This document shows, piece after piece, positions 1-64,000 of a stretch of DNA of 64,000 nt. This stretch comes from Tubulanus polymorphus. Its lineage: Eukaryota; Animalia; Nemertea. The number at the start of each line of letters is the position of its first letter. The first letter of the stretch is position 1. A program made the translations under genes and the position numbers. The notes below the pieces were generated by a model. That model was not told where the DNA came from. It worked only from the letters and a program-made list of their open reading frames with translations, and searched no databases. The stretch spans positions 19,718,467 to 19,782,466 of the forward strand of contig NC_134026.1 of the NCBI RefSeq assembly GCF_964204645.1, written 5' to 3'.

Positions 1-911
1 ATACAGAAACTCAATACCACAGTCATAAAACAACAGATTTAGGAATGAACGTTATAACGATGAAAATTTTATTTTCAAAACTCTTATTTACAGAAAAGGG
101 AGCAAGTATGTTCAATCTCGAATCAGCGGCAATCGCGAAACAGTTACGATCATGGCATGTGGAAATGCTGCTGGGCAGATGCTGGCCCCTAACGTTATTT
201 TTAAGGGCAAGACGGCAGCATCATTACTCTCAGTTGACACAATGAACGCACCGGCAGGTACGACAGTTTCTGTATCGGAGAGTGGTTGGACGAAACAGGT
301 AATTAGTTGTCAGTCACATTTTGAATCAGGCTCCTGAAGTGAAAAGCATTGTCAAATTTCATGTATTCATGATTTCAACAGGGAATTGCAACGATTTGGT
401 TTAAGAAAAATTTTTTACCTGCTATTGGAGCGGCTCGTCCACAGATTTTGATATCCGATGGACATAACAGCCACAATTTTCTTGAATTGGTCGAGCTGGC
501 AAGAGAAAATGGAGTAACACTGTTAGAATTACCAGAACATACCTCACATTGGTTGCAACCTTTAGATCGGTAAACACACTTCTTACAGATTTTATTAAAG
601 AATACATCTTCCAATGAAATTAGACCTCAACTGACTAATTAATGTTTCACTTTCTTTGAAGATCATGCTTTAAGACATTGAAAGCATCATGGAATCGCCT
701 ATGTTTGAATTTTCATAACGAAAATCCGGGACGTATAGTGAACAAAAGTTGTTTCTTTGAGATCTTCAGACCAACATGGCTCAGTATAACCCCGGAGAAC
801 CTTATAAATGGTTTTCGAGCATGTGGTCTTTTTCCATTCAATCCCGAGATCATTCCCAAGGAAGCTTTTTTACCATCAAGCACAAGAGTTGCTGATGTGG
901 TGAGTTACTGA
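1..911 (+). mobile_element. pogo/Tigger-like DDE_1 transposase remnant. It is 5'-truncated by the window edge and interrupted by frameshifts or intron-like gaps.
   Basis: ORF pieces 152-298 (…APNVIFKGK…GWTKQ), 382-569 ([62 protein letters not shown]) and 678-911 (…WLSITPENLINGFRACGLFPFNPEI…) match the conserved blocks of DDE_1 (pogo/Tigger/CENP-B) transposases. They lie in three different frames. The region 570-677 has stops in all frames. Confidence 0.7.
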
Positions 912-984
912 ATAATAAGTAACCCGTATTGCCCTTAATTGAGGTTAACTGTACCTACATGTTTTTTTTTATAATGGGTTATAG

Positions 985-2969
985 GTATCAGATCCTACAA
1001 TTGAAACGATGCAAGATCCATTTTCAGGATTATCGAAGGTATTTTTCTCGTAAAACTTGCACAAAAATCTAAAATATATCTAAGAGAACCTAGTTCCATA
1101 TATATTATCAAATGTAAAGATGAAAAAAAAAAATTTTCTTCACATTACTTTTTACTTAGGAATCTGCATCTAATGTATTGACAACAGTTGAAAAACCATT
1201 TCGTGAGGTGTGAATAGTGATTTAATTTCACTTCAACTTTTTTATGATTAATTTAATTTGTTTAGATTGTTTTTGGACTAATGACCTGTTCGAGTGTTTG
1301 TTGCATTGTGTGTTACAGTTTCTAACCTTTTTCATGATCATTGATTTTTTCAGTCTCTCAAGTCCAAGCACAATATATCCTTTTCAAAATGATAATTGCA
1401 GATTTTATTGATGATTTCAAATGGATGAGATATTTTAATTTGTGAATTGTTTTATAATCTTCTCAATCAGTGGTTGACCATATTATTTTGTAGACACTGC
1501 CTATAACTATCGATGGTCATTCCATTGCCTTAAAGGCAATGGAATCAGCCATTTCCTCGGAAATGAAGAAAAAATTTGAAGAACGATACACCGAAGGCTG
1601 TGACTTGACTAATGATGCACTGTATTCAGCATGGAAAATTTTGAAAACTAAATCATCAGCTGAAGTTATCGATAGCTTCCCGATCGAAAATAACTCATCC
1701 CCAGGTAAGAGTTAAGATCATTTTTAAAATAATGATAATACTTATTCGCCATGTAAATATGCAGTATAAATAATATATAATTACAAACAAATTGCATATA
1801 CTTACTGATTAATTTTGATGTACTTAGCTGATCCCGACAATGATGTGCTGGATTATCCCGTACTGATGCCAACTGAAAAGAAAAGAAAACGCGATGATAA
1901 GCGTTATTTCATTCTAACTGCGGATGATGCATATGCAAATGCGGTTTCAAAACAGAAGTTGAAAGAACAAAAAGAAAAGGAAAAACTAGAAAGAAGGAAA
2001 AAGAAATGTTTGACAACGGTAAGTTTAAGAACAGTTCTACGATTCATATCAAACGGTGAAAAACACACATCATAAAGAAATTAATTCAATAATTAATAAA
2101 AACTCTTGCAGGCTTCAACAAGACCACAAAATGGAACTTGCTCCATTAATCCTGTAAGTTGAAAAAGATCTCTTGAAATGAGCAAATTTAATGAAAATAA
2201 TATTCATACTTTGTATTCCTTTATTGTTCAGGCTCCATCAAGACCAGACAAGGAAAAATTAGCCGTAGTTCATGTGAGTAAAAAAATATGTTATATGTGT
2301 TCACTTTCGTCAGTTTATTTGTAATATGAGTAACTGAGGTACCCGGTAACCGGTAGGCTAAAATTATATATAAGTTTATTGAACAAAAATTAAACCGTTT
2401 AATTAAAATTTCATATTGAGAATGGCTATAATGTGTAATTCTGAATTTCAGGATCCTGTGCCTGAGACAAGTGGTGTCAACATGGTTTACGAAATCAACA
2501 TAAGGTAAATAACTTGCTGCGCTTCTAAATATAAAATATAAATATCTAGTCACTAGTGATGAATAATTTATTTGTACCGGGGTACTTACTTTGTAGTGAA
2601 GGTTCATATATTGCCCTTTATCAGGAAGGTGAGAAGCGCAGGAAGCACTTATACTTTGGAGTGGTATGTATTAATCGGCTGAATTATTTTATCTGAAAGG
2701 AAAAATACAATTCTCCTGTGATTGTTATGTTTAACTGCTTGCAGATTCTAGAGATATTGGACTTCGGAGAAGTAATATCCGTTCAGTTTCTTGAACAACA
2801 CTGCAAGAAAAATTTATTCGTTTGGCCCGATGTGGATATTATCGAAGAGCATCCCGTTGAGAATGTACTGAACAACTTGAAACCGCCTGAGGTGGTAAAT
2901 ACGAGGATGCAGATGGCATTTCAAGTTGATGAATTTTCAAAGACTTGCGATTTGTTCGCTTGCATGTAA
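985..2969 (+). CDS. Putative spliced coding exons of unknown function. They connect in frame from the pogo ORF donor GTGAGT at 900. Proposed exons: 985..1038, 1494..1704, 1828..2018, 2112..2153, 2232..2273, 2452..2504, a possible 4-nt micro-exon 2625..2628, and 2745..2969 with a TAA stop.
   Basis: Every exon is open and flanked by a polypyrimidine-AG acceptor and a GTAAGT/GTGAGT/GTAAAT donor. Phases are mutually consistent (0,0,1→,0,0,0,2). The terminal 75-codon ORF is improbable by chance in AT-rich DNA. The two 42-nt exons encode similar peptides (ASTRPQNG…/APSRPDKE…). I recognise no homologue. Confidence 0.35.
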
Positions 2970-3029
2970 TAGGCTTACTACGTTTTGTTACGTAGAGAGG
3001 CCTTAAAGTTGTATTGCTATTGTATTGTA

Positions 3030-3245
3030 TATACGTGTGTGCGTGTGCGTGTATCTATGTATGTGTGTATGTATTTATGTATGTGTGTATGTATTTATGT
3101 ATGCGTGTATGTAGTTACCAAGTATTTATGTATATATTTATGTATGTGTGTATGTATGTATGTATTTACCAAGTATTTATGTATGTGTGTATGTATTTAT
3201 GTATGTATGTATGTGTATATATGTAGGCCTATGTATGTTTGTTTT
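3030..3245. repeat. Compound microsatellite (TGTATG/TATTTA)n
   Basis: Tandem TG/TA-rich units are visible directly. The ORFs 2985..3272 and 3014..3226 are translation artefacts of this repeat. Confidence 0.9.
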
Positions 3246-3489
3246 TTGTTACTCTTTTTGTTACTCATCTAGTCTTAAAAATGTTTATAAATAGTGCAAT
3301 AAAAATTTATTACTTTCTGTTACGCCTTTTAGGCCTACATTACATGTTAGTTAATCAGTTTATTACATGTACCTTCTCGACGGTTGCTGCATTTCTAACG
3401 GTCTTCCTTTTATCTTGGTGAATTGGGATTACCATATCCACCATCTAGTAGGCTGTAGAAATTCATACAATTGCTGGAAATTCCACTCG

Positions 3490-3600
3490 GATAAAAAAAA
3501 TATTTATGGGATTCGAACCCAAATGGTGTCTTGTCCCTAGATGTTTCTGATCTAACCAGCTGTTACTAAATGCTGCCACCCCTGTAGAAGCAATTAGTAT
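3490..3600 (-). repeat. tRNA-like sequence, possibly a tRNA-derived SINE head or a tRNA pseudogene
   Basis: The minus strand reads …GGGTTCGAATCCCAT… (T-arm/T-loop consensus) followed by a T-run. No canonical D-arm or acceptor pairing could be built. Confidence 0.25.
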
Positions 3601-4158
3601 AACCCAAATACGTTCTAGCCTAGTTTCATAGAACGCATACACAAAAATAACGAATATATGCATTTCCGAATTTATGTTGACTATTTCCGAAATTACGTAA
3701 CCCGGGCTTCCGAAATTATGTTGTCTCTATAAATGTCTCATACTGGTAAGTTATTTTAATGGATATATTTCAAATCGATTCTGGAGTAATATTTGGAAGC
3801 AGAAATATCAGGCTGTAAAAATATCCACCTTCCAACGGCATTTGTTCATGTCGAAAATCATCCGTCAAAACAGCGCATCCGAAAATACCTTCCGAAATTA
3901 CGTGGAGTTACCCTACGATCCTCGCGGCGTTCACCAGTGTTACCCAGTGAGTTTTTTATAATCTTGCAATCTACCTCTTTTTTCAAACCAATATTCCCAC
4001 CAACTGGTCCGGAGACAAGCTTAACACGTTCGGAAAACATGATTCACAATCTTTTAATCAACAGCCAGCAAGAATACACTTGACAGAAAATTCAAATTCA
4101 GCGGTTAACCGTTAAAAGTGAGTTGTTTAGCTGTGGGAGTAACAAAAAGGCGATCTTG

Positions 4159-4166
4159 ATGACGTC
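4159..4166. promoter_or_regulatory. Perfect CRE palindrome TGACGTCA, about 130 nt upstream of the GIPC start codon
   Basis: Read directly. Its position relative to the first coding exon suggests a core-promoter element. Confidence 0.3.
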
Positions 4167-4291
4167 ACTAGCCATCGACCAAAACAGGCTTTCAACCTTT
4201 TGCGATTTTGACAAATAAAATCGTTTTCTGGCGCGATTTCGATAGAATTTACCGACTTAGGAACCTCTCGTGGTCGAGTAGTTTGTTAAGA

Positions 4292-4609
4292 ATGTCGTTA
4301 TTCGGAAAGAGGAAGGGCAAGAAGAAAGATTCGCCGCTTCAGGAACAACCGCCGTCTATGATGGACGGCGAATATGGCACCACACCCCAAAATCACCAGC
4401 AACAACAACAGCAACACGCTAATGGGTCTGCATCATCAGCAGCCGCGACAGGAGCAGCAGCAGAAGGCGACATGAACAAGGCAAGGCCAAAATTCCAGTT
4501 CCACTGCCAATTGGCGCAGGGCAGTCCGACCGGTATTATTAGCGGATTCACAAATGTTAAAGAACTCTATTTGAAGATTTCTGAATGTTACGGAATCGAT
4601 GTGAAAATG
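4292..4609 (+). CDS. GIPC1: GIPC (PDZ domain-containing GAIP-interacting protein) coding exon 1
   Basis: [12 protein letters not shown]…[44 protein letters not shown] aligns with the GIPC GH1 region. It contains a polyQ tract. Donor GTAAGC at 4610, phase 0. Confidence 0.85.
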
Positions 4610-7600
4610 GTAAGCATACTCCATGCCGATGAACAGGTTTACTTCCTTGTTTGTTTCTTGGAAAAATATGTATTTCTTTAATTTGATTCATTGACAAATA
4701 TAAATGGTGTAGTTGGCCTAATAATAGCCTATTCATTATCAATCATGTATTCATCCATTCCATGCAGTAAAAGTGGTAGAACTTTTGGTATGAACTGCCG
4801 TACTCTTTAAGCCTGTTTCCATAGACTGTTGATATGACTGCAAGTAGAAACCCTCTTGTCCGGATCAGTCTTCTTTCACTTTCAATGAAGCCTAATCTGG
4901 ACCATGAAAGTCTGATTCCATTGACTCTTATAGACTACTTTTACAATCCATTGTCTCCAGATGAGTCCAATTTCGTCCATTGATCCAGATATTACTCTCA
5001 GCCCACCTATAAGCCTAACTTAAATAAATGTGAAATAGTGTTAAACCTGATTGGCATTCAGGAATTTGCGTCTCAGGAAATTCACACGAAAAATCCTCAT
5101 TATCATACGTAGCCTAATACTAATAGCTCATTGCCAGTTGATTTCTATGTAGGCCTATTACAAGTTTGTTATTCTGTAGTAAACTCCAGGGTCCCTACAG
5201 GTCCTTGATTCCTTGTAAACCCCAATCTAAAAGAATATTTTTCAAGGTCCTTGTCGAATAGGCCTACCCTTTGATTTGAGTGAAGTGTCCAAAAGTCCTA
5301 GAAAACTCCTTGAATTTTGAGAATGGGAATTGGCAATCGGAAATTTAGGAAATTCACGCTGTAGGCAAACTTGTTCCTGTGTTAGTTTGTGTCTTTCACT
5401 GATTCTTTACTCAAAATCTTAGAAAAATATCCGGGTTCTTTCACTTGCGGGTTTGGATAGAATTTGGCATGCGGTTCTGTCATTTTCATAGAGCCTAACA
5501 AATACTTGGGAATTTCATATAGGACGATGGTTATTTCTGTACAAAATTATGTAGTTCATCCAAAGCTGATGGGTGCAACTCCCACCGCAACTGTTCTCGT
5601 GTAGACGAAGAAAAGAGCCAGGGAGTGGATTCGGGTGATTTTAGAGTAATGGGTGGCAGATTCAGGTGGTTCGAGTGCTAATGGGTTAATGAGGATTTCT
5701 CCTTTTCCTGAGCCCAGACAGTTACTGTAAAGTATAATGGTCCCGTTTGTCGACATCAGTTAACCGCCTATGTTACTGTACCATTTGGAAAATATGTGTT
5801 AACGTGAAAAATCGGTAGAATTGGTATTTTAATGTGAAAAAGCGTGAAGAAAACCATGTGCAAAATGTGGTGTGCGAACTATCTAGGGTTCATCAATCCT
5901 TGCTGCCACTGCCGGTCCAGTCTTCTGTGACACGAGGTCGTTTCATCCGATGAGTAGATATCCGAGAATCAATCATATTGAGCACTGTCTTCTGTGGCAG
6001 GGGTTCATTCATACCATGTGCGAAATCGAGTGTAATTTCATGAATCGGCCTTACGTGTCAGTTTTCATCAATTCAGCAGAAGCTGGTTTATAAAATGGGC
6101 CTTTTAGCTAACTACCATGGTAACAATGCTGATCAAAACCACGAAGCCTTTGTCATTGAAATTAAGTATTCATATTGATTATTACGAAAATTCGTAATAG
6201 TTTCTACCTAATTCGATTTGTTGATTCAGCTAGAATAACAATGTTTCATAAGCCTAATAATAGCTTCACCATCTCATTCAGCTTCACCCCCATGGTCCTT
6301 TCTGAATATTCTTCAGACTGTGGAGATAGCCTATGTTCTTCAAATCACGTTGTAAAAAAGAGTTGTATTGACAAAGTAAACAGATTGTTGGTTTCAATTG
6401 CCCTCAATCATGTGAAGCTATCCAACAAATAGGGTCTGAATTTCTGAAAATCATTCCATAAACACGGAGAACAGTGGCCGCGAGTTTTAGCATCAACTCA
6501 GATTTTCCGTGGCATGGAAACTTCGTGTTTGGTTTCTTGATGCTGTTTTGCCTGTCAAAACCGTACCTTAATCCAACTGAATGCAGCCCCTCGTACAATC
6601 AACAATTCATTTTGGAATAGATGACACTCATATACAACACATCAAGATGCTTGTGTATTAGATACATGTGTCTCGGCGCTACCGTCATAAGTTTGACGTG
6701 TGCGGATGTTTATTGATCGGTTAAATTTAGATCGAAATATAGCAATAAAAAGCAGTGACTATATATTGTTGGAGCGATTCAAGGTTCTAGACGTAGGTGC
6801 TTTGGGAATGGTTCCTCCGTCAGTCCTATCTGTGAGCTGGTAGACCTTTCTTCGTACTATCCACCTGTCGTTAAGGCCTGCGGTTTATCCTGGAGCAAGA
6901 TCTGAGGGTGTTGCCAAATATTTTTAAAGAGTAATTAATGAGAAAAGAAGCAGTGCCGTTTTGACCCATTAGGCCTGCGGGATTTCTAACAAAATTGTGC
7001 ATTTTTATAAAAAAATGCCCTTTTATGTTTTATTTCTTTTTCAACAAAATAATATTTTGCCCTTTTTGAAAAAAAACCCTTCAGTTCAATGGACACTCAA
7101 AATTTCGAGGGTCTTACTGAAGTCTTGTAAGCCTGCTTAGAGCTAGTGTCAGTCATAGATAGTGTTAGGCTAAATTAGAACGTTCAGTTCGTCAGGAGAT
7201 ACATGTATTTCATTTAGACAGGCGTGGCCACACGCAGTCTTGTGGGTCTCTTACGATATTCTCAGATACTGCTGCGAGTTTTTCTTTTTTACAAACTAAC
7301 TCAATGTCCTTCTGCACACGGATTCTTATTTAAACTTCGCTTTAGAAATCGATAGGATAAGGAAAAGATTTTCGCTTTTGAAAATGCTGTACAATGCAGA
7401 TGAGTATGAGCAACGTTTCACCTACTAGCCATCATCAGGCGTACTGATGAATTGTTGTATTTCTCACGTATATCTAACCCATCTACAAATTTTCAAGTTC
7501 GACCCCTTGATAACTAATATGCCTTTTCAGTTATGAAAAAATGCCATTGAATGTGTCACAAGACCTTCAAATGTAGGCAAGGATCAGCCCCTATTAGATA

Positions 7601-7789
7601 AAGCTGAGTTTCATGATATGGGCCGATTATTATGGGGGGATCATTGTTATAATGTAGTCACATAGAGGGTGTTGTTCGGAAAATGTTTATACAAGCCATA
7701 ATCTTGTTGACCACTACTGACTGATTATGAGTCCGTGCGGCCATCGTGTAATCAAAGCGGCTTTCGAAAACACCTGTACAAGACGTGAA

Positions 7790-8170
7790 TATACGAATGT
7801 TAATCATATTCTTCGTCTCTCTCATACACGCGCGCGACTCAATTCATCCTCGATTTCTGACCACACCCTGACTAGTCTATATCGACACCGCGCAGAGCCG
7901 TAGTCGTACCTGAAGGTTTGATCTGATACACCGCGCATCATCACCTATAATAAGCCACGCGTCGCGGTGGTGGCACAGCTCCTCGATACACCGCTCTAGT
8001 TTATGTTGCCGCGGTGATGTACGGCACCGACGCATGCACCGAGTACAGACGGATACGTCGATTTCGCGTTAATTATCGCGATTGCCTAATTAGAACGTTT
8101 TGCGGGCGTCGTCCACCCTGCCCTTCGCCCCTCTCGCCCCACCCGCTATCTTTATGGTCGTTTGATTTGA
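7790..8170. promoter_or_regulatory. CpG-rich island inside GIPC intron 1. It contains TATAATAAG and three copies of GA(T)ACACCGC.
   Basis: Local CpG density is far above the AT-rich surroundings (…cacgcgcgcgac…ccgcgcag…cgcgtcgcggtgg…cgacgcatgcaccg…). Confidence 0.25.
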
Positions 8171-10479
8171 AATGTATGAGGATTTGTATTTCAGCCTCTT
8201 CCGAATAAATGCATTTTTACTGGCCTTGTTGATACCATTTAGGCCTATTAGCATTTATTGGTGAACGTTAGTCTTTAATGGAGTTCATCCATATAAAACT
8301 TTTTCGGCCATGTTTTTAAAGTCCCGGGCGAACTTCGGTTTTCGTAGCTAGTCGACTAGTGGTCGGAACTGATAACCGAAAGCACTGTATGATTATAATG
8401 ATAGTTCGTTCATAATGCATTTCACAAATGTTGACCATCTTGAACCTAGCATCGAACTACAGCAACTGTGGCATGCTCAATCATGGTCGGCTATTTTCGG
8501 ACCATAGTCTAGAGATAATAAGTTTTCTGATTTGAAATGGATTTCTGGTTTTTCGAATTTCCAACTTTTGACGCAATCGAATGAGACACTCTTGCTCTGG
8601 CATGAGCAGCCATCGGCCTTTGTTTCTTTGGGGGTTTCACCATTTTCAGGGTTTTGCCACTTATAACTAACTCTGTATAGTTCTGACCAACTGATTTTCG
8701 GTTTCATTTATTTCGACTGTATTTGACTAACTCTGATAACCGAAGTTGACCCAGTTCGTATGTGAATATTCTTCAAATTGAGTTTCTGTAGATACGTAAT
8801 CAAAATCAGTTGTGTACAAGGCACAGTGTGATCAGTTCGATTGTTAAAAAAATAATCTGAAACATGGCTTCGCACTCCTTGGGTTTCATTGCTGTAGCCA
8901 TTAGCCCCAACCCCCCCCTCCCGCCGTTCTCGCTATCTAGGGTTCAGGATTGCCTACGGCTAAAGCTCCTGCCAAACAAACCCTGGCTATGTCGAGAACG
9001 ACATGTGTTGGTTCTCTTATATGATTTGTTGATGTTCCTCTTAAATGATTGGTTGCTGTTTCGCGCCATGTGTACTATACTGTAACCTACACTGTACATA
9101 ATAAAGTTAGATGCTGTTTAGATTCACAAAATACAACATGCTCGTCGACTTTGCTCCTTCGGAACTGGTCAACTCTCTGTGGTGACAGTCACTCCATCAC
9201 AGGCTACAGTTTCTATAGCACGCCAAACCCCCAATTCCCCCACGTCTACTACAGAGAAGTGCTTTTTCTGATCCTTTATGATGCAGGCTATATGCAGGAA
9301 TAGATTTTTAAGGCGCATTTCCACATAGTAGAAAGTTTTGATTAATTCCAGACCCGTGATCTTGACTCTACCCGTTTTCTTGCTCTCAGCTTATATATCT
9401 GAATTGTCAATTCTGTAGTATTACGGAGTAGGTCAGCTGGCAGTGGTTTTTCAATTGGCTAGAGGTGTGATAAAGCCGATACACTATTCATGACGCGTAT
9501 GTAGATAACATGTCATTGCAGAAAGTGACAATGTTTGTCACCCTGTGCATCAAAAGGATGGACAAATCGTTATTTTTCCTAAATTCTCGATAACACATGT
9601 CTTGGCAGTTTTTATGCAACCATACAAGTAAATATGAACAAAAGTTCTCGTAATTCAAAATGAACATGTTCATTTCGGTCTCAAATTCAATAGGCCTCTA
9701 GCTGAGATGGAGCTCAGCTCTCAAGTTTATCGATTCTGCCAAATTGACTAGATGGGCATCTGACGAGATCATATTCGGTCTTAATAGTTACCACCTCTCC
9801 GCCTTCAAAAATAGAAATCTTAACACATAGTCAGTAGAGAATCTTAAGGCTTTTCTATAAGTGGTGCTCAGTCCTGAAGGTAATTTCAACCTTCCCCGTC
9901 ATTCACTACTTCATACTCATGAACTGCCTAAGAAACTAATAACCAAAACAGAATTGCTCCGGGAACACTTGAAGTCATGGTCCATAAGGTAGTCCTACTC
10001 TACGTGGTCCAGGTACAAATAATGAAATTCTGAACTCGATCCCCAGCCCCAGTTTTCCAATTGTCTTAATTTACCTAAGTGTACGGTTCGAAGCCCAGTA
10101 CTAAGATGATTCAAACTTTAAAGAATTTATTGAGGCCATACAATGAATATCTTTTTTGTAAACTTTGCTTTTTCCCTCATGCTTTCTGCGTTCTTCAATA
10201 GGCCTATATGGCAATTACATAGCCTATGCATTATCTATGCATTACTAAGCGTTATCAGACTATGAGGTTATGTTTAGACTTCGCTCTCTTAGTATAGATT
10301 TTCAAGTCATCGTTCAACCAAATAGCCAATATCGATAATATAAGTGTTTACAGTCGAATCACAAATTGATTTGTTGGGCAATGGCTTGGTGCATGAACTT
10401 GCTGCTATCGCATCATTCATCCGTTTTCTGTAGCGGCATTTGCGCAAGATTCCAGGCTTAGGATGTACCATACTAATAG

Positions 10480-10870
10480 CCACGTTCGCAGGAGATCGAT
10501 TTTGGCCCTGAACAACTATTCGCATGTGTCCCATTGGGCCCGTGCCTGTTTAGCTGGACCAAAACTTCGAAACCAGACATCCGAGCATTTTTGGCATGGA
10601 ACAACTGTTCACATGCGTGCCATAATTGGGCGCATGCCTGTTCGGCTGGACCAAAACATCGGACCAGGCAGGCCCGATCAAATCTTTGTCACAGGTCAAA
10701 ATTATTGCGTGTGAATTGCAACTGGTTCCGTAAGTGGCTCACTTCACTTAAACATTGTTTAGTATCAAGTGAGTGCTTGGTTTACGTGTGAAGGTGCTCT
10801 CTGATTAGGCACGGGCCAAAGTTGACTTTGCCCTATCCGGGGCAATTTGGCGCGGGCCTAATTGTCTGTG
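10480..10870. repeat. Dispersed repeat family 3 (copy 1). It has an internal ~125-bp tandem duplication.
   Basis: Shares long blocks (…aacaactgttcacatg(c/g)gtgccaa(a/t)tgggc(g/c)c…ctctgattaggcacgggccaaa…) with 42575-42770 and 54715-55210. Confidence 0.75.
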
Positions 10871-11261
10871 TGTGATTGCAGCTTATGCGGTGCCGAATTT
10901 GCCAGAATGCTTCGTTTGCAGAGCGAGTTGCATTCACATGTGATTCAGCATTAAGTAAGCATACTCTCCTGTTGTGTACATTCGGTGTACAACTGTTACT
11001 AAGTTCCTGGCTAACGTGGGTGAAAACATGGTAAAGTAAGCGTCAAACCAAGCGACTACCCAGTGTTTTCAATAAGAAATTAGCAAGCCAGGTCCCTTTG
11101 AAAAACAGGAGGGTCCCATAATATGTCACAGTCCCGGAAATGAAAGCTGGTTTGAAAAAACAGGCGGGTCCTTTACAAACGACAGACGGGTCTGGGACCT
11201 GGGACCTGGCTCATATTGAGAACACTGCTACCACGTTTTTTGATTGGTCAGACGTTTCCAA

Positions 11262-12594
11262 CAAGAAAATTAATTTTAGAAAATTATTTGACGCCTGCGA
11301 AAAAAATGTATAATTTCTGGGCTAAGCTAATGTGGAATTGCAAATTTGAAATCGAAGTTTTAAGAAATTTGGGGAATGATGAGATTTGGCGATTGGGTAG
11401 ATGATACAGCGGGTCTTCGACTCTAGTAGTGGTTTAAATTTTTTATTGAAAATTCTCAATAATTGATCGCGAACTTGCGACCGACTTCATTTACTTATGC
11501 CTCTAAGCTGGTCTGCAAATTCATTGCCTCCGTGGTTGAAGAACGAGCTCTTCTGATGTCTGCTTCATCATGACTTCGAGCATATCGTGTGGCCTAGCCA
11601 GCCGGCCCTGGCCACCGGGGTTTGGCTGTCACTCGATATCCTAGAGTCTTGAGTCTGGGTGGGTTGAAGTAGACATTGTCATTTAAAATAACATGCTTAT
11701 GTTGTATGAATTACCCGTGTGTCATGAATGTTGTATTAATTTATTTTAAAATTTGTATTTATTGAATTTGGGAATTTTATCCCGAAATTTCAATGTAATA
11801 AGGATCAATAAAGAATTGAATTGAATTGTCACCTAATACACATGCCATCAGAGGACGCGGAGCCGTATATGAATGGTGTATTAATTTATTTTAAAATTTG
11901 TATTTATTGAATTTGGGAATTTTATCCCGAAATTTCAATGTAATAAGGATCAATAAAGAATTGAATTGAATTGTCACCTAATACACATGCCATCAGAGGA
12001 CGCGGAGCCGTATATGATAGCTATGCTATTATAAATTTCTAATCTCACGAAACCTGCATACTCCTTATATCAAACATATTTTCTGAAACGTTTGAATATT
12101 GAAATTATATGTTTACACATTTTCATATTGACCGCTCGTAGCCGCTGATAAAATTCACGCCGGCCCTACACACATCGTAGATAGCTTCGTCATTCCACCG
12201 GCATGCCCACGTCAGGGTCTGACTTTTATATCAGACTTCCAAATCGTGTATATATCCGCCATTTAACCGAATAATCCGATTTACTTATCATTTCTATTTA
12301 TGCCTGCCGCTTCTGATATAATCATACATCCTTTACTATTACAATACGTCTTCTAATGATATTCAATGCAATATAACATTTCGATGTTCAAATATAGGTC
12401 ATTATATAATCACAGGAAGCCATTCTACATCTATGTCAATAATATTTTGCCAGATAGCTTATTTGTGTACACATAGACCTGTGACGTTTTGCACATCGAT
12501 TTACGGCTGTCGTTTGTAAAATGACGCTGAATGGTTAACATTGTTTAGGTTTCATAATGGTAACGTTTTATAAGGCGTCAAAAAAATACTATTG
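11262..12594 (+). repeat. 1.3-kb dispersed repeat (copy A). It contains a 140-bp internal tandem duplication at 11735-11873 and 11876-12015.
   Basis: About 90% identical and collinear with 60784-62098 across >1 kb (e.g. …aattatttgacgcctgcgaaaaa…gctaatgtggaattgcaa…; …gaccgctcgtagccgctgataaaattcacgccggccctac…). Confidence 0.85.
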
Positions 12595-13176
12595 AAAAAC
12601 AGCTGCTTTCTAGCGAGCACCAAACATCCGAGGTCGACTGTGGGGGACTGGGGAGTACAGAAAATGTTACGAAATCTTGATGATGCCTTCGGGCACACAT
12701 TTTGTGAAATCCAAGAACCGCGGAATGTCAATGAAGATTAATCTGCTTGCAAACATGAATAAACCTCTGCATATTGGTATTTTAAGCCATGGATATGCCA
12801 CCTATAGAAAGATCGACATCTCAAAATCTAATGAACGCATTCAACCATTTTGTTGCCTCAGAGTGGCTTCTTACCTTGAATTCAAGGAAAAGTCAGGGAA
12901 TAATCTTTTGTTTAAAAAAGTCGAGGCATTTTGTGAAAAAGCTAAAAATCAGGGTAAAGTCACAGGGAGATTTCTTGCTAGATGGTGTGTGAAAAAGATT
13001 TCCAATTGATTGATTGTCTTAATTGATTGCATTCTTAGTAGATCAATTAGTCATGGAAAACGATTAACGTATCAGGGGAAAGCAAGTCAAATAAAAGTGG
13101 CCACCCTGTAAGAACTGTTATCGAGCTGCCTTGTGGCTATATTAATTAACATACATTTCTCTCTCGTTCATTGCAG

Positions 13177-13546
13177 ATATTGTTTTGCACGTTAAACACA
13201 CACAAAGTGGATATGAATAAGTTGCTCGGCGGTCAGATTGCATTGGACGATTTCATATTCGCGCATGTGAAAGGACAAGCGAAGGAGATCGAAGTGTCGA
13301 AGGCCGAGGACGCGCTTGGCCTGACGATCACGGACAACGGCGACGGGTACGCGTTCATCAAACGCATCAAGCCCGGCAGTATTATGGACAAGATCGATCT
13401 GATCTGCGAGGGCGATCACATCGAAAAAATAAACAACAAAGAGGTGAATAATTGCCGGCATTACACGGTGGCGAAAATGTTAAAGGATATCAAAAAGGGC
13501 GAAACATTCACTATTCGACTCGTCGAGCCGATGAAAAATTCACTGT
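13177..13546 (+). CDS. GIPC1: GIPC coding exon 2 (PDZ domain)
   Basis: Acceptor …cgttcattgcag. Encodes [123 protein letters not shown], nearly collinear with vertebrate GIPC1. Donor GTAAGT at 13547. Confidence 0.9.
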
Positions 13547-13564
13547 GTAAGTGTTTTTGAAAAT

Positions 13565-13795
13565 TTTTAGAAATTCCTGTCCAGTGAGTTGAATACGAGG
13601 CACGCCAATCTAGTGCATCTACATTTTGGTGCAGTGTATCGTTAGTTACTACTATTTCGGTACGTTTGACTGCTGTAGGTGCTGCCATCTTTCATTAGAG
13701 ATAAAACAATGCAGTGTACTAGCAAAGTCCATCACTGATTTATACTCCGCACTGCGTTGTAGATGTACTGAAAGTGTTAACCATCGCATAAATAC
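13565..13795 (+). repeat. About 240-bp hairpin-forming interspersed repeat (family H) in GIPC intron 2
   Basis: Shares …gcatctaca…ggtgcagtgtatcgttagtt…tttgac(a/t)g…gctgcc…tcttt…agtccatcac(c/t)gatttatac…gtagatg(c/t)actgaaag… with copies at 30321-30565, 37925-38185, 40811-41055 and 49775-50040. The ends are mutually reverse-complementary. Confidence 0.7.
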
Positions 13796-14099
13796 TGCGG
13801 TCACCATACATTTTTAATTTTCACAATGTCAGTTATCCACTGGTTAATTTCTTCTTTTTTTTGTGAAAATAGGGATGATTTTCTTATTCATTTGATTCAT
13901 TGATTTTTTCAAAATGTATACTTATCTGGTGTGTTCGTAAAAACCTACCAACCAACCGTTCACCTAGCCTCTGCGTGCACTTAGCTGTCAGGGATGGCTC
14001 CGTGGATATCCAAGTCTTGGCAATCGGATAAAACAAAGTCGATGATTACTGAGTTGATTACTCCGATTTTTGGAGGTCTAGTTCTATGAGAGAACATCA

Positions 14100-14480
14100 T
14101 TGGCAGTGCTTTATTGGCAAGAGACCACTGTCTCCCCCGGCAGGGATTCAAACATGGCATCAAGACTGCCACGGTATGAAACCCTGCCACACGAGTGCGC
14201 AGCTACAGCTTAGAAATGTCATTATTCGCCAATCAGATTTATTTTAACCTGGGTTTTCCCATTTATTGCTCTGGTAGGTAAAAAATTTGCTTCAGCAATT
14301 ATGCAATTAGCATAATTGCTGAAGCAGATTATGCAATTAGCAATCTGATTGGTGTTGCAAGTTTTCGTGCGGTAAACCTTCGCCTGTACCCAGGCACTCG
14401 GTCTAGTGTGGCAGGGTTTCGTACTGTGGCTTAGTTGAACGATGCCATCAGGTTCAAATCCCTGCCGAGGGAGGGTGGAG
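14100..14480. repeat. Inverted pair of ~55-nt GGCAGGG…CCCTGCC hairpins with a tRNA-like GGTTCAAATCC core. They flank a 190-bp spacer that contains a perfect palindrome gcttcagcaattatgc/gcataattgctgaagc.
   Basis: Read directly. The left arm 14125-14180 is the reverse complement of the right arm 14395-14460. Confidence 0.4.
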
Positions 14481-14557
14481 AGACCGCTGCGCTTTGAAAA
14501 ATTAAGTATGCATTCGTGATAGATTGTAATGATCGTGACTTCTTTACTTTTGAACAG

Positions 14558-14664
14558 CATATATCGGGCCGCCTTCTTCAAAGCGTAGAGGTGCCCCGAA
14601 TCTAGGAACCGGAAAGGCCACTATTCGTCTGAGAGCAAATGGTAGCGCAAGTATGGAAAATGAG
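14558..14664 (+). CDS. GIPC1: GIPC coding exon 3
   Basis: Acceptor tttgaacag. Encodes (S)YIGPPSSKRRGAPNLGTGKATIRLRANGSASMENE. Donor GTACGT at 14665. Phase continuity with exon 2. Confidence 0.85.
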
Positions 14665-16129
14665 GTACGTATCGATTATTCGCTGACACTAGAGGATGTT
14701 TCTGCTGCTATGGACCATGATTGTTGCTCCAAAGTCACCCTCCTAACCAATTGATGAAACGCAATGTCTATGTTGTGACGATGTATAGAGAATCCCATAC
14801 TAATATAACGAAAGATAAAGTCTGAAAAGTTTCCTTTCAGCTATAAATTTATTGATCCAACGTTTCGACTATAACCTAATAGTCATATTCAGGAATCACC
14901 CTCCTTTTTAGGGACTGTGCGGAGCCCCAGCAGGCCATTACGTTCACTTGTTGTTATCCATCAGTCGCTTGGCAGAATCTGGTATTTTTGGAGACTTTTC
15001 ATTATGCTTTGATGTATGATATTTGGTTTATGTATGTATCTGCCCTAGATGTGTCTGCTGCCTGAATGCTGGGCCGATTGGTATCTATATGGCTGGCCTT
15101 TAGTCAATTTTGTTTTGGCAAAATGATTTTTGATTGAAAATGAAGTTTTGATTGGAAATTTTGAAGATGCGAAATTGTCTGATCACTCTAGAGCCAATCA
15201 GATGGCTAGCCCTCGTGGAACAGGAAAATTCATTTTATATCTTGGCACTTTTCTTTGGTAGAATCTCGAAATAAGAGATGGGTATTTTGGGAAGAGGTCT
15301 TTAACATATCAAGCAGGTTTTCGCATTCCCAGTCAATTGTTACACAGACAGTGTGGACATCTTAGTTTCATCAGTTCTCGTATCTAGAGAATGCCAAAGT
15401 AAATATCGAGCATAATAAAAGTCTTGATATTCAGTAATAGTTAGCACTGTCATAACCGTAGGACTCATCTCGCATGGAATTGGGGCTTCGCAGTGTATTG
15501 TTCAAACCACTGGGGAAATTTAGATATTAATTGAAATGTATCAAATATTTCAATTTGTATTGGTGCCTACATATGCATGTTTTTGTAATCACAATCGATA
15601 GCAAAGTTGTAGTCCATGACATTGTCTAATGATTGTAAGGGCGTACTCTTTTATGACCTCCGAAGTCTCCGTCCGAAATCTCCGGTTGGCTCCACACAAA
15701 ATCTGAATCACACCACCTCGACAGAAAGGAGGTTTCGGAGACTCCAAAAAGTCACGTGACCAATAAAAGAGTACGATTGGAGGCAAACGGATTCTCCGAT
15801 CTGATAAAAGAGTTCGCCCTAAGGATTTTCAAGGTCATTGCGTTCCACGCATACATTCACCATAATTAGTAAACATTTCAAATTGCCAACTTATGGGGTT
15901 ATTTTTGGACTTTTCGGCCTAAACCTCATATGTAAACTAATCATTGAAGGTTTGTTTATGGATGTAACAGTATTCTGTAACATAATACAAATTAATATCA
16001 ATTGAAACGCTGAATGAGTCTTAAATATTTCTAGACTGTGTACAGCCAGAAATTAGAGTTATGAAAAATGCCGGGCACCAGAAAGTTGGTTTGGCGTTGT
16101 TAATAAAGTCAATACATCGGAATACCACT

Positions 16130-16265
16130 CTGGGCATTAGCACTAGCTTTTTCCCCACTTGATGGCAGAGTGAGAGCAACTTCAGCCATCAGGATTCAAG
16201 TCCATGAACACTAGTTACCAATGGCTCAAGCCACTTAGCTATAGTGCCTCTTATCAATTACCATG
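16130..16265 (-). repeat. tRNA-derived SINE-like element
   Basis: The minus strand reads GGCACTATAGCTAAGTGGCTTGAGCC…GGACTTGAATCC, which has D-arm and T-arm likeness. Confidence 0.3.
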
Positions 16266-16479
16266 AGGATGTCTAAACCATTTGAAATGAGCTTCTGTTT
16301 TCATATTAGATTTCATACAAATCTTCTTCACTGCATTTCTACAATTCACTTGGGAATTTGATCATTCTATATGGGGAATTTATGGAGACAGCTATCTTTT
16401 CTGTATGGGTTTTGATGTTTCATCTGCATATTTTATTCCTTTATCAAATGTTTCATGGTATATAAATATTTTTTTATAG

Positions 16480-16561
16480 TTTGACAAAGCTGAACAATCA
16501 GCAATTAAGAAGATTGATGAACTGATAGAGAACTACCTGGGTGTTGCAGACGGTGTTTTAG
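16480..16561 (+). CDS. GIPC1: GIPC coding exon 4 (GH2 start)
   Basis: Acceptor tttttatag. Encodes FDKAEQSAIKKIDELIENYLGVADGVL. Donor GTAAGT at 16562. Confidence 0.85.
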
Positions 16562-17170
16562 GTAAGTAACTTCTGAGTGTGATATCGTTTCTTATGATAT
16601 TCATAGCAAGGAATAATTTGACGGAATTAATGAATTAAAACTGAATCTGGATTGTAATGCTGTAGTGGGATGCAATGCAAAAGCAGAGACTGGTTGCATA
16701 GTCGAGGCCTTAGATATAATGCAGCAGCCTAAGTTTATTTTGGCTTAATTGCAAATCTGGACTATTTGCTAGCAAGCTTCTAGTTTTGAGAAACTCTAGA
16801 AGAGCCATCGACTGAGAAGCACTGCCACCACTATGATCTGAACCTGTTCGAGTTCTTGGTTAAGATTCTGCTATAGGGTAACATGTTCGCTGATGACTAC
16901 GAGACATCACCTAGTTCCGGTCCTTCCATCATTGCCACTGCCAGCCATTATCATAGCTGATCCTGCTTCTTATGCACTTGTTTCAATTTCGCAGTCTGGC
17001 AATCGGAATGATAGAATTCCTGATTGTTGGCGATGTGAACAAAACGTGTAAAAGCATTGAAAATGAACTGATTTTTATGTAAGAAGTGTAGAACTACGCG
17101 GAATACTGTGATGGTTTAAACCGCTCGGCCACTGCGAAAAATCGTTACCTGATCTTGTTGTTAATTTCAG

Positions 17171-17361
17171 CTCAAAGTATATGGGAAATCGGCAAGTCGA
17201 AGGATAATCCGAGTCAATTCGCGTTGGAGGTGGACAACAACTTCTCGGAGTTCGGCTTCTCCGACGAGATCGTGTTCGACATCTGGGGCGCTATCGGCGA
17301 TGCGAAAAGCGGCCGACTAGCCGCTCAAGACGAAGCGATCGAATTCAACGAACAGTTTTAA
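17171..17361 (+). CDS. GIPC1: GIPC terminal coding exon (GH2 domain), stop TAA at 17359-17361
   Basis: Acceptor ttaatttcag. Encodes (A)QSIWEIGKSKDNPSQFALEVDNNFSEFGFSDEIVFDIWGAIGDAKSGRLAAQDEAIEFNEQF*. The motif FDIWGAIGDAK is a GIPC hallmark. Confidence 0.9.
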
Positions 17362-18289
17362 CACGCAGCTCTCAGTTGTCGTTTCGCTCGCGCTCGTCCT
17401 CCGTCTGAATGAAGAATCGGACGTTCTTGAATAATGATAGTTATGATGTTAATAGAGAAAGTAACGATGATTGAAAAATGGCCATTCGATAATTATGTGA
17501 TAATAATGACGCAAGGTCCACTGTTCCATAATATATATACCTTGCCAAATCGGGGGAAATCTATCTAAAACCATCTTTAACCGTCTTGAAATGAAATGAA
17601 TTGCGAGTTCACTACTGAATCATAAACTATGGCTATATTGCCGTACTGTTTGTTCTTTTTTGGCCAGGTAAGATATCTATGGAATTCTTACACCTAGTAT
17701 ATGCGATGAAGTGGTATAACCATAGTTTACTGTATTGGAAAATTGTAGCTCTGTACTCTGTTGGCTTCGTGAACATAAAAGAAACGTGGCCCTACAGGAG
17801 GAACATGGCGCATACCAAATATACAATGCTATACCATGCACGAAATACTTCTATGAACGGGAAGTCTTCAGCCTTGGACGTACTAGCCGAATTTCGCTGG
17901 AATTCATTTGGGTCTGTGCTGAATATCAAATGGATAAATACATGCATATGAGATACTCTTTCTCGACGTCTGGTTTTTGGTATTTATCTGATTGCGTTAA
18001 AATGGAATGAATGCTTGACTGTACGTATAGAACAAGTTCAATTCAGGGGAGTGCCGATTTAGCGTCAGGACGTCGGACATACCAGCCTGTATCCAGTGAT
18101 GAAATTCGGCTAGTGCATCTGCGGTTCTATATTCTGTTGTCCAAATTTTGTTTTTGAAAGAGCAGCACTACACGTTTTCACATGGAAATGAATGAAATTG
18201 GTGACTAAGAATTCTTGGACGTTGATAATGTAAATGTAAAATAATTTTATGAATTAGTAATTGGGACTGATTTGCGTAGTAGTGACCTA

Positions 18290-18640
18290 AGTCCTAAATC
18301 CCGGGGCCGGTTCCATAGTCGAGTGATCTTAAATCTTAAGACTGTTCTTTAAAGTTGTTAGATGGGCTATAGAACCGAGAAGGTCTGTCTTAGACTGGTC
18401 TTAAGTCTAAGCCATGACATCGGCACCAGTCCCTGAATCTTAAGACTAGTCCTAAGCCGTTAGGTTGGCTATAGAACTAAGAATGACGGTTGTAGATTGG
18501 TCTTAAGGCTGAGCCATGACTTTGGAACCAGCTACTGGGTCTTAAGACTAGTCTTAAGTTGTTAGATCGGCTATAGAACTAAGAATAATGGTCTTTGACT
18601 GGTCTAACCGCGCAACATGCCCCTGGGGTTATAAAATAGT
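18290..18640. repeat. Tandem satellite, three ~115-bp units (tcttaagactRgtc…ggctatagaac…ggtcttaaGtctaagccatgac…)
   Basis: Direct tandem repetition is visible. Related fragments occur at 39575-39700 and 41055-41165. Confidence 0.8.
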
Positions 18641-19124
18641 TGATTGAATACCATCGCTAGCTTGGCTCTTTGTATGTCTCGGAAAAGAGCGATTTGCACA
18701 AATTTGTTGTTGAATTTGATGCACTAATTTATGTAGAAATCGAATAATTCTGCGATTGGAGGGATATGCACGCGTCTATAAGTAATTCACGTATGTGTAA
18801 AACGCGTGGGATGCAAAAATGCGGAATGGAATCCGTATTTTTAATATCCGAATTTAAATTAACATTCCATTCGTGTTTATCTTTATATTTATCACACAGT
18901 AAAGCTGTTTAATCCGTATCACTCTGCAGAGGTTTAATGAGAAATCAAGGTCCATTCGTCCATGCTTCATGTCAGATTTATGAGAATTGTTACTTTGAAG
19001 TCATTGTGGGAAATGCATAGTGAACAGAAATTCATATCGTCTTTAGCCAATAAGAAATCGTAATTCATTTATTCAATGATATCCACTGTATGTAATACAA
19101 CAGGCTAACTGATTAGTTCCACAG

Positions 19125-19235
19125 ATTTTCTGGGCGGGTATTACCTTTAAGCCGGGGGCTAACTAAATTAAAAATTTGTTAAGTTGGCCCCCGGGTTAAA
19201 AGTAATACAAGTCTGTAAAACTGGCCCCTGGTTTC
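19125..19235. mobile_element. MITE family B (palindromic, ~115 bp), partial copy
   Basis: Matches CAGGGCCCGGTTTTATAGACTAGTATTACCTTTAACC…GGTTAAAGGTAATACCAGTCTATAAAACCGGGCCC. Other copies at 27552-27650 and 37090-37205. Confidence 0.7.
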
Positions 19236-20879
19236 TAAGTTCAATCTAAATTTCAATTCCTGTAAAATCCATGGATTATCTGATTATCGTTAAACTCATC
19301 GGAATTGAGCGGCTTTACCTGTACATATATTAGCAAATTATACACTTATCATGTAAAAAAATTGTGTCTTTCAAACTTATCACATTCCACCTTTTTCCGA
19401 GCGTTACGGTCGCCTCTGGGCCGCCGTCGTAACATTGGTTTTCAATACGCACCACATGAATCTGTCCAATAATTTACTGCACTGTCCATCAGGCATTCCG
19501 TCGTCTTTAAAACCGAAATGTAGTACTTATAAAAAGATATTTATATATATACATATACATATATATTTATTATGATTATGATTATAATTATAATTGTATG
19601 TTTATTGTGATTCTTTTGTCAGTGATCGAGCTTTTTGCTTTCGAAATGTTACTTTGTATTTGGATGTTTCGAACGCGATCTGGTCGGCAGATAGATAGCG
19701 TTTTCAAGTTCGGTTATATACATATATACGAAATTTACCAATTCGTGGAATATTTTAAATTTGAACTAACCAACTGCACATGTGTCGCAATTTTAAATCG
19801 GATGTTACGTTATGGTCAACCTACGATCTAATTGAAATTATTATCAGAGTTAACTTGTTACAGATTAAATCGCATTCCAACCAGATGTAAAGTACTACTG
19901 CGGGTAGAGTCTACTCTCATTATGGTACCCTAAAAAGAATCAATAATACTCTTGAAATCGGACTTGTTTCTAAATCGACTACCACTATTTTTTATGTCAA
20001 CTTACTCCCATTGTGATGAATTTGTACTCTGAATGAAAATATCAAGTTAGCCAGCCCTAGACTCCAAGAAAACTCGACCTTTAGATTTGTTACAAGTATG
20101 TGTGAGCGATACCGGGTGTACAAACATATTTGATGTTTAGATGAAGCTTACATTCGAATTTTTGTAATAAGCCCGCTGCTAGGTCATTTAAGGTCACTTA
20201 GTGTCCGTAACCGAGGCCCAGCTTTATTAAAAAGTTATCCTTAAATCTTTTTGTTTAGTTGCTACTTCGGGTTTTCAACGAGGACAACAATTCAAACCAA
20301 ACAGTTTAAAGCATAAACTTTAGCGTGAAACTAGATCTAGGGAGGTCCCTGCTGGAAGGAACAAATTTCATCAATGGCGATAAACTTAACATCGTTGTTG
20401 GGACAATGAAAATTTTTTTGAGATATGAAAATAATTTCTAGTAATAGCAATTAATGTACCGGTAGTATCTTTTGAAAATCATTTCAAATGTAGGTGCTAT
20501 GTAATAAGATGCTTTCAGAGGGATACGACCTGCTTGCCACTCATATAGGATGATCTTCAGTCTCATGATGAAAGCAATGAATAATTTACATTGGATTGGT
20601 TAAATTTTTTTTGTTTTGTGTGTTCAGAATTAAATCATCAGCGCTGTAGTAGTGCCTTAAAAATCTGTTTTCATGTATACTTTAAGTTGGTGTACTTATG
20701 AAAGTGCGAACGGATTCTACATCAAAGAAATATGATGATCATTTTGTGTTGCATATCAATGTTGTTGATGATATAATTATAATGTCTTACTTTATTGAAA
20801 ATATATACGAAATGAACACATCTTGCATGCAAAGATATGTAACAGTTGCTTTATGTCTTTTTCGGTTATTGGTTCTCAG

Positions 20880-21240
20880 GCTTCCGTGAGACCCGTATTA
20901 TCGTACTGTCGGTGTGTGTGTCTTTCGGCTACTTAGCTTTGTTGCACTATATGCTCCTGTAGTGGCCAAGCCGAGGACCATAATGATAATAGTGGGTCGA
21001 TCTTGATGAAACTTGGGTTCAATGTTAGTATAGGTTTCTAGTGGTGCACTACAAAGAATGGGCCAAGTGCACCACCTAGTGCCAGAACTACGGGTAGGCA
21101 CTAAAAATTGTCAGCGACATGACCATAACCGAGAAAGGGTTGAAATTCAGTAAGTTGTCTTTACACAATTTAGCTATTGGCCTTTGATATAACATATCAA
21201 AAATGCAATGGGAACTGACGCATGATAATTTCAGAGTTTT
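20880..21240 (+). repeat. Dispersed repeat family 4 (copy 1)
   Basis: Collinear similarity with 53327-53690 (…cttccgt…gacccgtattatcgtactgtc…ctacttagc…gtcgatcttgatgaaacttgggt(t/a)caatgttagtat…gtgcaccacctag…gtcagcgacatgacc…aaaatgcaatgggaactga…). Confidence 0.75.
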
Positions 21241-21895
21241 CGCAGGTTTCCTTTCACCTATTGATGAGAGAGGCCAGTAAGGGGATCCTTTACAAGGAAT
21301 TGCCACCATCAGGCTTCGTGAACGTGATAGACAAAATCAGAGACCGATGGATGGTCAATCTGCTAGGGCAGATTTCATTTTTCATAGTTGACTAGTGGTG
21401 GGAGCCAATAACTGAACGTGCTATATAGTTTGGTCTTGATGCATTTCGCATATTCGGCCATCTTGGACATAGGTCTGAACTACTGCAACCGTGCGCAATC
21501 CTGTGGTCGACTTTTTCTGACAGACTGACATTCTGTTTCACTTAAATTGTGACAAGCTCTGAAAACCGAAATTCGCCCTGGCTGATCTTTCTTTCAATTG
21601 CCCAGATTTTGTTGGATCCATGCCCTCTGAAAATTGTTGCTCTATCATAGTGGTGGCCAAGCATCTGCACCTTTTTCGACTAGAAATTGGTGTGACCTAA
21701 GGTATATCTGCAATGGATGGTATATGGTATACATAGTAATTCATTTATTGGTCAGAAAACCATTTCAACATATCTCCAAGTTCAACAGATCCCACTTGAG
21801 CAAAGCGTACTGCATCTTTGTCCACTAACAATCAAGTCCAGTAGAAAAATCATAGGCTCTTCCAATAAAGACGAGGATTAGCAATATATACAATC

Positions 21896-21901
21896 TTTAT
21901 T
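21896..21901 (-). terminator. Candidate polyadenylation signal AATAAA for the ERI3-like gene, ~80 nt past the stop
   Basis: TTTATT on the + strand. Confidence 0.3.
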
Positions 21902-21979
21902 CAAACAGATGGAAAATTTACAATGTCGTCAGAATAATTGAGAGACTAGAGCTGAAAAATCTTTTGGTCATTGTTTTTG

Positions 21980-22059
21980 TCACCTCCTAGTGGATATATC
22001 TGCTATCGCACCTCTTTCTGCTAGTTTTTTCAGAATGTTGGCGATATTTCTACAGTCGT
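21980..22059 (-). CDS. ERI3: ERI1/ERI3-family 3'-5' exoribonuclease, terminal coding exon
   Basis: Minus-strand acceptor tttcag. Encodes (D)DCRNIANILKKLAERGAIADISTRR*. Matches the ERI3 C-terminal block GIDDCKNIANIMKTLA. Stop TGA at 21982-21980. Confidence 0.85.
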
Positions 22060-22544
22060 CTGAAATTGAGAAAGTTAAAACGATACTAATGCTACACCAG
22101 GGTGGCCACTTTCCACCCATTTACAAATTCCCAGTTTTCCCCGATTTATCCAGTTTTCCTTGATTCATCATCTATGTGAATACAAAAAAAACCCTGAATG
22201 AATCAAGAGAAATTTCTAGGGGTTTAAAATGTTACAATTCATTCATTTTTCATCGAGTCAGATATTGATAAAGAAACACTTTGTCAATAACATATCCGAA
22301 TTCCCTGAGTTTTCCAGGTTTATGGTAAAATTCGTCAAACCCCCTGAGATTTCAGTACCCTGATTTTTCTGATTCCCTGAGTTTTCTAGGTCAGTGGCCA
22401 CCCTATAAAACAGACAATTCTGAGCTTTATATGAAGCTATGTACAAAAGCATATTCCTGGAGAGATGTGCTGGAGGGGGAATTGAGACAGTAGGACACAA
22501 GTTGAGGTAGTGACATCACAGAATTTAATTTTTTTAACACCCTC

Positions 22545-22740
22545 TACCCGCTAAGCGCCACGTAGGGCATTATAAGCGGGTTTGATGTTTCTTTTTCCCA
22601 ATGGGGAGAGACCAGAGAAGAACCTTCGACCAAGAAACTCTGTCGCCACCAGGGTTTGAACCCATAAACCCTGGATTGACGAGACCAGTGACTGGCGGCT
22701 TAACACACTCGGCCACTGCGCCTCAAAGAATTTAAATCTA
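22545..22740 (-). repeat. tRNA-derived SINE
   Basis: The minus strand reads GGCGCAGTGGCCGAGTGTGTTAAGCCGCC…GGGTTCAAACCCTGG, with a tRNA-Ser/Leu-like D-loop and T-loop. A fragment of the same family (…ccgctcggccactgcg…) lies at 17110-17145. Confidence 0.6.
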
Positions 22741-23068
22741 CATCCATTATTGCAGCCTGGTGCTTTTTCACGTGACCTCAGCGTATCGGTGGTCGAACAC
22801 AATCACATGACAGACCATCAAAGTTTGCAGGAACTATTGAAGTCCACCACGGAATTACAGTCAGACTGGGATAAGTTGTCGCCAATTTTGAGTCGCAATT
22901 CGTGCATATCCTGTTCAATCTACTAAGAGTAAGACGTTAATTTGGATAAGTCGTTAACATAATATGACGACTATGACTATGACCAGCTATGACGACTTAA
23001 AACAGTTTGACTGAAAATGTATTTGTTTATATATCAATTTTCTATACAACTTTTTCACTGAAACTCAC

Positions 23069-23165
23069 CGATGCCACTGTGGTGTCTACCTTCGTGTTGA
23101 ATTCGTAGCATGTTCAGCATGTCCATCATTCCTTTTGGAAACGTTCCCGTCACACTGGAGTAAAC
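23069..23165 (-). CDS. ERI3: ERI3-like exonuclease coding exon 6
   Basis: Encodes VYSSVTGTFPKGMMDMLNMLRIQHEGRHHSGI. Matches the ERI3 block that contains the catalytic His (…GRPHSGIDD). Acceptor tttttcag, donor GTGAGT. Confidence 0.85.
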
Positions 23166-23361
23166 CTGAAAAATACACAAGAGCTCAAAGTTAGTAATCT
23201 GTTCCTAAACAAAGAATTTTGATCCGTTGAAATAGATTTCATCTCCGGTCAAGATTCCACAATGTTTTATGAAGAGTTTTTATCTATTGATAGATTGGAT
23301 ATGTAGAGCTCTATACGAAGCCTAATACCAGTGGTTATTTAACTTGTTTGGATACCGATAA

Positions 23362-23434
23362 AATAGCCTACCTTTTTGATGTTGATCCATTGGTTGAAAT
23401 ATTCCGAACATTCCATATCGAAATATTCGCATTG
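23362..23434 (-). CDS. ERI3: ERI3-like exonuclease coding exon 5
   Basis: Encodes (M)LPSQCEYFDMECSEYFNQWINIKK (ERI3: MLPGQCQYLGLPVADYFKQWINLKK). Acceptor tttgcag, donor GTAGGC. Confidence 0.85.
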
Positions 23435-24127
23435 GCTGGGAAGCCTGCAAATAAATAAAAGCGAACTTCGATAAATGTGATACAGTAACACAGGTAGAAG
23501 GCTTCAAAAGAATGCTGTCTCTATACCAGGTTGAAAGTTTGAAAAACAAGTAGGCATAGGCCTATACGAAGTGAATAAAGGCATACACCAGTAAACAGTA
23601 AACCCCTATTTATTCAGTGAAGGTGAAATCAGTAAACTCGGTGGGCGATTTTACTAAAATGTTTTTGGTAAACCTTCAATTTTCCTGATTCTCAGCTCGG
23701 TATCCAGCCATCTCAGCGAGCTATTTACCGTCCCAGCGCAACCGAAAAGGCAGAGTCTAATGTTACAAATGAAAGCATCCATAGGGAAACAGCTTTGTTG
23801 CCAGAAATGATTATTGAATTTTATGTCGATACAGTTTATAAAGCCCGAGCAAATCTCGAATACATGTATAAACTTTATAAATATTGACTTGAAATAAAGT
23901 TAATAACAGGACGATAAATAGCTGAAGTAGCCCTAGGCAAAGACAAGCATTCCATGGGCTGTTTCACAGAATTAATTCATTTAAGTTTAATCAGTACCAG
24001 CATTGTGTTATTGCGGTGAATGAGATTTAGTTATTCCGCGAAATGGGCCCCAGATCTATAACACCTCTGACAAATTTTAAGAAATGGAATACTGGGGTAC
24101 GTCAAATGCATTTCAAGTTTGACTTAC

Positions 24128-24213
24128 ATTGTTTTCAGATCCCAGTCGCCACAGGTAACAAATGCAGAATTTTGAAATGTTAAATTGTGATCACTCCTCC
24201 ATTGGTCGAATTC
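24128..24213 (-). CDS. ERI3: ERI3-like exonuclease coding exon 4
   Basis: Encodes EFDQWRSDHNLTFQNSAFVTCGDWDLKT (ERI3: …FVTCGDWDLKVM). Acceptor ttattcag, donor GTAAGT. Confidence 0.85.
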
Positions 24214-24367
24214 CTGAATAAGAAGAAAAGTGAATTAAACAGCAGCTAATTCATCTCATCAAGCCACAATGCCACCTACTAGAAATCGATTTCATAGAAC
24301 AAAGTTTTTCAACAACAGGCAAAGAAAACTACATGTCTTTTGACCATAACTTCTCCAAATTCTTACC

Positions 24368-24427
24368 TTTAAGACCTCTTCTATATGCGGCTGTCCATCG
24401 ACCATATCTTGCACAATACCAGTTAAC
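24368..24427 (-). CDS. ERI3: ERI3-like exonuclease coding exon 3
   Basis: Encodes LTGIVQDMVDGQPHIEEVLK (ERI3: LTGIIQAMVDGQPSLQQVLE). Acceptor tctctgtag, donor GTAAGA. Confidence 0.85.
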
Positions 24428-24685
24428 TACAGAGAAAATATACGAAAGGTTCAATGACCTTGAGACTCAAGAAAATCAAAAGTTCCAGAGTTTGGGAAAA
24501 TGAAGCAAAAAGCGCCCACGACATGCTAGGGGATGATGTAGCTAGAAAAGTTATTAAGTTAATAGGTGCCATACATTTGCGCTTAAATATAATTCAGAAT
24601 TCAAAATTTTGCACCAGGATTCAAAAAGTTTTGATATAAATCATATATCGAAAAACTAGGAGTTCAGTCATGTACATCGCATAAA

Positions 24686-26836
24686 CCAGGGAAGTGTGAT
24701 GAGATGGAATACGGACGCTATTGTGCAGCTCTTGTCGAATGTGCGTTGTAATTGCCCTAAAGCCGATAACGGTTCGTCGGCGAGCGCTTTGTTACGTAAT
24801 GCGCCGATAAGCGATAACCAGCGAGATCGGGAATCTCCGTAATAATTCAGTTGTTTCCGAATATCGGTTTTTCATCCCATAATAAACTTATATAAAAATT
24901 CCTCTGTAAACTGGTTAAACTCAACACCTGATTTCCCCTCATCAATTTTAGTCGATCAACTTGTATTCACAATTGTCTTAAATTTAAGTGCCCCCTAGTT
25001 TGTCTCTTAACTGCTTCTCTTTAATCTGTTTTAGCGTGTTACTGTTTCTACGTTAATTTTCCTTTAGTTAGTATCATCTCTGATTACTTGAATTAGTCTC
25101 TTTGTCTCTGGATTGTATATATCTCTCATAATTTCTGTAGTATTCATTATTTCTGAATATGACTATTAGGACATAGACGAAACGTTGAATAAACTACTAA
25201 CATTTTTGGACTTTTTCGTTATCATTGTGGGATTCTCTCTACATCGCTTCAGACGGATATAGGGTTTTATCAATCGTGATATCGGTTCTTTCCGCTGTAT
25301 TAAAATGGCAACGGTTGTCAACGAAATTATAAATGATGACGATTTTGATGATCTATTCTTTGATAGTGACGAATTGGTTCAGATCGATACGGAAATATTA
25401 CGGGAATCCTCTGGATCAGGATCAACTAATTCGGCCGATTCTAGTGAGTGTTATTCCTTTTGAATCAATGAAATATCGGAATAGTTTCCACCTAATTGCA
25501 GGCACTTTATTCTTTCCTTTTCTTTTTCATATAGGTACTTCTCAGGCTCAGCTGAGACTGCGATCTGAACACGAGAAAACACACATACAGGTATTTTTTA
25601 CATTTATTTTTATAATCAATACAATCCTTTTAGGTTATAAAATAATAAACGAATACAGAAAATAATATATAAACATAATATAAAAAATCCAGATAAGTAC
25701 ACGTTAAAATAATAATCATTATTATTATTTTCGCAGGAACACTATATATTTGGAAAAGGCTATGACTGAAGTGATTAACCATCGAGTATTTAAATTCAGT
25801 TCAAATGGAATGGCAGCAGTACATTATGGAAAATCGATCGATAAAATTTTGACTACAAATACGTCGCCGTCCAGACTTGGAATTAACCAGTGGTTTACAT
25901 GTCCATTGTTTTAATTTGATAGTCACAGGGACAGTTTTTTTAACGTTTTTGTTCTTACGCCATTTTTGTAATTTGACACGACACATATTACAGATATATA
26001 TCGGGTACTGTTCAGTATCATCATCAAAATCAATGTTGAACAACTCCTTCACATGGCTTTTGAAATTATTTTTATCGATAGGACGACGATCCGGAGGTTT
26101 CGCATTTTTTCCACACAATCGACAAAGATCCATGACTAAAAACAAGAAAAGGTTAATTAAATGAGATTGCTGATGCTATTTAGGCAACTTGGTTTATATG
26201 GGGGACAATAATTTGTAGGCCTAATGTAAGCGTTATCAAGTAACATTATTATGTAGTAAATACACATTTTAAAGATCATACTTCGTGTATATGTTTGTGT
26301 CGTAACATAGCAACATGACGTCAGAAACGAAAGCTGCGCGAGTCTGGGCCGAAATATTTGACATCTTCAAGGCCCAAATAACGCTAACCCGGAATCGGAA
26401 CGAACTGGCAAAAACATATGTTTAACACATAAAAACAGACTTTAATCACAATATAAATACTTAATGTTCCGATACCGGGTTTCGGAGATATAGAAGAATA
26501 AAAATACATACCTTTTTGGACAAATTTTACGAGAAATTGTTGAATTTCAACCGATTTTCTAAAGAAAAATATGTGTATACACAGCCACTTCCACGTTGTT
26601 CAATGAACTGCAGTGCGCATGCGTAGTATCGATCGCAGAACATTTATCGGGCTAAAACTATTGCGGGTTGTTCTGCGACCGAATCAAAGTTGATGTTGAC
26701 TGGTGTTCAGCTGGTAACACACACTCGATAAGCGTAGCTTACTGCTGTTGCGTTAACCTTTGATGTACGGGCTGAATTGAATAGCCTACATCTGGCAATT
26801 AAAAGCGTCCGTATTCCATCTCATCACACTTCCCTG
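24686..26836. mobile_element. DNA transposon (2151 bp) with perfect 33-bp TIRs CAGGGAAGTGTGATGAGATGGAATACGGACGCT and a 7-bp TSD CATAAAC (24679-24685 / 26837-26843). It is nested in intron 2 of the ERI3-like gene.
   Basis: The left end 24686-24718 equals the reverse complement of 26804-26836. Identical CATAAAC heptamers abut both ends. CAGGG termini are hAT-like. A 7/8-bp TSD is compatible with the P or hAT superfamilies. Confidence 0.65.
25801..26145 (-). CDS. ORF inside the TIR transposon, encoding a C4 treble-clef zinc-binding module (MDLCRLCG…x40…YICNMCRVKL). Possibly a transposon DNA-binding domain.
   Basis: 114-aa ORF. The Cys pairs are spaced C-x2-C…(40)…C-x2-C, resembling ZAD/THAP-like N-terminal zinc modules. 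No catalytic transposase domain was found, so the element is probably non-autonomous. Confidence 0.35.
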   Translation of the reverse strand: MFLVMDLCRLCGKNAKPPDRRPIDKNNFKSHVKELFNIDFDDDTEQYPIYICNMCRVKLQKWRKNKNVKKTVPVTIKLKQWTCKPLVNSKSGRRRICSQNFIDRFSIMYCCHSI

Positions 26837-27364
26837 CATAAACTAAGCGTCCAATGACACCATGCTTATCACTTGGTAAAATGCCGTTAATCAATGACTT
26901 TGATACTCATTACAATCAAAATTATATAGCTCTCAGAATTCAAGCCAAAAATTATCTTTTTGGGCACAAAAAAATGTTACAGGACGGCCATCTCGTGTCC
27001 GCCCGACCCAATTTCTCATAATGATAGGCCTTAAATCTAAAAGTTTCCCTTGAAAACCTCAAAAATGTCAAAAAATGGCTAACAACAATGGCTACCAGTC
27101 AGCCATCTTGACTTTGAGCGGGACAGTTTTTTGGCCGCAGATGTGTCTAGGGTAGACATGTACAAACCAAATAATCCATATCTGATTCTTCAAAACTTTC
27201 AAAAATAACTGGATATGTTGAATGGATGCACAGACCGATAGACAATAGAAAGTGAATGCAATAGCCTGCTTGCTGGGTCTGCCACCATGTAGTCTAACCC
27301 TTGTCTGGTAAATTCAGAATACCCAGTCACCTTTAGTGACTTGTATTCTGCATGTTTTACATAC

Positions 27365-27481
27365 CTCAATACAGAAATCTGTCAGTTGTTTGTTGATTTT
27401 CGGCTGTACATACCGATGAAATTCAGCTTCAACCTCGAATGTTTTTCCATTTACTTTCAATACCGGAAACTCAATAATTTC
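27365..27481 (-). CDS. ERI3: ERI3-like exonuclease coding exon 2
   Basis: Encodes EIIEFPVLKVNGKTFEVEAEFHRYVQPKINKQLTDFCIE (ERI3: EIIEFPILKLNGRTMEIESTFHMYVQPVVHPQLTPFCTE). Acceptor ttcctag, donor GTATGT. Confidence 0.9.
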
Positions 27482-27551
27482 CTAGAAAATATGATAATAT
27501 GCTGAAATGAGTGGGCCAATAAGAATAAGATGCTGAAAAATACATAATATA

Positions 27552-27650
27552 CAGGGCCTGGTTTTATAGACTGGTATTACCTTTAACCCGGGGGCTAACT
27601 AAACTCATTTTCAATTGAGTTACTCCCCGGGTTTAAGGTAATACCAGGCT
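27552..27650. mobile_element. MITE family B copy (right end truncated)
   Basis: CAGGGCCTGGTTTTATAGACTGGTATTACCTTTAACCCGGGGGCTAACTAAA…GGGTTTAAGGTAATACCAGG. Confidence 0.7.
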
Positions 27651-27823
27651 TGGCTCTGAAAGTTGACACTCACTTGTACTAATGCTGCATCACTTAAGAT
27701 TTACCACATGGGTTATTAGCGTATCACAACTTTGAAGTTAAAATAACTTCATTTCACTTAGGCTAGCCCATCCAAAAAACCAACGATTAGAAGGTCACTG
27801 AATGAGCCTATCGGTAAACCTAC

Positions 27824-27961
27824 CTGAGGACGTAACCGAATGTTCCTCTCACACGTCGCCTCGAAGTCGAGGACCAAGTAATGCTCGAATGGTTGTGGCT
27901 TGATGACTGGCGCAGGTGGCGCGGCCGGGCCCCTGGCTCGATTCTTTCCGCGCTTCATCAT
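27824..27961 (-). CDS. ERI3: ERI3-like exonuclease first coding exon (DEDDh motif I). The start codon is provisional: the open frame extends upstream to 28114.
   Basis: Encodes MMKRGKNRARGPAAPPAPVIKPQPFEHYLVLDFEATCERNIRLRPQ. YLVLDFEATC is the Exo-I motif of ERI1/ERI3/3'hExo. Donor GTAGGT. Lies in a GC-rich 5' region. Confidence 0.8.
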
Positions 27962-29140
27962 GGCTCTTCTTCGTATCTCGTATAAATTCGAAACGCTGTT
28001 GTACGACGTCGAAGATTTTGAACCGTATCGAGCGATTCCAATTGCGAAAACGGTGGCAGGACTGTTGTTGTTCCAGTGTATCGCCCGATTTAATAAACGA
28101 GTCACGACTGACATATCTCGATAACCTGTTTACAGTCAGTCACACTCACAACGTCTCAACAACAGACTCAGCAGCAGGGAAGAAGGGCAGTCCGAATTTG
28201 ACGAATTGAATTTGTTGGTCTTGGAGGTTAAATGCAGTCAATATGGCGCGATGAATATAAATTCAAGCTAAAGTTGATTAAGCTATTTCGCAAGAGCATG
28301 ACAAATTTTCACAATTTGAATTGTGCCGACTGAATGACATGTGCGCCAGTTAATATTGCGAGATCGTGATGTTTATTTTTTTAATTTCCGGGTTGTTTAT
28401 TTACTTCCGGGTTAGAGGTCTAAAATGAATATTCTCCACTCTAATTAAGTTAAAAACGATATAATAGAAACTGCGCTCTTCATTTGTCGAATTTATTTTC
28501 TTAATCTTCAGCTTGTGCTTATCGTACTAATTGATTTGGTGTCGTCATGATTAAGAAAATCTGGAAAATGCATATTTTTACGAGACTAACGATGAGCTCA
28601 TCCAAGATGGCCGCCGATCTAAATCTGAAAGTTGTTTTTCCACTTCAAAAACAACAGTTTTAACGCCTTAGAACTAGGTACGCTGCCTTAAATACCCCAG
28701 ATTTTACCTCATCCGTTTGTACCTTTTTATCATGTTTACTATATGGGATTAATTTGATTTAAAACCGACTGGTATTCAGTTAATTTCCTCAACTCTCTTT
28801 TAAGTCAAACTGATGACAGTGACTGACAGACCTTGGCTTATCATCAGACCAGGCAGAGAACTGACTCTGCTCGACTGACTGAGACTGTTGTTCTCTCGTT
28901 TGTTGTTCCTTGTTTCATATGTCTTAACATGTAAATAGATGAGATCTAGGCCTAAATGATTGACTTGATAGCCATTAGTTTAATTTCACCATAAATTTGA
29001 AATTTTTTATATGGAGGCAAGCATTTTAAAACATAACATTAAAGAAGTGGTTATTTAGCTGGATCCGGTTACCGACTTATAAAAGATATTTTGCTGGATC
29101 CATATATTATGTAACAATAAAATCATTGTATTGGGTTTAG

Positions 29141-29250
29141 GGTTAGGGTTTGGGTTTTGATAGGGTTAGTGTCAAGAGGATGAGAAGAGGGTCCAGAGGG
29201 TTCCGTTTCATAACTAGGGATAGGGTTAGGGTTAGGTGGGGCTATATGTA
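29141..29250. repeat. Interstitial telomeric-repeat block (TTAGGG)n, degenerate
   Basis: …gggtttagggttagggtttgggtt…tagggttagt…tagggatagggttagggttaggtgggg… Located between the divergent ERI3-like and SARA-like genes. Confidence 0.8.
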
Positions 29251-29718
29251 GTTAAAACATCTGCTCGGTAGTCGAGTTGGAAGATGCTGGGCTAGTAATT
29301 TACTGGCCCGGGTTTGAGTCTCGCTATTTTCTCTTACTCTGTTCTCCAAACATCCGTCGAATTTTCTAAGTCGCGCACCTCTCTGCACACGCGTGGAGTA
29401 AATCAGCCAATTAGAGATGATATCCGGCAAAATATCGTTCAGAAGTCAGTAGATGGCAAAATAACCACTTCCTAATATAAATGTCTATTTATTTTTATCT
29501 GACATCAATCTTTTTGGGATAGGCCTATTTCTTTTAACTTTTGAACTTAAACTTTTGAATACATACCTCAATTTGGTCTTAATAAATAGGACAGACGAAA
29601 ATAGATAGACTATAATCTATATACGAGATATTGTCAATTGAGCTGATATACTGAAATTGAATAGCCCTATTATCTTATTTTTCTTGCAGTAAAAAAAAAA
29701 CACTGAAATAGTGGAAAC

Positions 29719-29770
29719 ATGGAGAAGTTTACGGTTGACTTGGATAAAGTGTTGGATGATTTTGAAGATG
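29719..29770 (+). CDS. ZFYVE9: SARA/endofin-like (ZFYVE9/16) first coding exon
   Basis: ATG in a reasonable context. Encodes MEKFTVDLDKVLDDFED(+g). LDKVLDxFE matches the remembered extreme N-terminus of vertebrate SARA (…NLDKVLDEFEQNED…). Donor GTAAGA at 29771, phase 1. A preceding cttgcag acceptor at 29683-29689 suggests an upstream 5'UTR exon. Confidence 0.7.
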
Positions 29771-30208
29771 GTAAGACAGGAGTATTATATCCAAAGACAG
29801 GGTTTAAGGAAAGATCCACACCTCTTGTAGCCTAATCGATGTAATCTATTGAATTTGATTTCTTTGTCTAGGACTCGGAATGTCTCCAGCGGTGCATCAA
29901 TCCACTAGAAAGTGTCGGGATTGTGAAAATTTTTATCTTTCTCAAATTGATTGGCTCACAAAGTTCATTTCAGTGAATATTTGTGATGAGTCTGCATTTT
30001 AGAATTACATAATCCAATGTCATATGATCCCCCTGTTTCAATATCTCATCAAACATCAATTTTCTCATTGATAAATCCATTATCAGAAATCTATGGCCTA
30101 CTGAATAAGAAAGTCAATATTATTTTTTGTATCAATTGAATAACCAATTAGTGGTTATTTTTTGGATTTGGAAGCCTTAACCCTTTCAAGGTTATCCTTA
30201 TAAGTGCT

Positions 30209-30320
30209 GGGCCCAGTTTCACAAAAAGGTTTAACTCTTAAATCGATTTTTTAATTTCTTCATGAATTCAGTTTATCTTAAATCGATTAAGGCCTTAATC
30301 CTTTTCGTGAAACTGGGCCC
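30209..30320. mobile_element. MITE family A (~112 bp, perfect 21-bp TIR GGGCCCAGTTTCACAAAAAGG). It is inserted inside a family-H hairpin repeat, forming a composite element.
   Basis: The TIR is read directly. A second copy at 40731-40810 sits at the identical position of another H copy (both after AGTGCTGG). The H copy at 37925 lacks the insertion. Confidence 0.75.
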
Positions 30321-30565
30321 CGGAGATAATTTGATGACAATTTAAAAAATTCCATCAATACTGATTTATTGCATCTACACTACGGTGCAATGTATTGTTA
30401 GTTATTAATATTTCAGTTATTAATATTTCACTTTGTTTGACAGGTGCTGCCGTCTTTCAATAAAGAATAAAACTAATTATAGGCCTACACCGCGATGCAA
30501 TGTCCTAGTAAAGTCAAACCAATTTATACACTGCAGTGTAGATGCACTGAAAGGGTTAAAATGAA
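30321..30565 (+). repeat. Family-H hairpin repeat copy
   Basis: See 13565-13795. Ends gcatctacactacggtgcaatg / ctgcagtgtagatgcactgaaagggttaaa. Confidence 0.7.
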
Positions 30566-30684
30566 GTGTGCCAGTACCTAATAGTGTCTCCAGTAAACTG
30601 TTTGCCTAAAACAATTCTTTTAGAAATTCCTAACTTCGAAAAGCAGTTGATTTAAAGAATGATTAACGATACGATTACTTATAG

Positions 30685-32694
30685 CTGAGGAAGAAAACAG
30701 AATTCACACCATCTCGATGGCAGACTCTGAAAATGCAAATCCATCAAATAATATTGTACCAGTACTCAATAATAATAACCTGCAGCAGCGGCAACAGGAT
30801 TTAGGCGTTGTCCGTTGCAGAAACAATTTGAACGAATGCGTCAATATAGAAGACGGTGCAGCTGAATCAAACCAAAATTCGGATGAAACGACGCACGACG
30901 AGACAAAGGAATCAACGAATAATAATTTCCAACAGATATCGACTGCGGAAACTGCGAACGATAATGCCTCGCTATCTTCTGACGACGGTTACAAGATACA
31001 AAATAATCACGCGATGGACGTCACGGACTACGCTAATTTCGTAAACGCGTTTCGATTCGAAAACGGTTCACCTGCGGGTGGTGGCGACGGTTCGGAGCGC
31101 GAGAAAGCCGACGCAGCCGTCGACCAAGCTCCGACGAATAAGATCGAAGCGGCGATTGGTATCGAAACCGAAGATCGGAACGATGATTTGCGTCCACTGA
31201 GCGATGCATCAGGCAAAATATCAAAAAATGAAATTAACGTTAACGCCGGCGCTTCGCCCGATCTTAGTTTAATCGAAACAATGGCGAGCATGTCCGTCGA
31301 GCTTGACCCGAAAAACGTCGCCTCTTCGGACGGCGCGCAGCGTGATGAAACTACCGAAGTAGCCGACGAGTGGGGTATGAATGATGTCGATAACGCTCAA
31401 TTGAATATAGATGGCGCAAGTACCGCGAATAAATCGGATAATATTCGCGACGATACGGAACGGTTAACCGATGTTAAAACGGAACCGCCGGTTTCAGCAG
31501 TGGCGTTCGACGGCACGGCTATCGCCACTGCCGAGGAGACATCGGTGAAAAAGAACATGGCCGAATTCAACGCAAACAACGTCGCAGCCGTAGGCTTCAT
31601 CAATACGAGTGACGTAGGCGTCGATGACGCCGAAATGGACGCGTATTTATCAGATTTGATGATTCCCGATAACGTTCCGTCTGCCCCACCCGCAACCGAG
31701 CACGCGACGACATCGCTCGCCAAGGAGATAACGAACACCGCGGAAGAACCGACCTCGGAGACTCGGTCACGACTAGTTGCTGAAAACGCCGCAGATGAGT
31801 CCGTCGATGCAGTCGCCTCTGAGGACATCAAATCAACGGAGGGTAACATTGGGAATCGCGGCGTCGACTCTCGTTTACCGCTGCAATCACCGTGCCCGTA
31901 TTCGTATCCGATCACTACTCCGATTGAGAGTCCGCCGCGACTCGCCTCACCGCAGAATAATTCGTCGGAAAAAGTGGAGTATCTCGACAGTAAAATCGAC
32001 CGAGCGGACGTTACGACTGCGACTTTTTCGCGATCGGATGATGACGCGTTCTTTCGAGGCGATCCTCGAAAAATCAACGAACTCGTCGACGTGATACGTA
32101 GCGATTCTCGAGAAGTACCGACCTGCATTCGGCCTAAAACGGCCGTTACCACAGTGACAGCCGCGACGCCCGTGCCGGCTGTATCATCGGTCGCAGCGGT
32201 GCGGATACCGCGGCCTAATAGTCTGCTTGGATTATCGAAACCGATTTTACCGAACGAAATGTCGTGTTTCGTGGAGAAGCGCGACAAAGACGGGGATGCA
32301 GCGTCCGGGGTTCGCGAAGATGTCGCGGACAGCTCGAGAACCGTCGTCTGCGTCAGAGATATTGACGATGATTCTATGCAGCCGGCACCGTCGTCGTTGT
32401 CCCCGTTGCGACCCCCCGGGTTAAGCCGGCCGGCCGCGCGGCCGAATTCGTTTCCGATGCCGTCGCCGACGAACAACAAACTAAAACGTCCGACGAGTTT
32501 GAATTTGATGCCGCGTGACTTCAATAGCGTTTCGGCGGCTTCCGGGAACGACGACGAATCGGGTGGCGCCGATTTATCTTCGGATCTATCTAATGATCAA
32601 ACTACTCCCCCGTCATCGCAACAATTACAGCAGCAGCAGCAGCAATCTGAATCGACCCCGGACGTAGAACCAACTCCTGATATCGATGTCATGG
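30685..32694 (+). CDS. ZFYVE9: SARA-like exon 2: a 2-kb exon encoding ~670 aa of Ser/Asp/Glu/Asn/Ala-rich, low-complexity, probably disordered sequence ending in a polyQ
   Basis: Acceptor ttacttatag at 30684 is phase-compatible with exon 1. The 661-aa ORF 30717..32702 is open. Donor GTGAGT at 32695, phase 1. Vertebrate ZFYVE9 likewise has a giant poorly conserved 5' exon. Confidence 0.85.
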
Positions 32695-33262
32695 GTGAGT
32701 AATGTATGAGTTTGAATAAGCGATGGATGCTGACCTTATTCGATTTCAAGAAAGGCAGAGGGCAAGTGGAAGTCAACGCCGCATGAGGCAATAGAATAGC
32801 TCTTAAAATGCACCACGATATGCCCCATGAGTCCGGGGTAGTATAAAATCTGCAAGTTTTTGAATGTCAATTTGCCCTGAAATTTCACGGGAAAATGAAA
32901 AATATTAGACCAATACCTAAAAAGGTTTGGATTTATGATAGTCCTCTGTATTTCTGAAAATGAGACTATTTTCCCAATTAGTTTACTTTCTGGGTGCCCA
33001 TTTAATTGTATTTTGGGGGTTCCCCCTCCCTGAGTCAGATTCCACCCCTGCCTGTGCACCTGTTTGTGCATGCATTATTCGAGAAGGGACTTGACTTAAA
33101 TGGCAGATATGATCATACTTCAAATCAGGAATTTTGTAGGCCTAAAAATCAACCTCAACTTGGTTCGGACTTATATGGCAGTTATTAGGGTTAAAAAGTA
33201 GCAGTATCCCGGTAAAATTTTAATACGGTACGTTCTAAACCGAGTGTTACGAACATTTTCAG

Positions 33263-33474
33263 GTGTTACTACGAATACAGTTCCTCCGAATGTCGGCGGA
33301 CCGGGGACCAGTCCGACCGTTCCGAATCCGCCGAGTCGGATTCAGGGTATCGTCTCGCAGCTGGGTAAAGTGGCGCCGATTTGGATTCCGGATTCGGAGG
33401 CGGCGTTTTGTATGATGTGCGACGCGCGGTTCACGTTCACTCGTAGGCGTCATCATTGCCGAGCGTGCGGAAAG
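33263..33474 (+). CDS. ZFYVE9: SARA-like exon 3 (FYVE finger, N-terminal half)
   Basis: …[39 protein letters not shown] carries the WxxD, R(R/K)HHCR and RxC FYVE signatures. Acceptor cattttcag, donor GTAAAT. Confidence 0.9.
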
Positions 33475-33856
33475 GTAAATACCATCGGACAAAATATATG
33501 TTAGGGCGTGTAATCTATTTTCTTGCTAGTCGAATACTTGCAACCATGCTAGAGAAAAGCAAAGTTAACCCCTTGGTTTTTGAGCCCAGATGCCAAGCTG
33601 TAACAAAAATTGCCACGTTAATTAACCCCTCGTTATTAACCCCGGATGCCAAGCTATAACAAAAATTGCCATGATCGTCGAATTTTGGATAGTTTTTGAA
33701 AGTTGGCTGGCTGGCTATTGAAGGTTTTGGGGGTGTCTTTACGTCTGTGTCAAGTGAAAATCATGTGAAATAACATGTAATTGAAATCCTGGGAAAATGG
33801 AAACCGGAAACGATAGAAAACTTTGGGTTGAAAGTTTGTTGTTCTATTTTTTGTAG

Positions 33857-33959
33857 GTATTCTGCTCATCATGTTGTAGCATGAAAATCAAGTTGCCGTA
33901 CTTGGACAATAAGGAAAACCGCGTGTGTCAGATGTGTCACCAGTCATTAACGCGATCAG
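33857..33959 (+). CDS. ZFYVE9: SARA-like exon 4 (FYVE finger, C-terminal half)
   Basis: Encodes VFCSSCCSMKIKLPYLDNKENRVCQMCHQSLTRS. Acceptor ttttttgtag. Weak donor AG|GTTCGT at 33960. If that donor is not used, the frame hits a TGA stop 33 nt later (33992-33994). Confidence 0.75.
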
Positions 33960-34559
33960 GTTCGTTGAATCACGTCCTCGATTATTGTAGTTGAAACCCT
34001 TCCAGCAACGAAGCTATTACGCCTTATATAGAGGTCTTGCATGAGACATCATAGGTTGTTTGCCAACCAGTGCTGGATATTTGACAAACATGAAACCATA
34101 CGATAATCAGGGGATTCGCGAACTTTCGTCTCGTAAATCGCTTATTGCGTTTGCCGCCTGATAATGGCGCCGGTGACGGCGAAAAAGCACATGGCTGCAA
34201 GACCTCTATAATGTTGCGTGTAACTTCACAGTGCTGTGTATAACGTATGTACTGCTTTATTGCGTGTAACCCGTGCTGCGGTGTATCGTTATTTCCTAAG
34301 ACTTCACAATCTTTGAACGACAGTGCTGTGGTCTTTTGATGAACTTGTTTGATATACTTATAGAAATCATCGGTACTGTTGGGAAGACGCAGTATATGGT
34401 GTGTACGTTATGCCCCGCACTGCAGGATGCAGGGGCCTGTTGCTCGAAAGTTAGAGTTTACCGGTGAATAGTTGACATAGTGATAATCAAAACTTCATTG
34501 TTACTGTTGTATTTATCCACCGGTTACCAACCTCTGAGCAATTGGCTCCAGTTGAAGAT

Positions 34560-35285
34560 GACTATGGTGGCTGATAAGGGCCATAGCGTAAAATTCCTGG
34601 TATGTTAATGAGGGCGCCAGAACGCCAAAACGAAAAAAAAATGTCCAATTTTCTCTGAAAGTTTGTTTTGGCGCGCCAAAACAAAGAAATTTCAATTTTG
34701 GCACCCCCGCCAAAACAACGAAAAACGTCCAATTTTCTCTGAAAGTTCGTTTTGGCGCGCCAAAACGGAAAATATTCCATTTTATATAATAAATATTCCA
34801 TTCCAAAACGAACTTTCAACCACGTAAAATAATTGTATATATACGTAAAATAATTGTATATATGCAAATTTATGCAAATTACACACAAGATCAACGCGCC
34901 AAATTGAAAAATAATTTTTACTGTGGTTGAATGCTTGTTTAACCGCGCCAAGATGGAATTTTCATTGTTTTGGCGTGCCAAAACCAACTTTCAGAGAAAT
35001 TTCAACAGTTTTCGTTGTTTTGGCGGGAGCGCCAAAACATAAGTTCGTTTTGGCGGGGGGCGCCAAAACGTAAGTTCATTTTGGCGGGGGCGCCAAAACG
35101 AACTTTCAGAGAAAATTGGACGTTTTTCGTTGTTTTGGCGGGGGCGCCAAAACGGAATTTTCTTTGTTTTGGCGCGCCAAAACAAACTTTCAGAGAAAAT
35201 TGGACGTTTTTTTTCGTTTTGGCGTTCTGGCGCCCTCATTAACATACCAGGAATTTTACGCTATGGCTTTATCAGCCACCATAGA
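34560..35285. mobile_element. Foldback-type element. The two long inverted arms (34565-34800 and 34965-35280) are built from 50-56-bp subrepeats (…cgccaaaacgaactttcagagaaaattggacgtttttcgttgttttggcg…). A 160-bp AT-rich spacer separates them.
   Basis: The outermost ~50 bp form a near-perfect inverted repeat (ggctgataagggccatagcgtaaaattcctggtatgttaatgagggcgcc / ggcgccctcattaacataccaggaattttacgctatggctttatcagcc). The ORFs 34513-35245 on both strands are artefacts of the repeat. Confidence 0.7.
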
Positions 35286-37089
35286 TGACTGATTGGTTCA
35301 AGAAAATATTGATTTCATTACGAATTGAATACCAAGCATGCATACTTTAGAAAATTTGGTCATTAGAGAAAAGAAAGCTCAGAAATTTTCGTGGCCACTT
35401 GCGTAGCTCGTCTGAAAAAAAATTGGCTAATTTGTCATGTATGATTTGGATTTATTAAAAGATGACTCGGACAATTTGGCTAGCGAAGACTCGCAACGTC
35501 AAGGTAATGAATCCGTTATCTCGGTTATGCCAGCATGATTGACGATTAATTAACAGATATTCATTGATTGATTCGTTAATTGATTTGATGAACTAATTAA
35601 ATAAAGATCTCGTCCATGATGATTGTGATGAAGATGATGATAACGACAACAATGTCGTTCGCAATACCGACAGGGTTCATACTTAATTGATTCCTTGAGA
35701 AATCCTCTAAATTGAAAAATTATTTTGAAACTCCTTTTTTTCGGATTTAAAACATTTTCATTAGTCCATGTCTTTCTGTCTACGCACCCAGTGCATAATA
35801 CAAATTACCCATTAACCGCAATCGCACAAGTGCTCTTTACCCGGGCCAAAAAGCTTTCGATCCCCCAAAGAAATCAGAAAATTAAGCTTAGTTTTGGTGT
35901 ATTTCAAAGCAATTATCAGCATTGATAGAATATTGACATCCACTCTGGTAGGGGCTGTAGATATTTTATAAGGGGTGGCTGATTTTCAGAGGGTTGTGGA
36001 TGTAAAAATGAAAGTGGTCGACACCCCTTTATAACCTATTGCGGAGAACACTAGTTATGGGGGTACGCCCCTCAAAATTTTTGTGACCTGAATCTGCGCC
36101 TGGATTGCATTTGATGTTAACAAGCGAGTGATATACCGGTACATGTGAACACACTCTGATTAAATAGATTTGCAAAGCTGGACCAAATTGTTGCAATTGC
36201 GGCATTTGTTTCCGGAAAATAGCACAGAGATATTATTTCAACATTCGCTTATGTTGATTAGTCCTGCTGATTGATTGTGCGATTTGTCCATTTTCTTAAC
36301 CGACCGTTGTGTACCTTTTCGGATTTCGATATTTTCTACATCCTAAAATTCTTGAATACCGATTCTGCAGTAGTAGTATGAACCCTGAATAATCGGAAAT
36401 CAAATTTCGAAAGAAGAGATAAACATATATCAGTGAAAAACGTCGATTTCTGATGAATACTTAGTTCTCAATCTTGTGCATGGTGGGAAACGGGGTCTCA
36501 GCATAATCAAATAGTATAATATCATTATCACTACTATAATTCTAATATTTCGACTGGAAGTCTATCAGAACATCGTATATTTTCATAGCATGAGGAAATT
36601 CTCTTGATTATATCGGCTTTAATAACGTAAAATAAGAAGACCCGCAATTTAATTTTCTTTTTTGGGGGGGGCAAAGGGATAATTTTGAAGTATTTATGGA
36701 AACCTACTACAACACTCACTAAACTAACATACCGCTATCTAGTAGGCTAATTGGATAAAATCATTGAAAATATTAAGAAAAAAAGGATCTTCATCATGAA
36801 ACTTCGTCGCTTCGATGCAGATTGTATTTCTTAAACTAAATATGAGGATAAGCGATGTATGCCCCCTAACCGAGAGTGGTGTCACGGACTTGTGGTGGCC
36901 ATCTTCCGTCAGCTGGGATTTGAACCACGCCGCATAGGTCGGGGATTTGAAAAATTTTACAACAAACCTGGAAAATGTTTTATTGATCACGTGTGTCTTA
37001 ATCGATACGTGATTCATGAAAGGAGGAATACATTGTAACATCTTAAAGCAAGAAATTCCTCGGATTTTGTTTTACAACAAGGGAATACT

Positions 37090-37205
37090 CAGGGCCCGGT
37101 TTTATAGACTAGTATTACCTTTAACCTGTAGGCTAACTTAGTTTATTTTCAATTGAGTTAACCCCCAGGTTAAAGGTAATACCAGTCTATAAAACCGGGC
37201 CCAGG
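37090..37205. mobile_element. MITE family B (full copy, near-perfect palindrome)
   Basis: CAGGGCCCGGTTTTATAGACTAGTATTACCTTTAACC…GGTTAAAGGTAATACCAGTCTATAAAACCGGGCCCAGG. Confidence 0.8.
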
Positions 37206-37924
37206 TCTCTTGTTAATTCGCGGAAAATGGCCTCTGGTCCAGTTGTAGCCACTGGGTGTAAATGGTTCATCTATATTTTTAGAAATGACAAGCTAATTAA
37301 TAGGAGTGTCACTGATCATATTAATATTGCAGTTGACACTGAAGATAATACTCACAAAGATTACTCAAAGAAACTCGCGTTTGGTTAGACTATTAACAAT
37401 AATCTCGTTTTAATCCTTATATGAAATAGATATATATATTCGTGTTGAGAACATTAGAAACACCTATATTCATATGATTCTAATCCTACCTACATAAAAC
37501 AAAATGATTTGCACCAAAAAAATATCCTTTGGATTCGAGTAATTATTTTTAAAGTCTTCGTAACTCAATTTCGTAATTTCCTCATGCTTCGAACAGCCAT
37601 CCCCGCCGAACAAAGCTATGGATTTTTTCTCTTGTGGATATGAAATCTATAATGATCGATTATCACCATATTGAATTGATCACTGCTCGTATTACCCGCC
37701 CCCTTCCCAGTCCCCCTTTAGTTATCCATACAATAATGGGAGTCAGTTCCACAGTTTAAAGCCTAACATAACAGACTTCACAAATTTCATCAGCAGATCA
37801 ATTTTCGCCAAATTTTGCATAGTGCGCCAGTTAACGGGACGTAAATTTTCTATTCAGCAAATTGATTCGCATGAATTGGAGATTATCCCTTTCAGTGCTG
37901 ACTAGTTAATACCTTAAAGTGCTG

Positions 37925-38185
37925 GAGATAATATAAAAGGTTTTTTAGAATTCAACCCCAGTGCATTGAATAGTGGGCATACTGCTTATATGTGTCTACA
38001 CGGCGGTGCGGTGTATCATTAGTTTCTAATGTTTAACTTTGTTTGACAGTAGCTGCCCTCTTTTCATTAGAGATCGAAACTAATTAACAAATACATCTCT
38101 GCACTGCGATGCGTTGTACTATCAAAGTCCATGGCCGATTTATTCACCCCACTGCGGTGTAGACGCGCTGAAAGATCAGCTAATC
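37925..38185 (+). repeat. Family-H hairpin repeat copy, without the MITE-A insertion
   Basis: …agtgctggagataat…gtgtctacacggcggtgcggtgtatcattagtt…cactgcggtgtagacgcgctgaaag…. Confidence 0.7.
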
Positions 38186-38519
38186 AGTTAATCGGCAATT
38201 GCAAATTTTGCCCAGTTGTCACCGCCGAATAATAGGATGTTTTAGTTTCATGCTTACGTTCTTCAATAATTTTCGAAGTTGATCACACTGATCATTCAAT
38301 TGAAACAACGTATGTGAACACATCTCGAAAAACCGAAAACTGGCTCCCGCGGGTCGTAGAAAAGAAATTTGTCGATTCTCCTAGCCGTGAAAGTAGTAAG
38401 CGGGGATGGTTCGAGACGTCGTCCTGTTTATGATTATGTACACACATCTATACGTATTACGATCTCGTGTCATGGCTTACTACTGCTTCGTCTGAGCTTT
38501 GCTTGCCGCTGCTTTACAG

Positions 38520-38663
38520 GCCAGACGAGTTCTTCTACGAGTCCCAATCCAAATAATCCCAGCGAATATTGTTCGACAATCCCACCTCTGCAGCAAGCTC
38601 AAGCCAACGCAAATTCGCCTCCACCTACCGTCATGGTGCCAGTAGGTGTGCTCAAGAGGGAAG
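38520..38663 (+). CDS. ZFYVE9: SARA-like exon 5 (Smad-binding-domain-like segment)
   Basis: Encodes (G)QTSSSTSPNPNNPSEYCSTIPPLQQAQANANSPPPTVMVPVGVLKRE. Nearly identical to the remembered SARA SBD core SPNPNNPAEYCSTIPPLQQAQA…PPPTVMVPVGVLK. Acceptor gctttacag, donor GTAAGA. Confidence 0.9.
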
Positions 38664-38692
38664 GTAAGATGCATGATTCTCTCTCCTCTTTC

Positions 38693-38696
<4 letters not shown>

Positions 38697-38780
<84 letters not shown>
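38697..38780. repeat. (AT)n microsatellite in a SARA-like intron
   Basis: Read directly. The ORFs 38369..38791 and 38480..38854 run across it. Confidence 0.95.
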
Positions 38781-38783
<3 letters not shown>

Positions 38784-40355
38784 ATATTTGAACCTGGTTT
38801 ATGAAAACTTTGTTTTTTTGTCATTTCGTGAGAAAGAAAATATCTGACGGTCACCTAAATTATCAGAAACTGGCTGAGGGATGACACGCATTATATACAG
38901 GACTAGGAACTTATGAATTTAAGTAAATTCTGTTTTTTAATGTTCTAAAGATCAAAAATACTTTTATTTACCTTTTGACTACCATTCTTTGCCCAATACA
39001 ATGTGGTGCTCTCTCTAGATATTTAATCGTGGTCTCTTGAATCGGGGTAGGGTGACCGTCCTTTTTTACGACGCAAAAAGAATTCGATTGATGAAGTGCA
39101 AACTAGCAATCACGTAAGCCAGGTTCACGATGGATCATTTAGCGCGACTGATTTATCTGTTAATTACTATCGATAGTACATCCAACTGGGAGCAATGATT
39201 CTCTCCCAATATCAAACATCCATCAAATCAATTAAATACAGTCAGTGCCACAATATCGATGAGAGACATCGCGAAATTCAAAAGTTTATATAGAAATTTC
39301 GTCATGTCATCGTCTATTTATTCCGAACGTATTTATTTTGCCCGTTAACAAAAAAAGAATTTGGCGAGAATTTCGAAATGTTTCGACTCCTCAATAATCC
39401 GTTATTCTTTTTTAATTTCGTTCCAATGCGTTTGCTAAAACATGTTTGTTTTTTGCGTTGAGGTTTCGTTACTTAACTGATGTCTACATTTGAATCTCGA
39501 ATTAAGCACTTCTTCAGAGTCTATTCTTGCTGTTAGTTTTATCGGCTGTTAGAAATCGGTCATCCTGGTTCTGTAGCGAGTCTTACCCCGATTTGGTTCT
39601 ACAGCCTATAGTTAGTCTTAAGACCTGGCCTGTCGGTCCTAAGATGGTCATTGATCTCAGACCACTTTATAATTTGCCATGTAACTGTGCCAAATGGCGT
39701 ATCAGTCCTACTATAAGTGACCATTCTTGGGTATATACTCTAGGTCCCTATTGCTCAATACTAGGATCCTCATAATAGGTAGATTGTGTGTTGGTATTAT
39801 GATATTTTTTTTGCATGAATTGTGGATTTCACTTCTAACTTGTTCAACTATAGCAAATTTCTGTTTGTTTGCAATATGCGCAAAACTGTGTCCTCCATCA
39901 TTTTTAAAATGACTCCTTGTCGAGGATCAATTTTAATTCATTCTCGATACCGATCGATAAGCAAAAATAGAGGTAACTGAGTGAGGGTGTTGTGCGACTA
40001 ACAAAATCAGCTGAACTGAATTTGTGTTTGGGCCCATTGAAATAAACTATGTCTCTAGTTTTTGTTGAATGAAAAAATTGTATTTGAAAATGAAAATTGA
40101 ATGTACATAGTGCACAGCTTTCAGATCATTAAAATCATATTTTCCTGGTTCATTGAAATAAGACCTGTATATAATTCAATTGCTATCATTTCGAAAATAT
40201 CTACCATCACGAATAAGTATGGTACGGCTAGTTTCTCCGATGCCGTTTTGATAGAGGATTTCCTTGTTTCCGAAAAAAAAATAACGAGTATTGATTAAAA
40301 AAGGAATTTCAAGCAATCGAAACTAAATGATTTCAAACGTCTGGTCTGACAATAG

Positions 40356-40517
40356 GAAGCATGAAACGCGGCGAACCGAAGAACGTGATGTTTTCCGATG
40401 GTATTCGACCGGGAGGTGACCTCACCGAACTGGACGGTTCATCCGAAGTCAGTATACCCGTGCGCAAAGCGGGACGATCGGCGCGCAAAGTCGAGAAATC
40501 GTTGCCGGACGGAGCTG
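40356..40517 (+). CDS. ZFYVE9: SARA-like exon 6 (RVxF-type PP1c-docking region)
   Basis: Encodes (G)SMKRGEPKNVMFSDGIRPGGDLTELDGSSEVSIPVRKAGRSARKVEKSLPDGA. KNVMF aligns with the SARA PP1c-binding (R/K)VxF motif …RRVWFADGILPNGE…. Donor GTGAGT. Confidence 0.8.
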
Positions 40518-40730
40518 GTGAGTATGTCGTGCTCAACTGGACACTTGTATTTTTACGGACTCAAAGATTTTGGCCGTTTCTTCCGAATGCGGTTCCATAT
40601 TTGCAAGTTGCTGTTCCAGTTGATGGTAGAAGTTCATTTCAGTCTTTGATATATCTGGGCCGAGCTGCACAGTCATGACTAAACCCGTTCAATGCCGATG
40701 AATTGATACCCTGAAGTGCTGGGCCCAGTT

Positions 40731-41055
40731 TCACAAAAGGTTTAACCTCTGCATTAATTCAGTTTACCTTCAATCGACTTAAGCCTTAATCCTTTTTGTG
40801 TAACTGGGCCCTGGTGATAATTTGAAAATTTTTGAAAAAATTCCACCCCAGCGCATTGAATAACAGGCAATACCGCCATAATGCATCATGGGGTGTATTG
40901 TTATTTACTAACATTTAACTGTGTTTGACAAGTGTCGCCATCTTTTATTAGAGATAATGATTAGCAATTACATCAATACACGGTGATGCGGTGTACTAGC
41001 GAAGTCCATCACCGATTTATACACTATAGTGAAGATGCACTGAAAAGGGTTAAAG
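40731..41055 (+). mobile_element. Composite of MITE-A (40731-40810) plus a family-H hairpin repeat (40811-41055)
   Basis: Same architecture as 30209-30565. Confidence 0.7.
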
Positions 41056-42315
41056 TTGAAAAGTTGTCTCAAATCTTAAGACTTGTTTTAAGTTATTAGA
41101 TTGGTTATAGAAATAATTTGGTCTTAGACTGGTCTTAAATATAAGCCATGACTGTGCATTTGGTCCGTGAAGTCAATTTCAAACCCAGAACTGATAATAT
41201 AAGCATAATCCCTATTCACTGTAATTAATTCTCTGTGATATGTTTGGCCGTAAGATAAACTGTGGATGTACAAGCTGGAGAGGACATTCTTTCCTCATTT
41301 GAAGAGAGAAGCTAGCGGGCTCTCTTCCAGGAAGAGAAATCCTAGAATCAGTGCACATCTATTCAGCGCACACTTGCCAACAGTACAAAGGACTATTTCA
41401 ATCTTGATGAACAGTGCCTCAGACCTCTCTAGTTCGTACGTCCATGGATAAACCAATAATTGGACAATATATTTCGGCTCTTCTGCATCACCCATCATAA
41501 AATTGGTTCACAGTTCCCGCAGTCCCCGGAAATCGGGAAAAAATTAGGAATTTTCCCAAATTGGAAATATTAGTGAATTTAATCGATTCTCCCTAAACCC
41601 GGATAATATGATGGTTTATGCCGAAAATTGGAGAATCATGATGAAATACATGAGAAAAAACATTCAATTACGAACTCGTGTAACTGCGGGAACCGTGAAT
41701 GAAGGCTGATGATGGTCCACCTTGAATGAGCCGAAACATTGTGGTGTCGATGAACTCTTCAAATCCTTAACTATTTACGTGAGATTTTTCGCTTTCTATA
41801 TAGAAGTTAGATATATTCTAACGAGATGTTTTACACGACGAACACTTAAAATGCCTTAGTGAATGGGGTACCGGCACTCCCTGAATGGCGCCACAAAACA
41901 CTGGGTTACTCGTAGTCAAAATCAGTTCTTTAAATTTGATTTTTAGGCTTAAAAATCTGAGTAATAAAACCAGTCATCGGATAGATATAAGATTCCCTTT
42001 CTCACTCAGTACACGGGCACCAAAGACAAACTTTTTGGCACTTCCATTCAACAGAGATACCATATGGACGTAGTATGTTTACATAGTATTGTATTGATTT
42101 CACTGAAAATTGATTTATTAATGAGAAAAGTTGACTGGAATTAAATTGAAACGTAGAAGGAATTTGAAGCACGGTTACCCAGTGCCACTGGCAATCCCGC
42201 CGTAGACATTCCACACGCCATCAACAACAATTCAAATTCGCATTCTAATCGCGCAATCCTTCCTTATGATTCCGAAATGTTGATCACGTTTCTTTTTGAA
42301 ATGATTCGCCTGCAG

Positions 42316-42426
42316 CCTCCGATGCCGGTGCCGTTCGCACAAAGACCAAGAAACTTCCGGAGACCGATCGTAACGTGTGTCTGATACCTGATAGTGGGTT
42401 ACCTCCAGTTTTACTCTCCGATCGAG
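42316..42426 (+). CDS. ZFYVE9: SARA-like exon 7
   Basis: Encodes (A)SDAGAVRTKTKKLPETDRNVCLIPDSGLPPVLLSDR (SARA: …NLIPEDGLPPILISTGV…). Acceptor cgcctgcag, donor GTTTGT. Confidence 0.7.
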
Positions 42427-42574
42427 GTTTGTCTGCAATGCACTTTTCTACATATATTTTACGTGTTGTATGATGTACGTGCCGGATAGTTCGCATGTAC
42501 GGTGAAACCTCTCTATAGTGAATGCTCTCGGTTCCGAATAAAACATTTTTTTAAAGTGTTCTCGATAGGTACAG

Positions 42575-42770
42575 ACAAAAGCTGCAATCACACAAGTTTT
42601 TGGCCCGAGTCAAATTTTGCCTGTGTTAGATTAGTATTCTCGGGTGCCAAATGGACCAAATTGACCAGGCCCGAGCCAAATTTTAGGACGTGGGTTTACA
42701 TGTGAACGCGCTCTCCAATTAGGCACAGAATATTTGTCTCGGGTCTGATCCGGGCCAAATCATCATCTAC
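42575..42770. repeat. Dispersed repeat family 3 (copy 2, partial)
   Basis: gctgcaatcacacaagtttttggcccgag…gggtgccaaatggacc…ctctccaattaggcacag… parallels 54715-55210. Confidence 0.6.
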
Positions 42771-43847
42771 ATATGATCACGGCTTATGAAGTAACTCCTT
42801 GTGACATCCTTGTAATTCAACTATACAGTGGCAATTTCTATCAATCGCTGGTCTGTCAACCGCTAGTAACATACGGTCTCTTTTTGTGTTTAAGAATTTG
42901 ATTATACTTATGAATTAAACATCATTGATCCACTATTTACTATAGAGCCCGCCGCACATGGCATAATATTTGTTTCACCAATAAAGAAAACACATTTTTC
43001 ACAGTTTTATCCGCAAACGATAAAACGTTCAACGCACACGGTATAACAAAAACTCGCAGAAAACATTTCTTACACCATGGAATCCAGTGAGCCAACGATT
43101 CAGTTATTCGCATCAATTTTTGTATATGCCATGTGATGCAGTGATGCTCCCTGATTGGTTATTCCGCCGTGGATGTTCGGAAAAACACAAAACGTCCACC
43201 GCACACGGGACAAAAACAGTTTTCGACGATACAAAACTTTTTTCCGCTTTGAGCAGGGCTTGTTTCGTGAAGAACGTTTATATGTTCAGCGTTTTGTGTT
43301 TTGACTCCAACGCATGCTGCGTAACTAGAAATACCGAAAACGTTTTTTTTTTGCGTTTGGCTTTCGGTGGAGAAACATTTGGTACCTTAGGAAGTGTTCA
43401 CTATTCGCTATAGAGAGGTACATTATGTATGCGAAAAGTATAGAAAAATTTTGATTCGAACAAAATGGGTTCATTTGACGGAGGTGTTCACTATAGGGAG
43501 GTGTTCGTTGATGGAGGTTTCACTGCCAACTACGAAATACTTTAGCTTCTATCAGATTAGACCAAAATCCCGATTAGATTGATCTGGATTTAGCAGGTTT
43601 GAGTATATATAGCTTGCATGAGGATTATTGTTTTTGCGGGTATCACATCTATCTCCGGTAGTTATGATAATGCTTTTTTCATCTTGTCACTAACGCATGT
43701 ACTGCACCCATAGTTCTAGTTCGCGTGCCACAGCTATCCTAAGACGAGGTCAATTTGTGAAAATATGGAGAGATTTTGAAGACGGTTTATCAGCTGATGT
43801 GTTTCCATATTACCGCCCCCTGTAACCCTTGGTCCAGTTTTAAGGCG

Positions 43848-44158
43848 GGCGTAGGTCGGCCTTGCGACAGCTTGCGACTCACTGCGAAGCAATTCACTGC
43901 GACCGCCAGCGACGATCGCGTTGCAACGACTCACCGGCCTACGCTACCTTGCGACTGCCAGCGACGCTAGTTGCAATGAGTCGCACATGTTCTACTTTCT
44001 GCGACGCGACTGTCGCAACCGACCTGCGTGCTGTTGCGACTGGCAGCAACTAGTCGCATTCAGTCGCTGACATCCGCATCGCAACCGACTTGCGCGGCCA
44101 CTTGTGAAGCAACGCGACGATCGCTTTGCATCGCAAGGCCGACCTACGCCCGGCTTTA
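43848..44158. mobile_element. About 310-bp palindromic (foldback/MITE-like) element. It has a 22-bp perfect TIR GCGGGCGTAGGTCGGCCTTGCGA and internal GCGAC/TTGCGAC-rich subrepeats.
   Basis: The left end gcgggcgtaggtcggccttgcga equals the reverse complement of the right end tcgcaaggccgacctacgcccg. Flanks are tttaa / ttta. The ORFs 43734-44053 are artefacts. Confidence 0.6.
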
Positions 44159-44895
44159 GAGTGGCTAAGTCAAAAATGGACTTTGATTTGTTTGATTGGT
44201 TTAATATTGGGTCAATATTGGCTTAGCCTCGTCATATTTTGAATCCCAATGGTTTTTGTATTTGTTTGAATATCATTCATAGCCCTTTAAAAATGGTAAA
44301 ATGCACTGGTGAAATGGACAGTAAACCTTGCGCACGTCGGATTGGCGAACGTCGTATAATCGCTTATATCGGATGAATATTGAAAAGAAATTGTGAAATA
44401 AAAAATCTATCAAATCACTCAACAATGACTTGGGCTATTTTTACTGTTCCTGGCTTGAAATCGATGATACAAGTCAACAGTCGTGATTTTAGTCGTCGTT
44501 ATTGTATTAGATAGACAAATATGCTCAAAATATTTCGACATTTTTAAATGATTTCTTGTAGATGTTGATTAAGTACCGGTAGTTCTGTTAACAGAAATTA
44601 ATTCTGAAGTCGTAGTTTTCAGAAAAAGGCTTGAAATTCGACTATTCAGAGGACCTTTCCGATCCAACTTCTGATCCAACTTCCAAACCAACTTCCGATC
44701 CAACTTCCGTAAGGTTTACTGTACTTGCCGTTGGGTAGTTGTGTCATCACTTAAACAATTTCATTTATCCTTACATAGTCTTTGCGCTATCTTATAAAGA
44801 TGATCGAATTACTGCATGCGTCGAATTTCATTCAGATTTCTTTCGATGTAAACTAGTTGACTAACCGAAACATTGTTGTCTTCTGCTTTTTGTAG

Positions 44896-44949
44896 ATTTT
44901 CTCATGGAAGAAGAGCCAGACCCTGAAAAAATTTTACCGAGATTACGCA
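44896..44949 (+). CDS. ZFYVE9: SARA-like exon 8 (small, weaker support)
   Basis: Encodes (D)FLMEEEPDPEKILPRLR. Excellent signals (ctttttgtag / GTAAGT) and phase 1/1 fit. Only loose similarity to the SARA linker. Confidence 0.5.
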
Positions 44950-45331
44950 GTAAGTTTCGTTTAGTGGAACTGTATCGGAATTTCAACGAAGACCCCGTGC
45001 CACTACCCGCCAGATGGCGCGCGTAACGATGGGACAATTTGATCAAAATTTTGTTCATTTTGAATCGATTGATCGTCAAGATTTTTAGCTTAAGATTAGG
45101 ATGTTTATAGTTCATATAGCACAGTTTTTATTCATCAGTCATTTGAAAACAGTCTGTCGCCATCTGGTGGATCCTCAATTCTCGATTGCCACATTCGACT
45201 GCAGCGTCTTTACAATGTTTTAACAATACGATACCCGAAAACTGGATATTTCACCATCATGATCATCGTCGTTATCATCATCTATAATGTATGATCAAAG
45301 TTCACGACACTTCGTACCTTTGATACTTCAG

Positions 45332-45400
45332 GTGATGACCCGAATCCTGTCATTTTTGCAATCAACAAGAATTTGTTCGTTCTAGTCAAAATCATCAACC
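45332..45400 (+). CDS. ZFYVE9: SARA-like exon 9 (start of the C-terminal SARA domain)
   Basis: Encodes (S)DDPNPVIFAINKNLFVLVKIIN (SARA: GGPDPLVFVLNANLLSMVKIVNYVNRK). Acceptor tacttcag, donor GTAAGT. Confidence 0.8.
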
Positions 45401-45791
45401 GTAAGTATGAAAATAGTTAGAAAATTATTTGAGTTATATTGCCACTGTGACAATACAGTGAGGACGGCAAGCTATTACAGTCGGCCTTTGCTCGAAATTG
45501 ACCAATCGGCATTGAGAAGCTAAGTTCTTTCACATTACCAGCCAATCAGGAACTCTGCCAGAGTGCAAATATCGAATTGGAAATATGTTGAATCGTAGTA
45601 TACTTGTAAAAGAACCGGAAGTACGAGTATATTCGTAGCTGGCAGTGAATGTTTGAATGGTGTTTGTAGGGGGATACACCCCTTAATAACTACAACTTGC
45701 AACTTGCCCTGTAGTTGATTTCATTTGCCGGCATCAAATTGAATTCATAACTCCCTCCTGACGTTGATTGTCGTTGTTGAATGCTTTGTAG

Positions 45792-45956
45792 TGGATTGCT
45801 GCGTAGGTCGTATATGCTGGTGTTTTACAACTCGAGGTATGTGCACGGTCGGTCAGGACGAGATCGTTATCGTACTCGAATGTCTACCCGAAGAGAAGAC
45901 GATACCGCGTGACGTATTCTGCCATTTGAACACCGTCTACGAGGAAGCCAGTAAAG
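45792..45956 (+). CDS. ZFYVE9: SARA-like exon 10
   Basis: Encodes (L)DCCVGRICWCFTTRGMCTVGQDEIVIVLECLPEEKTIPRDVFCHLNTVYEEASK (SARA: [35 protein letters not shown]…). Acceptor gctttgtag, donor GTATGT. Confidence 0.9.
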
Positions 45957-46178
45957 GTATGTATGCATTATGTCGCGGTGCCTATGACTCCATGATTCCT
46001 TAAAAACTCTTTAATGCAAAATGTTTTTATGGGTGCTTGAAACAGCTTTTATTTCTTCGATAAGCTCCTGCTACAGAGAGTCATATAGAGTAGCCATGCC
46101 TGGCATCAGAGTGTTAACCCAAACTGAAACTCCAGTGTAAATAGAAGTGAATGAACCCTGTTTCTTTCTAAATTTCAG

Positions 46179-46403
46179 GAAATACAGTGTCTGATCTCGG
46201 TCATACGATATTCGGCCAGAGTTTCCTCGGCAGCCGAGATCACGGCGGTTTTCTGTACATTCGTCCGACATTCCAGTGCCTGAAAAAGCTCATTCTTCCC
46301 GAGCCGCCGTACATATTCGGCATATTGTTGCAAAAGTGGGAGACGCCATGGGCGAAGGTTTTCCCGATTCGACTGATGCTACGACTCGGCGCTGAGTATA
46401 GAT
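46179..46403 (+). CDS. ZFYVE9: SARA-like exon 11
   Basis: …[69 protein letters not shown] is almost identical to vertebrate SARA/endofin. Donor GTGAGT. Confidence 0.95.
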
Positions 46404-46968
46404 GTGAGTACATGTTAATGTCTCGTGGTCGAATGCGCAACCTACAGGGCCTCCACTGGCCTTGATATCGTGGAAACCTCAGGAGATCAGAAAAATCAGG
46501 AAAAAAAAATCAGGGAAAACTCAGGGAATTTGGATAATGCTACTACTGACCATATTTTTCTTTATCAGTACGTTATTCACTAAAAAATGAATGAATTATA
46601 AACGTAGAAATTTCTCTGATTCGCTTAGGGAATTTTGTGTAGTCACATAGGTAAATCAGGGAAAAATGGAACGTGGCCATCCTGAACTGGGATGTCCAAT
46701 TTCTCGGTTGTGATTTCGATGTTTGATATAATTGAGGTATTTTTGCCTAATAGAACGGACACCTGATGCCTCTCGGGGAGATGCATAATCATATTGGTCA
46801 GGAATAATAAAGTTATTGCAAAATTTTTTGAAATATTTCATAGTTATATTTCATTGTTTATTTCATAACTTAAATATTCAGTATTCCTGGAGATGACGGT
46901 TAGGATAATTTTATCGTTTCAATCATAGAATCTTCTGGTTGATCTAGATATGAATGTCTTAATTTCAG

Positions 46969-47156
46969 ACTATCCGTGTCCTTTGATCAGTATACGTTAT
47001 CGCAACTCGATATTCGGAGAGATCGGGCACACGATCATGAACTTGCTGGCCGATTTCCGCGACTATCAGTACATGTTACCGCAAATAAAAGGCGTTGTCG
47101 TTCATATGGAGGACAAACACACGTACATCAATCTACCGCGAAATCGTTACGAAGAC
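46969..47156 (+). CDS. ZFYVE9: SARA-like exon 12
   Basis: Encodes (Y)YPCPLISIRYRNSIFGEIGHTIMNLLADFRDYQYMLPQIKGVVVHMEDKHTYINLPRNRYED. Collinear with SARA. Donor GTAAGT. Confidence 0.95.
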
Positions 47157-47443
47157 GTAAGTCTCACCAGATGCAGCGATTTACCAGGTGGCCATAGTGT
47201 ACGATAGGTCACTAGGGCATCGCGGTAGATCTTTTCTGAGATTCAAATGAAGGCTGGTTTCAATCAAATATATTCTGGTTTGGTAATAGCAATTCCAGAT
47301 GCGGCCTTCTGTCAGGTTTACCGATAATCAGGGTGGCTGAAGTCTGCACGCCATCTATTGGGATAGGTGGTGGCACGGTGCAGTAACTGCGCTGGTTTCA
47401 CTTATACAAATGGCGCCATTATTGATATTACGCCTGATTTCAG

Positions 47444-47594
47444 GTTATGAAAGTGATCAACAACAGTAACGACCACGTTATGGCTTTAGGAACAGGATTC
47501 AGTATTGATGCCGACTCACATCTTGTATGTATACAAAACGAGGAAGGCAATTATCAGACACAGGCAATCAATATACAGAACAAGCCTAGGAAAG
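47444..47594 (+). CDS. ZFYVE9: SARA-like exon 13
   Basis: Encodes [50 protein letters not shown] (SARA: …[28 protein letters not shown]). Donor GTTAGT. Confidence 0.95.
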
Positions 47595-48128
47595 GTTAGT
47601 AAACTTTGCATTTCGATTGGGTAATAAGATGCCCATAGCTCAATGCAGCTATACACCTACATCGGAGCTAAGGTCATGACCTCTTACAAGCATTCAGAAT
47701 TTTTGCTGGACACAATCTCCATAAAATAGCCAGATTTTTGTAACTGAAAAAATTCTAGGGCGGCATTGGGAATGCGCCAACAGGCATACTGCATGGGTAA
47801 TTGACTCGGTTATTAGGAGGCAGATACCTCCCTCCAATGACACCAGCCCTGTTATTATATCTATTGCAGTAAGACTCACTTGACTAAATCATTATTTTGT
47901 CAGCTTTCCAAATGGAACTTTACACTTACTAAAATGAATTCAAAATATAAATTGGAAATGAATAGGGAAGTAGTGATGTAACGTTTTGACTCAATTCTAT
48001 GAGCTATTTTCAAGATTGTCTTTGTTTTTCTTCATGATTGTCGATTTTTTCTTGAAACGAATTGTTGACATTGCCTATGGAAACCGAGGGTTCGGCAGTA
48101 TTTCTATACCCTCCGTTTGTTATTTCAG

Positions 48129-48372
48129 TAACCGGTGCTAGCTTTATTGTATTCAATGGTGCTTTGAAAACGAGTTCGGGATTGACGGCGAAGTCGAGTA
48201 TTGTCGAGGACGGTTTGATGGTGCAGATCACCGGCGAGTCGATGATCTCGTTGAAACAAAATCTACGTGACATGAAAGACTTTCAAATCACGTGCGGCAA
48301 TATCGAATCGGCCGTTCCCGACGAGACCGTTCACGTACAGTGGGTCGACGACGATAAGAACGTCAATATTGG
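48129..48372 (+). CDS. ZFYVE9: SARA-like exon 14
   Basis: Encodes (V)TGASFIVFNGALKTSSGLTAKSSIVEDGLMVQITGESMISLKQNLRDMKDFQITCGN…VHVQWVDDDKNVNI. Collinear with SARA. Donor GTGCGT, phase 2. Confidence 0.95.
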
Positions 48373-48647
48373 GTGCGTAGATACTCACGAAAAATGCCCC
48401 CAGATTGCAGAAATATCGTGAAATTTAACTATTTCTATCAACTCCAGGTTCAAAGACAGTTTTCTCTCAACTGAAATCGAGAACTATTGAATTGGGTAAA
48501 AAGGCCAGTTGCAATGTCATGCCTTGTAGGCACGATGGTCCAAGTTTTTCATGTAGTGGTCTCGTCCGTCCAGAGTTCATTGGCAGATCTTGCCCGTAGA
48601 TATGCCCCTGGTAGTTTACGAATGTTTTATCTGACTGTTTGTTATAG

Positions 48648-48768
48648 AATCAAGAGCCCGATCGATGGAATGCTGATGAATGGCGTCAACAGTGTTCATA
48701 TACATAACGCAACTGATTATGTCGGAGAGAAGAGAACTATACGTTGGACGGAAGTGTTTTTCATTCAG
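48648..48768 (+). CDS. ZFYVE9: SARA-like exon 15
   Basis: Encodes (G)IKSPIDGMLMNGVNSVHIHNATDYVGEKRTIRWTEVFFIQ (SARA: …SPIDGKSMETI…GKVIRWTEVFFLE). Confidence 0.9.
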
Positions 48769-48995
48769 GTACCGAAGTGTTAACATCCTAAGCCAGCATT
48801 TGTAGAAAGAAATTCCATGGGCTAGATTTCGGTTAAAAATTCTTGTGTTAGAAAAGGTCAGAGGCGAGTTACACAGTTAAAGCCTGTTTTGAACGTTAAC
48901 CTATCTTTCTAACAACTTTGACCACTTAATGACTGAGCATCCTTCACTAGGAAATAGGTATTTCTACTAAATTGATGAATTTTTCAACTTTTCAG

Positions 48996-49157
48996 GTAGA
49001 AGATTCGGGTAATTCTCGTTGCGAGCCAGTTGACTTGAGTCGGTTAGCCGAGATGCTCGCGAAAGCTGCATGCATCGCTCTCGTGCCACGGTTGAACAAC
49101 TTGAAGGACACAAACATTCACAAGCTCGGCTTGCGTGTCACTATCGCCGCTGAACAG
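48996..49157 (+). CDS. ZFYVE9: SARA-like exon 16
   Basis: Encodes VEDSGNSRCEPVDLSRLAEMLAKAACIALVPRLNNLKDTNIHKLGLRVTIAAEQ (SARA: …HSRLTEHVAKAFCLALCPHLKLLKEDGMTKLGLRVTLDSDQ). Confidence 0.9.
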
Positions 49158-49774
49158 GTATTTCAAAAGTTTGAAAAATGCGTACATATCTTTGATAGCA
49201 CTCAGTGGGTCAAACTCAAGGAATAAAAAAGTTTGTTTTGAATAAAAGGGATTTTTAAGACAAAAGGATACTAGATTCACTTTTCTACTCAGAGAGTTCG
49301 TTATAGTTATAGTTATAATGACTATAAAAATGATCTTTCTATAATGCTCAATGCTGCCAATCTGCTTGCGGTGCTTTCCAGATATACTTCCATTAGTTGG
49401 TATAATTGCACGCAGCCCATATCTCGAATTGTGTTTCAGATATCTCTCTCTGGTGAAATGTAACACCAGCGGAGCTAAGTCTATTAATTTTTTCCTGGGA
49501 TCGATTTTTTTTGGGAAAAAGAAGACTTTTTAGCAATCCTTCAATAGAGTGTAAAATGGATATAAAAATGACGGTTTATTCAGACTGCAAGGTTTCATTG
49601 TCGTATTGAGACCAAATTGAGGTATCTATGTGGTCAAAAGATGAAAAGAAATATCTTGCCTGGGGACACATCAATATGTACAGGTTCGAATCAATCCCTG
49701 TCTTCCCAGATTTGAAAGCTCCAACAACTCGCCTTTGCCACAGTATTGTCGAAAGAGCTAATTTTATTGATTAA

Positions 49775-50040
49775 TCCTTTCAGTGCATCTACATGGCAGT
49801 GCGATGTATAAATTGTTTGACATAGCTAATACACCATATCAGGGTGTATTGATATTGTCAGAAATTAGTTGTTATTCGTATTTAAAGATCGCAGGACCTG
49901 TCAAACATGATGAAATATCAGCAACTAGTGATACACCGCAGGGCGGTGTAGATGCACTATAGCGGTATGCCTGTTATTCAACATGCTAAGGTGGAATTTC
50001 TAAAAAATTTCAGATCCCCAGCACTAGTCAGCACTGAAAG
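49775..50040 (-). repeat. Family-H hairpin repeat copy in inverted orientation, just upstream of the last SARA exon
   Basis: …ggtggaatttctaaaaaatttcagatccccagcactag is the reverse complement of the family-H 5' end. Confidence 0.6.
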
Positions 50041-50074
50041 TGTTTTAAAAGAAAAAATGTATTTGTTTATATAG

Positions 50075-50227
50075 GTCGGCTATGAAATCGGTGCCAACGG
50101 AGAGAAACTGCCGTCCGCTTACATGAACGAATTGGACAACGAACTCATTCCGGTCATTCACAACGCCGCGTCGAACAACAACGACAACCCGGTGACGTTG
50201 GAGCTTGTGTTTCACATACTCGAATGA
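50075..50227 (+). CDS. ZFYVE9: SARA-like terminal coding exon, stop TGA at 50225-50227
   Basis: Encodes VGYEIGANGEKLPSAYMNELDNELIPVIHNAASNNNDNPVTLELVFHILE* (SARA: [31 protein letters not shown]…VVMELIFYILENIV). Confidence 0.9.
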   Translation, partial: VGYEIGANGEKLPSAYMNELDNELIPVIHNAASNNNDNPVTLELVFHILE

Positions 50228-52545
50228 CGACTGCCGCCGCTGCCAGAGCGCGATGATAATGGCGTCGACGCGGCGCCCCTTTAAACGATGTCTTTCATGT
50301 AAAAAAAATATACAGCAATATGTATAGATATCAGACTGCTTCGGATTCGCTCGACGTTTCGCCGGGTTACGATCGGATTTGCTCACGAACGGCGGAAATG
50401 TCGGATTTGTACATGCTTTACACACGTATGCACGTAAAAGGGTCTTGCGCACTTTTTCGACGGGGTTACGGCATATTAGCGATTTACATCGAAGTTCGTA
50501 AATCCCCCGATTATCTCTCGTCGTTACTGATCGGCAAATAGACTAAGACGTTACGCGCAAGGCCGCTATAAAACCGGCGGTACATATTTGTTTTCACTGG
50601 TATTGCTGAATACGAGTCGACTTTCTGATTAAGAAAGTCTCCGTACGCACAGTTTGGTTTCATTCGCGAGAATGATTATTGTTTCGGTAAAACCATAGTC
50701 AAATACAAGACCTAGACCCCCGCTGTTCATAGGCCGGGTTGATCATTAACAACTAACCTTCGACCTCGGTTAATACCGCCGTAACGACGAGAAACCATGT
50801 ATTAGATATGCTGATTTTTCAAAATTCCCTGGACCCTGTCTATGAAACTTTTAGCCAATTTCTTTTCAATTGGTTCTTATGGCCAATCTAATAAGTCTTA
50901 TAGTTTTAAGAGGATTTTTTATGTAAACGTGTCACTGAACCCCTGTGTTGTAAACACATGTGTCTCCCGTGTATCCATTTACATGTACGCTTCAAGGCCA
51001 GTAAATGCATGTATAGTTATTACTTACCCGTACTCGAGAAACAAAATTTCATATCTACTGGATTGAAAATACATACTACAGCCAAACCCGCTTAATCCGG
51101 ATCAGCTTAATCCGGATTTTAGTCATAATAATTCAGTTAATATACAAGAAATGACTTATAATCGGATTTCCCGTGAACCGGATGAATTTTGTTGGTCCCA
51201 AATGATCTGAATTAAGCGGATTCTACTGTGGTTGAGTACGTCTGATATTGGACTTGCATGAATATTATGCCTGTTATATTACTATGTATATCATTTTGTG
51301 CCAGATTTTTAATCCACGATAAATTTTCTGCTCATATGAATGGTGAAATTGTTAGATGAGCGAGTGTTATTAGTTGTTGAAAATGAGGACCATATGCCTA
51401 GTAGTAAGACATTGCCGAGTAATATCTACATTCTTAGCCTCCCACATCGATAAATTGGGCAAATCGTGGCTTGATTTTAATTCATTATTCTAAGATTTTG
51501 AAAAAATTAGCATCAGTTTTGATTGAATCTCATAAGAAATCCTATTGCTGCCTGGTGGATCCTCATTTTCCACAAGTGGAATTCTCAATTGCAGAGTCCT
51601 AGTTTTACGTTGAGTTGTTGTTGCGTTGATAGACAGTTGTTGAAATTTTGCCTGTATAGAATACCTTTCAAATGCGTAATCTACCATTCCAAAAACAGCA
51701 GTTAAATGGACCTAATTCCAATACCTTTTACCAATCATACTCTATGATTTGTCATCGTTCTTTTTCAATTGTTAGGGTTCACATGTTTTCAGGATTATTA
51801 CCTTGGACACGAAACAAATTGATTATGAATACAAGATATTCAAAAATTCATCATCAAGACTTTCACTTAGATAGAGTAAATATGTCTGAAGGGGATTGAT
51901 TGATATCTGCAACATCCGTTGGAGCACTTTCATATTTTCCACTTAATGCAGCAGTCAGTGACAATCCTGTACGATCCACCCAGCCCCCACTGGAAAAATC
52001 TGGACATGTCAATGTCTGCGAAATAGGTCAAAATATGAGTGAATCTGCTCCGAATAAGCCAAGTCGACTGTGTATAAAGTTTTGAATGAAAATGCTTTCC
52101 GAAAAAGCTTTGTAAAATGCAGCAATCCAAGATGACATCACTAGTCGTTAGCAAATCTAATGTTAGTGATAAAAAATCATGTTCACTGATAAGCGAGTTT
52201 ACCGTTAATGTGATCATGAACTAGGTCTGAATGAGTTAGCGCATTGCTCGAATACTGGATGTACGTGTGAAATACAGAAAAAGCAGTTGATATTTTGTTA
52301 TTATGGAAAAACTATTTATTTCTGATAAGGCAGTGGATATTATGTCGTCTCGGCATTATCATGATTGGTTAATGACGTTGCGCATTAAGGTGCTTGACTT
52401 CATGAAAATTTGAGGAAGCGATGCGAGAAAACAGAGCAGAAAATTCAGTATTCAAACCTGCAGCGAGCATATTGCTAGCACAATCTAGACAACAGAGTTG
52501 TAAACTGTTGAACATTTTGACTATCTATTGGCCTATAATTCTGAT

Positions 52546-52599
52546 CCTAACCCTAACCCTCTCCTAATCCTTATCCTAGTTATAGTAATATTATTATTA

Positions 52600-52671
<72 letters not shown>
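52546..52671. repeat. Short degenerate (CCCTAA)n telomere-like block (52546-52576) abutting a long (ATT)n microsatellite (52588-52671)
   Basis: cctaaccctaaccctctcctaatcc…(att)27. Confidence 0.8.
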
Positions 52672-53326
52672 GTATATGCACAATGTTACCTACCTATTGT
52701 ATCAACCTTCCACTACACATGACACATGTGCTCATTCATCCAATTGTCATTGGTGATGTACGCAAGAAATGTACCCTACCCGACGAAAACTTTACCACTG
52801 CTTGTGTACATACAACATGCTAATTGCCCAAAGCTAATTTTTTAATTAGAATTTGTATAATTTGCCTCTTAAGTAATAGTACATTTGAATCAGATTTTTA
52901 TATTTTCTTGTCTCGGAAAAGGGAAGTTGGGTTTTGTTAATTTGTAAATTTAGGGCTTCTTAAGCCTTGAGGATGCTTAGGGTCGGAATATTTTTGGATT
53001 ACTTGATTTTACTACGATGTTAAGTGGAATTCATATCAATTCACATTCTAGACTCATCTCTATATTATGCTTGCAATGCTCCAAAAATCGGTTATCTATT
53101 GTTCCTTGGCTGATAATATGTTACAAAGTCATATAATATAATGAAAACCATTTAATTTGCTATGTGATTCACAGTATTTTGACCTACTTAAAAATTTTGA
53201 GATTAATATGATTTTATTACTGTACATGTCCCTATAACAGATAGTGGGTTGGATTTAGGATGTTCAGATGCCTTTGATTACCCTCGCTGCTTAATAGCTT
53301 CAAAGGTCATACATTGATTATAATTG

Positions 53327-53690
53327 GTTCTTGGGCTTCCGTAACGAGACCCATATTTTCGTACTGTCTCTGTCTGTGTGTCTGTCTTTCAGCTACTTAG
53401 CACCGTTAATAGCAGGTCGATCTTGATGAAACTTGGGTACAATGTTAGTATGAGGGCCTGGTTGTGAAGTGCAAAAAATTGGCCCAGTGCACCACCTAGC
53501 GACAGAACTAGACACTAAACTATATTTGTCAGCGACATGACCTTGAAGATGACCTCATAACTGAGGAACTGAGTTGAAATTCAAAAAGTTGACAAAATTT
53601 CACTATCGGCCCTAGATAACTCTAGACAACATATCGAAAATGCAATGGGAACTAAGGCCTGTCCAAACGTGTATCACAGTGATAACAAAT
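53327..53690 (+). repeat. Dispersed repeat family 4 (copy 2)
   Basis: See 20880-21240. Confidence 0.75.
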
Positions 53691-54714
53691 TCAACGAGCC
53701 TGAGCTCGAGAACTGTTGTCGCCTATGGCTTGTTCTGATTTATTGATCACATTAAAGCCTGGCGCAAAGTCAGTGAAATTCTTGTGTTGAGGTTTTAGCT
53801 CATATGATGAAAAACTATTCCAGTGAGTAGACCGTTCACTCCGCAATGCTTCAGACTGTTACTAATAATTGCCTCAGATTGTGCCCCGGACAAAACATTT
53901 AAAATTTTCTCACTCGCCCCAATTCATCGTTATAACGACCAATCCTTGCTCTGATTACCGTGAAATTCGCGTGCCTGGGAGAGAATATATCGGATCCGAG
54001 CCAAGCAGAGTCTACAGTATCCAACACCGATAGTTTTGCCTACAGTCAAGAATGAAAGACTTACTTCCTTAATCCTCTTTATCCCTACCGGGACATAAGG
54101 CCATGATGAACTACTTCCACTTGGACCGGTCCTTAGCTGTGTGTTGAGCTTGGTCCCAGATAAGACCAGTTGAAGACAGTTCAGTGGTGATGGTGCGTCT
54201 CCGTGTGGTTTTGGGGCGGCCACGACTACGTCTACCATCTTCAAAAGTGAATGAAGACTCAAAATATTGTCAGCGACGTAAACAAGTGAGATTTTTCGTA
54301 AGTTTACTGATACCTCCACTTTGTGATCGGAGAATATTATTGTAGTGCCTTTCCGATGTATGAACTTGTGATAGTATGAGCATTCTGAACTCCTTGGACT
54401 TGGTTGAACGAGGGGTTAAGTAAGCAATAGCGACAAAACCCAGGAATTTTGAGTTTAACCTTCAAGAAAATCTGGGTCGTGCCGGTCGGACCGGTAATCA
54501 AGTGCCGTATTTTTCTCTGAAATTTTATGAAATTATGTTCACGATGTTTTGGTGTCGAGAAAGTTTCAGAAATTTTTTGTTTCGAAGGTATTCACTATTC
54601 AACATTCAGGTGATTGTGCACAAAATTTCCACTCATTTTTAAAAGTATGATGTGCTCAATTTTGTGCTAGGCATTCCAAACATGAACTCTAAAAATTGAA
54701 TCGTTTTATTAGAC

Positions 54715-55210
54715 TCCACAGCTGCGATCACACAAACGTTTTAGGCCCGGGCCAAATAAGGGCCAGGAACAAGCGTTCATATGGGTGCCAATTGGGCCCG
54801 TGCCTATTTGGCCCGATTAGAAACGAACCAGGCCCACGAGCTTAATTGAGGCACAGGTCAAATTATCGTAATTTGCAACTGGTTCTGGAATTGTCTCACT
54901 ACGCTTTGCTTAAGAGTGGTTTGTATGAGAACCCAAATTTGGCCCGGAACAACTGTTCACACGGGTGCCAAATGGGCCCGAGCCTGTTGGGACCGGGCCA
55001 AATTTGGCCCGAACCAAATTTTAGCACCGGACAAATGATTGCGTTTGAATTGCAACCGGCACTGGAAATGATCCACTCCGCTTTGTTTGAGCATTGTTTA
55101 GTGTCGAGTGAATGGTTTGCGTGTGAACCCGCTCTCTGATTAGGCACGGGCCAAATTTGGCCCGAGCCTGATCCGTGCCAATTTGACCTGGGCCAAATCG
55201 TCTCCGTTTG
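54715..55210. repeat. Dispersed repeat family 3 (copy 3, longest, with internal duplications)
   Basis: See 10480-10870. Confidence 0.75.
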
Positions 55211-56082
55211 ATCGCGGCTATAGTTGGATTAGAGCTGAGAGCTGTTGAAAGAAACACTTTTCAATTTAGAAGTGACCACATCCCCTAATGGTCATCATTA
55301 GTTACATCATCGGGCAGGTGGTTATCGTCAGGAGTGACCACGTCCTACGGTATATTCCTTGATGGCCTTCCATCTTGATGGTCATAAAAATTACTTCATC
55401 AGACTTCACTCCATTAGTCTTGACTCGCTGTCAATTCACAATAGAACTGTTTGTCAAATCTTGGAGTAATCAGAGGTTAATTCAGTCTGATTACTCCAAG
55501 GTCAAATACATGCTTCTCGCTCCCGTTCTGTGTTTTACGGCATTAAGAAAATACACACGAAAACATGTTACTCGCCCAGTATTGTGATAAGAAAATCCAC
55601 GAAAACCTGAGGCGTTTTCTTTGAGGCAGCCCGATGTAAAAGTGATAATGAAAACCTACTTGCCCTTATGAAAATATACTTGTCCTGGGCAATCGGACAA
55701 CTGCATAGATCGGAACCTGAATAATGTCATATGTCATGTCATATCTGGCATTTGTATTTGCTTGATCAACTAAATCGACGTAAAACCAAAGCGTAGATCA
55801 GTCGCCTCGCGAAAACGCCTCCTGTCATTTGGGACCAATGAAATTGCTCCATTTTTGTTTTATCCTCAAAAATATCATAAAACCTCTATAAACGAAAAAA
55901 TCTGTGGATCATATGTTGTTGACGGTGACTGTAGATATCAAGGTTTTAATGTGTTTTTAAATTGTGCAAATTCCCATGTATTAAATATGTTTCTGTTGCC
56001 AAAACGATTTGTAATGATTATAAGAGGAGAAACACTGTTTGTTGAAAAATATATAAATAAAGATATATTCGATTATTAATTA

Positions 56083-56091
56083 TTATTATCA

Positions 56092-56122
<31 letters not shown>

Positions 56123-56130
56123 TGTTTATT
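56083..56130. repeat. (ATT)n microsatellite
   Basis: Read directly. Confidence 0.9.
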
Positions 56131-57029
56131 ATTGTATTCGGGATAATTGAGAATGTACCATATAAGCCACATCTGTTTTCTATGCTTGACTGAAAATTGT
56201 AATATATCGCGAGAAATCTTGTCTAGTCTGACTGTATGAAATAATTTCCTGAAGAATAGAATGATAATAAAAAAACACAATATTTACTGGTTGGTTTAGA
56301 ATGATATTTGCTTTATTTTCTTTTTTCTTGTCGTTTCATAGGCGATTCTCAAACTTTGGGGCATTTTGTACGCCTTTTGCCTGAAAAGTTGATTTTGTTG
56401 TATTGGCGTGGACTTAGCTCTTAATTCAAGCAGATCCCGCAGCGAGATGTTTTTTTTTTTCAATTTATCGGACCCGGTTGGGGAATGAGAAACGAGGTAT
56501 GATCTTGTTGCCTAATCTATAGATTTTACTGATTTTTAGCCCACTTGGGACATTAGTCCCAGCGGGCTATTGCGCTCACTTTTCGTCTGTTGTCCATCCG
56601 TTTACCTTAAACACATCTTCAGCCTAAAAACTTGCCCTGTCAGAATCAAGATGGCTGACTGGCAGCCATTGTTGTCCGCCAAAATCAGCACTTTTTACAC
56701 ATTTTTGAACATTTTGAGGGAAATTGATTAATTAACTTGATCTGTCTTATATATTTGAATCCCCCAAGGGCCCATCAGCATAAGAAAAATTGGGTCGATC
56801 GGAGTCAAGATGGCCGTCCTATGACCTTTTTAGTGCCCAAAAATGTAAATTTTGGCCGAAATTCTGAGTCCTGTAGCTTCCTACTGGTTTGCCATTTCTC
56901 ATTGCAATTTGTGATGGGTATTCTTTGGAAAGGGATGTTTTATACCTGAGACAGGTATTGTTGATCAGCCAATTATGGCGCAATTGGCGGCCATCTTGGC
57001 GTCATCAGTACTCATTCGTAGGTGGCAAA

Positions 57030-57690
57030 AAGTTGAATAATACATGGCATTGAATAATACAATAACTTAGTATTTCTATATTATATTTGTATCTACGCAT
57101 ATTTTGTTACCACAATCGATTGCAAAGATGTAGCTCATGACATCGTCTATTTTTGTGGTGAGTTTCAAGGAAATTAGTTATTCTATATGGTCACCAGGGG
57201 GCGTTGAATAGTAGAATTACTTAGTATTTCCTTATTAGATTGGTACCTAGGGATATTTTGTTACCATGATCAATTGCAAAGTTGTAGTTCATGACATGAT
57301 CTACGATTGTGGTGAGTTTCAAGGTCATTGGGTTTTGCATATGGTCACCAGGGGGCGTTGAATAGTAGAATAACTTAGTATTTCCTTATTAGATTGGTAC
57401 CTAGGGATATTTTGTTACCATGATCTATTGCAAAGTTGTAGTTCATGACATGATCTACGATTGTGGTGAGTTTCAAGGTCATTGGGTTTTGCATATGGTC
57501 ACCAGGGGGCGTTGAATAGTAGAATAACTTAGTATTTCCATATCAAATTGGTAACGAGGCATATTTTGTTATCACAATCAATTACAAAATCATAGCTTCT
57601 GACATATTCTATGATTGTGGTGAGTTTCAAGGTCATTGGTTTTTGTATATGGTCACCAGGGGGCGTTGAATATTGAAATTGTTAGATTGT
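57030..57690. repeat. Minisatellite, about 4.5 tandem copies of a ~128-bp unit (…gttaccacaatcgattgcaaag…gtggtgagtttcaagg…tggtcaccagggggcgttgaatagtagaat…)
   Basis: Direct tandem repetition. A related fragment lies at 15560-15640. Confidence 0.85.
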
Positions 57691-58244
57691 TGAGCATTTG
57701 AAACCGCACTTCCCAAGTGGGCATGGTGTCCCTGGACCCCTAGTTGTATGACTTAATTGTATGACTTAATTTGTGTAAAGGCAGGAGGCGGATGAACCCT
57801 TTTATGGTTTTTATGATTTTATGGATGAACCCTGCCATGTTATCCAAGATGGCCGTCACAGTCATGTTGAAACCCATTTTGTGAGATACCCTATTAAAAT
57901 ATGCGTTTTCTACCGCATGGTTCTCACACACGAAGGATATTCTATACGTATATACGTCTAGTTTTGAATTGATGAATTTTTATATCTTTATTCGTCTAAG
58001 TATATTGCATTAAATAATGATATTCTGTTGGTGAGTTGTTCTCATTACTAGTTACATATATTTTTAGCTGACAATCAATACTCAAAAGTTTCATCTCATG
58101 ATGTCGGCGATCTCAAAAAGTATCTGCCTCCGTGACTGAGTTTGATTATCGGCAATAAACAATTGTAGATTTCCAATAAATCAAATTCTGTATATATGGA
58201 TTTATGTTTGCATTTGGGATAATGACCAACTGAATAAGATATCT

Positions 58245-59965
58245 TCATCGAAAACAGTAAAACGCCCTCTTAATCAGATCAAAAAACTGCGCTCTAAAGT
58301 ACGAACCAGCCAGACAATAGATGAAGAAATTCAAGGCATGGTTCGAGTGCTTCAGTAAAATGAAAATTCCAAAAAAATATAGGTGAACCGATAAAGGTGT
58401 GCATCATGTTGACTTGATAGGGTAATGTTGTACTGATGAAGACGATATTAACGGATAAAAGTAATCGGGTCAGGTTATCGTAACGTGAATCGTCATTTTT
58501 GCCCGTTTTGTTCATTAGTTTTGCCGCTGTACGAGATCGGTTTAATTGTACGATTATAATCGTATTACACGCGGTTATGATTAGAAAAGGCATTATTGTA
58601 TAGGTGGCCGCAGATATCCATAATCGATATTTGGTGGAGTATGTTCGCCAAGCAGCTGTTGGAGCACGACATTCATATCTATCCCGGATTAGTACCAAAC
58701 TGACGCTTCCAGCAAAAGCAGTGGAGTTGATGACACTGACGAATAGCAAAATTACTAAAAAGAGGAACATCGCCCTTCGAACAGTCCAGATAGTTTTGGC
58801 TTTCGTCGGTTGCACTACGCATATACATCTCTCAATCGTCAACAGGACAATAATCCACGACGAGGTTTGTTCGGCGAACCCAATCAAAAATGTCAGCGAA
58901 ATACACGACGCTTTTGACGCTGCTCGTATGTCGGGAGACAACTGTTGCGGCCAATAAGCCTTTTTACAGTTTCCAGGCGCCATTTTTTGGGGTACCCGCC
59001 GGGTCCGCATTGTTGAATTTTTTGTCCCTATTTTTCTCCGGTTTAATTTTTTTATTTCGTTCATATCTCTGGATTTGATTAAGATAGAAACAAAGTAAAA
59101 ATATCGATGAACTCGGCTGATAATAAACTTTTTTATGATATCACTCATTTATAAAGTTAATGCAACAATGTGCGCTGGTGAAGTTATAAACATTGATATC
59201 GTCTCTTGCAAATTAAATTGTTTTGGATGTATTTGTTTCAACACCGAGGGGCACCCTACTCACAGCTTTAAACCACGGAAAATGTCCTTATTTTTGGACC
59301 CCTCTCCCAATCATCTAAGATAGTCAAAAAAGTCGAAATAAGTCTTAGTGTCAGGCATTTAAGTTTCATTGATCTCCCGTCTATATTATATCGTTTCACA
59401 GTATATTGCATCAATGAAATATGGCCGTTGGCAGGTGATTCTGGAGCCAGTTGCTCAAAAGTTAACCATCAGAAATACCATGGTGTAATGGCGAGCACTC
59501 GGTCTTCAGTTAAATACCGGTACCCGATTTAAATTTTTGAATTTTCAGCAGCAACTCCACACAAATGGAGGCAGCCACGGCCGTGTCAAACTTGACGCTT
59601 GCAAACCGTTGGATCGGCTTGATAACGCGCAGGAATTTCCTCGCGAGTAACTCCAGATTTATGTCGAGCAGATCGAAGAAAGCTAGGAACATCATTAGAA
59701 TACCGGTTGAGGAAGTGCGATAGAATTTCGAAGTCGATAGAACGACAAGCGCCGAAACGTTGCCGATATTGCCCAGTATGATGATAGGTAACGCGCCGTA
59801 TTTGATGACGAAGAAGTAATTTCTGTAGAACGTGAATAAGACGGAAACTTGTGTTCCGTTGGACAATGACATCAGAATGAGATTGGAATGCAGGTTTATC
59901 CTGGTTAGAATTACTGGTAGAGAATTGGTGATATCATTGGTTGAAAACGCGCTTATATTCATCAT
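58245..59965 (-). pseudogene. Rhodopsin-like (class A) GPCR. It is probably a pseudogene, or affected by homopolymer indel errors. TM1-2, TM3-6 and TM7 lie in three different frames.
   Basis: ORF 59965-59510 gives an N-glycosylated N-terminus, TM1 (GNxxN-like …LGNIGNVSALVVL) and TM2 (LAFFDLL). ORF 59148-58294 gives the conserved ECL1 Cys, TM3 with an E/DRY-like IERC, TM4, TM5 (…IMPFLII…) and TM6 (FISTTLPY). TM7 with NPxxY-like HALNFFIYCLAGSYFRAQF lies in the +1 frame directly after a T7 run at ~58330. Confidence 0.55.
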
Positions 59966-60783
59966 AATCTCATCAATTCGATCATATATTTGAATACTGC
60001 AAAATTTCTAATCGATGACGATGCATTTTTAAAAAGATTAATCGATTGATTGGTTCGATGGGAAATCCATAGGTAGTTTTTTTCTTCGGTTTAGTCCCGT
60101 TCCGTCTATATATAGTCTCCGTTTCCATTCATTTTCGAATGAATTCTAGCAATGATACGGTTCCCGTAACAGCATTTAACCAGTGATTCCGCCCTAGTGT
60201 AGACCCGCCCTATATAATTGAATGATAGGCCTATTGTTTACGACTGTGTCCCGCCCGAGAAAATAAATCTTAATGATGTTTTTACAGTCTGGAGAATTTA
60301 AGGACATAAATACGATAGGTGCAACTCTTGCAAACTTCGTAACTTATCAGATACAATGGTAATTCATTAGGTCTTATATTTCATCTTTGCTGAATTCAAA
60401 GTTAGGAGATGGATTAAATAAACAGTACATACACAAAGATATGCCGGACTGCTTCGTTGTATTCAACTGTGGATAGTGAGAGCTGGATATCTGAAGCAAT
60501 GGAAAAGAACTCTGTTCAATGTATTATCCATTAGAAGGATGATTTAAATTGCCACTGACAGGTGAATTACTACCATAAGAACCAAGGTTGCCGCAAAATT
60601 CCGGTTGGCTAAATTCATACATAATTTTACGATGCAATTTAACAGCACTACACAATAGAAGAAGAGAATGTCATTATGGGTTCGAGGATGTAAATTGAAA
60701 ATTTTTCTTATATATTTTCTTGCTGCACAAATTAGTTTGTGAGAAATAACCGACCCGTATAGGGATCAAGCAGTAAGTACGAA

Positions 60784-62098
60784 CAAGAAAATTAACTTTA
60801 ATAAATTATTTGACGCCTGCGAAAAAATGTAGAATTTCTGGGATAAGCTAATGTGGAATTGCAAAGTTTTAAGAAATTTGGGGAATTATGAGATTTGGCG
60901 ATTGGGTAGATGATACAGTCTTCGACTGGTCTAATTTAAAAAAAAAATTGTCAACTTGTGACCGACTTCGATTCACTTTTGCTCTAAGCTGGTCTGCAAC
61001 TTCATTGCCTCCATGGTTGAAGAAAGAGCTCTTCTGATGTCTGCTTCATCATGACTTCGAGTAGCCAGCCGGCCCGGTCCCAGGGCCCGGTTTGGTTGTC
61101 ACTCGATATCCTAGACTTGAGTCTGGGTTGAAGTAGACATCGTCATTTAAATAACTTATTCATGTTATTCTGTATGAATAACCCATGTGTCTTGTATTTT
61201 GTATTTTCTTATTCTAAAATTTGTAACTTTATTGAATTAGGGAATTTCATCCCGGAATTTCAATGTAATAAGGATCAATAAAGTATTATGCCATCAGTGG
61301 ACGCGGAGCCTTCAATTCCCTTTCGTTTTTTTTTTCCCTGGGTGCTTGCGACAGCGGCCTAAAGGCTTTGCTTGGCCCACACTGAAAGCTACTGCTCTCT
61401 CTCTCTCTTTTTATAATTGTGCTTTGTTTAAAAAAATTGTAAATTTTATTGTTTGTTTTCTCTCAACCTGTGTACATAGCCTGTCATGCTTTCTGTGAAA
61501 TAAATTTGAACTTGAACTTGAACTTGAACAGGTATGCTATTATAGATTGCTAATCTCATGAAACCTGCATACCCCTAATATCGAACATATTTTCTAAAAC
61601 ATTTGAATATTGAAATTATTTGTTTACATGTTTTTATATAGACCGCTTGTAGCCGCCGATGAAATTCACGCCGGCCCTACTCAGATCGAAGATAGCTTCG
61701 TCATTCCACTAGCATCCCCATGTCAGGGTCTGACTTTTATATCAGACTTCCAAATCGTGTATACATCCGCCATTCAACCGAATAATCCGATTTACTTATC
61801 ATTTCTATTTATGCCTGCCGCTCCTGATATAATCATACATCCTTTAATATTACAATACCTCTTATCATGATATTCAATGCAATATAACATTTCGACGTTC
61901 AAATAGAGGTCATTATATAATCACAGGGAGCCATTCTACATCTTTATCAATAATATTTTGCCAAATAGCTTGTATGTGTACACATAAACCTGTGACGTTT
62001 TGCACATCGATTTACGGTTGTCGTTTGTAAAATGACGCTGAATGGTTAACATTGTTTAGGTTTCATAATGGTAACGTTTTATAAGGCGTCAAAAAATA
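60784..62098 (+). repeat. 1.3-kb dispersed repeat (copy B). It has a 230-bp private insertion (61310-61540) containing a (cttgaa)4 motif.
   Basis: See 11262-12594. Confidence 0.85.
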
Positions 62099-63439
62099 AA
62101 TTTTCTGGTATTGGAATCGGCATCAAAGATGAATATACTGGTGCTGTTGTATAATGTCTATATATTATGCAATATTACATTATTTGACGTATCAAATTAT
62201 CAAGTTAGTTTTCTTTTTATCTGCCCACCATACTGGACCAACTCCGGTTATCTGAGTGAGTCGACTATAGTCGAACTAAGTGAAACCGAATTGCAGTTAG
62301 TCGGAACTATATTCCGGAAATAGTTCAGAAATAAAGCGCATTCGGTTATTAGTTCCGACCAAGTCGACTAGATACGAAAAAAGAATTTAGAACCGGCTGT
62401 TGATTAATATGGCGCCAGAAATGTAAGGCGAAAAATGAGAAATATGAATTTATGTCACCACCAGGACACCGTCGTATACATATGAGATGTCTAAAACTAA
62501 ATTAAATTTCTTTAACTAATTCAATATTCAATATACCATTAAACGATTACCATGATGGCGATATGTATATCCGGACTAGGAAAACGAGACATTTTTTATT
62601 TGGAATTTCGAATGTCTGTGTCGATAGTCCAGAGCCCGACCTCACGACCCTAAAAAGTTACGTGGTTCGATTTTTAGGTTTCTTCGCTTCATTTAATATT
62701 TCTAAAATGATAGAAACGCATATATAGGAGAACAACACACAGGGAATGTAAGCTTCAAATACAGCTTTTAAGTAGCGATAACGGGTTTTCTGCCTAGCAG
62801 CATCATACATATGCAAACCCTTGGAAATTATAGATAGAAATCAAAAATTGTTTATTGTCGGGGTTTCGAACCTGATATGACGGGTATAGTTAGTATAGTA
62901 TAGTATAGTAGTTTATTTGTCACCATCAATATGTACAAGATTAATAATAACAATAGTAAATTACAAACAATGAGGTGGCAGGAGCCTGAACGGAGCCATA
63001 AAGGCTGTATATCCAAAAGGATGTTCAGACACCTACGTTGTTGAATTTTTCATAGCACAATAAGACCCTAAAATTACTTTCGATACCAAGAGGCCCTATG
63101 AGTCTATCAACTTGAATCGACGTGTATCGGATTCAAACCCAAAACGGCGGTTTCTAATTTTTTTTTTGAGTGGAAAGCAAATCTATATTTCAATGGAATC
63201 CAAATCCAATGATGACCGGCACTGCTGGCCGTAAAAATATTTTCGTAATTTGAAATATTTTCGTATCTGAAATGAAATAGAATCTGTGTTGTGGGTGTAA
63301 AAACTCAACGAGATTACACGAGATCATAGTCATCCCACGCTACGATCAACATGGCATACTCACACTATATTCATGTATTATAAAACATTTTACCCTTTAA
63401 ATAAGTCTGTTCGATGATTCGGTAGATTGAACTGAAAAC

Positions 63440-64000
63440 TTTCTGAAGCAATTGGCTGAAACTTTTTTTATCCTACTTTACGCACACGACGCTGTAATTG
63501 TATCAGAATCTGCAGAAGGTCTACAACTTGCTCTAGATTCCTTAATTGAGTACTGTAAAATATGGAATCTAGCTATTAATAGTGACAAAACCAAAATTAT
63601 TATCTTCCAGAAAAGAAAACCACGCCAGACAAAAATCTAAAGTTTCACCTTGGTAAAGATGATATAGAAATCGTAGATGACTTTATGTACCTTGGTATTG
63701 TGTTTAACTATAATGGTTCTTTTACTAAATGCCGAAAGGCATTGCGCGATAGCGCTATTATATCTATGTATGCAATACTTAGAAAGTGTCAACAGTTACG
63801 ATTAAGCATCGATGTCAGTCTCCACTTATTTAATAGTATGGTTAAGCCGATTTTGCTTAACGCTTGTGAAATATGGGGCTACGAAAATCTAAATATCATT
63901 GAAAATGTTCATCTATTATTCTGTAAGTACGTCCTTAGACTGAATAAGTCGACACCCAATTTTATGGTGTACGGAGAACTCGGTCGAATTCCTCTTGAAA
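63440..64000 (+). mobile_element. Non-LTR retrotransposon (LINE) reverse-transcriptase fragment. It is 5'-truncated and degenerate, and runs off the window.
   Basis: …LLYAHDAVIVSESAEGLQLALDSLIEYCKIWNLAINSDKTKIIIF… (RT motif 5, YADD-like, and motif 6) continues in frame as …FMYLGIVFNYNGSF…VKPILLNACEIWGY…FMVYGELGRIPLE. This is the typical LINE RT C-terminal thumb. Confidence 0.8.

Follow-up and report, generated by a model that had tools for sequence, protein, structure and literature searches.

What kind of mobile element interrupts the second intron of an ERI3-like gene in the nemertean Tubulanus polymorphus, and what is the short zinc-finger protein that it encodes? The element lies in a window of 64,000 nucleotides (contig NC_134026.1, positions 19,718,467 to 19,782,466), and all coordinates given here are those of the window. 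We conclude that it is very probably a non-autonomous, internally deleted cut-and-paste copy of the P superfamily (P element/THAP9-type), from a marine-invertebrate lineage headed by a ZAD-fold module that is homologous to the N-terminal region (NTR) of RAG1.

The insertion and its host intron

The host is a 3'-5' exonuclease gene on the minus strand, with exons at 28114-27824, 27481-27365 (exon 2), 24426-24367 (exon 3) and about 24222-24127. The joined exons match Pfam RNase_T (7e-19) and, in the PDB, ERI1 exoribonuclease 3 (7k05, 1e-39). Splice-site context and exon homology place intron 2 at 24427-27364 on the minus strand, bounded by exons 2 and 3. The insertion accounts for 2157 of the 2938 bp of this intron, which before the insertion was about 781 bp long.

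The ends of the element are 33-bp inverted repeats, the left one at 24687-24719 on the plus strand (CAGGGAAGTGTGATGAGATGGAATACGGACGCT; the 3' end relative to the transposase remnant) and the right one at 26804-26836 on the minus strand (the 5' end). They are complementary at 33 of 33 nt, or 97% over 36 nt, and direct reading, repeat finding and pattern search concur on this. The arms open CAGGGAAG..., with the terminus CAGGG. The window contains exactly two copies of a 32-mer of the repeat, whereas 100 shuffles give an expectation of zero.

Directly abutting the repeats on the outside stand identical heptamers, CATAAAC, at 24680-24686 (left) and at 26837-26843 (right). From base composition, a match at 7 of 7 positions would arise by chance with a probability of about 1e-4. 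Between these duplications the element measures 2150 bp. The empty site before insertion would have read ...GTACATCG CATAAAC TAAGCGTCC..., and GTACATCGCATAAACTAAGCGTCC represents this empty site in intron 2 of the ERI3-like gene. The G at 24679 is the same as the terminal G of the right arm, so that an 8-bp duplication, GCATAAAC, is formally possible. However, this costs one base of the inverted repeat, and 7 bp is the better length because three related elements have unambiguous 7-bp duplications.

The undamaged state of the repeats and duplications suggests that the insertion is young. One copy of the element was seen, within the window. A 21-mer of the inverted repeat has no match in viral, metagenome and prokaryote-genome collections, to which the source genome does not belong, and neither a second copy nor an autonomous partner with this repeat came to light there. 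An exact look-up of the neighbouring ORF of 661 residues and a search for homologues of exon 1 of the ERI3-like gene likewise gave no match. For genome annotation, the element is a clean and datable candidate for an insertion polymorphism in the ERI3-like intron. The perfect 33-bp repeats, the flanking heptamers and the ERI3-like intron had all been proposed in a first-pass annotation, and all three are borne out: the repeats are absent from shuffled sequence, the heptamers are in place on both sides, and the exon matches identify the host gene.

The truncated transposase frame and its relatives

Only one ORF of the element has homologues. It lies on the minus strand at 25801-26133 and encodes 110 residues from the first ATG at 26133, the stop codon being included in the span; from a TTG start it encodes 114 residues (25801-26145). 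Residues 1-77 (26133-25903) form a C4 zinc module, with C-x2-C knuckles at residues 4-7 and 48-51, and the last 33 or so residues are a non-homologous tail running to the first stop. It had been called the only substantial ORF, which is nearly right: there is also a plus-strand ORF of 110 residues at 25333-25665, for which Pfam gave no family match.

When the ORF was compared with proteins by word index, no candidate emerged, and an exhaustive HMMER search was therefore needed. This found 25 homologues among 1.84 billion representatives, the best at 2e-10 with 45% identity, and in these relatives the module is N-terminal. The relatives are not ZAD proteins of the host: those of 580-860 residues that were examined are P-element/THAP9-type transposases of echinoderms, in which the module replaces THAP at the N-terminus; residues 1-77 of the ORF share 30-45% identity with the N-terminal ends of P-type transposases. 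Shorter relatives come from annotated proteins of a hemichordate and of a mussel. The same zinc module heads the echinoderm transposases and occurs in a hemichordate protein and in a mussel protein annotated as RAG1. Named entries include 'Transposable element P transposase [Holothuria leucospilota]' and 'RAG1 [Mytilus coruscus]', and further relatives come from Acanthaster, Patiria, Strongylocentrotus, Apostichopus, Anneissia and Saccoglossus. The TNP-like RNase H and GTP-binding domains PF21787, PF21788 and PF21789 are present in seven long relatives, and the family profile matches the Drosophila P transposase (6p5a, 3e-17) and RAG1 (1.7e-7). No close relative of the ORF was found in the protein collection or in metagenomes, neither of which includes the source genome; a back-translated scan of metagenomes gave 287 pattern matches, none of them confirmed.

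The elements that encode the relatives at loci L002, L003 and L004 are about 8.4 kb long, have inverted repeats opening CATGGATATA... and are flanked by perfect 7-bp duplications (ATATAGG, TTAAGAA and TTCTCAG). In three intact relatives the inverted repeats are roughly 24-35 bp long and start CATGG.... A second, convergent gene in the relatives encodes an ING-type PHD finger. A parallel with RAG2 that goes beyond the convergent orientation was considered for this gene and rejected, since the finger is not of RAG2 type. Against Pfam, the conserved second ORF of the relatives gave a single weak, sub-threshold match to Tnp_P_element_C, in one of four members.

Comparison with these proteins locates the deletion. 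The alignment of the ORF to its relatives stops at ...KLKQW (residue 77), before a conserved H...C-x2-C motif, and tblastn with 25 related proteins confines homology in the window to 26136-25873, equivalent to transposase residues 1 to about 90. The breakpoint of the internal deletion is accordingly placed at approximately 25870-25903, where homology to full-length transposases stops. Past this point the third conserved motif (H-x3-4-C-x2-C) and all downstream sequence are missing. A six-frame Pfam scan and tblastn with the 25 proteins found no remnant of an RNase H or GTP-binding domain in the window, as the first-pass annotation had noted of the catalytic domain; its absence is expected for a non-autonomous copy. 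Within the part that is left, the ORF has lost none of the residues that are constant across the family alignment: C4, R5, L6, C7, G8, K21, D39, P44, C48, C51, K54, W58 and K60.

The P-type homologues of the ORF, the shared architecture and the loss of the catalytic core together identify an internally deleted, non-autonomous P-superfamily element. The placement leans on one short domain and on architecture, because the nearest transposase is 45% identical over 75 residues and its inverted repeat has little in common with the present one beyond CA-GG. P-superfamily termini follow the consensus CANRG, and target-site duplications in the superfamily are reportedly 7-8 bp long. Here the duplication CATAAAC is of 7 bp, the inverted repeats span tens of bp (33) and start CA (CAGGG), and residual P-type transposase coding sequence is preserved in residues 1-77 (E down to 2e-10). 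The RNase H-like core with its GTP-binding insertion is missing from the element and present in its homologues. The N-terminal THAP DNA-binding domain of classical P/THAP9 elements is lacking; in this element, as in those relatives that were examined, the module instead resembles zf-AD and the RAG1 NTR. The element can serve as a seed for defining a P-type family characterised by inverted repeats of 33 bp, duplications of 7 bp and a ZAD-like N-terminus.

The rest of the element is less informative. The left subterminal region (24720-24860) has a G+C content of about 40-52%, compared with 15-41% for most of the interior, and contains three (C)CGATAA motifs, at 24763, 24804 and 24812, which are candidate transposase-binding sites. 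The right subterminal region (26134-26803, minus strand) covers the 670 bp from the inverted repeat to the ATG and is presumably, by analogy, the promoter and leader of the transposase gene; CGATAA occurs in it at 26644 and 26726, and relatives have their ATG about 1.4-1.6 kb inward from the equivalent end. In all, the element has seven CGATAA motifs, against 1.6 expected from the window, and five of the seven are in the two subterminal regions.

Between these regions, 25149-25290 is a fragment of an unrelated dispersed repeat (70-87% identity to window positions 14740-14896), which could be either filler DNA or a nested piece. An acidic ORF of 52 residues (MATVVNEIINDDDFDD...; 25305-25463, plus strand) points inward from the left end and occupies the place where autonomous relatives begin their second, convergent PHD-finger gene. 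Its position suggests that it may be a remnant of the first exon of that gene. Its similarity to the PHD exon of L006 extends over 10 residues and is not significant (pairwise E=0.098); it has no Pfam match, and PHD is absent from all six frames. Rfam gave no match anywhere in the window. In blastn and tblastx comparisons with four related elements, only the zinc module and AT-rich noise were matched, and for the remaining 1.9 kb or so no relation to those elements could be detected.

Predicted fold of the zinc module and proposed history of the copy

The only domain found in the six-frame Pfam scan of the element is zf-AD (PF07776). The match is borderline, as the isolated ORF scores 31.5 bits against a gathering cutoff of 28, and 26.9 bits when embedded in a 716-residue frame translation. 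For the ORF, AlphaFold generates a model with pLDDT 87 and pTM 0.74, and each of the top seven PDB fold matches found by Foldseek is a ZAD crystal structure (TMq 0.54-0.69, probability up to 0.99, E 0.04-0.4). The module is thus predicted with good confidence to adopt the ZAD fold, a C4 zinc knuckle with a C-terminal helix. A ZAD/THAP-like architecture had been suggested from the letters of the DNA, with a check of the ORF against THAP, zf-AD and BED profiles. The ZAD half is upheld by the zf-AD match and the predicted fold; THAP gave no match at E<=10, and the six-frame scan contains no BED. No C2H2 array was found in the element or in ten relatives scanned.

The second affinity of the module is with RAG1. 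The N-terminal region of RAG1 is characterised by three motifs: (H-x3-L-x3-)C-R-x-C-G and D-x3-I-h-P-x2-F-C-x2-C (Kapitonov & Jurka 2005, PMC1131882), and W-x-p-h-x(3-6)-C-x2-C. The ORF contains the first as CRLCG (residues 4-8) and the second as D39-x3-Y-P-x2-I-C-x2-C (residues 39-51). The H-x3-L prefix of the first is missing because the ORF begins three residues ahead of its first Cys. The third is absent from the ORF, and nothing of the form H...C-x2-C follows ...KLKQW. A profile built from nine N-termini, including the ORF, matches an N-terminal RAG1 chain (21wb, 4.7e-9) and residues 98-260 of full-length RAG1 (6oem, 1.4e-7); profiles that include the ORF match RAG1 residues from about 98 to about 215, and relatives pass Pfam PF12560. 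The link from the ORF to RAG1 is transitive, since the ORF alone has no sequence match in the PDB at E<=10.

The first-pass annotation spoke of a DNA-binding module. This is an assumption: the ZAD domains whose structures are solved serve in dimerisation, and the region of RAG1 that is homologous to the module is not its DNA-binding part.

On the basis of these observations, and by analogy with the biology of the Drosophila P element, we propose the following history. A full-length member of the family in the same genome would have supplied transposase in trans. This would have bound the inverted repeats and subterminal sites and excised the element, which would then have reinserted where the ERI3-like gene was cut in intron 2 with a stagger of 7 bp. 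The interior would have been lost earlier, through interrupted gap repair after excision, as in Drosophila P-element deletion derivatives; such repair would explain the foreign repeat fragment in the interior. Most likely the short ORF is a mere by-product. If it were expressed, its product could interfere with the full-length enzyme, as it would combine a dimerisation-type module with no catalytic core, in the manner of KP-type derivatives.

It could be argued that this last effect is the reason why the ORF persists: that it is expressed, and maintained by selection because its ZAD-fold module represses transposition of the family by dimerising with full-length transposase or by occupying the partners of that enzyme. 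There is a precedent in the KP elements of Drosophila, which are internally deleted P copies coding for an N-terminal repressor. The ORF is intact from its ATG with every family-invariant column kept, 670 bp of element sequence is kept upstream, and the predicted fold resembles crystal structures of dimerisation domains. However, an intact ORF is to be expected without selection in a single young copy, the C-terminal 33 residues are read-through junk, and KP acts largely through the THAP DNA-binding domain, which this ZAD-headed family lacks. A regulatory role is thus credible but unlikely.

A wider reading is that the element is a living representative of the lineage that donated the zinc region at the N-terminus of RAG1, and that this lineage belonged to the P superfamily, not to Transib; it would have a ZAD module for dimerisation, autonomous members with a PHD gene, and here a dominant-negative ORF resembling KP. 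Taken as a whole we regard this as quite unlikely.

The P-type core of the family and the homology of its N-terminal module to the RAG1 NTR are shown by the searches above. Together with the predicted ZAD fold, they link N-RAG-TP, the non-core region of RAG1 and the ZAD domains of insects, which are usually treated apart. This family context notwithstanding, the copy described here is an ordinary non-autonomous transposon.

The ORF could also be a ZAD-type zinc-finger exon captured from the host by transduplication (Pack-type), in which case it would say nothing about the superfamily of the element. It does pass Pfam zf-AD, a domain most familiar from the arthropods, where host transcription factors carry it, and the element holds at least one foreign repeat fragment. 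However, HMMER found only 25 relatives, of which the seven long ones examined are P-type transposases that have the module at their N-terminus and are encoded between inverted repeats; none of ten relatives scanned has a C2H2 array; and the ORF resembles the transposase gene of the relatives in its place close to one end and its inward orientation. Capture, which the first-pass annotation offered as its second choice, is therefore very improbable and is dropped, the homologues being N-termini of P/THAP9-type transposases. The same homologues support its first choice, a non-autonomous derivative in which the zinc module from the transposase N-terminus was retained. Membership of the hAT superfamily, whose terminal motif is YARNG and whose Ac-type ends resemble CAGGG, is barely tenable despite the G ahead of both heptamers that would allow the 8-bp duplication, since that duplication would shorten a perfect inverted repeat by its outermost base pair, the relatives of the ORF are P-type and not hAT transposases, their elements make 7-bp duplications in three of three cases, and no frame encodes a BED or hAT dimerisation domain. 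It was rejected on both duplication length and domain content, and of the earlier alternative 'P-element or hAT' only the P element is left, in keeping with the 7-bp duplications and CA-GG termini of the relatives.

Comparison with known systems

The ZAD proteins of arthropods, such as M1BP, Pita and Grauzone, share with the present ORF a zinc knuckle (C-x2-C...C-x2-C) that leads into a long helix, and the predicted fold superposes on their crystal structures (TM 0.54-0.69), with weak Foldseek E-values (0.04-0.4) and an identity to solved ZADs of only 15-21%. The arthropod domains differ in context, in that the present module heads a transposase, has no attached C2H2 fingers and has its relatives in deuterostomes and a mollusc.

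According to papers that cite its original description (Panchin & Moroz 2008), N-RAG-TP of Aplysia is likewise a protein borne by a mobile element that has the RAG1 N-terminal motifs C-R-x-C-G and D-x3-I-h-P-x2-F-C-x2-C. The same two motifs are found in proteins of sea urchin and lancelet that resemble the RAG1 N-terminus (Kapitonov & Jurka 2005, PMC1131882). The present ORF differs in having neither the third motif (W-x-p-h-x3-6-C-x2-C) nor a RING finger.

A closer parallel in architecture is provided by the two-gene P elements of echinoderms and hemichordates (loci L001-L006, with proteins such as Apostichopus XP_071855332 and the Holothuria P transposase). They have a homologous N-terminal module (30-45% identity), a 7-bp duplication, inverted repeats of similar length starting CA(T/G)GG, and a transposase gene that begins near one end and points inward. 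They are about 8.4 kb long, with a full RNase H and GTP-binding core and a convergent ING-type PHD gene, whereas the present element is 2.15 kb long and has neither; at the DNA level there is no similarity between them.

The Drosophila P element differs in its 8-bp duplication, compared with 7 bp here, in having THAP at the N-terminus in place of a ZAD-fold, RAG1-NTR-like C4 module, in the sequence of its inverted repeats, which is unrelated save for the initial CA, and in the phylum of its host. In organisation, its deletion derivatives (KP and others) are nevertheless like the present element: both are cut-and-paste elements with perfect inverted repeats of about 31-33 bp and a deleted interior, and both keep the two ends and, of the transposase ORF, the 5' part that encodes the N-terminal module. 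The derivatives depend for their movement on a full-length element, and the same would presumably be true here.

Boundaries and genomic setting

The two arms of the element (24687-24719 and 26804-26836) are perfectly complementary over 33 nt, CAGGGAAGTGTGATGAGATGGAATACGGACGCT, as seen both by direct reading of 24600-26920 and with a repeat finder, and the complementarity extends to 36 nt at 97%. The inverted-repeat 32-mer occurs exactly twice in the 64 kb, also with three mismatches allowed, and not once in 100 dinucleotide shuffles. The heptamer CATAAAC abuts both arms on the outer side (24680-24686 and 26837-26843). Each copy is preceded by a G, the right-hand one being the final base of the perfect inverted repeat, and 7 bp is therefore the natural reading of the duplication. 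The element proper is 2150 bp long, and its ends (44-52% G+C) are richer in G+C than most of the interior (15-41%). The perfect repeats and identical flanks described in the first-pass annotation are thus confirmed by direct reading, repeat finder and shuffle control, and this is a cleanly bounded, real transposon insertion. Since both repeats and duplications are intact, we infer that it is recent. Searches of viral, metagenomic and prokaryotic DNA collections with the inverted repeat and with the ORF discussed below gave no confirmed match.

The nesting of the element in an intron of an ERI3-like gene is also correct. Minus-strand exons at 28114-27824, 27481-27365, 24426-24367 and about 24222-24127 have canonical splice sites and when joined match an RNase_T-type exonuclease (7e-19), with human ERI1 exoribonuclease 3 as the best solved relative (1e-39). 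The protein collection gave no match to this gene or to its neighbour. Intron 2 is 2938 bp long, of which the element, oriented like the host gene, takes up 2157 bp. Intron 1 holds one copy of a short palindromic MITE-like repeat with ends GGGCCC(A/G)GTTT..., of which there are several copies at 79-88% identity (19110-19230, 27546-27650, 37084-37202, 30209-30320).

Other repeats and ORFs occur in the window. A dense foldback at 34580-35267 may be another inverted-repeat element; its outer inverted arms are perfect over 61 nt, arms of 128 nt match at 95%, direct repeats lie inside it, and it overlaps a 141-aa ORF (34562-34987, minus strand). At 11260-12318 and 60782-61829 there are two copies, in direct orientation and about 89-98% identical, of a dispersed repeat of about 1 kb, the first copy containing a 145-bp tandem duplication (11724-12013, 99%). 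A tandem array at 57046-57807 has about five copies of a 154-bp unit, with identity falling from 90% to 60%. A 661-aa low-complexity ORF (30717-32702, plus strand), overlapped by a 375-aa antisense ORF, lies in a local G+C island (51-53%, against 31-44% in the rest of the window) and has no exact record in the gene-position collection.

The truncated ORF, its relatives and its predicted fold

The element has 21 ORFs with a length of 30 aa or more, and homologues were found only for that at 25801-26145 (minus strand), whose length is 114 aa when read from a TTG and 110 aa when read from the ATG at 26133. When all of the element was scanned against Pfam in six frames, the sole match was zf-AD, located on this ORF; taken alone, the ORF reaches 31.5 bits, above the gathering cutoff of 28. 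No signal for THAP, BED, DDE or RNase H was obtained in any of the six frames. Of the three profiles suggested earlier for the ORF, zf-AD is thus retained and THAP and BED are not.

A word-indexed protein search with the ORF gave no match. An exhaustive HMMER search of 1.84 billion cluster representatives (E<=1e-3) returned only 25 proteins, the best with an E-value of 2e-10 and 45% identity; the longer ones align at or near the N-terminus. The Pfam domains that characterise P-element/THAP9-type transposases are present in seven of the long relatives (583-860 aa): the TNP-like RNase H N domain, the RNase H C domain and, as an insertion, the GTP-binding domain. At the N-terminus these seven match zf-AD below threshold, and some match PF12560 (RAG1 importin-binding region) above it. 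The named relatives are from the echinoderms Apostichopus, Holothuria (annotated 'Transposable element P transposase'), Anneissia, Acanthaster, Patiria and Strongylocentrotus, and from Saccoglossus and Mytilus, the last a 248-aa fragment annotated 'RAG1'.

The catalytic part of the family profile matches the solved Drosophila P transposase (6p5a, 3e-17), and the N-terminal part matches RAG1. A profile of the N-termini only, including the window ORF, matches the solved RAG1 N-terminal fragment (21wb, 4.7e-9) and residues 98-260 of full-length RAG1 (1.4e-7). The family alignment contains three motifs: H-x3-L-x3-CRxCG, D-x3-IHP-x2-FC-x2-C and W/F-x2-H-x3-4-C-x2-C. These were noted by Kapitonov and Jurka (2005; PMC1131882) in RAG1 and in sea urchin and lancelet 'separate proteins of unknown function', and passages in later papers ascribe the RAG1 N-terminal region to the transposon N-RAG-TP (PMC8355894, PMC8374863).

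The window ORF retains motifs 1 and 2 and every invariant residue of the alignment, and its homology to the family ends after ...VTIKLKQW (residue 77), ahead of motif 3. With tblastn of all 25 relatives against the whole window, the match is confined to 26136-25873, and the rest of the interior resembles none of four related elements in DNA or in protein. Judged by these comparisons, the catalytic core has been lost, and the breakpoint is near 25870-25903. The absence of a catalytic domain described in the first-pass annotation is confirmed, and its single substantial ORF is nearly correct, there being also a 110-aa plus-strand ORF (25333-25665) with no family match.

An AlphaFold model of residues 1-77, from an alignment of 13 family members, has pLDDT 87 and pTM 0.74. 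Its best seven Foldseek matches in the PDB are all Drosophila ZAD crystal structures (M1BP, CG2712, Pita, Grauzone), with TM-scores of 0.54-0.69, probabilities up to 0.99 and E-values of 0.04-0.4; such weak E-values are usual for a domain this small. The module had been called 'ZAD/THAP-like', of which the ZAD half is supported by Foldseek and by the zf-AD score and the THAP half is dropped. ZADs are dimerisation domains, and the label 'DNA-binding module' for the retained piece is therefore unsupported. The zf-AD pass, the ZAD-fold prediction and the RAG1 N-terminal profile match come together on this module of about 80 residues (25903-26133, minus strand; alignments A2 and A5), and they suggest that the N-terminal C-x2-C motifs of RAG1 may form a ZAD-type fold.

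Related two-gene elements and the origin of this copy

On the basis of the 77-residue domain and the architecture, the element is very probably a non-autonomous, internally deleted member of the P superfamily, with a ZAD-fold, RAG1-NTR-like N-terminus. The proposal of a non-autonomous derivative that kept its N-terminal zinc module is borne out, in that it has a P-type transposase head and no catalytic core.

The autonomous relatives are two-gene elements in which a P-type transposase faces a PHD-finger gene. At six of six related loci (L001, L005 and L006; L002, 4581-12967; L003, 4599-12945; L004, 6376-14778) the second gene is convergent with the transposase and consists of an exon for an ING-type PHD finger (PDB ING1 match, 2e-17) plus a conserved ORF that is 314-355 aa long. 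The latter has the motifs EEQxLRYVAGF..YKL.KHF, VNRGGLF.V.DEV and GEKSLR, and belongs to no secure family, with only a weak Tnp_P_element_C match in one of four members. The PHD finger is absent from the window element. A 52-aa acidic ORF (25305-25463, plus strand) is equivalent to the second gene in place and orientation, with no significant similarity to the PHD-gene exons.

Inside the element, the stretch 25149-25290 is 70-87% identical to 14740-14896 elsewhere in the window, which identifies it as a fragment of an unrelated dispersed repeat; the two copies are inverted, with a 45-nt core 87% identical and about 70% identity over 118 nt. CGATAA occurs seven times in the element against 1.6 expected per 2150 bp from the window frequency. 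Five of the seven copies, as (C)CGATAA, cluster in the two subterminal regions (24763, 24804, 24812, 26644, 26726), and we conjecture that they are candidate transposase-binding sites.

By analogy with P-element biology, a full-length family member would supply transposase in trans, and this would recognise the element ends, excise the element and insert it where the target is cut with a 7-bp stagger. The internal deletion would have come from interrupted gap repair after an earlier excision, which can add filler DNA. The retained module is predicted to have a dimerisation-type fold, as might suit an inhibitory role like that of KP, an internally deleted Drosophila P element encoding an N-terminal repressor; we consider such a role improbable, and the simplest view of the short ORF is that it is a remnant.

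The interest of the element lies mostly in its family context, and less in this copy. The closest transposase, P0001, is represented by three genes in one ENA assembly, in copies 99.3-99.6% identical over about 8.0-8.4 kb. Its elements end in inverted repeats, about 34-35 bp long, whose arms differ by one small indel, CATGGATATATTATAAGAAGGATAGTGAACCAAC, and two copies have clean 7-bp duplications (ATATAGG, TTAAGAA). In a second family (protein 56% identical) the two ends agree throughout the 24 bp that were compared, CATGGATATATAACTAAGAAGGAT, with the 7-bp duplication TTCTCAG. The first-pass annotation had left the choice between P and hAT, and between 7 and 8 bp; hAT and an 8-bp duplication are ruled out, and P and 7 bp kept, by the layout of the P-type relatives. 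All three intact relatives have a 7-bp duplication, inverted repeats starting CA-GG and an inward transposase gene near one end, and in each of these respects the window element is laid out identically.

Follow-up and report, generated by a model that had tools for sequence, protein, structure and literature searches.

Near the middle of the 64-kb window, by which we mean the whole stretch of DNA that was analysed, lie two long sequence arms in inverted orientation. The question they raise is what kind of genetic object they form, and whether they arrived there by transposition. The features described below make it likely that they belong to a non-autonomous foldback-like cut-and-paste (class II) transposon lodged within an intron of a SARA/ZFYVE9-like gene. 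As a mobile element it is ordinary, of a foldback-like type that is already known.

Extent, fold and flanking duplication of the element

The element spans 34564–35282 (719 bp). It consists of two unequal arms around a short middle domain and is bordered on both sides by a copy of an 8-bp direct repeat. Its parts are, from left to right:

34556–34563, no strand: left copy of the target-site duplication (TSD), AGATGACT, from a systematic boundary scan
34564–34664, plus strand: left arm, unique outer domain, beginning ATGGTGGCTGATAAGGGCCATAGCG (arm alignment and site layout)
34665–34766, plus strand: left-arm subrepeat array with 84-bp spacing (site layout)
34767–34966, no strand: middle domain, 200 bp, 27.5% GC, non-coding (repeat finders, TRF and composition)
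34967–35183, minus strand: right-arm subrepeat array with six sites (TRF periods 31 and 84, layout and nhmmer matches to the unit)
35184–35282, minus strand: right arm, unique outer domain, mirroring 34564–34664 (arm alignment and site layout)
35283–35290, no strand: right copy of the TSD, AGATGACT, from the same scan

That an element with inverted arms lies at this place, as a preliminary description of the locus had proposed, was confirmed far beyond chance. When the left arm was aligned globally with the reverse-complemented right arm, the outer ~205 bp were ~96% identical, with six mismatches and two indels. A repeat finder returned a 61-nt terminal block of 100% complementarity (34580–34640 with 35207–35267) and a second arm block of 128 nt with 95% complementarity, which bears out the near-perfect inverted termini that had been described. 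Folded as single-stranded DNA, the hairpin has a minimum free energy of −296.7 kcal/mol, against −99 ± 5.6 kcal/mol for shuffled sequences (z = −35.5), and as RNA it reaches −441.9 kcal/mol (z = −35.1). The predicted stem is almost unbroken across ~205 bp, and the borders with the unrelated flanking sequence are sharp.

The dimensions of the arms differ from those first given. They do form an inverted pair, but instead of two arms of ~230–280 bp we found a left arm of 203 bp (34564–34766) and a right arm of 316 bp (34967–35282). They are also not subrepeat arrays throughout. Each arm begins, from the tip ATGGTGGCTGATAAGGGCCATAGCGTAAAATTCCTGGTATGTTAATGA inward, with ~100 bp of unique sequence that has no subrepeats in it. 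The right outer domain departs from the left one by one indel and one mismatch near the tip and by one indel in an A-run.

The longest perfect direct repeat that flanks the element is 8 bp long: AGATGACT stands immediately before ATGGTGGC at the left edge and immediately after GCCACCAT at the right edge. Under a liberal sliding null of random point pairs 720 bp apart, with boundaries chosen on a 5 × 5 grid, flanking repeats of at least 8 bp occurred with a frequency of 6.5 × 10−4. Comparisons over 9 and 10 bp fail, and a 7-bp repeat is obtained only with asymmetric boundaries. Readings of the TSD as 6 bp (GATGAC) or 7 bp were superseded by the perfect 8-bp repeat found in the boundary scan. 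AGATGACT has AG at its start and CT at its end. By chance, these edges lengthen the inverted repeat by two bases, so that the maximal inverted repeat appears to run from 34562 to 35284. The same AG....CT form makes the length of the TSD ambiguous, from 4 to 8 bp, at the boundary itself. A perfect 8-bp flanking direct repeat is a signature of cut-and-paste insertion, and the preliminary description makes no mention of it. On entering the SARA/ZFYVE9-like intron, the element would have duplicated 8 bp of its target (AGATGACT), and the empty site before insertion is predicted to have read ...CCAGTTGA AGATGACT GATTGGTTC... (abridged, GTTGA AGATGACT GATTGG).

Repeat features located in the middle domain are:

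34803–34818: inverted fragment of a unit
34822–34863: tandem repeat of 21 bp in two copies
near 34896 and near 34945: eroded half-sites

The middle domain further carries a 9-nt inverted repeat, TTCAACCAC/GTGGTTGAA. With its tandem, its short inverted repeat and its eroded unit fragments, it looks like the remnant of a rearrangement rather than a designed loop. The loop had been described as AT-rich and 160 bp long; the composition is right, but the length is 200 bp, relics and tandem included.

The open reading frames (ORFs) that cross the element arise by accident of frame in the repeats. The longest, of 141 aa, runs through the left arm and had no homologues when used as a protein probe. 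No transposase ORF was found within the 64-kb window. A tRNA scan of the window gave no hit, and no Rfam family reached its gathering score anywhere in it. Permissive Rfam matches to the hairpin, all to bacterial sRNA and miRNA models, scored 15–28 bits against gathering scores of 48–440 and were discarded as noise.

Intronic position and neighbouring elements

The element lies inside an intron of the SARA/ZFYVE9-like gene, ~114 bp past the donor as measured from inferred splice sites. The exons identified in the window, which is of eukaryotic origin, are:

4208–4681 and 13171–13560, plus strand: GIPC/kermit-like exons
30717–32702, plus strand: SARA-like N-terminal exon, 661 aa
33244–33504, plus strand: FYVE exon (Pfam FYVE, E-value of 3 × 10−13)
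34300–34449 (approximate), plus strand: probable exon with the second half of the FYVE finger, and a donor-like AAA/GTTAGA at 34449/34450
about 38.5 kb, plus strand: SARA Smad-binding exon (PF11409, E-value of 1 × 10−18)
46.2–47.2 kb, plus strand: SARA_C exons

Since SARA exons are present on both sides, the element is intronic. With the peptide of 34300–34449 added to that of the first FYVE exon, the Pfam FYVE match rose from 50.1 to 62.7 bits and covered profile positions 2–61 of 67. A candidate first exon of the form ATG...CAAG/gtaatg at ~35437, which would have put the element in a promoter, was dropped because of the SARA exons on both flanks.

The 661-aa exon had no homologue in a word-indexed search with 8000 candidates, which was probably swamped by poly-Q. 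Its exact sequence is not on record, and none of 1.84 billion representatives proved related to it in an exhaustive HMMER search. Either this region evolves extremely fast or the lineage is unsampled. The GIPC exons are 73–76% identical to those of molluscs, crustaceans, mites, insects and vertebrates alike.

Other features of the window were recorded alongside. An (AT)42 microsatellite (38697–38780) lies directly downstream of the SARA Smad-binding-domain exon, and other long microsatellites are (TAT)29 at 52589–52675 and (TGTA)n at 3050–3242. Parts of a rhodopsin-type GPCR occur in two adjacent minus-strand ORFs, 58294–59148 and 59510–59965 (PF00001, E-value of 1 × 10−15, with weak Srw/Srsx similarity), and represent either a two-exon gene or a disrupted gene. 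Tandem repeats with long units are found at 57046–57672 (154 bp × 4.1, 89%) and 11724–12017 (145 bp × 2.0, 99%), and further ones at 18357–18605 (102 bp × 2.4, 78%) and 33565–33671 (56 bp × 1.9). Some of the long-unit repeats may be parts of other transposons.

A second candidate transposon, with terminal inverted repeats (TIRs), lies 8 kb upstream:

24679–24686 and 26836–26843: TSD copies, a perfect 8-bp flanking repeat, GCATAAAC
24687–26835: TIR element, 2.1 kb

Its tips read CAGGGAAGTG..., and its 36-nt termini (CAGGGAAGTGTGATGAG...) are 97% complementary, with a hAT-like YARNG start. A minus-strand ORF within it (25801–26145) encodes a ZAD/zf-AD domain (PF07776, E-value of 2 × 10−7), and no transposase was recognised in the element. 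Possibly this is a transposon with a ZAD exon taken up from its host. As ZAD domains are essentially arthropod-specific, the domain suggests an arthropod host. The presence in the window of a second element with a perfect 8-bp TSD shows that transposons which duplicate 8 bp have been active in this genome.

We also observed two palindromic MITE-like elements of 111–112 bp, at 37092–37202 and 30209–30320, with GGGCCC(G/A)GTTT termini. Their arms are 85–88% complementary around short loops, and they are unrelated to the foldback-like element. One of them shares its SARA intron. No flanking direct repeat of at least 5 bp was found for this pair.

Palindromic sites in the subrepeats

Both arrays are built from palindromic sites, of which three full ones lie in the left arm and six in the right:

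34665–34682: left site A, an 18-nt perfect palindrome
34695–34716: left site B, 22 nt
34749–34766: left second site A, 84 bp after the first
34967–34984: right site A'
35017–35038, 35047–35069, 35078–35099 and 35132–35153: right B-type sites
35166–35183: right site A

The composite unit is 84 bp long and comprises site A (18 nt), a 12-nt spacer, site B (22–23 nt) and a 32-nt spacer; in the left array the spacers are accordingly 12 nt and then 32 nt. TRF reported periods of 84 and 31 bp. The spacing is 84 in both arms, and the 84-bp unit divides into 30/31 + 54 bp. Tandem repeats with a palindrome had thus been seen correctly, whereas the 50–56 bp given as their period corresponds to the larger sub-interval of the composite unit.

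Site A is the 18-bp perfect palindrome GTTTTGGCGCGCCAAAAC. It has three exact occurrences in the window and one more with a single mismatch, where 0.05 were expected, and all four are inside the element. Site B is a variant of 22–23 bp, GTTTTGGCG GGGG CGCCAAAAC, in which the site-A half-sites stand around a C5/G5 centre. The preliminary description had placed the palindrome in every unit. The 18-mer is real and confined to the element, but the majority of sites are of the B type.

Half-sites with the core TTTTGGC, which can be written as TTTTGGCG, number 20 in the element and are arranged palindromically. They read exactly GTTTTGGCG in 17 cases, and their mean pairwise identity is 0.96. The spacers are less well conserved, the paralogous 32-nt spacers being 72–88% identical in a hand count from the printed sequences. 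In addition, each outer domain holds an imperfect site, GGGCGCCAGAACGCCAAAAC, 49–68 nt from the tip (left copy, 34612–34631). It is followed by a spacer of 32–33 nt (...GTCCAATTTTCTCTGAAAGTT; 33 nt in the left copy), and the first full unit begins more than 100 nt from the tip.

As a side observation, site A (34665–35183 region) contains the 8-bp AscI site GGCGCGCC, which is present three times in the element, and every site has GGCGCC or a near variant of it. The observed/expected CpG ratio of the element is 1.54, that of the window 1.03. A window ratio of about 1.0 indicates that the genome is not CpG-depleted, and intact CpG-rich palindromes are consistent with a young insertion or with a non-methylating genome.

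By analogy with characterised transposons, the half-sites are most likely binding sites of a dimeric or multimeric transposase DNA-binding domain. A dimeric binder is implied as the half-sites always occur in inverted pairs. They are the best candidate recognition elements because no other part of the repeat is as conserved and because they come in inverted pairs, begin 50–68 nt from the tips and are periodic. A transposase whose gene lies elsewhere would recognise the ends of the element and mobilise it in trans. The GTTTTGGCG/CGCCAAAAC half-sites would offer it nine palindromic pairs, plus one imperfect pair per outer domain, at a period of 84 bp. So many sites would give end specificity and help synapsis of the two ends, and the unequal repeat numbers of the arms stem from expansion and contraction among the tandem units.

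Known systems, rival explanations and significance

We searched for relatives of the element at several levels. No second copy was found in the 64-kb window by exact and mismatch searches, word-7 BLAST or nhmmer with profiles built on the unit and on the outer domain; outside the element, the strongest match in the window had an E-value of 0.13. A pattern for the palindrome pair had no matches in metagenomes, and a pattern scan of viral contigs had none either. Literal strings of the palindrome, of the terminus and of the unit, and of the termini of neighbouring elements, were not found in the literature. The spacer–site junction, with 22 specified bases, had a single match in public collections, on a contig of a Mariprofundaceae metagenome-assembled genome that is held in both the metagenome and the genome sets (positions 8723–8745 of Ga0256829_1004045, which is JALUXZ010000188.1). 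This is ordinary bacterial sequence without the palindrome or the repeats, and we rejected it as a chance match.

In structure, the element combines long TIRs with tandem repeats, a short non-coding middle and a flanking TSD, all traits of the foldback-like class, whose members further form dispersed multi-copy families with variable arm lengths. As it is also non-coding and below ~800 bp, it resembles in size, coding and termini a MITE in the operational sense, a class in which near-identical members reach high copy numbers. The Foldback architecture that had been claimed for it is supported by the long TIRs, the tandem subrepeats, the short AT-rich middle without coding capacity, the unequal arms and the 8-bp TSD. 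There is no such support for placing it in the Foldback family proper, as the repeats stop short of the termini and the TSD, at 8 bp, is shorter than the mode of 9 bp.

The published foldback scheme consists of a TIR outer domain, tandem repeats and a middle domain (PMC4079207), and the layout of the element is the same, as it is for Tetris (PMC4079207). Tetris and DAIBAM of Drosophila virilis are likewise non-autonomous. Their TIRs comprise an outer domain of unique sequence, tandem repeats and an inner part, and their non-coding middle is variable. The TSDs of Tetris (8–9 bp) overlap the 8 bp found here. Its repeats, in contrast, are ~220 bp long and gave rise to a satellite, while the unit of the element has 84 bp. 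Tetris was placed in Mutator by TSD size only.

Galileo, of the P superfamily, offers a second parallel. Its two-TIR non-autonomous copies in Drosophila have long, repetitive, Foldback-like TIRs and may consist of the TIRs only, as here. Its arms hold unequal numbers of tandem repeats (PMC3573991), a trait that the element shares. The Galileo THAP domain footprints ~70 bp from the end and was shown experimentally to bind more sites within the TIR's tandem repeats (PMC3688188), and multiple sites have been argued to supply specificity in foldback-like elements generally (PMC3688188). The first half-site pair of the element lies at 50–68 nt, close to the position of the Galileo site, and both recur in the repeats. 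Galileo differs in its TSD of 7 bp, a length obtained here only with asymmetric boundaries, and in its TIRs of up to 1.2 kb with repeats of ~136–210 bp, against arms of 203 and 316 bp with 84-bp units. The palindromic GTTTTGGCG sites are also presumably unlike the short THAP core.

Foldback (FB) of D. melanogaster and Tm1 of Meloidogyne resemble the element in having composite, variable TIRs of short tandem repeats, MITE-like non-coding members and non-identical arms, which average 93% identity in Tm1. Their repeats (10–31 bp and 13–15 bp, respectively) occupy the TIR from a few bases behind the tip onward, however, whereas the outer ~100 bp of the element is unique and its units are 84 bp long with embedded palindromes. 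Short tandem repeats reaching almost to the tip, a trait of Foldback sensu stricto and Tm1, are absent from the element. The TSD of FB and Tm1 is mostly 9 bp, with a published range of 8–10 bp, so the 8 bp found here is in the range and not the mode. Autonomous relatives in this group encode a MuDR-like transposase.

The 8-bp TSD and the multiple subterminal motifs are shared with hAT-type MITEs. Subterminal transposase-binding motifs are known from hAT elements, such as the AAACGG repeats of Ac and the subterminal repeats of Hermes, and both P and hAT elements make 8-bp TSDs. Within the P superfamily the TSD is 7 bp in Galileo and 8 bp in P, and the perfect 8 bp of the element, which fits P, is a length shared with hAT. 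The TIRs of hAT elements, however, are short (about 10–25 bp) and usually start with YARNG, while those of the element exceed 200 bp. Its tip reads ATGGTGG, or TATGG where tip and TSD are taken to have one base in common, with T rather than R at position 3 compared with YARNG. The tips showed no significant similarity to the ends of hobo, Hermes, Ac and Tol2. In a weak test against the 31-bp P TIR, local alignment of the tip was no better than that of shuffles (p = 0.48). Mutator/Foldback, P/Galileo and hAT are all candidate superfamilies.

Several other origins were weighed against transposition. The structure could be an hpRNA or endo-siRNA locus, exapted or never a transposon, in which the stem in the SARA pre-mRNA intron would be diced to serve a host function. 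The extreme stability of the RNA hairpin would suit such a locus, and from its position in an intron on the gene strand the hairpin is expected to be transcribed. Production of hpRNA or siRNA by a near-perfect intronic stem of 205 bp is physically plausible, judging by the predicted fold. Against this, no Rfam family reaches its threshold, and the TSD and the combination of TIRs with subrepeats are explained by transposition and needless for an hpRNA gene. Any siRNAs from a transposon hairpin would moreover be a by-product and not an alternative origin. We consider an hpRNA origin unlikely. A palindrome made locally, by a template-switch inverted duplication that amplified a local minisatellite and was never mobile, would fit the single copy within the window, the unequal arms and the repeat relics of the middle domain. 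It would leave unaccounted for a perfect 8-bp direct repeat exactly at the boundaries of the inverted repeat, sharp borders against unrelated flanks from which the unit is absent, and unique outer domains that are typical of transposon ends, and it is quite improbable. Inverted duplications are also a recognised class of sequencing and assembly artefact, for example as foldback chimeras from long-read or MDA libraries. The two arms, however, are set apart by mismatches, by indels and by three entire repeat units, they were not copied from adjacent unique sequence, and the discrete ends carry a TSD. We regard an artefact as extremely unlikely.

The half-sites raise a different possibility, namely that the locus is a cis-regulatory or chromatin module, an E2F/DP-type cluster of TTTGGCGC inverted pairs with the role of an enhancer, a silencer or an origin-like sequence in the intron, its symmetry being incidental. 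We take the half-site TTTGGCGC to correspond to the textbook animal E2F consensus, TTTSSCGC; the inverted arrangement with a 6-bp offset presumably differs from the classical overlapping E2F palindrome. Within the 721 bp of the element fall 11 of the 15 TTTSSCGC matches and 19 of the 27 TTTGGCG matches in the window, and its CpG ratio is raised as given above. There is also a precedent, as PMC5950925, citing Henaff 2014, describes MITEs in Brassica that disperse E2F sites occupied in vivo. The match here is to a consensus only, though, and a regulatory module leaves the TSD and the TIR tips unexplained. A regulatory origin is therefore highly improbable, and E2F-type binding would at most be a secondary property of a transposon. 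The E2F-motif MITEs of Brassica and Arabidopsis are, like the element, small and non-autonomous with TIRs and E2F-type motifs, but they carry one or a few TTSSCGSSAA sites each, compared with 20 TTTTGGCG half-sites arranged as palindromes in an animal element.

A bolder version would keep the transposon and see in it an undescribed animal family that uses palindromic pairs of E2F-type half-sites (TTTGGCGC/G) as transposase-binding sites. This is a very unlikely proposal. If it were true, each insertion would be a cassette of about 20 E2F/DP-like sites in or near genes and could rewire cell-cycle regulation, making the family an animal counterpart of the Brassica E2F-MITEs. The DNA-binding domain of the transposase could then mimic, or derive from, an E2F-like winged helix. 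The E2F-like nature of the sites is the only feature able to raise the significance of the element.

For the foldback-like transposon that we favour, the main use lies in the repeat annotation of the host genome. Long hairpin elements are hotspots of ectopic recombination and inversions, as with Galileo, BuT5 and DAIBAM, and can yield siRNAs. This insertion, which we call recent, sits ~114 bp from the splice donor of an adaptor gene of the TGF-beta pathway. Once its autonomous partner is known, the regular, near-invariant palindromic array makes the element a clean candidate for defining the recognition sequence of its transposase.
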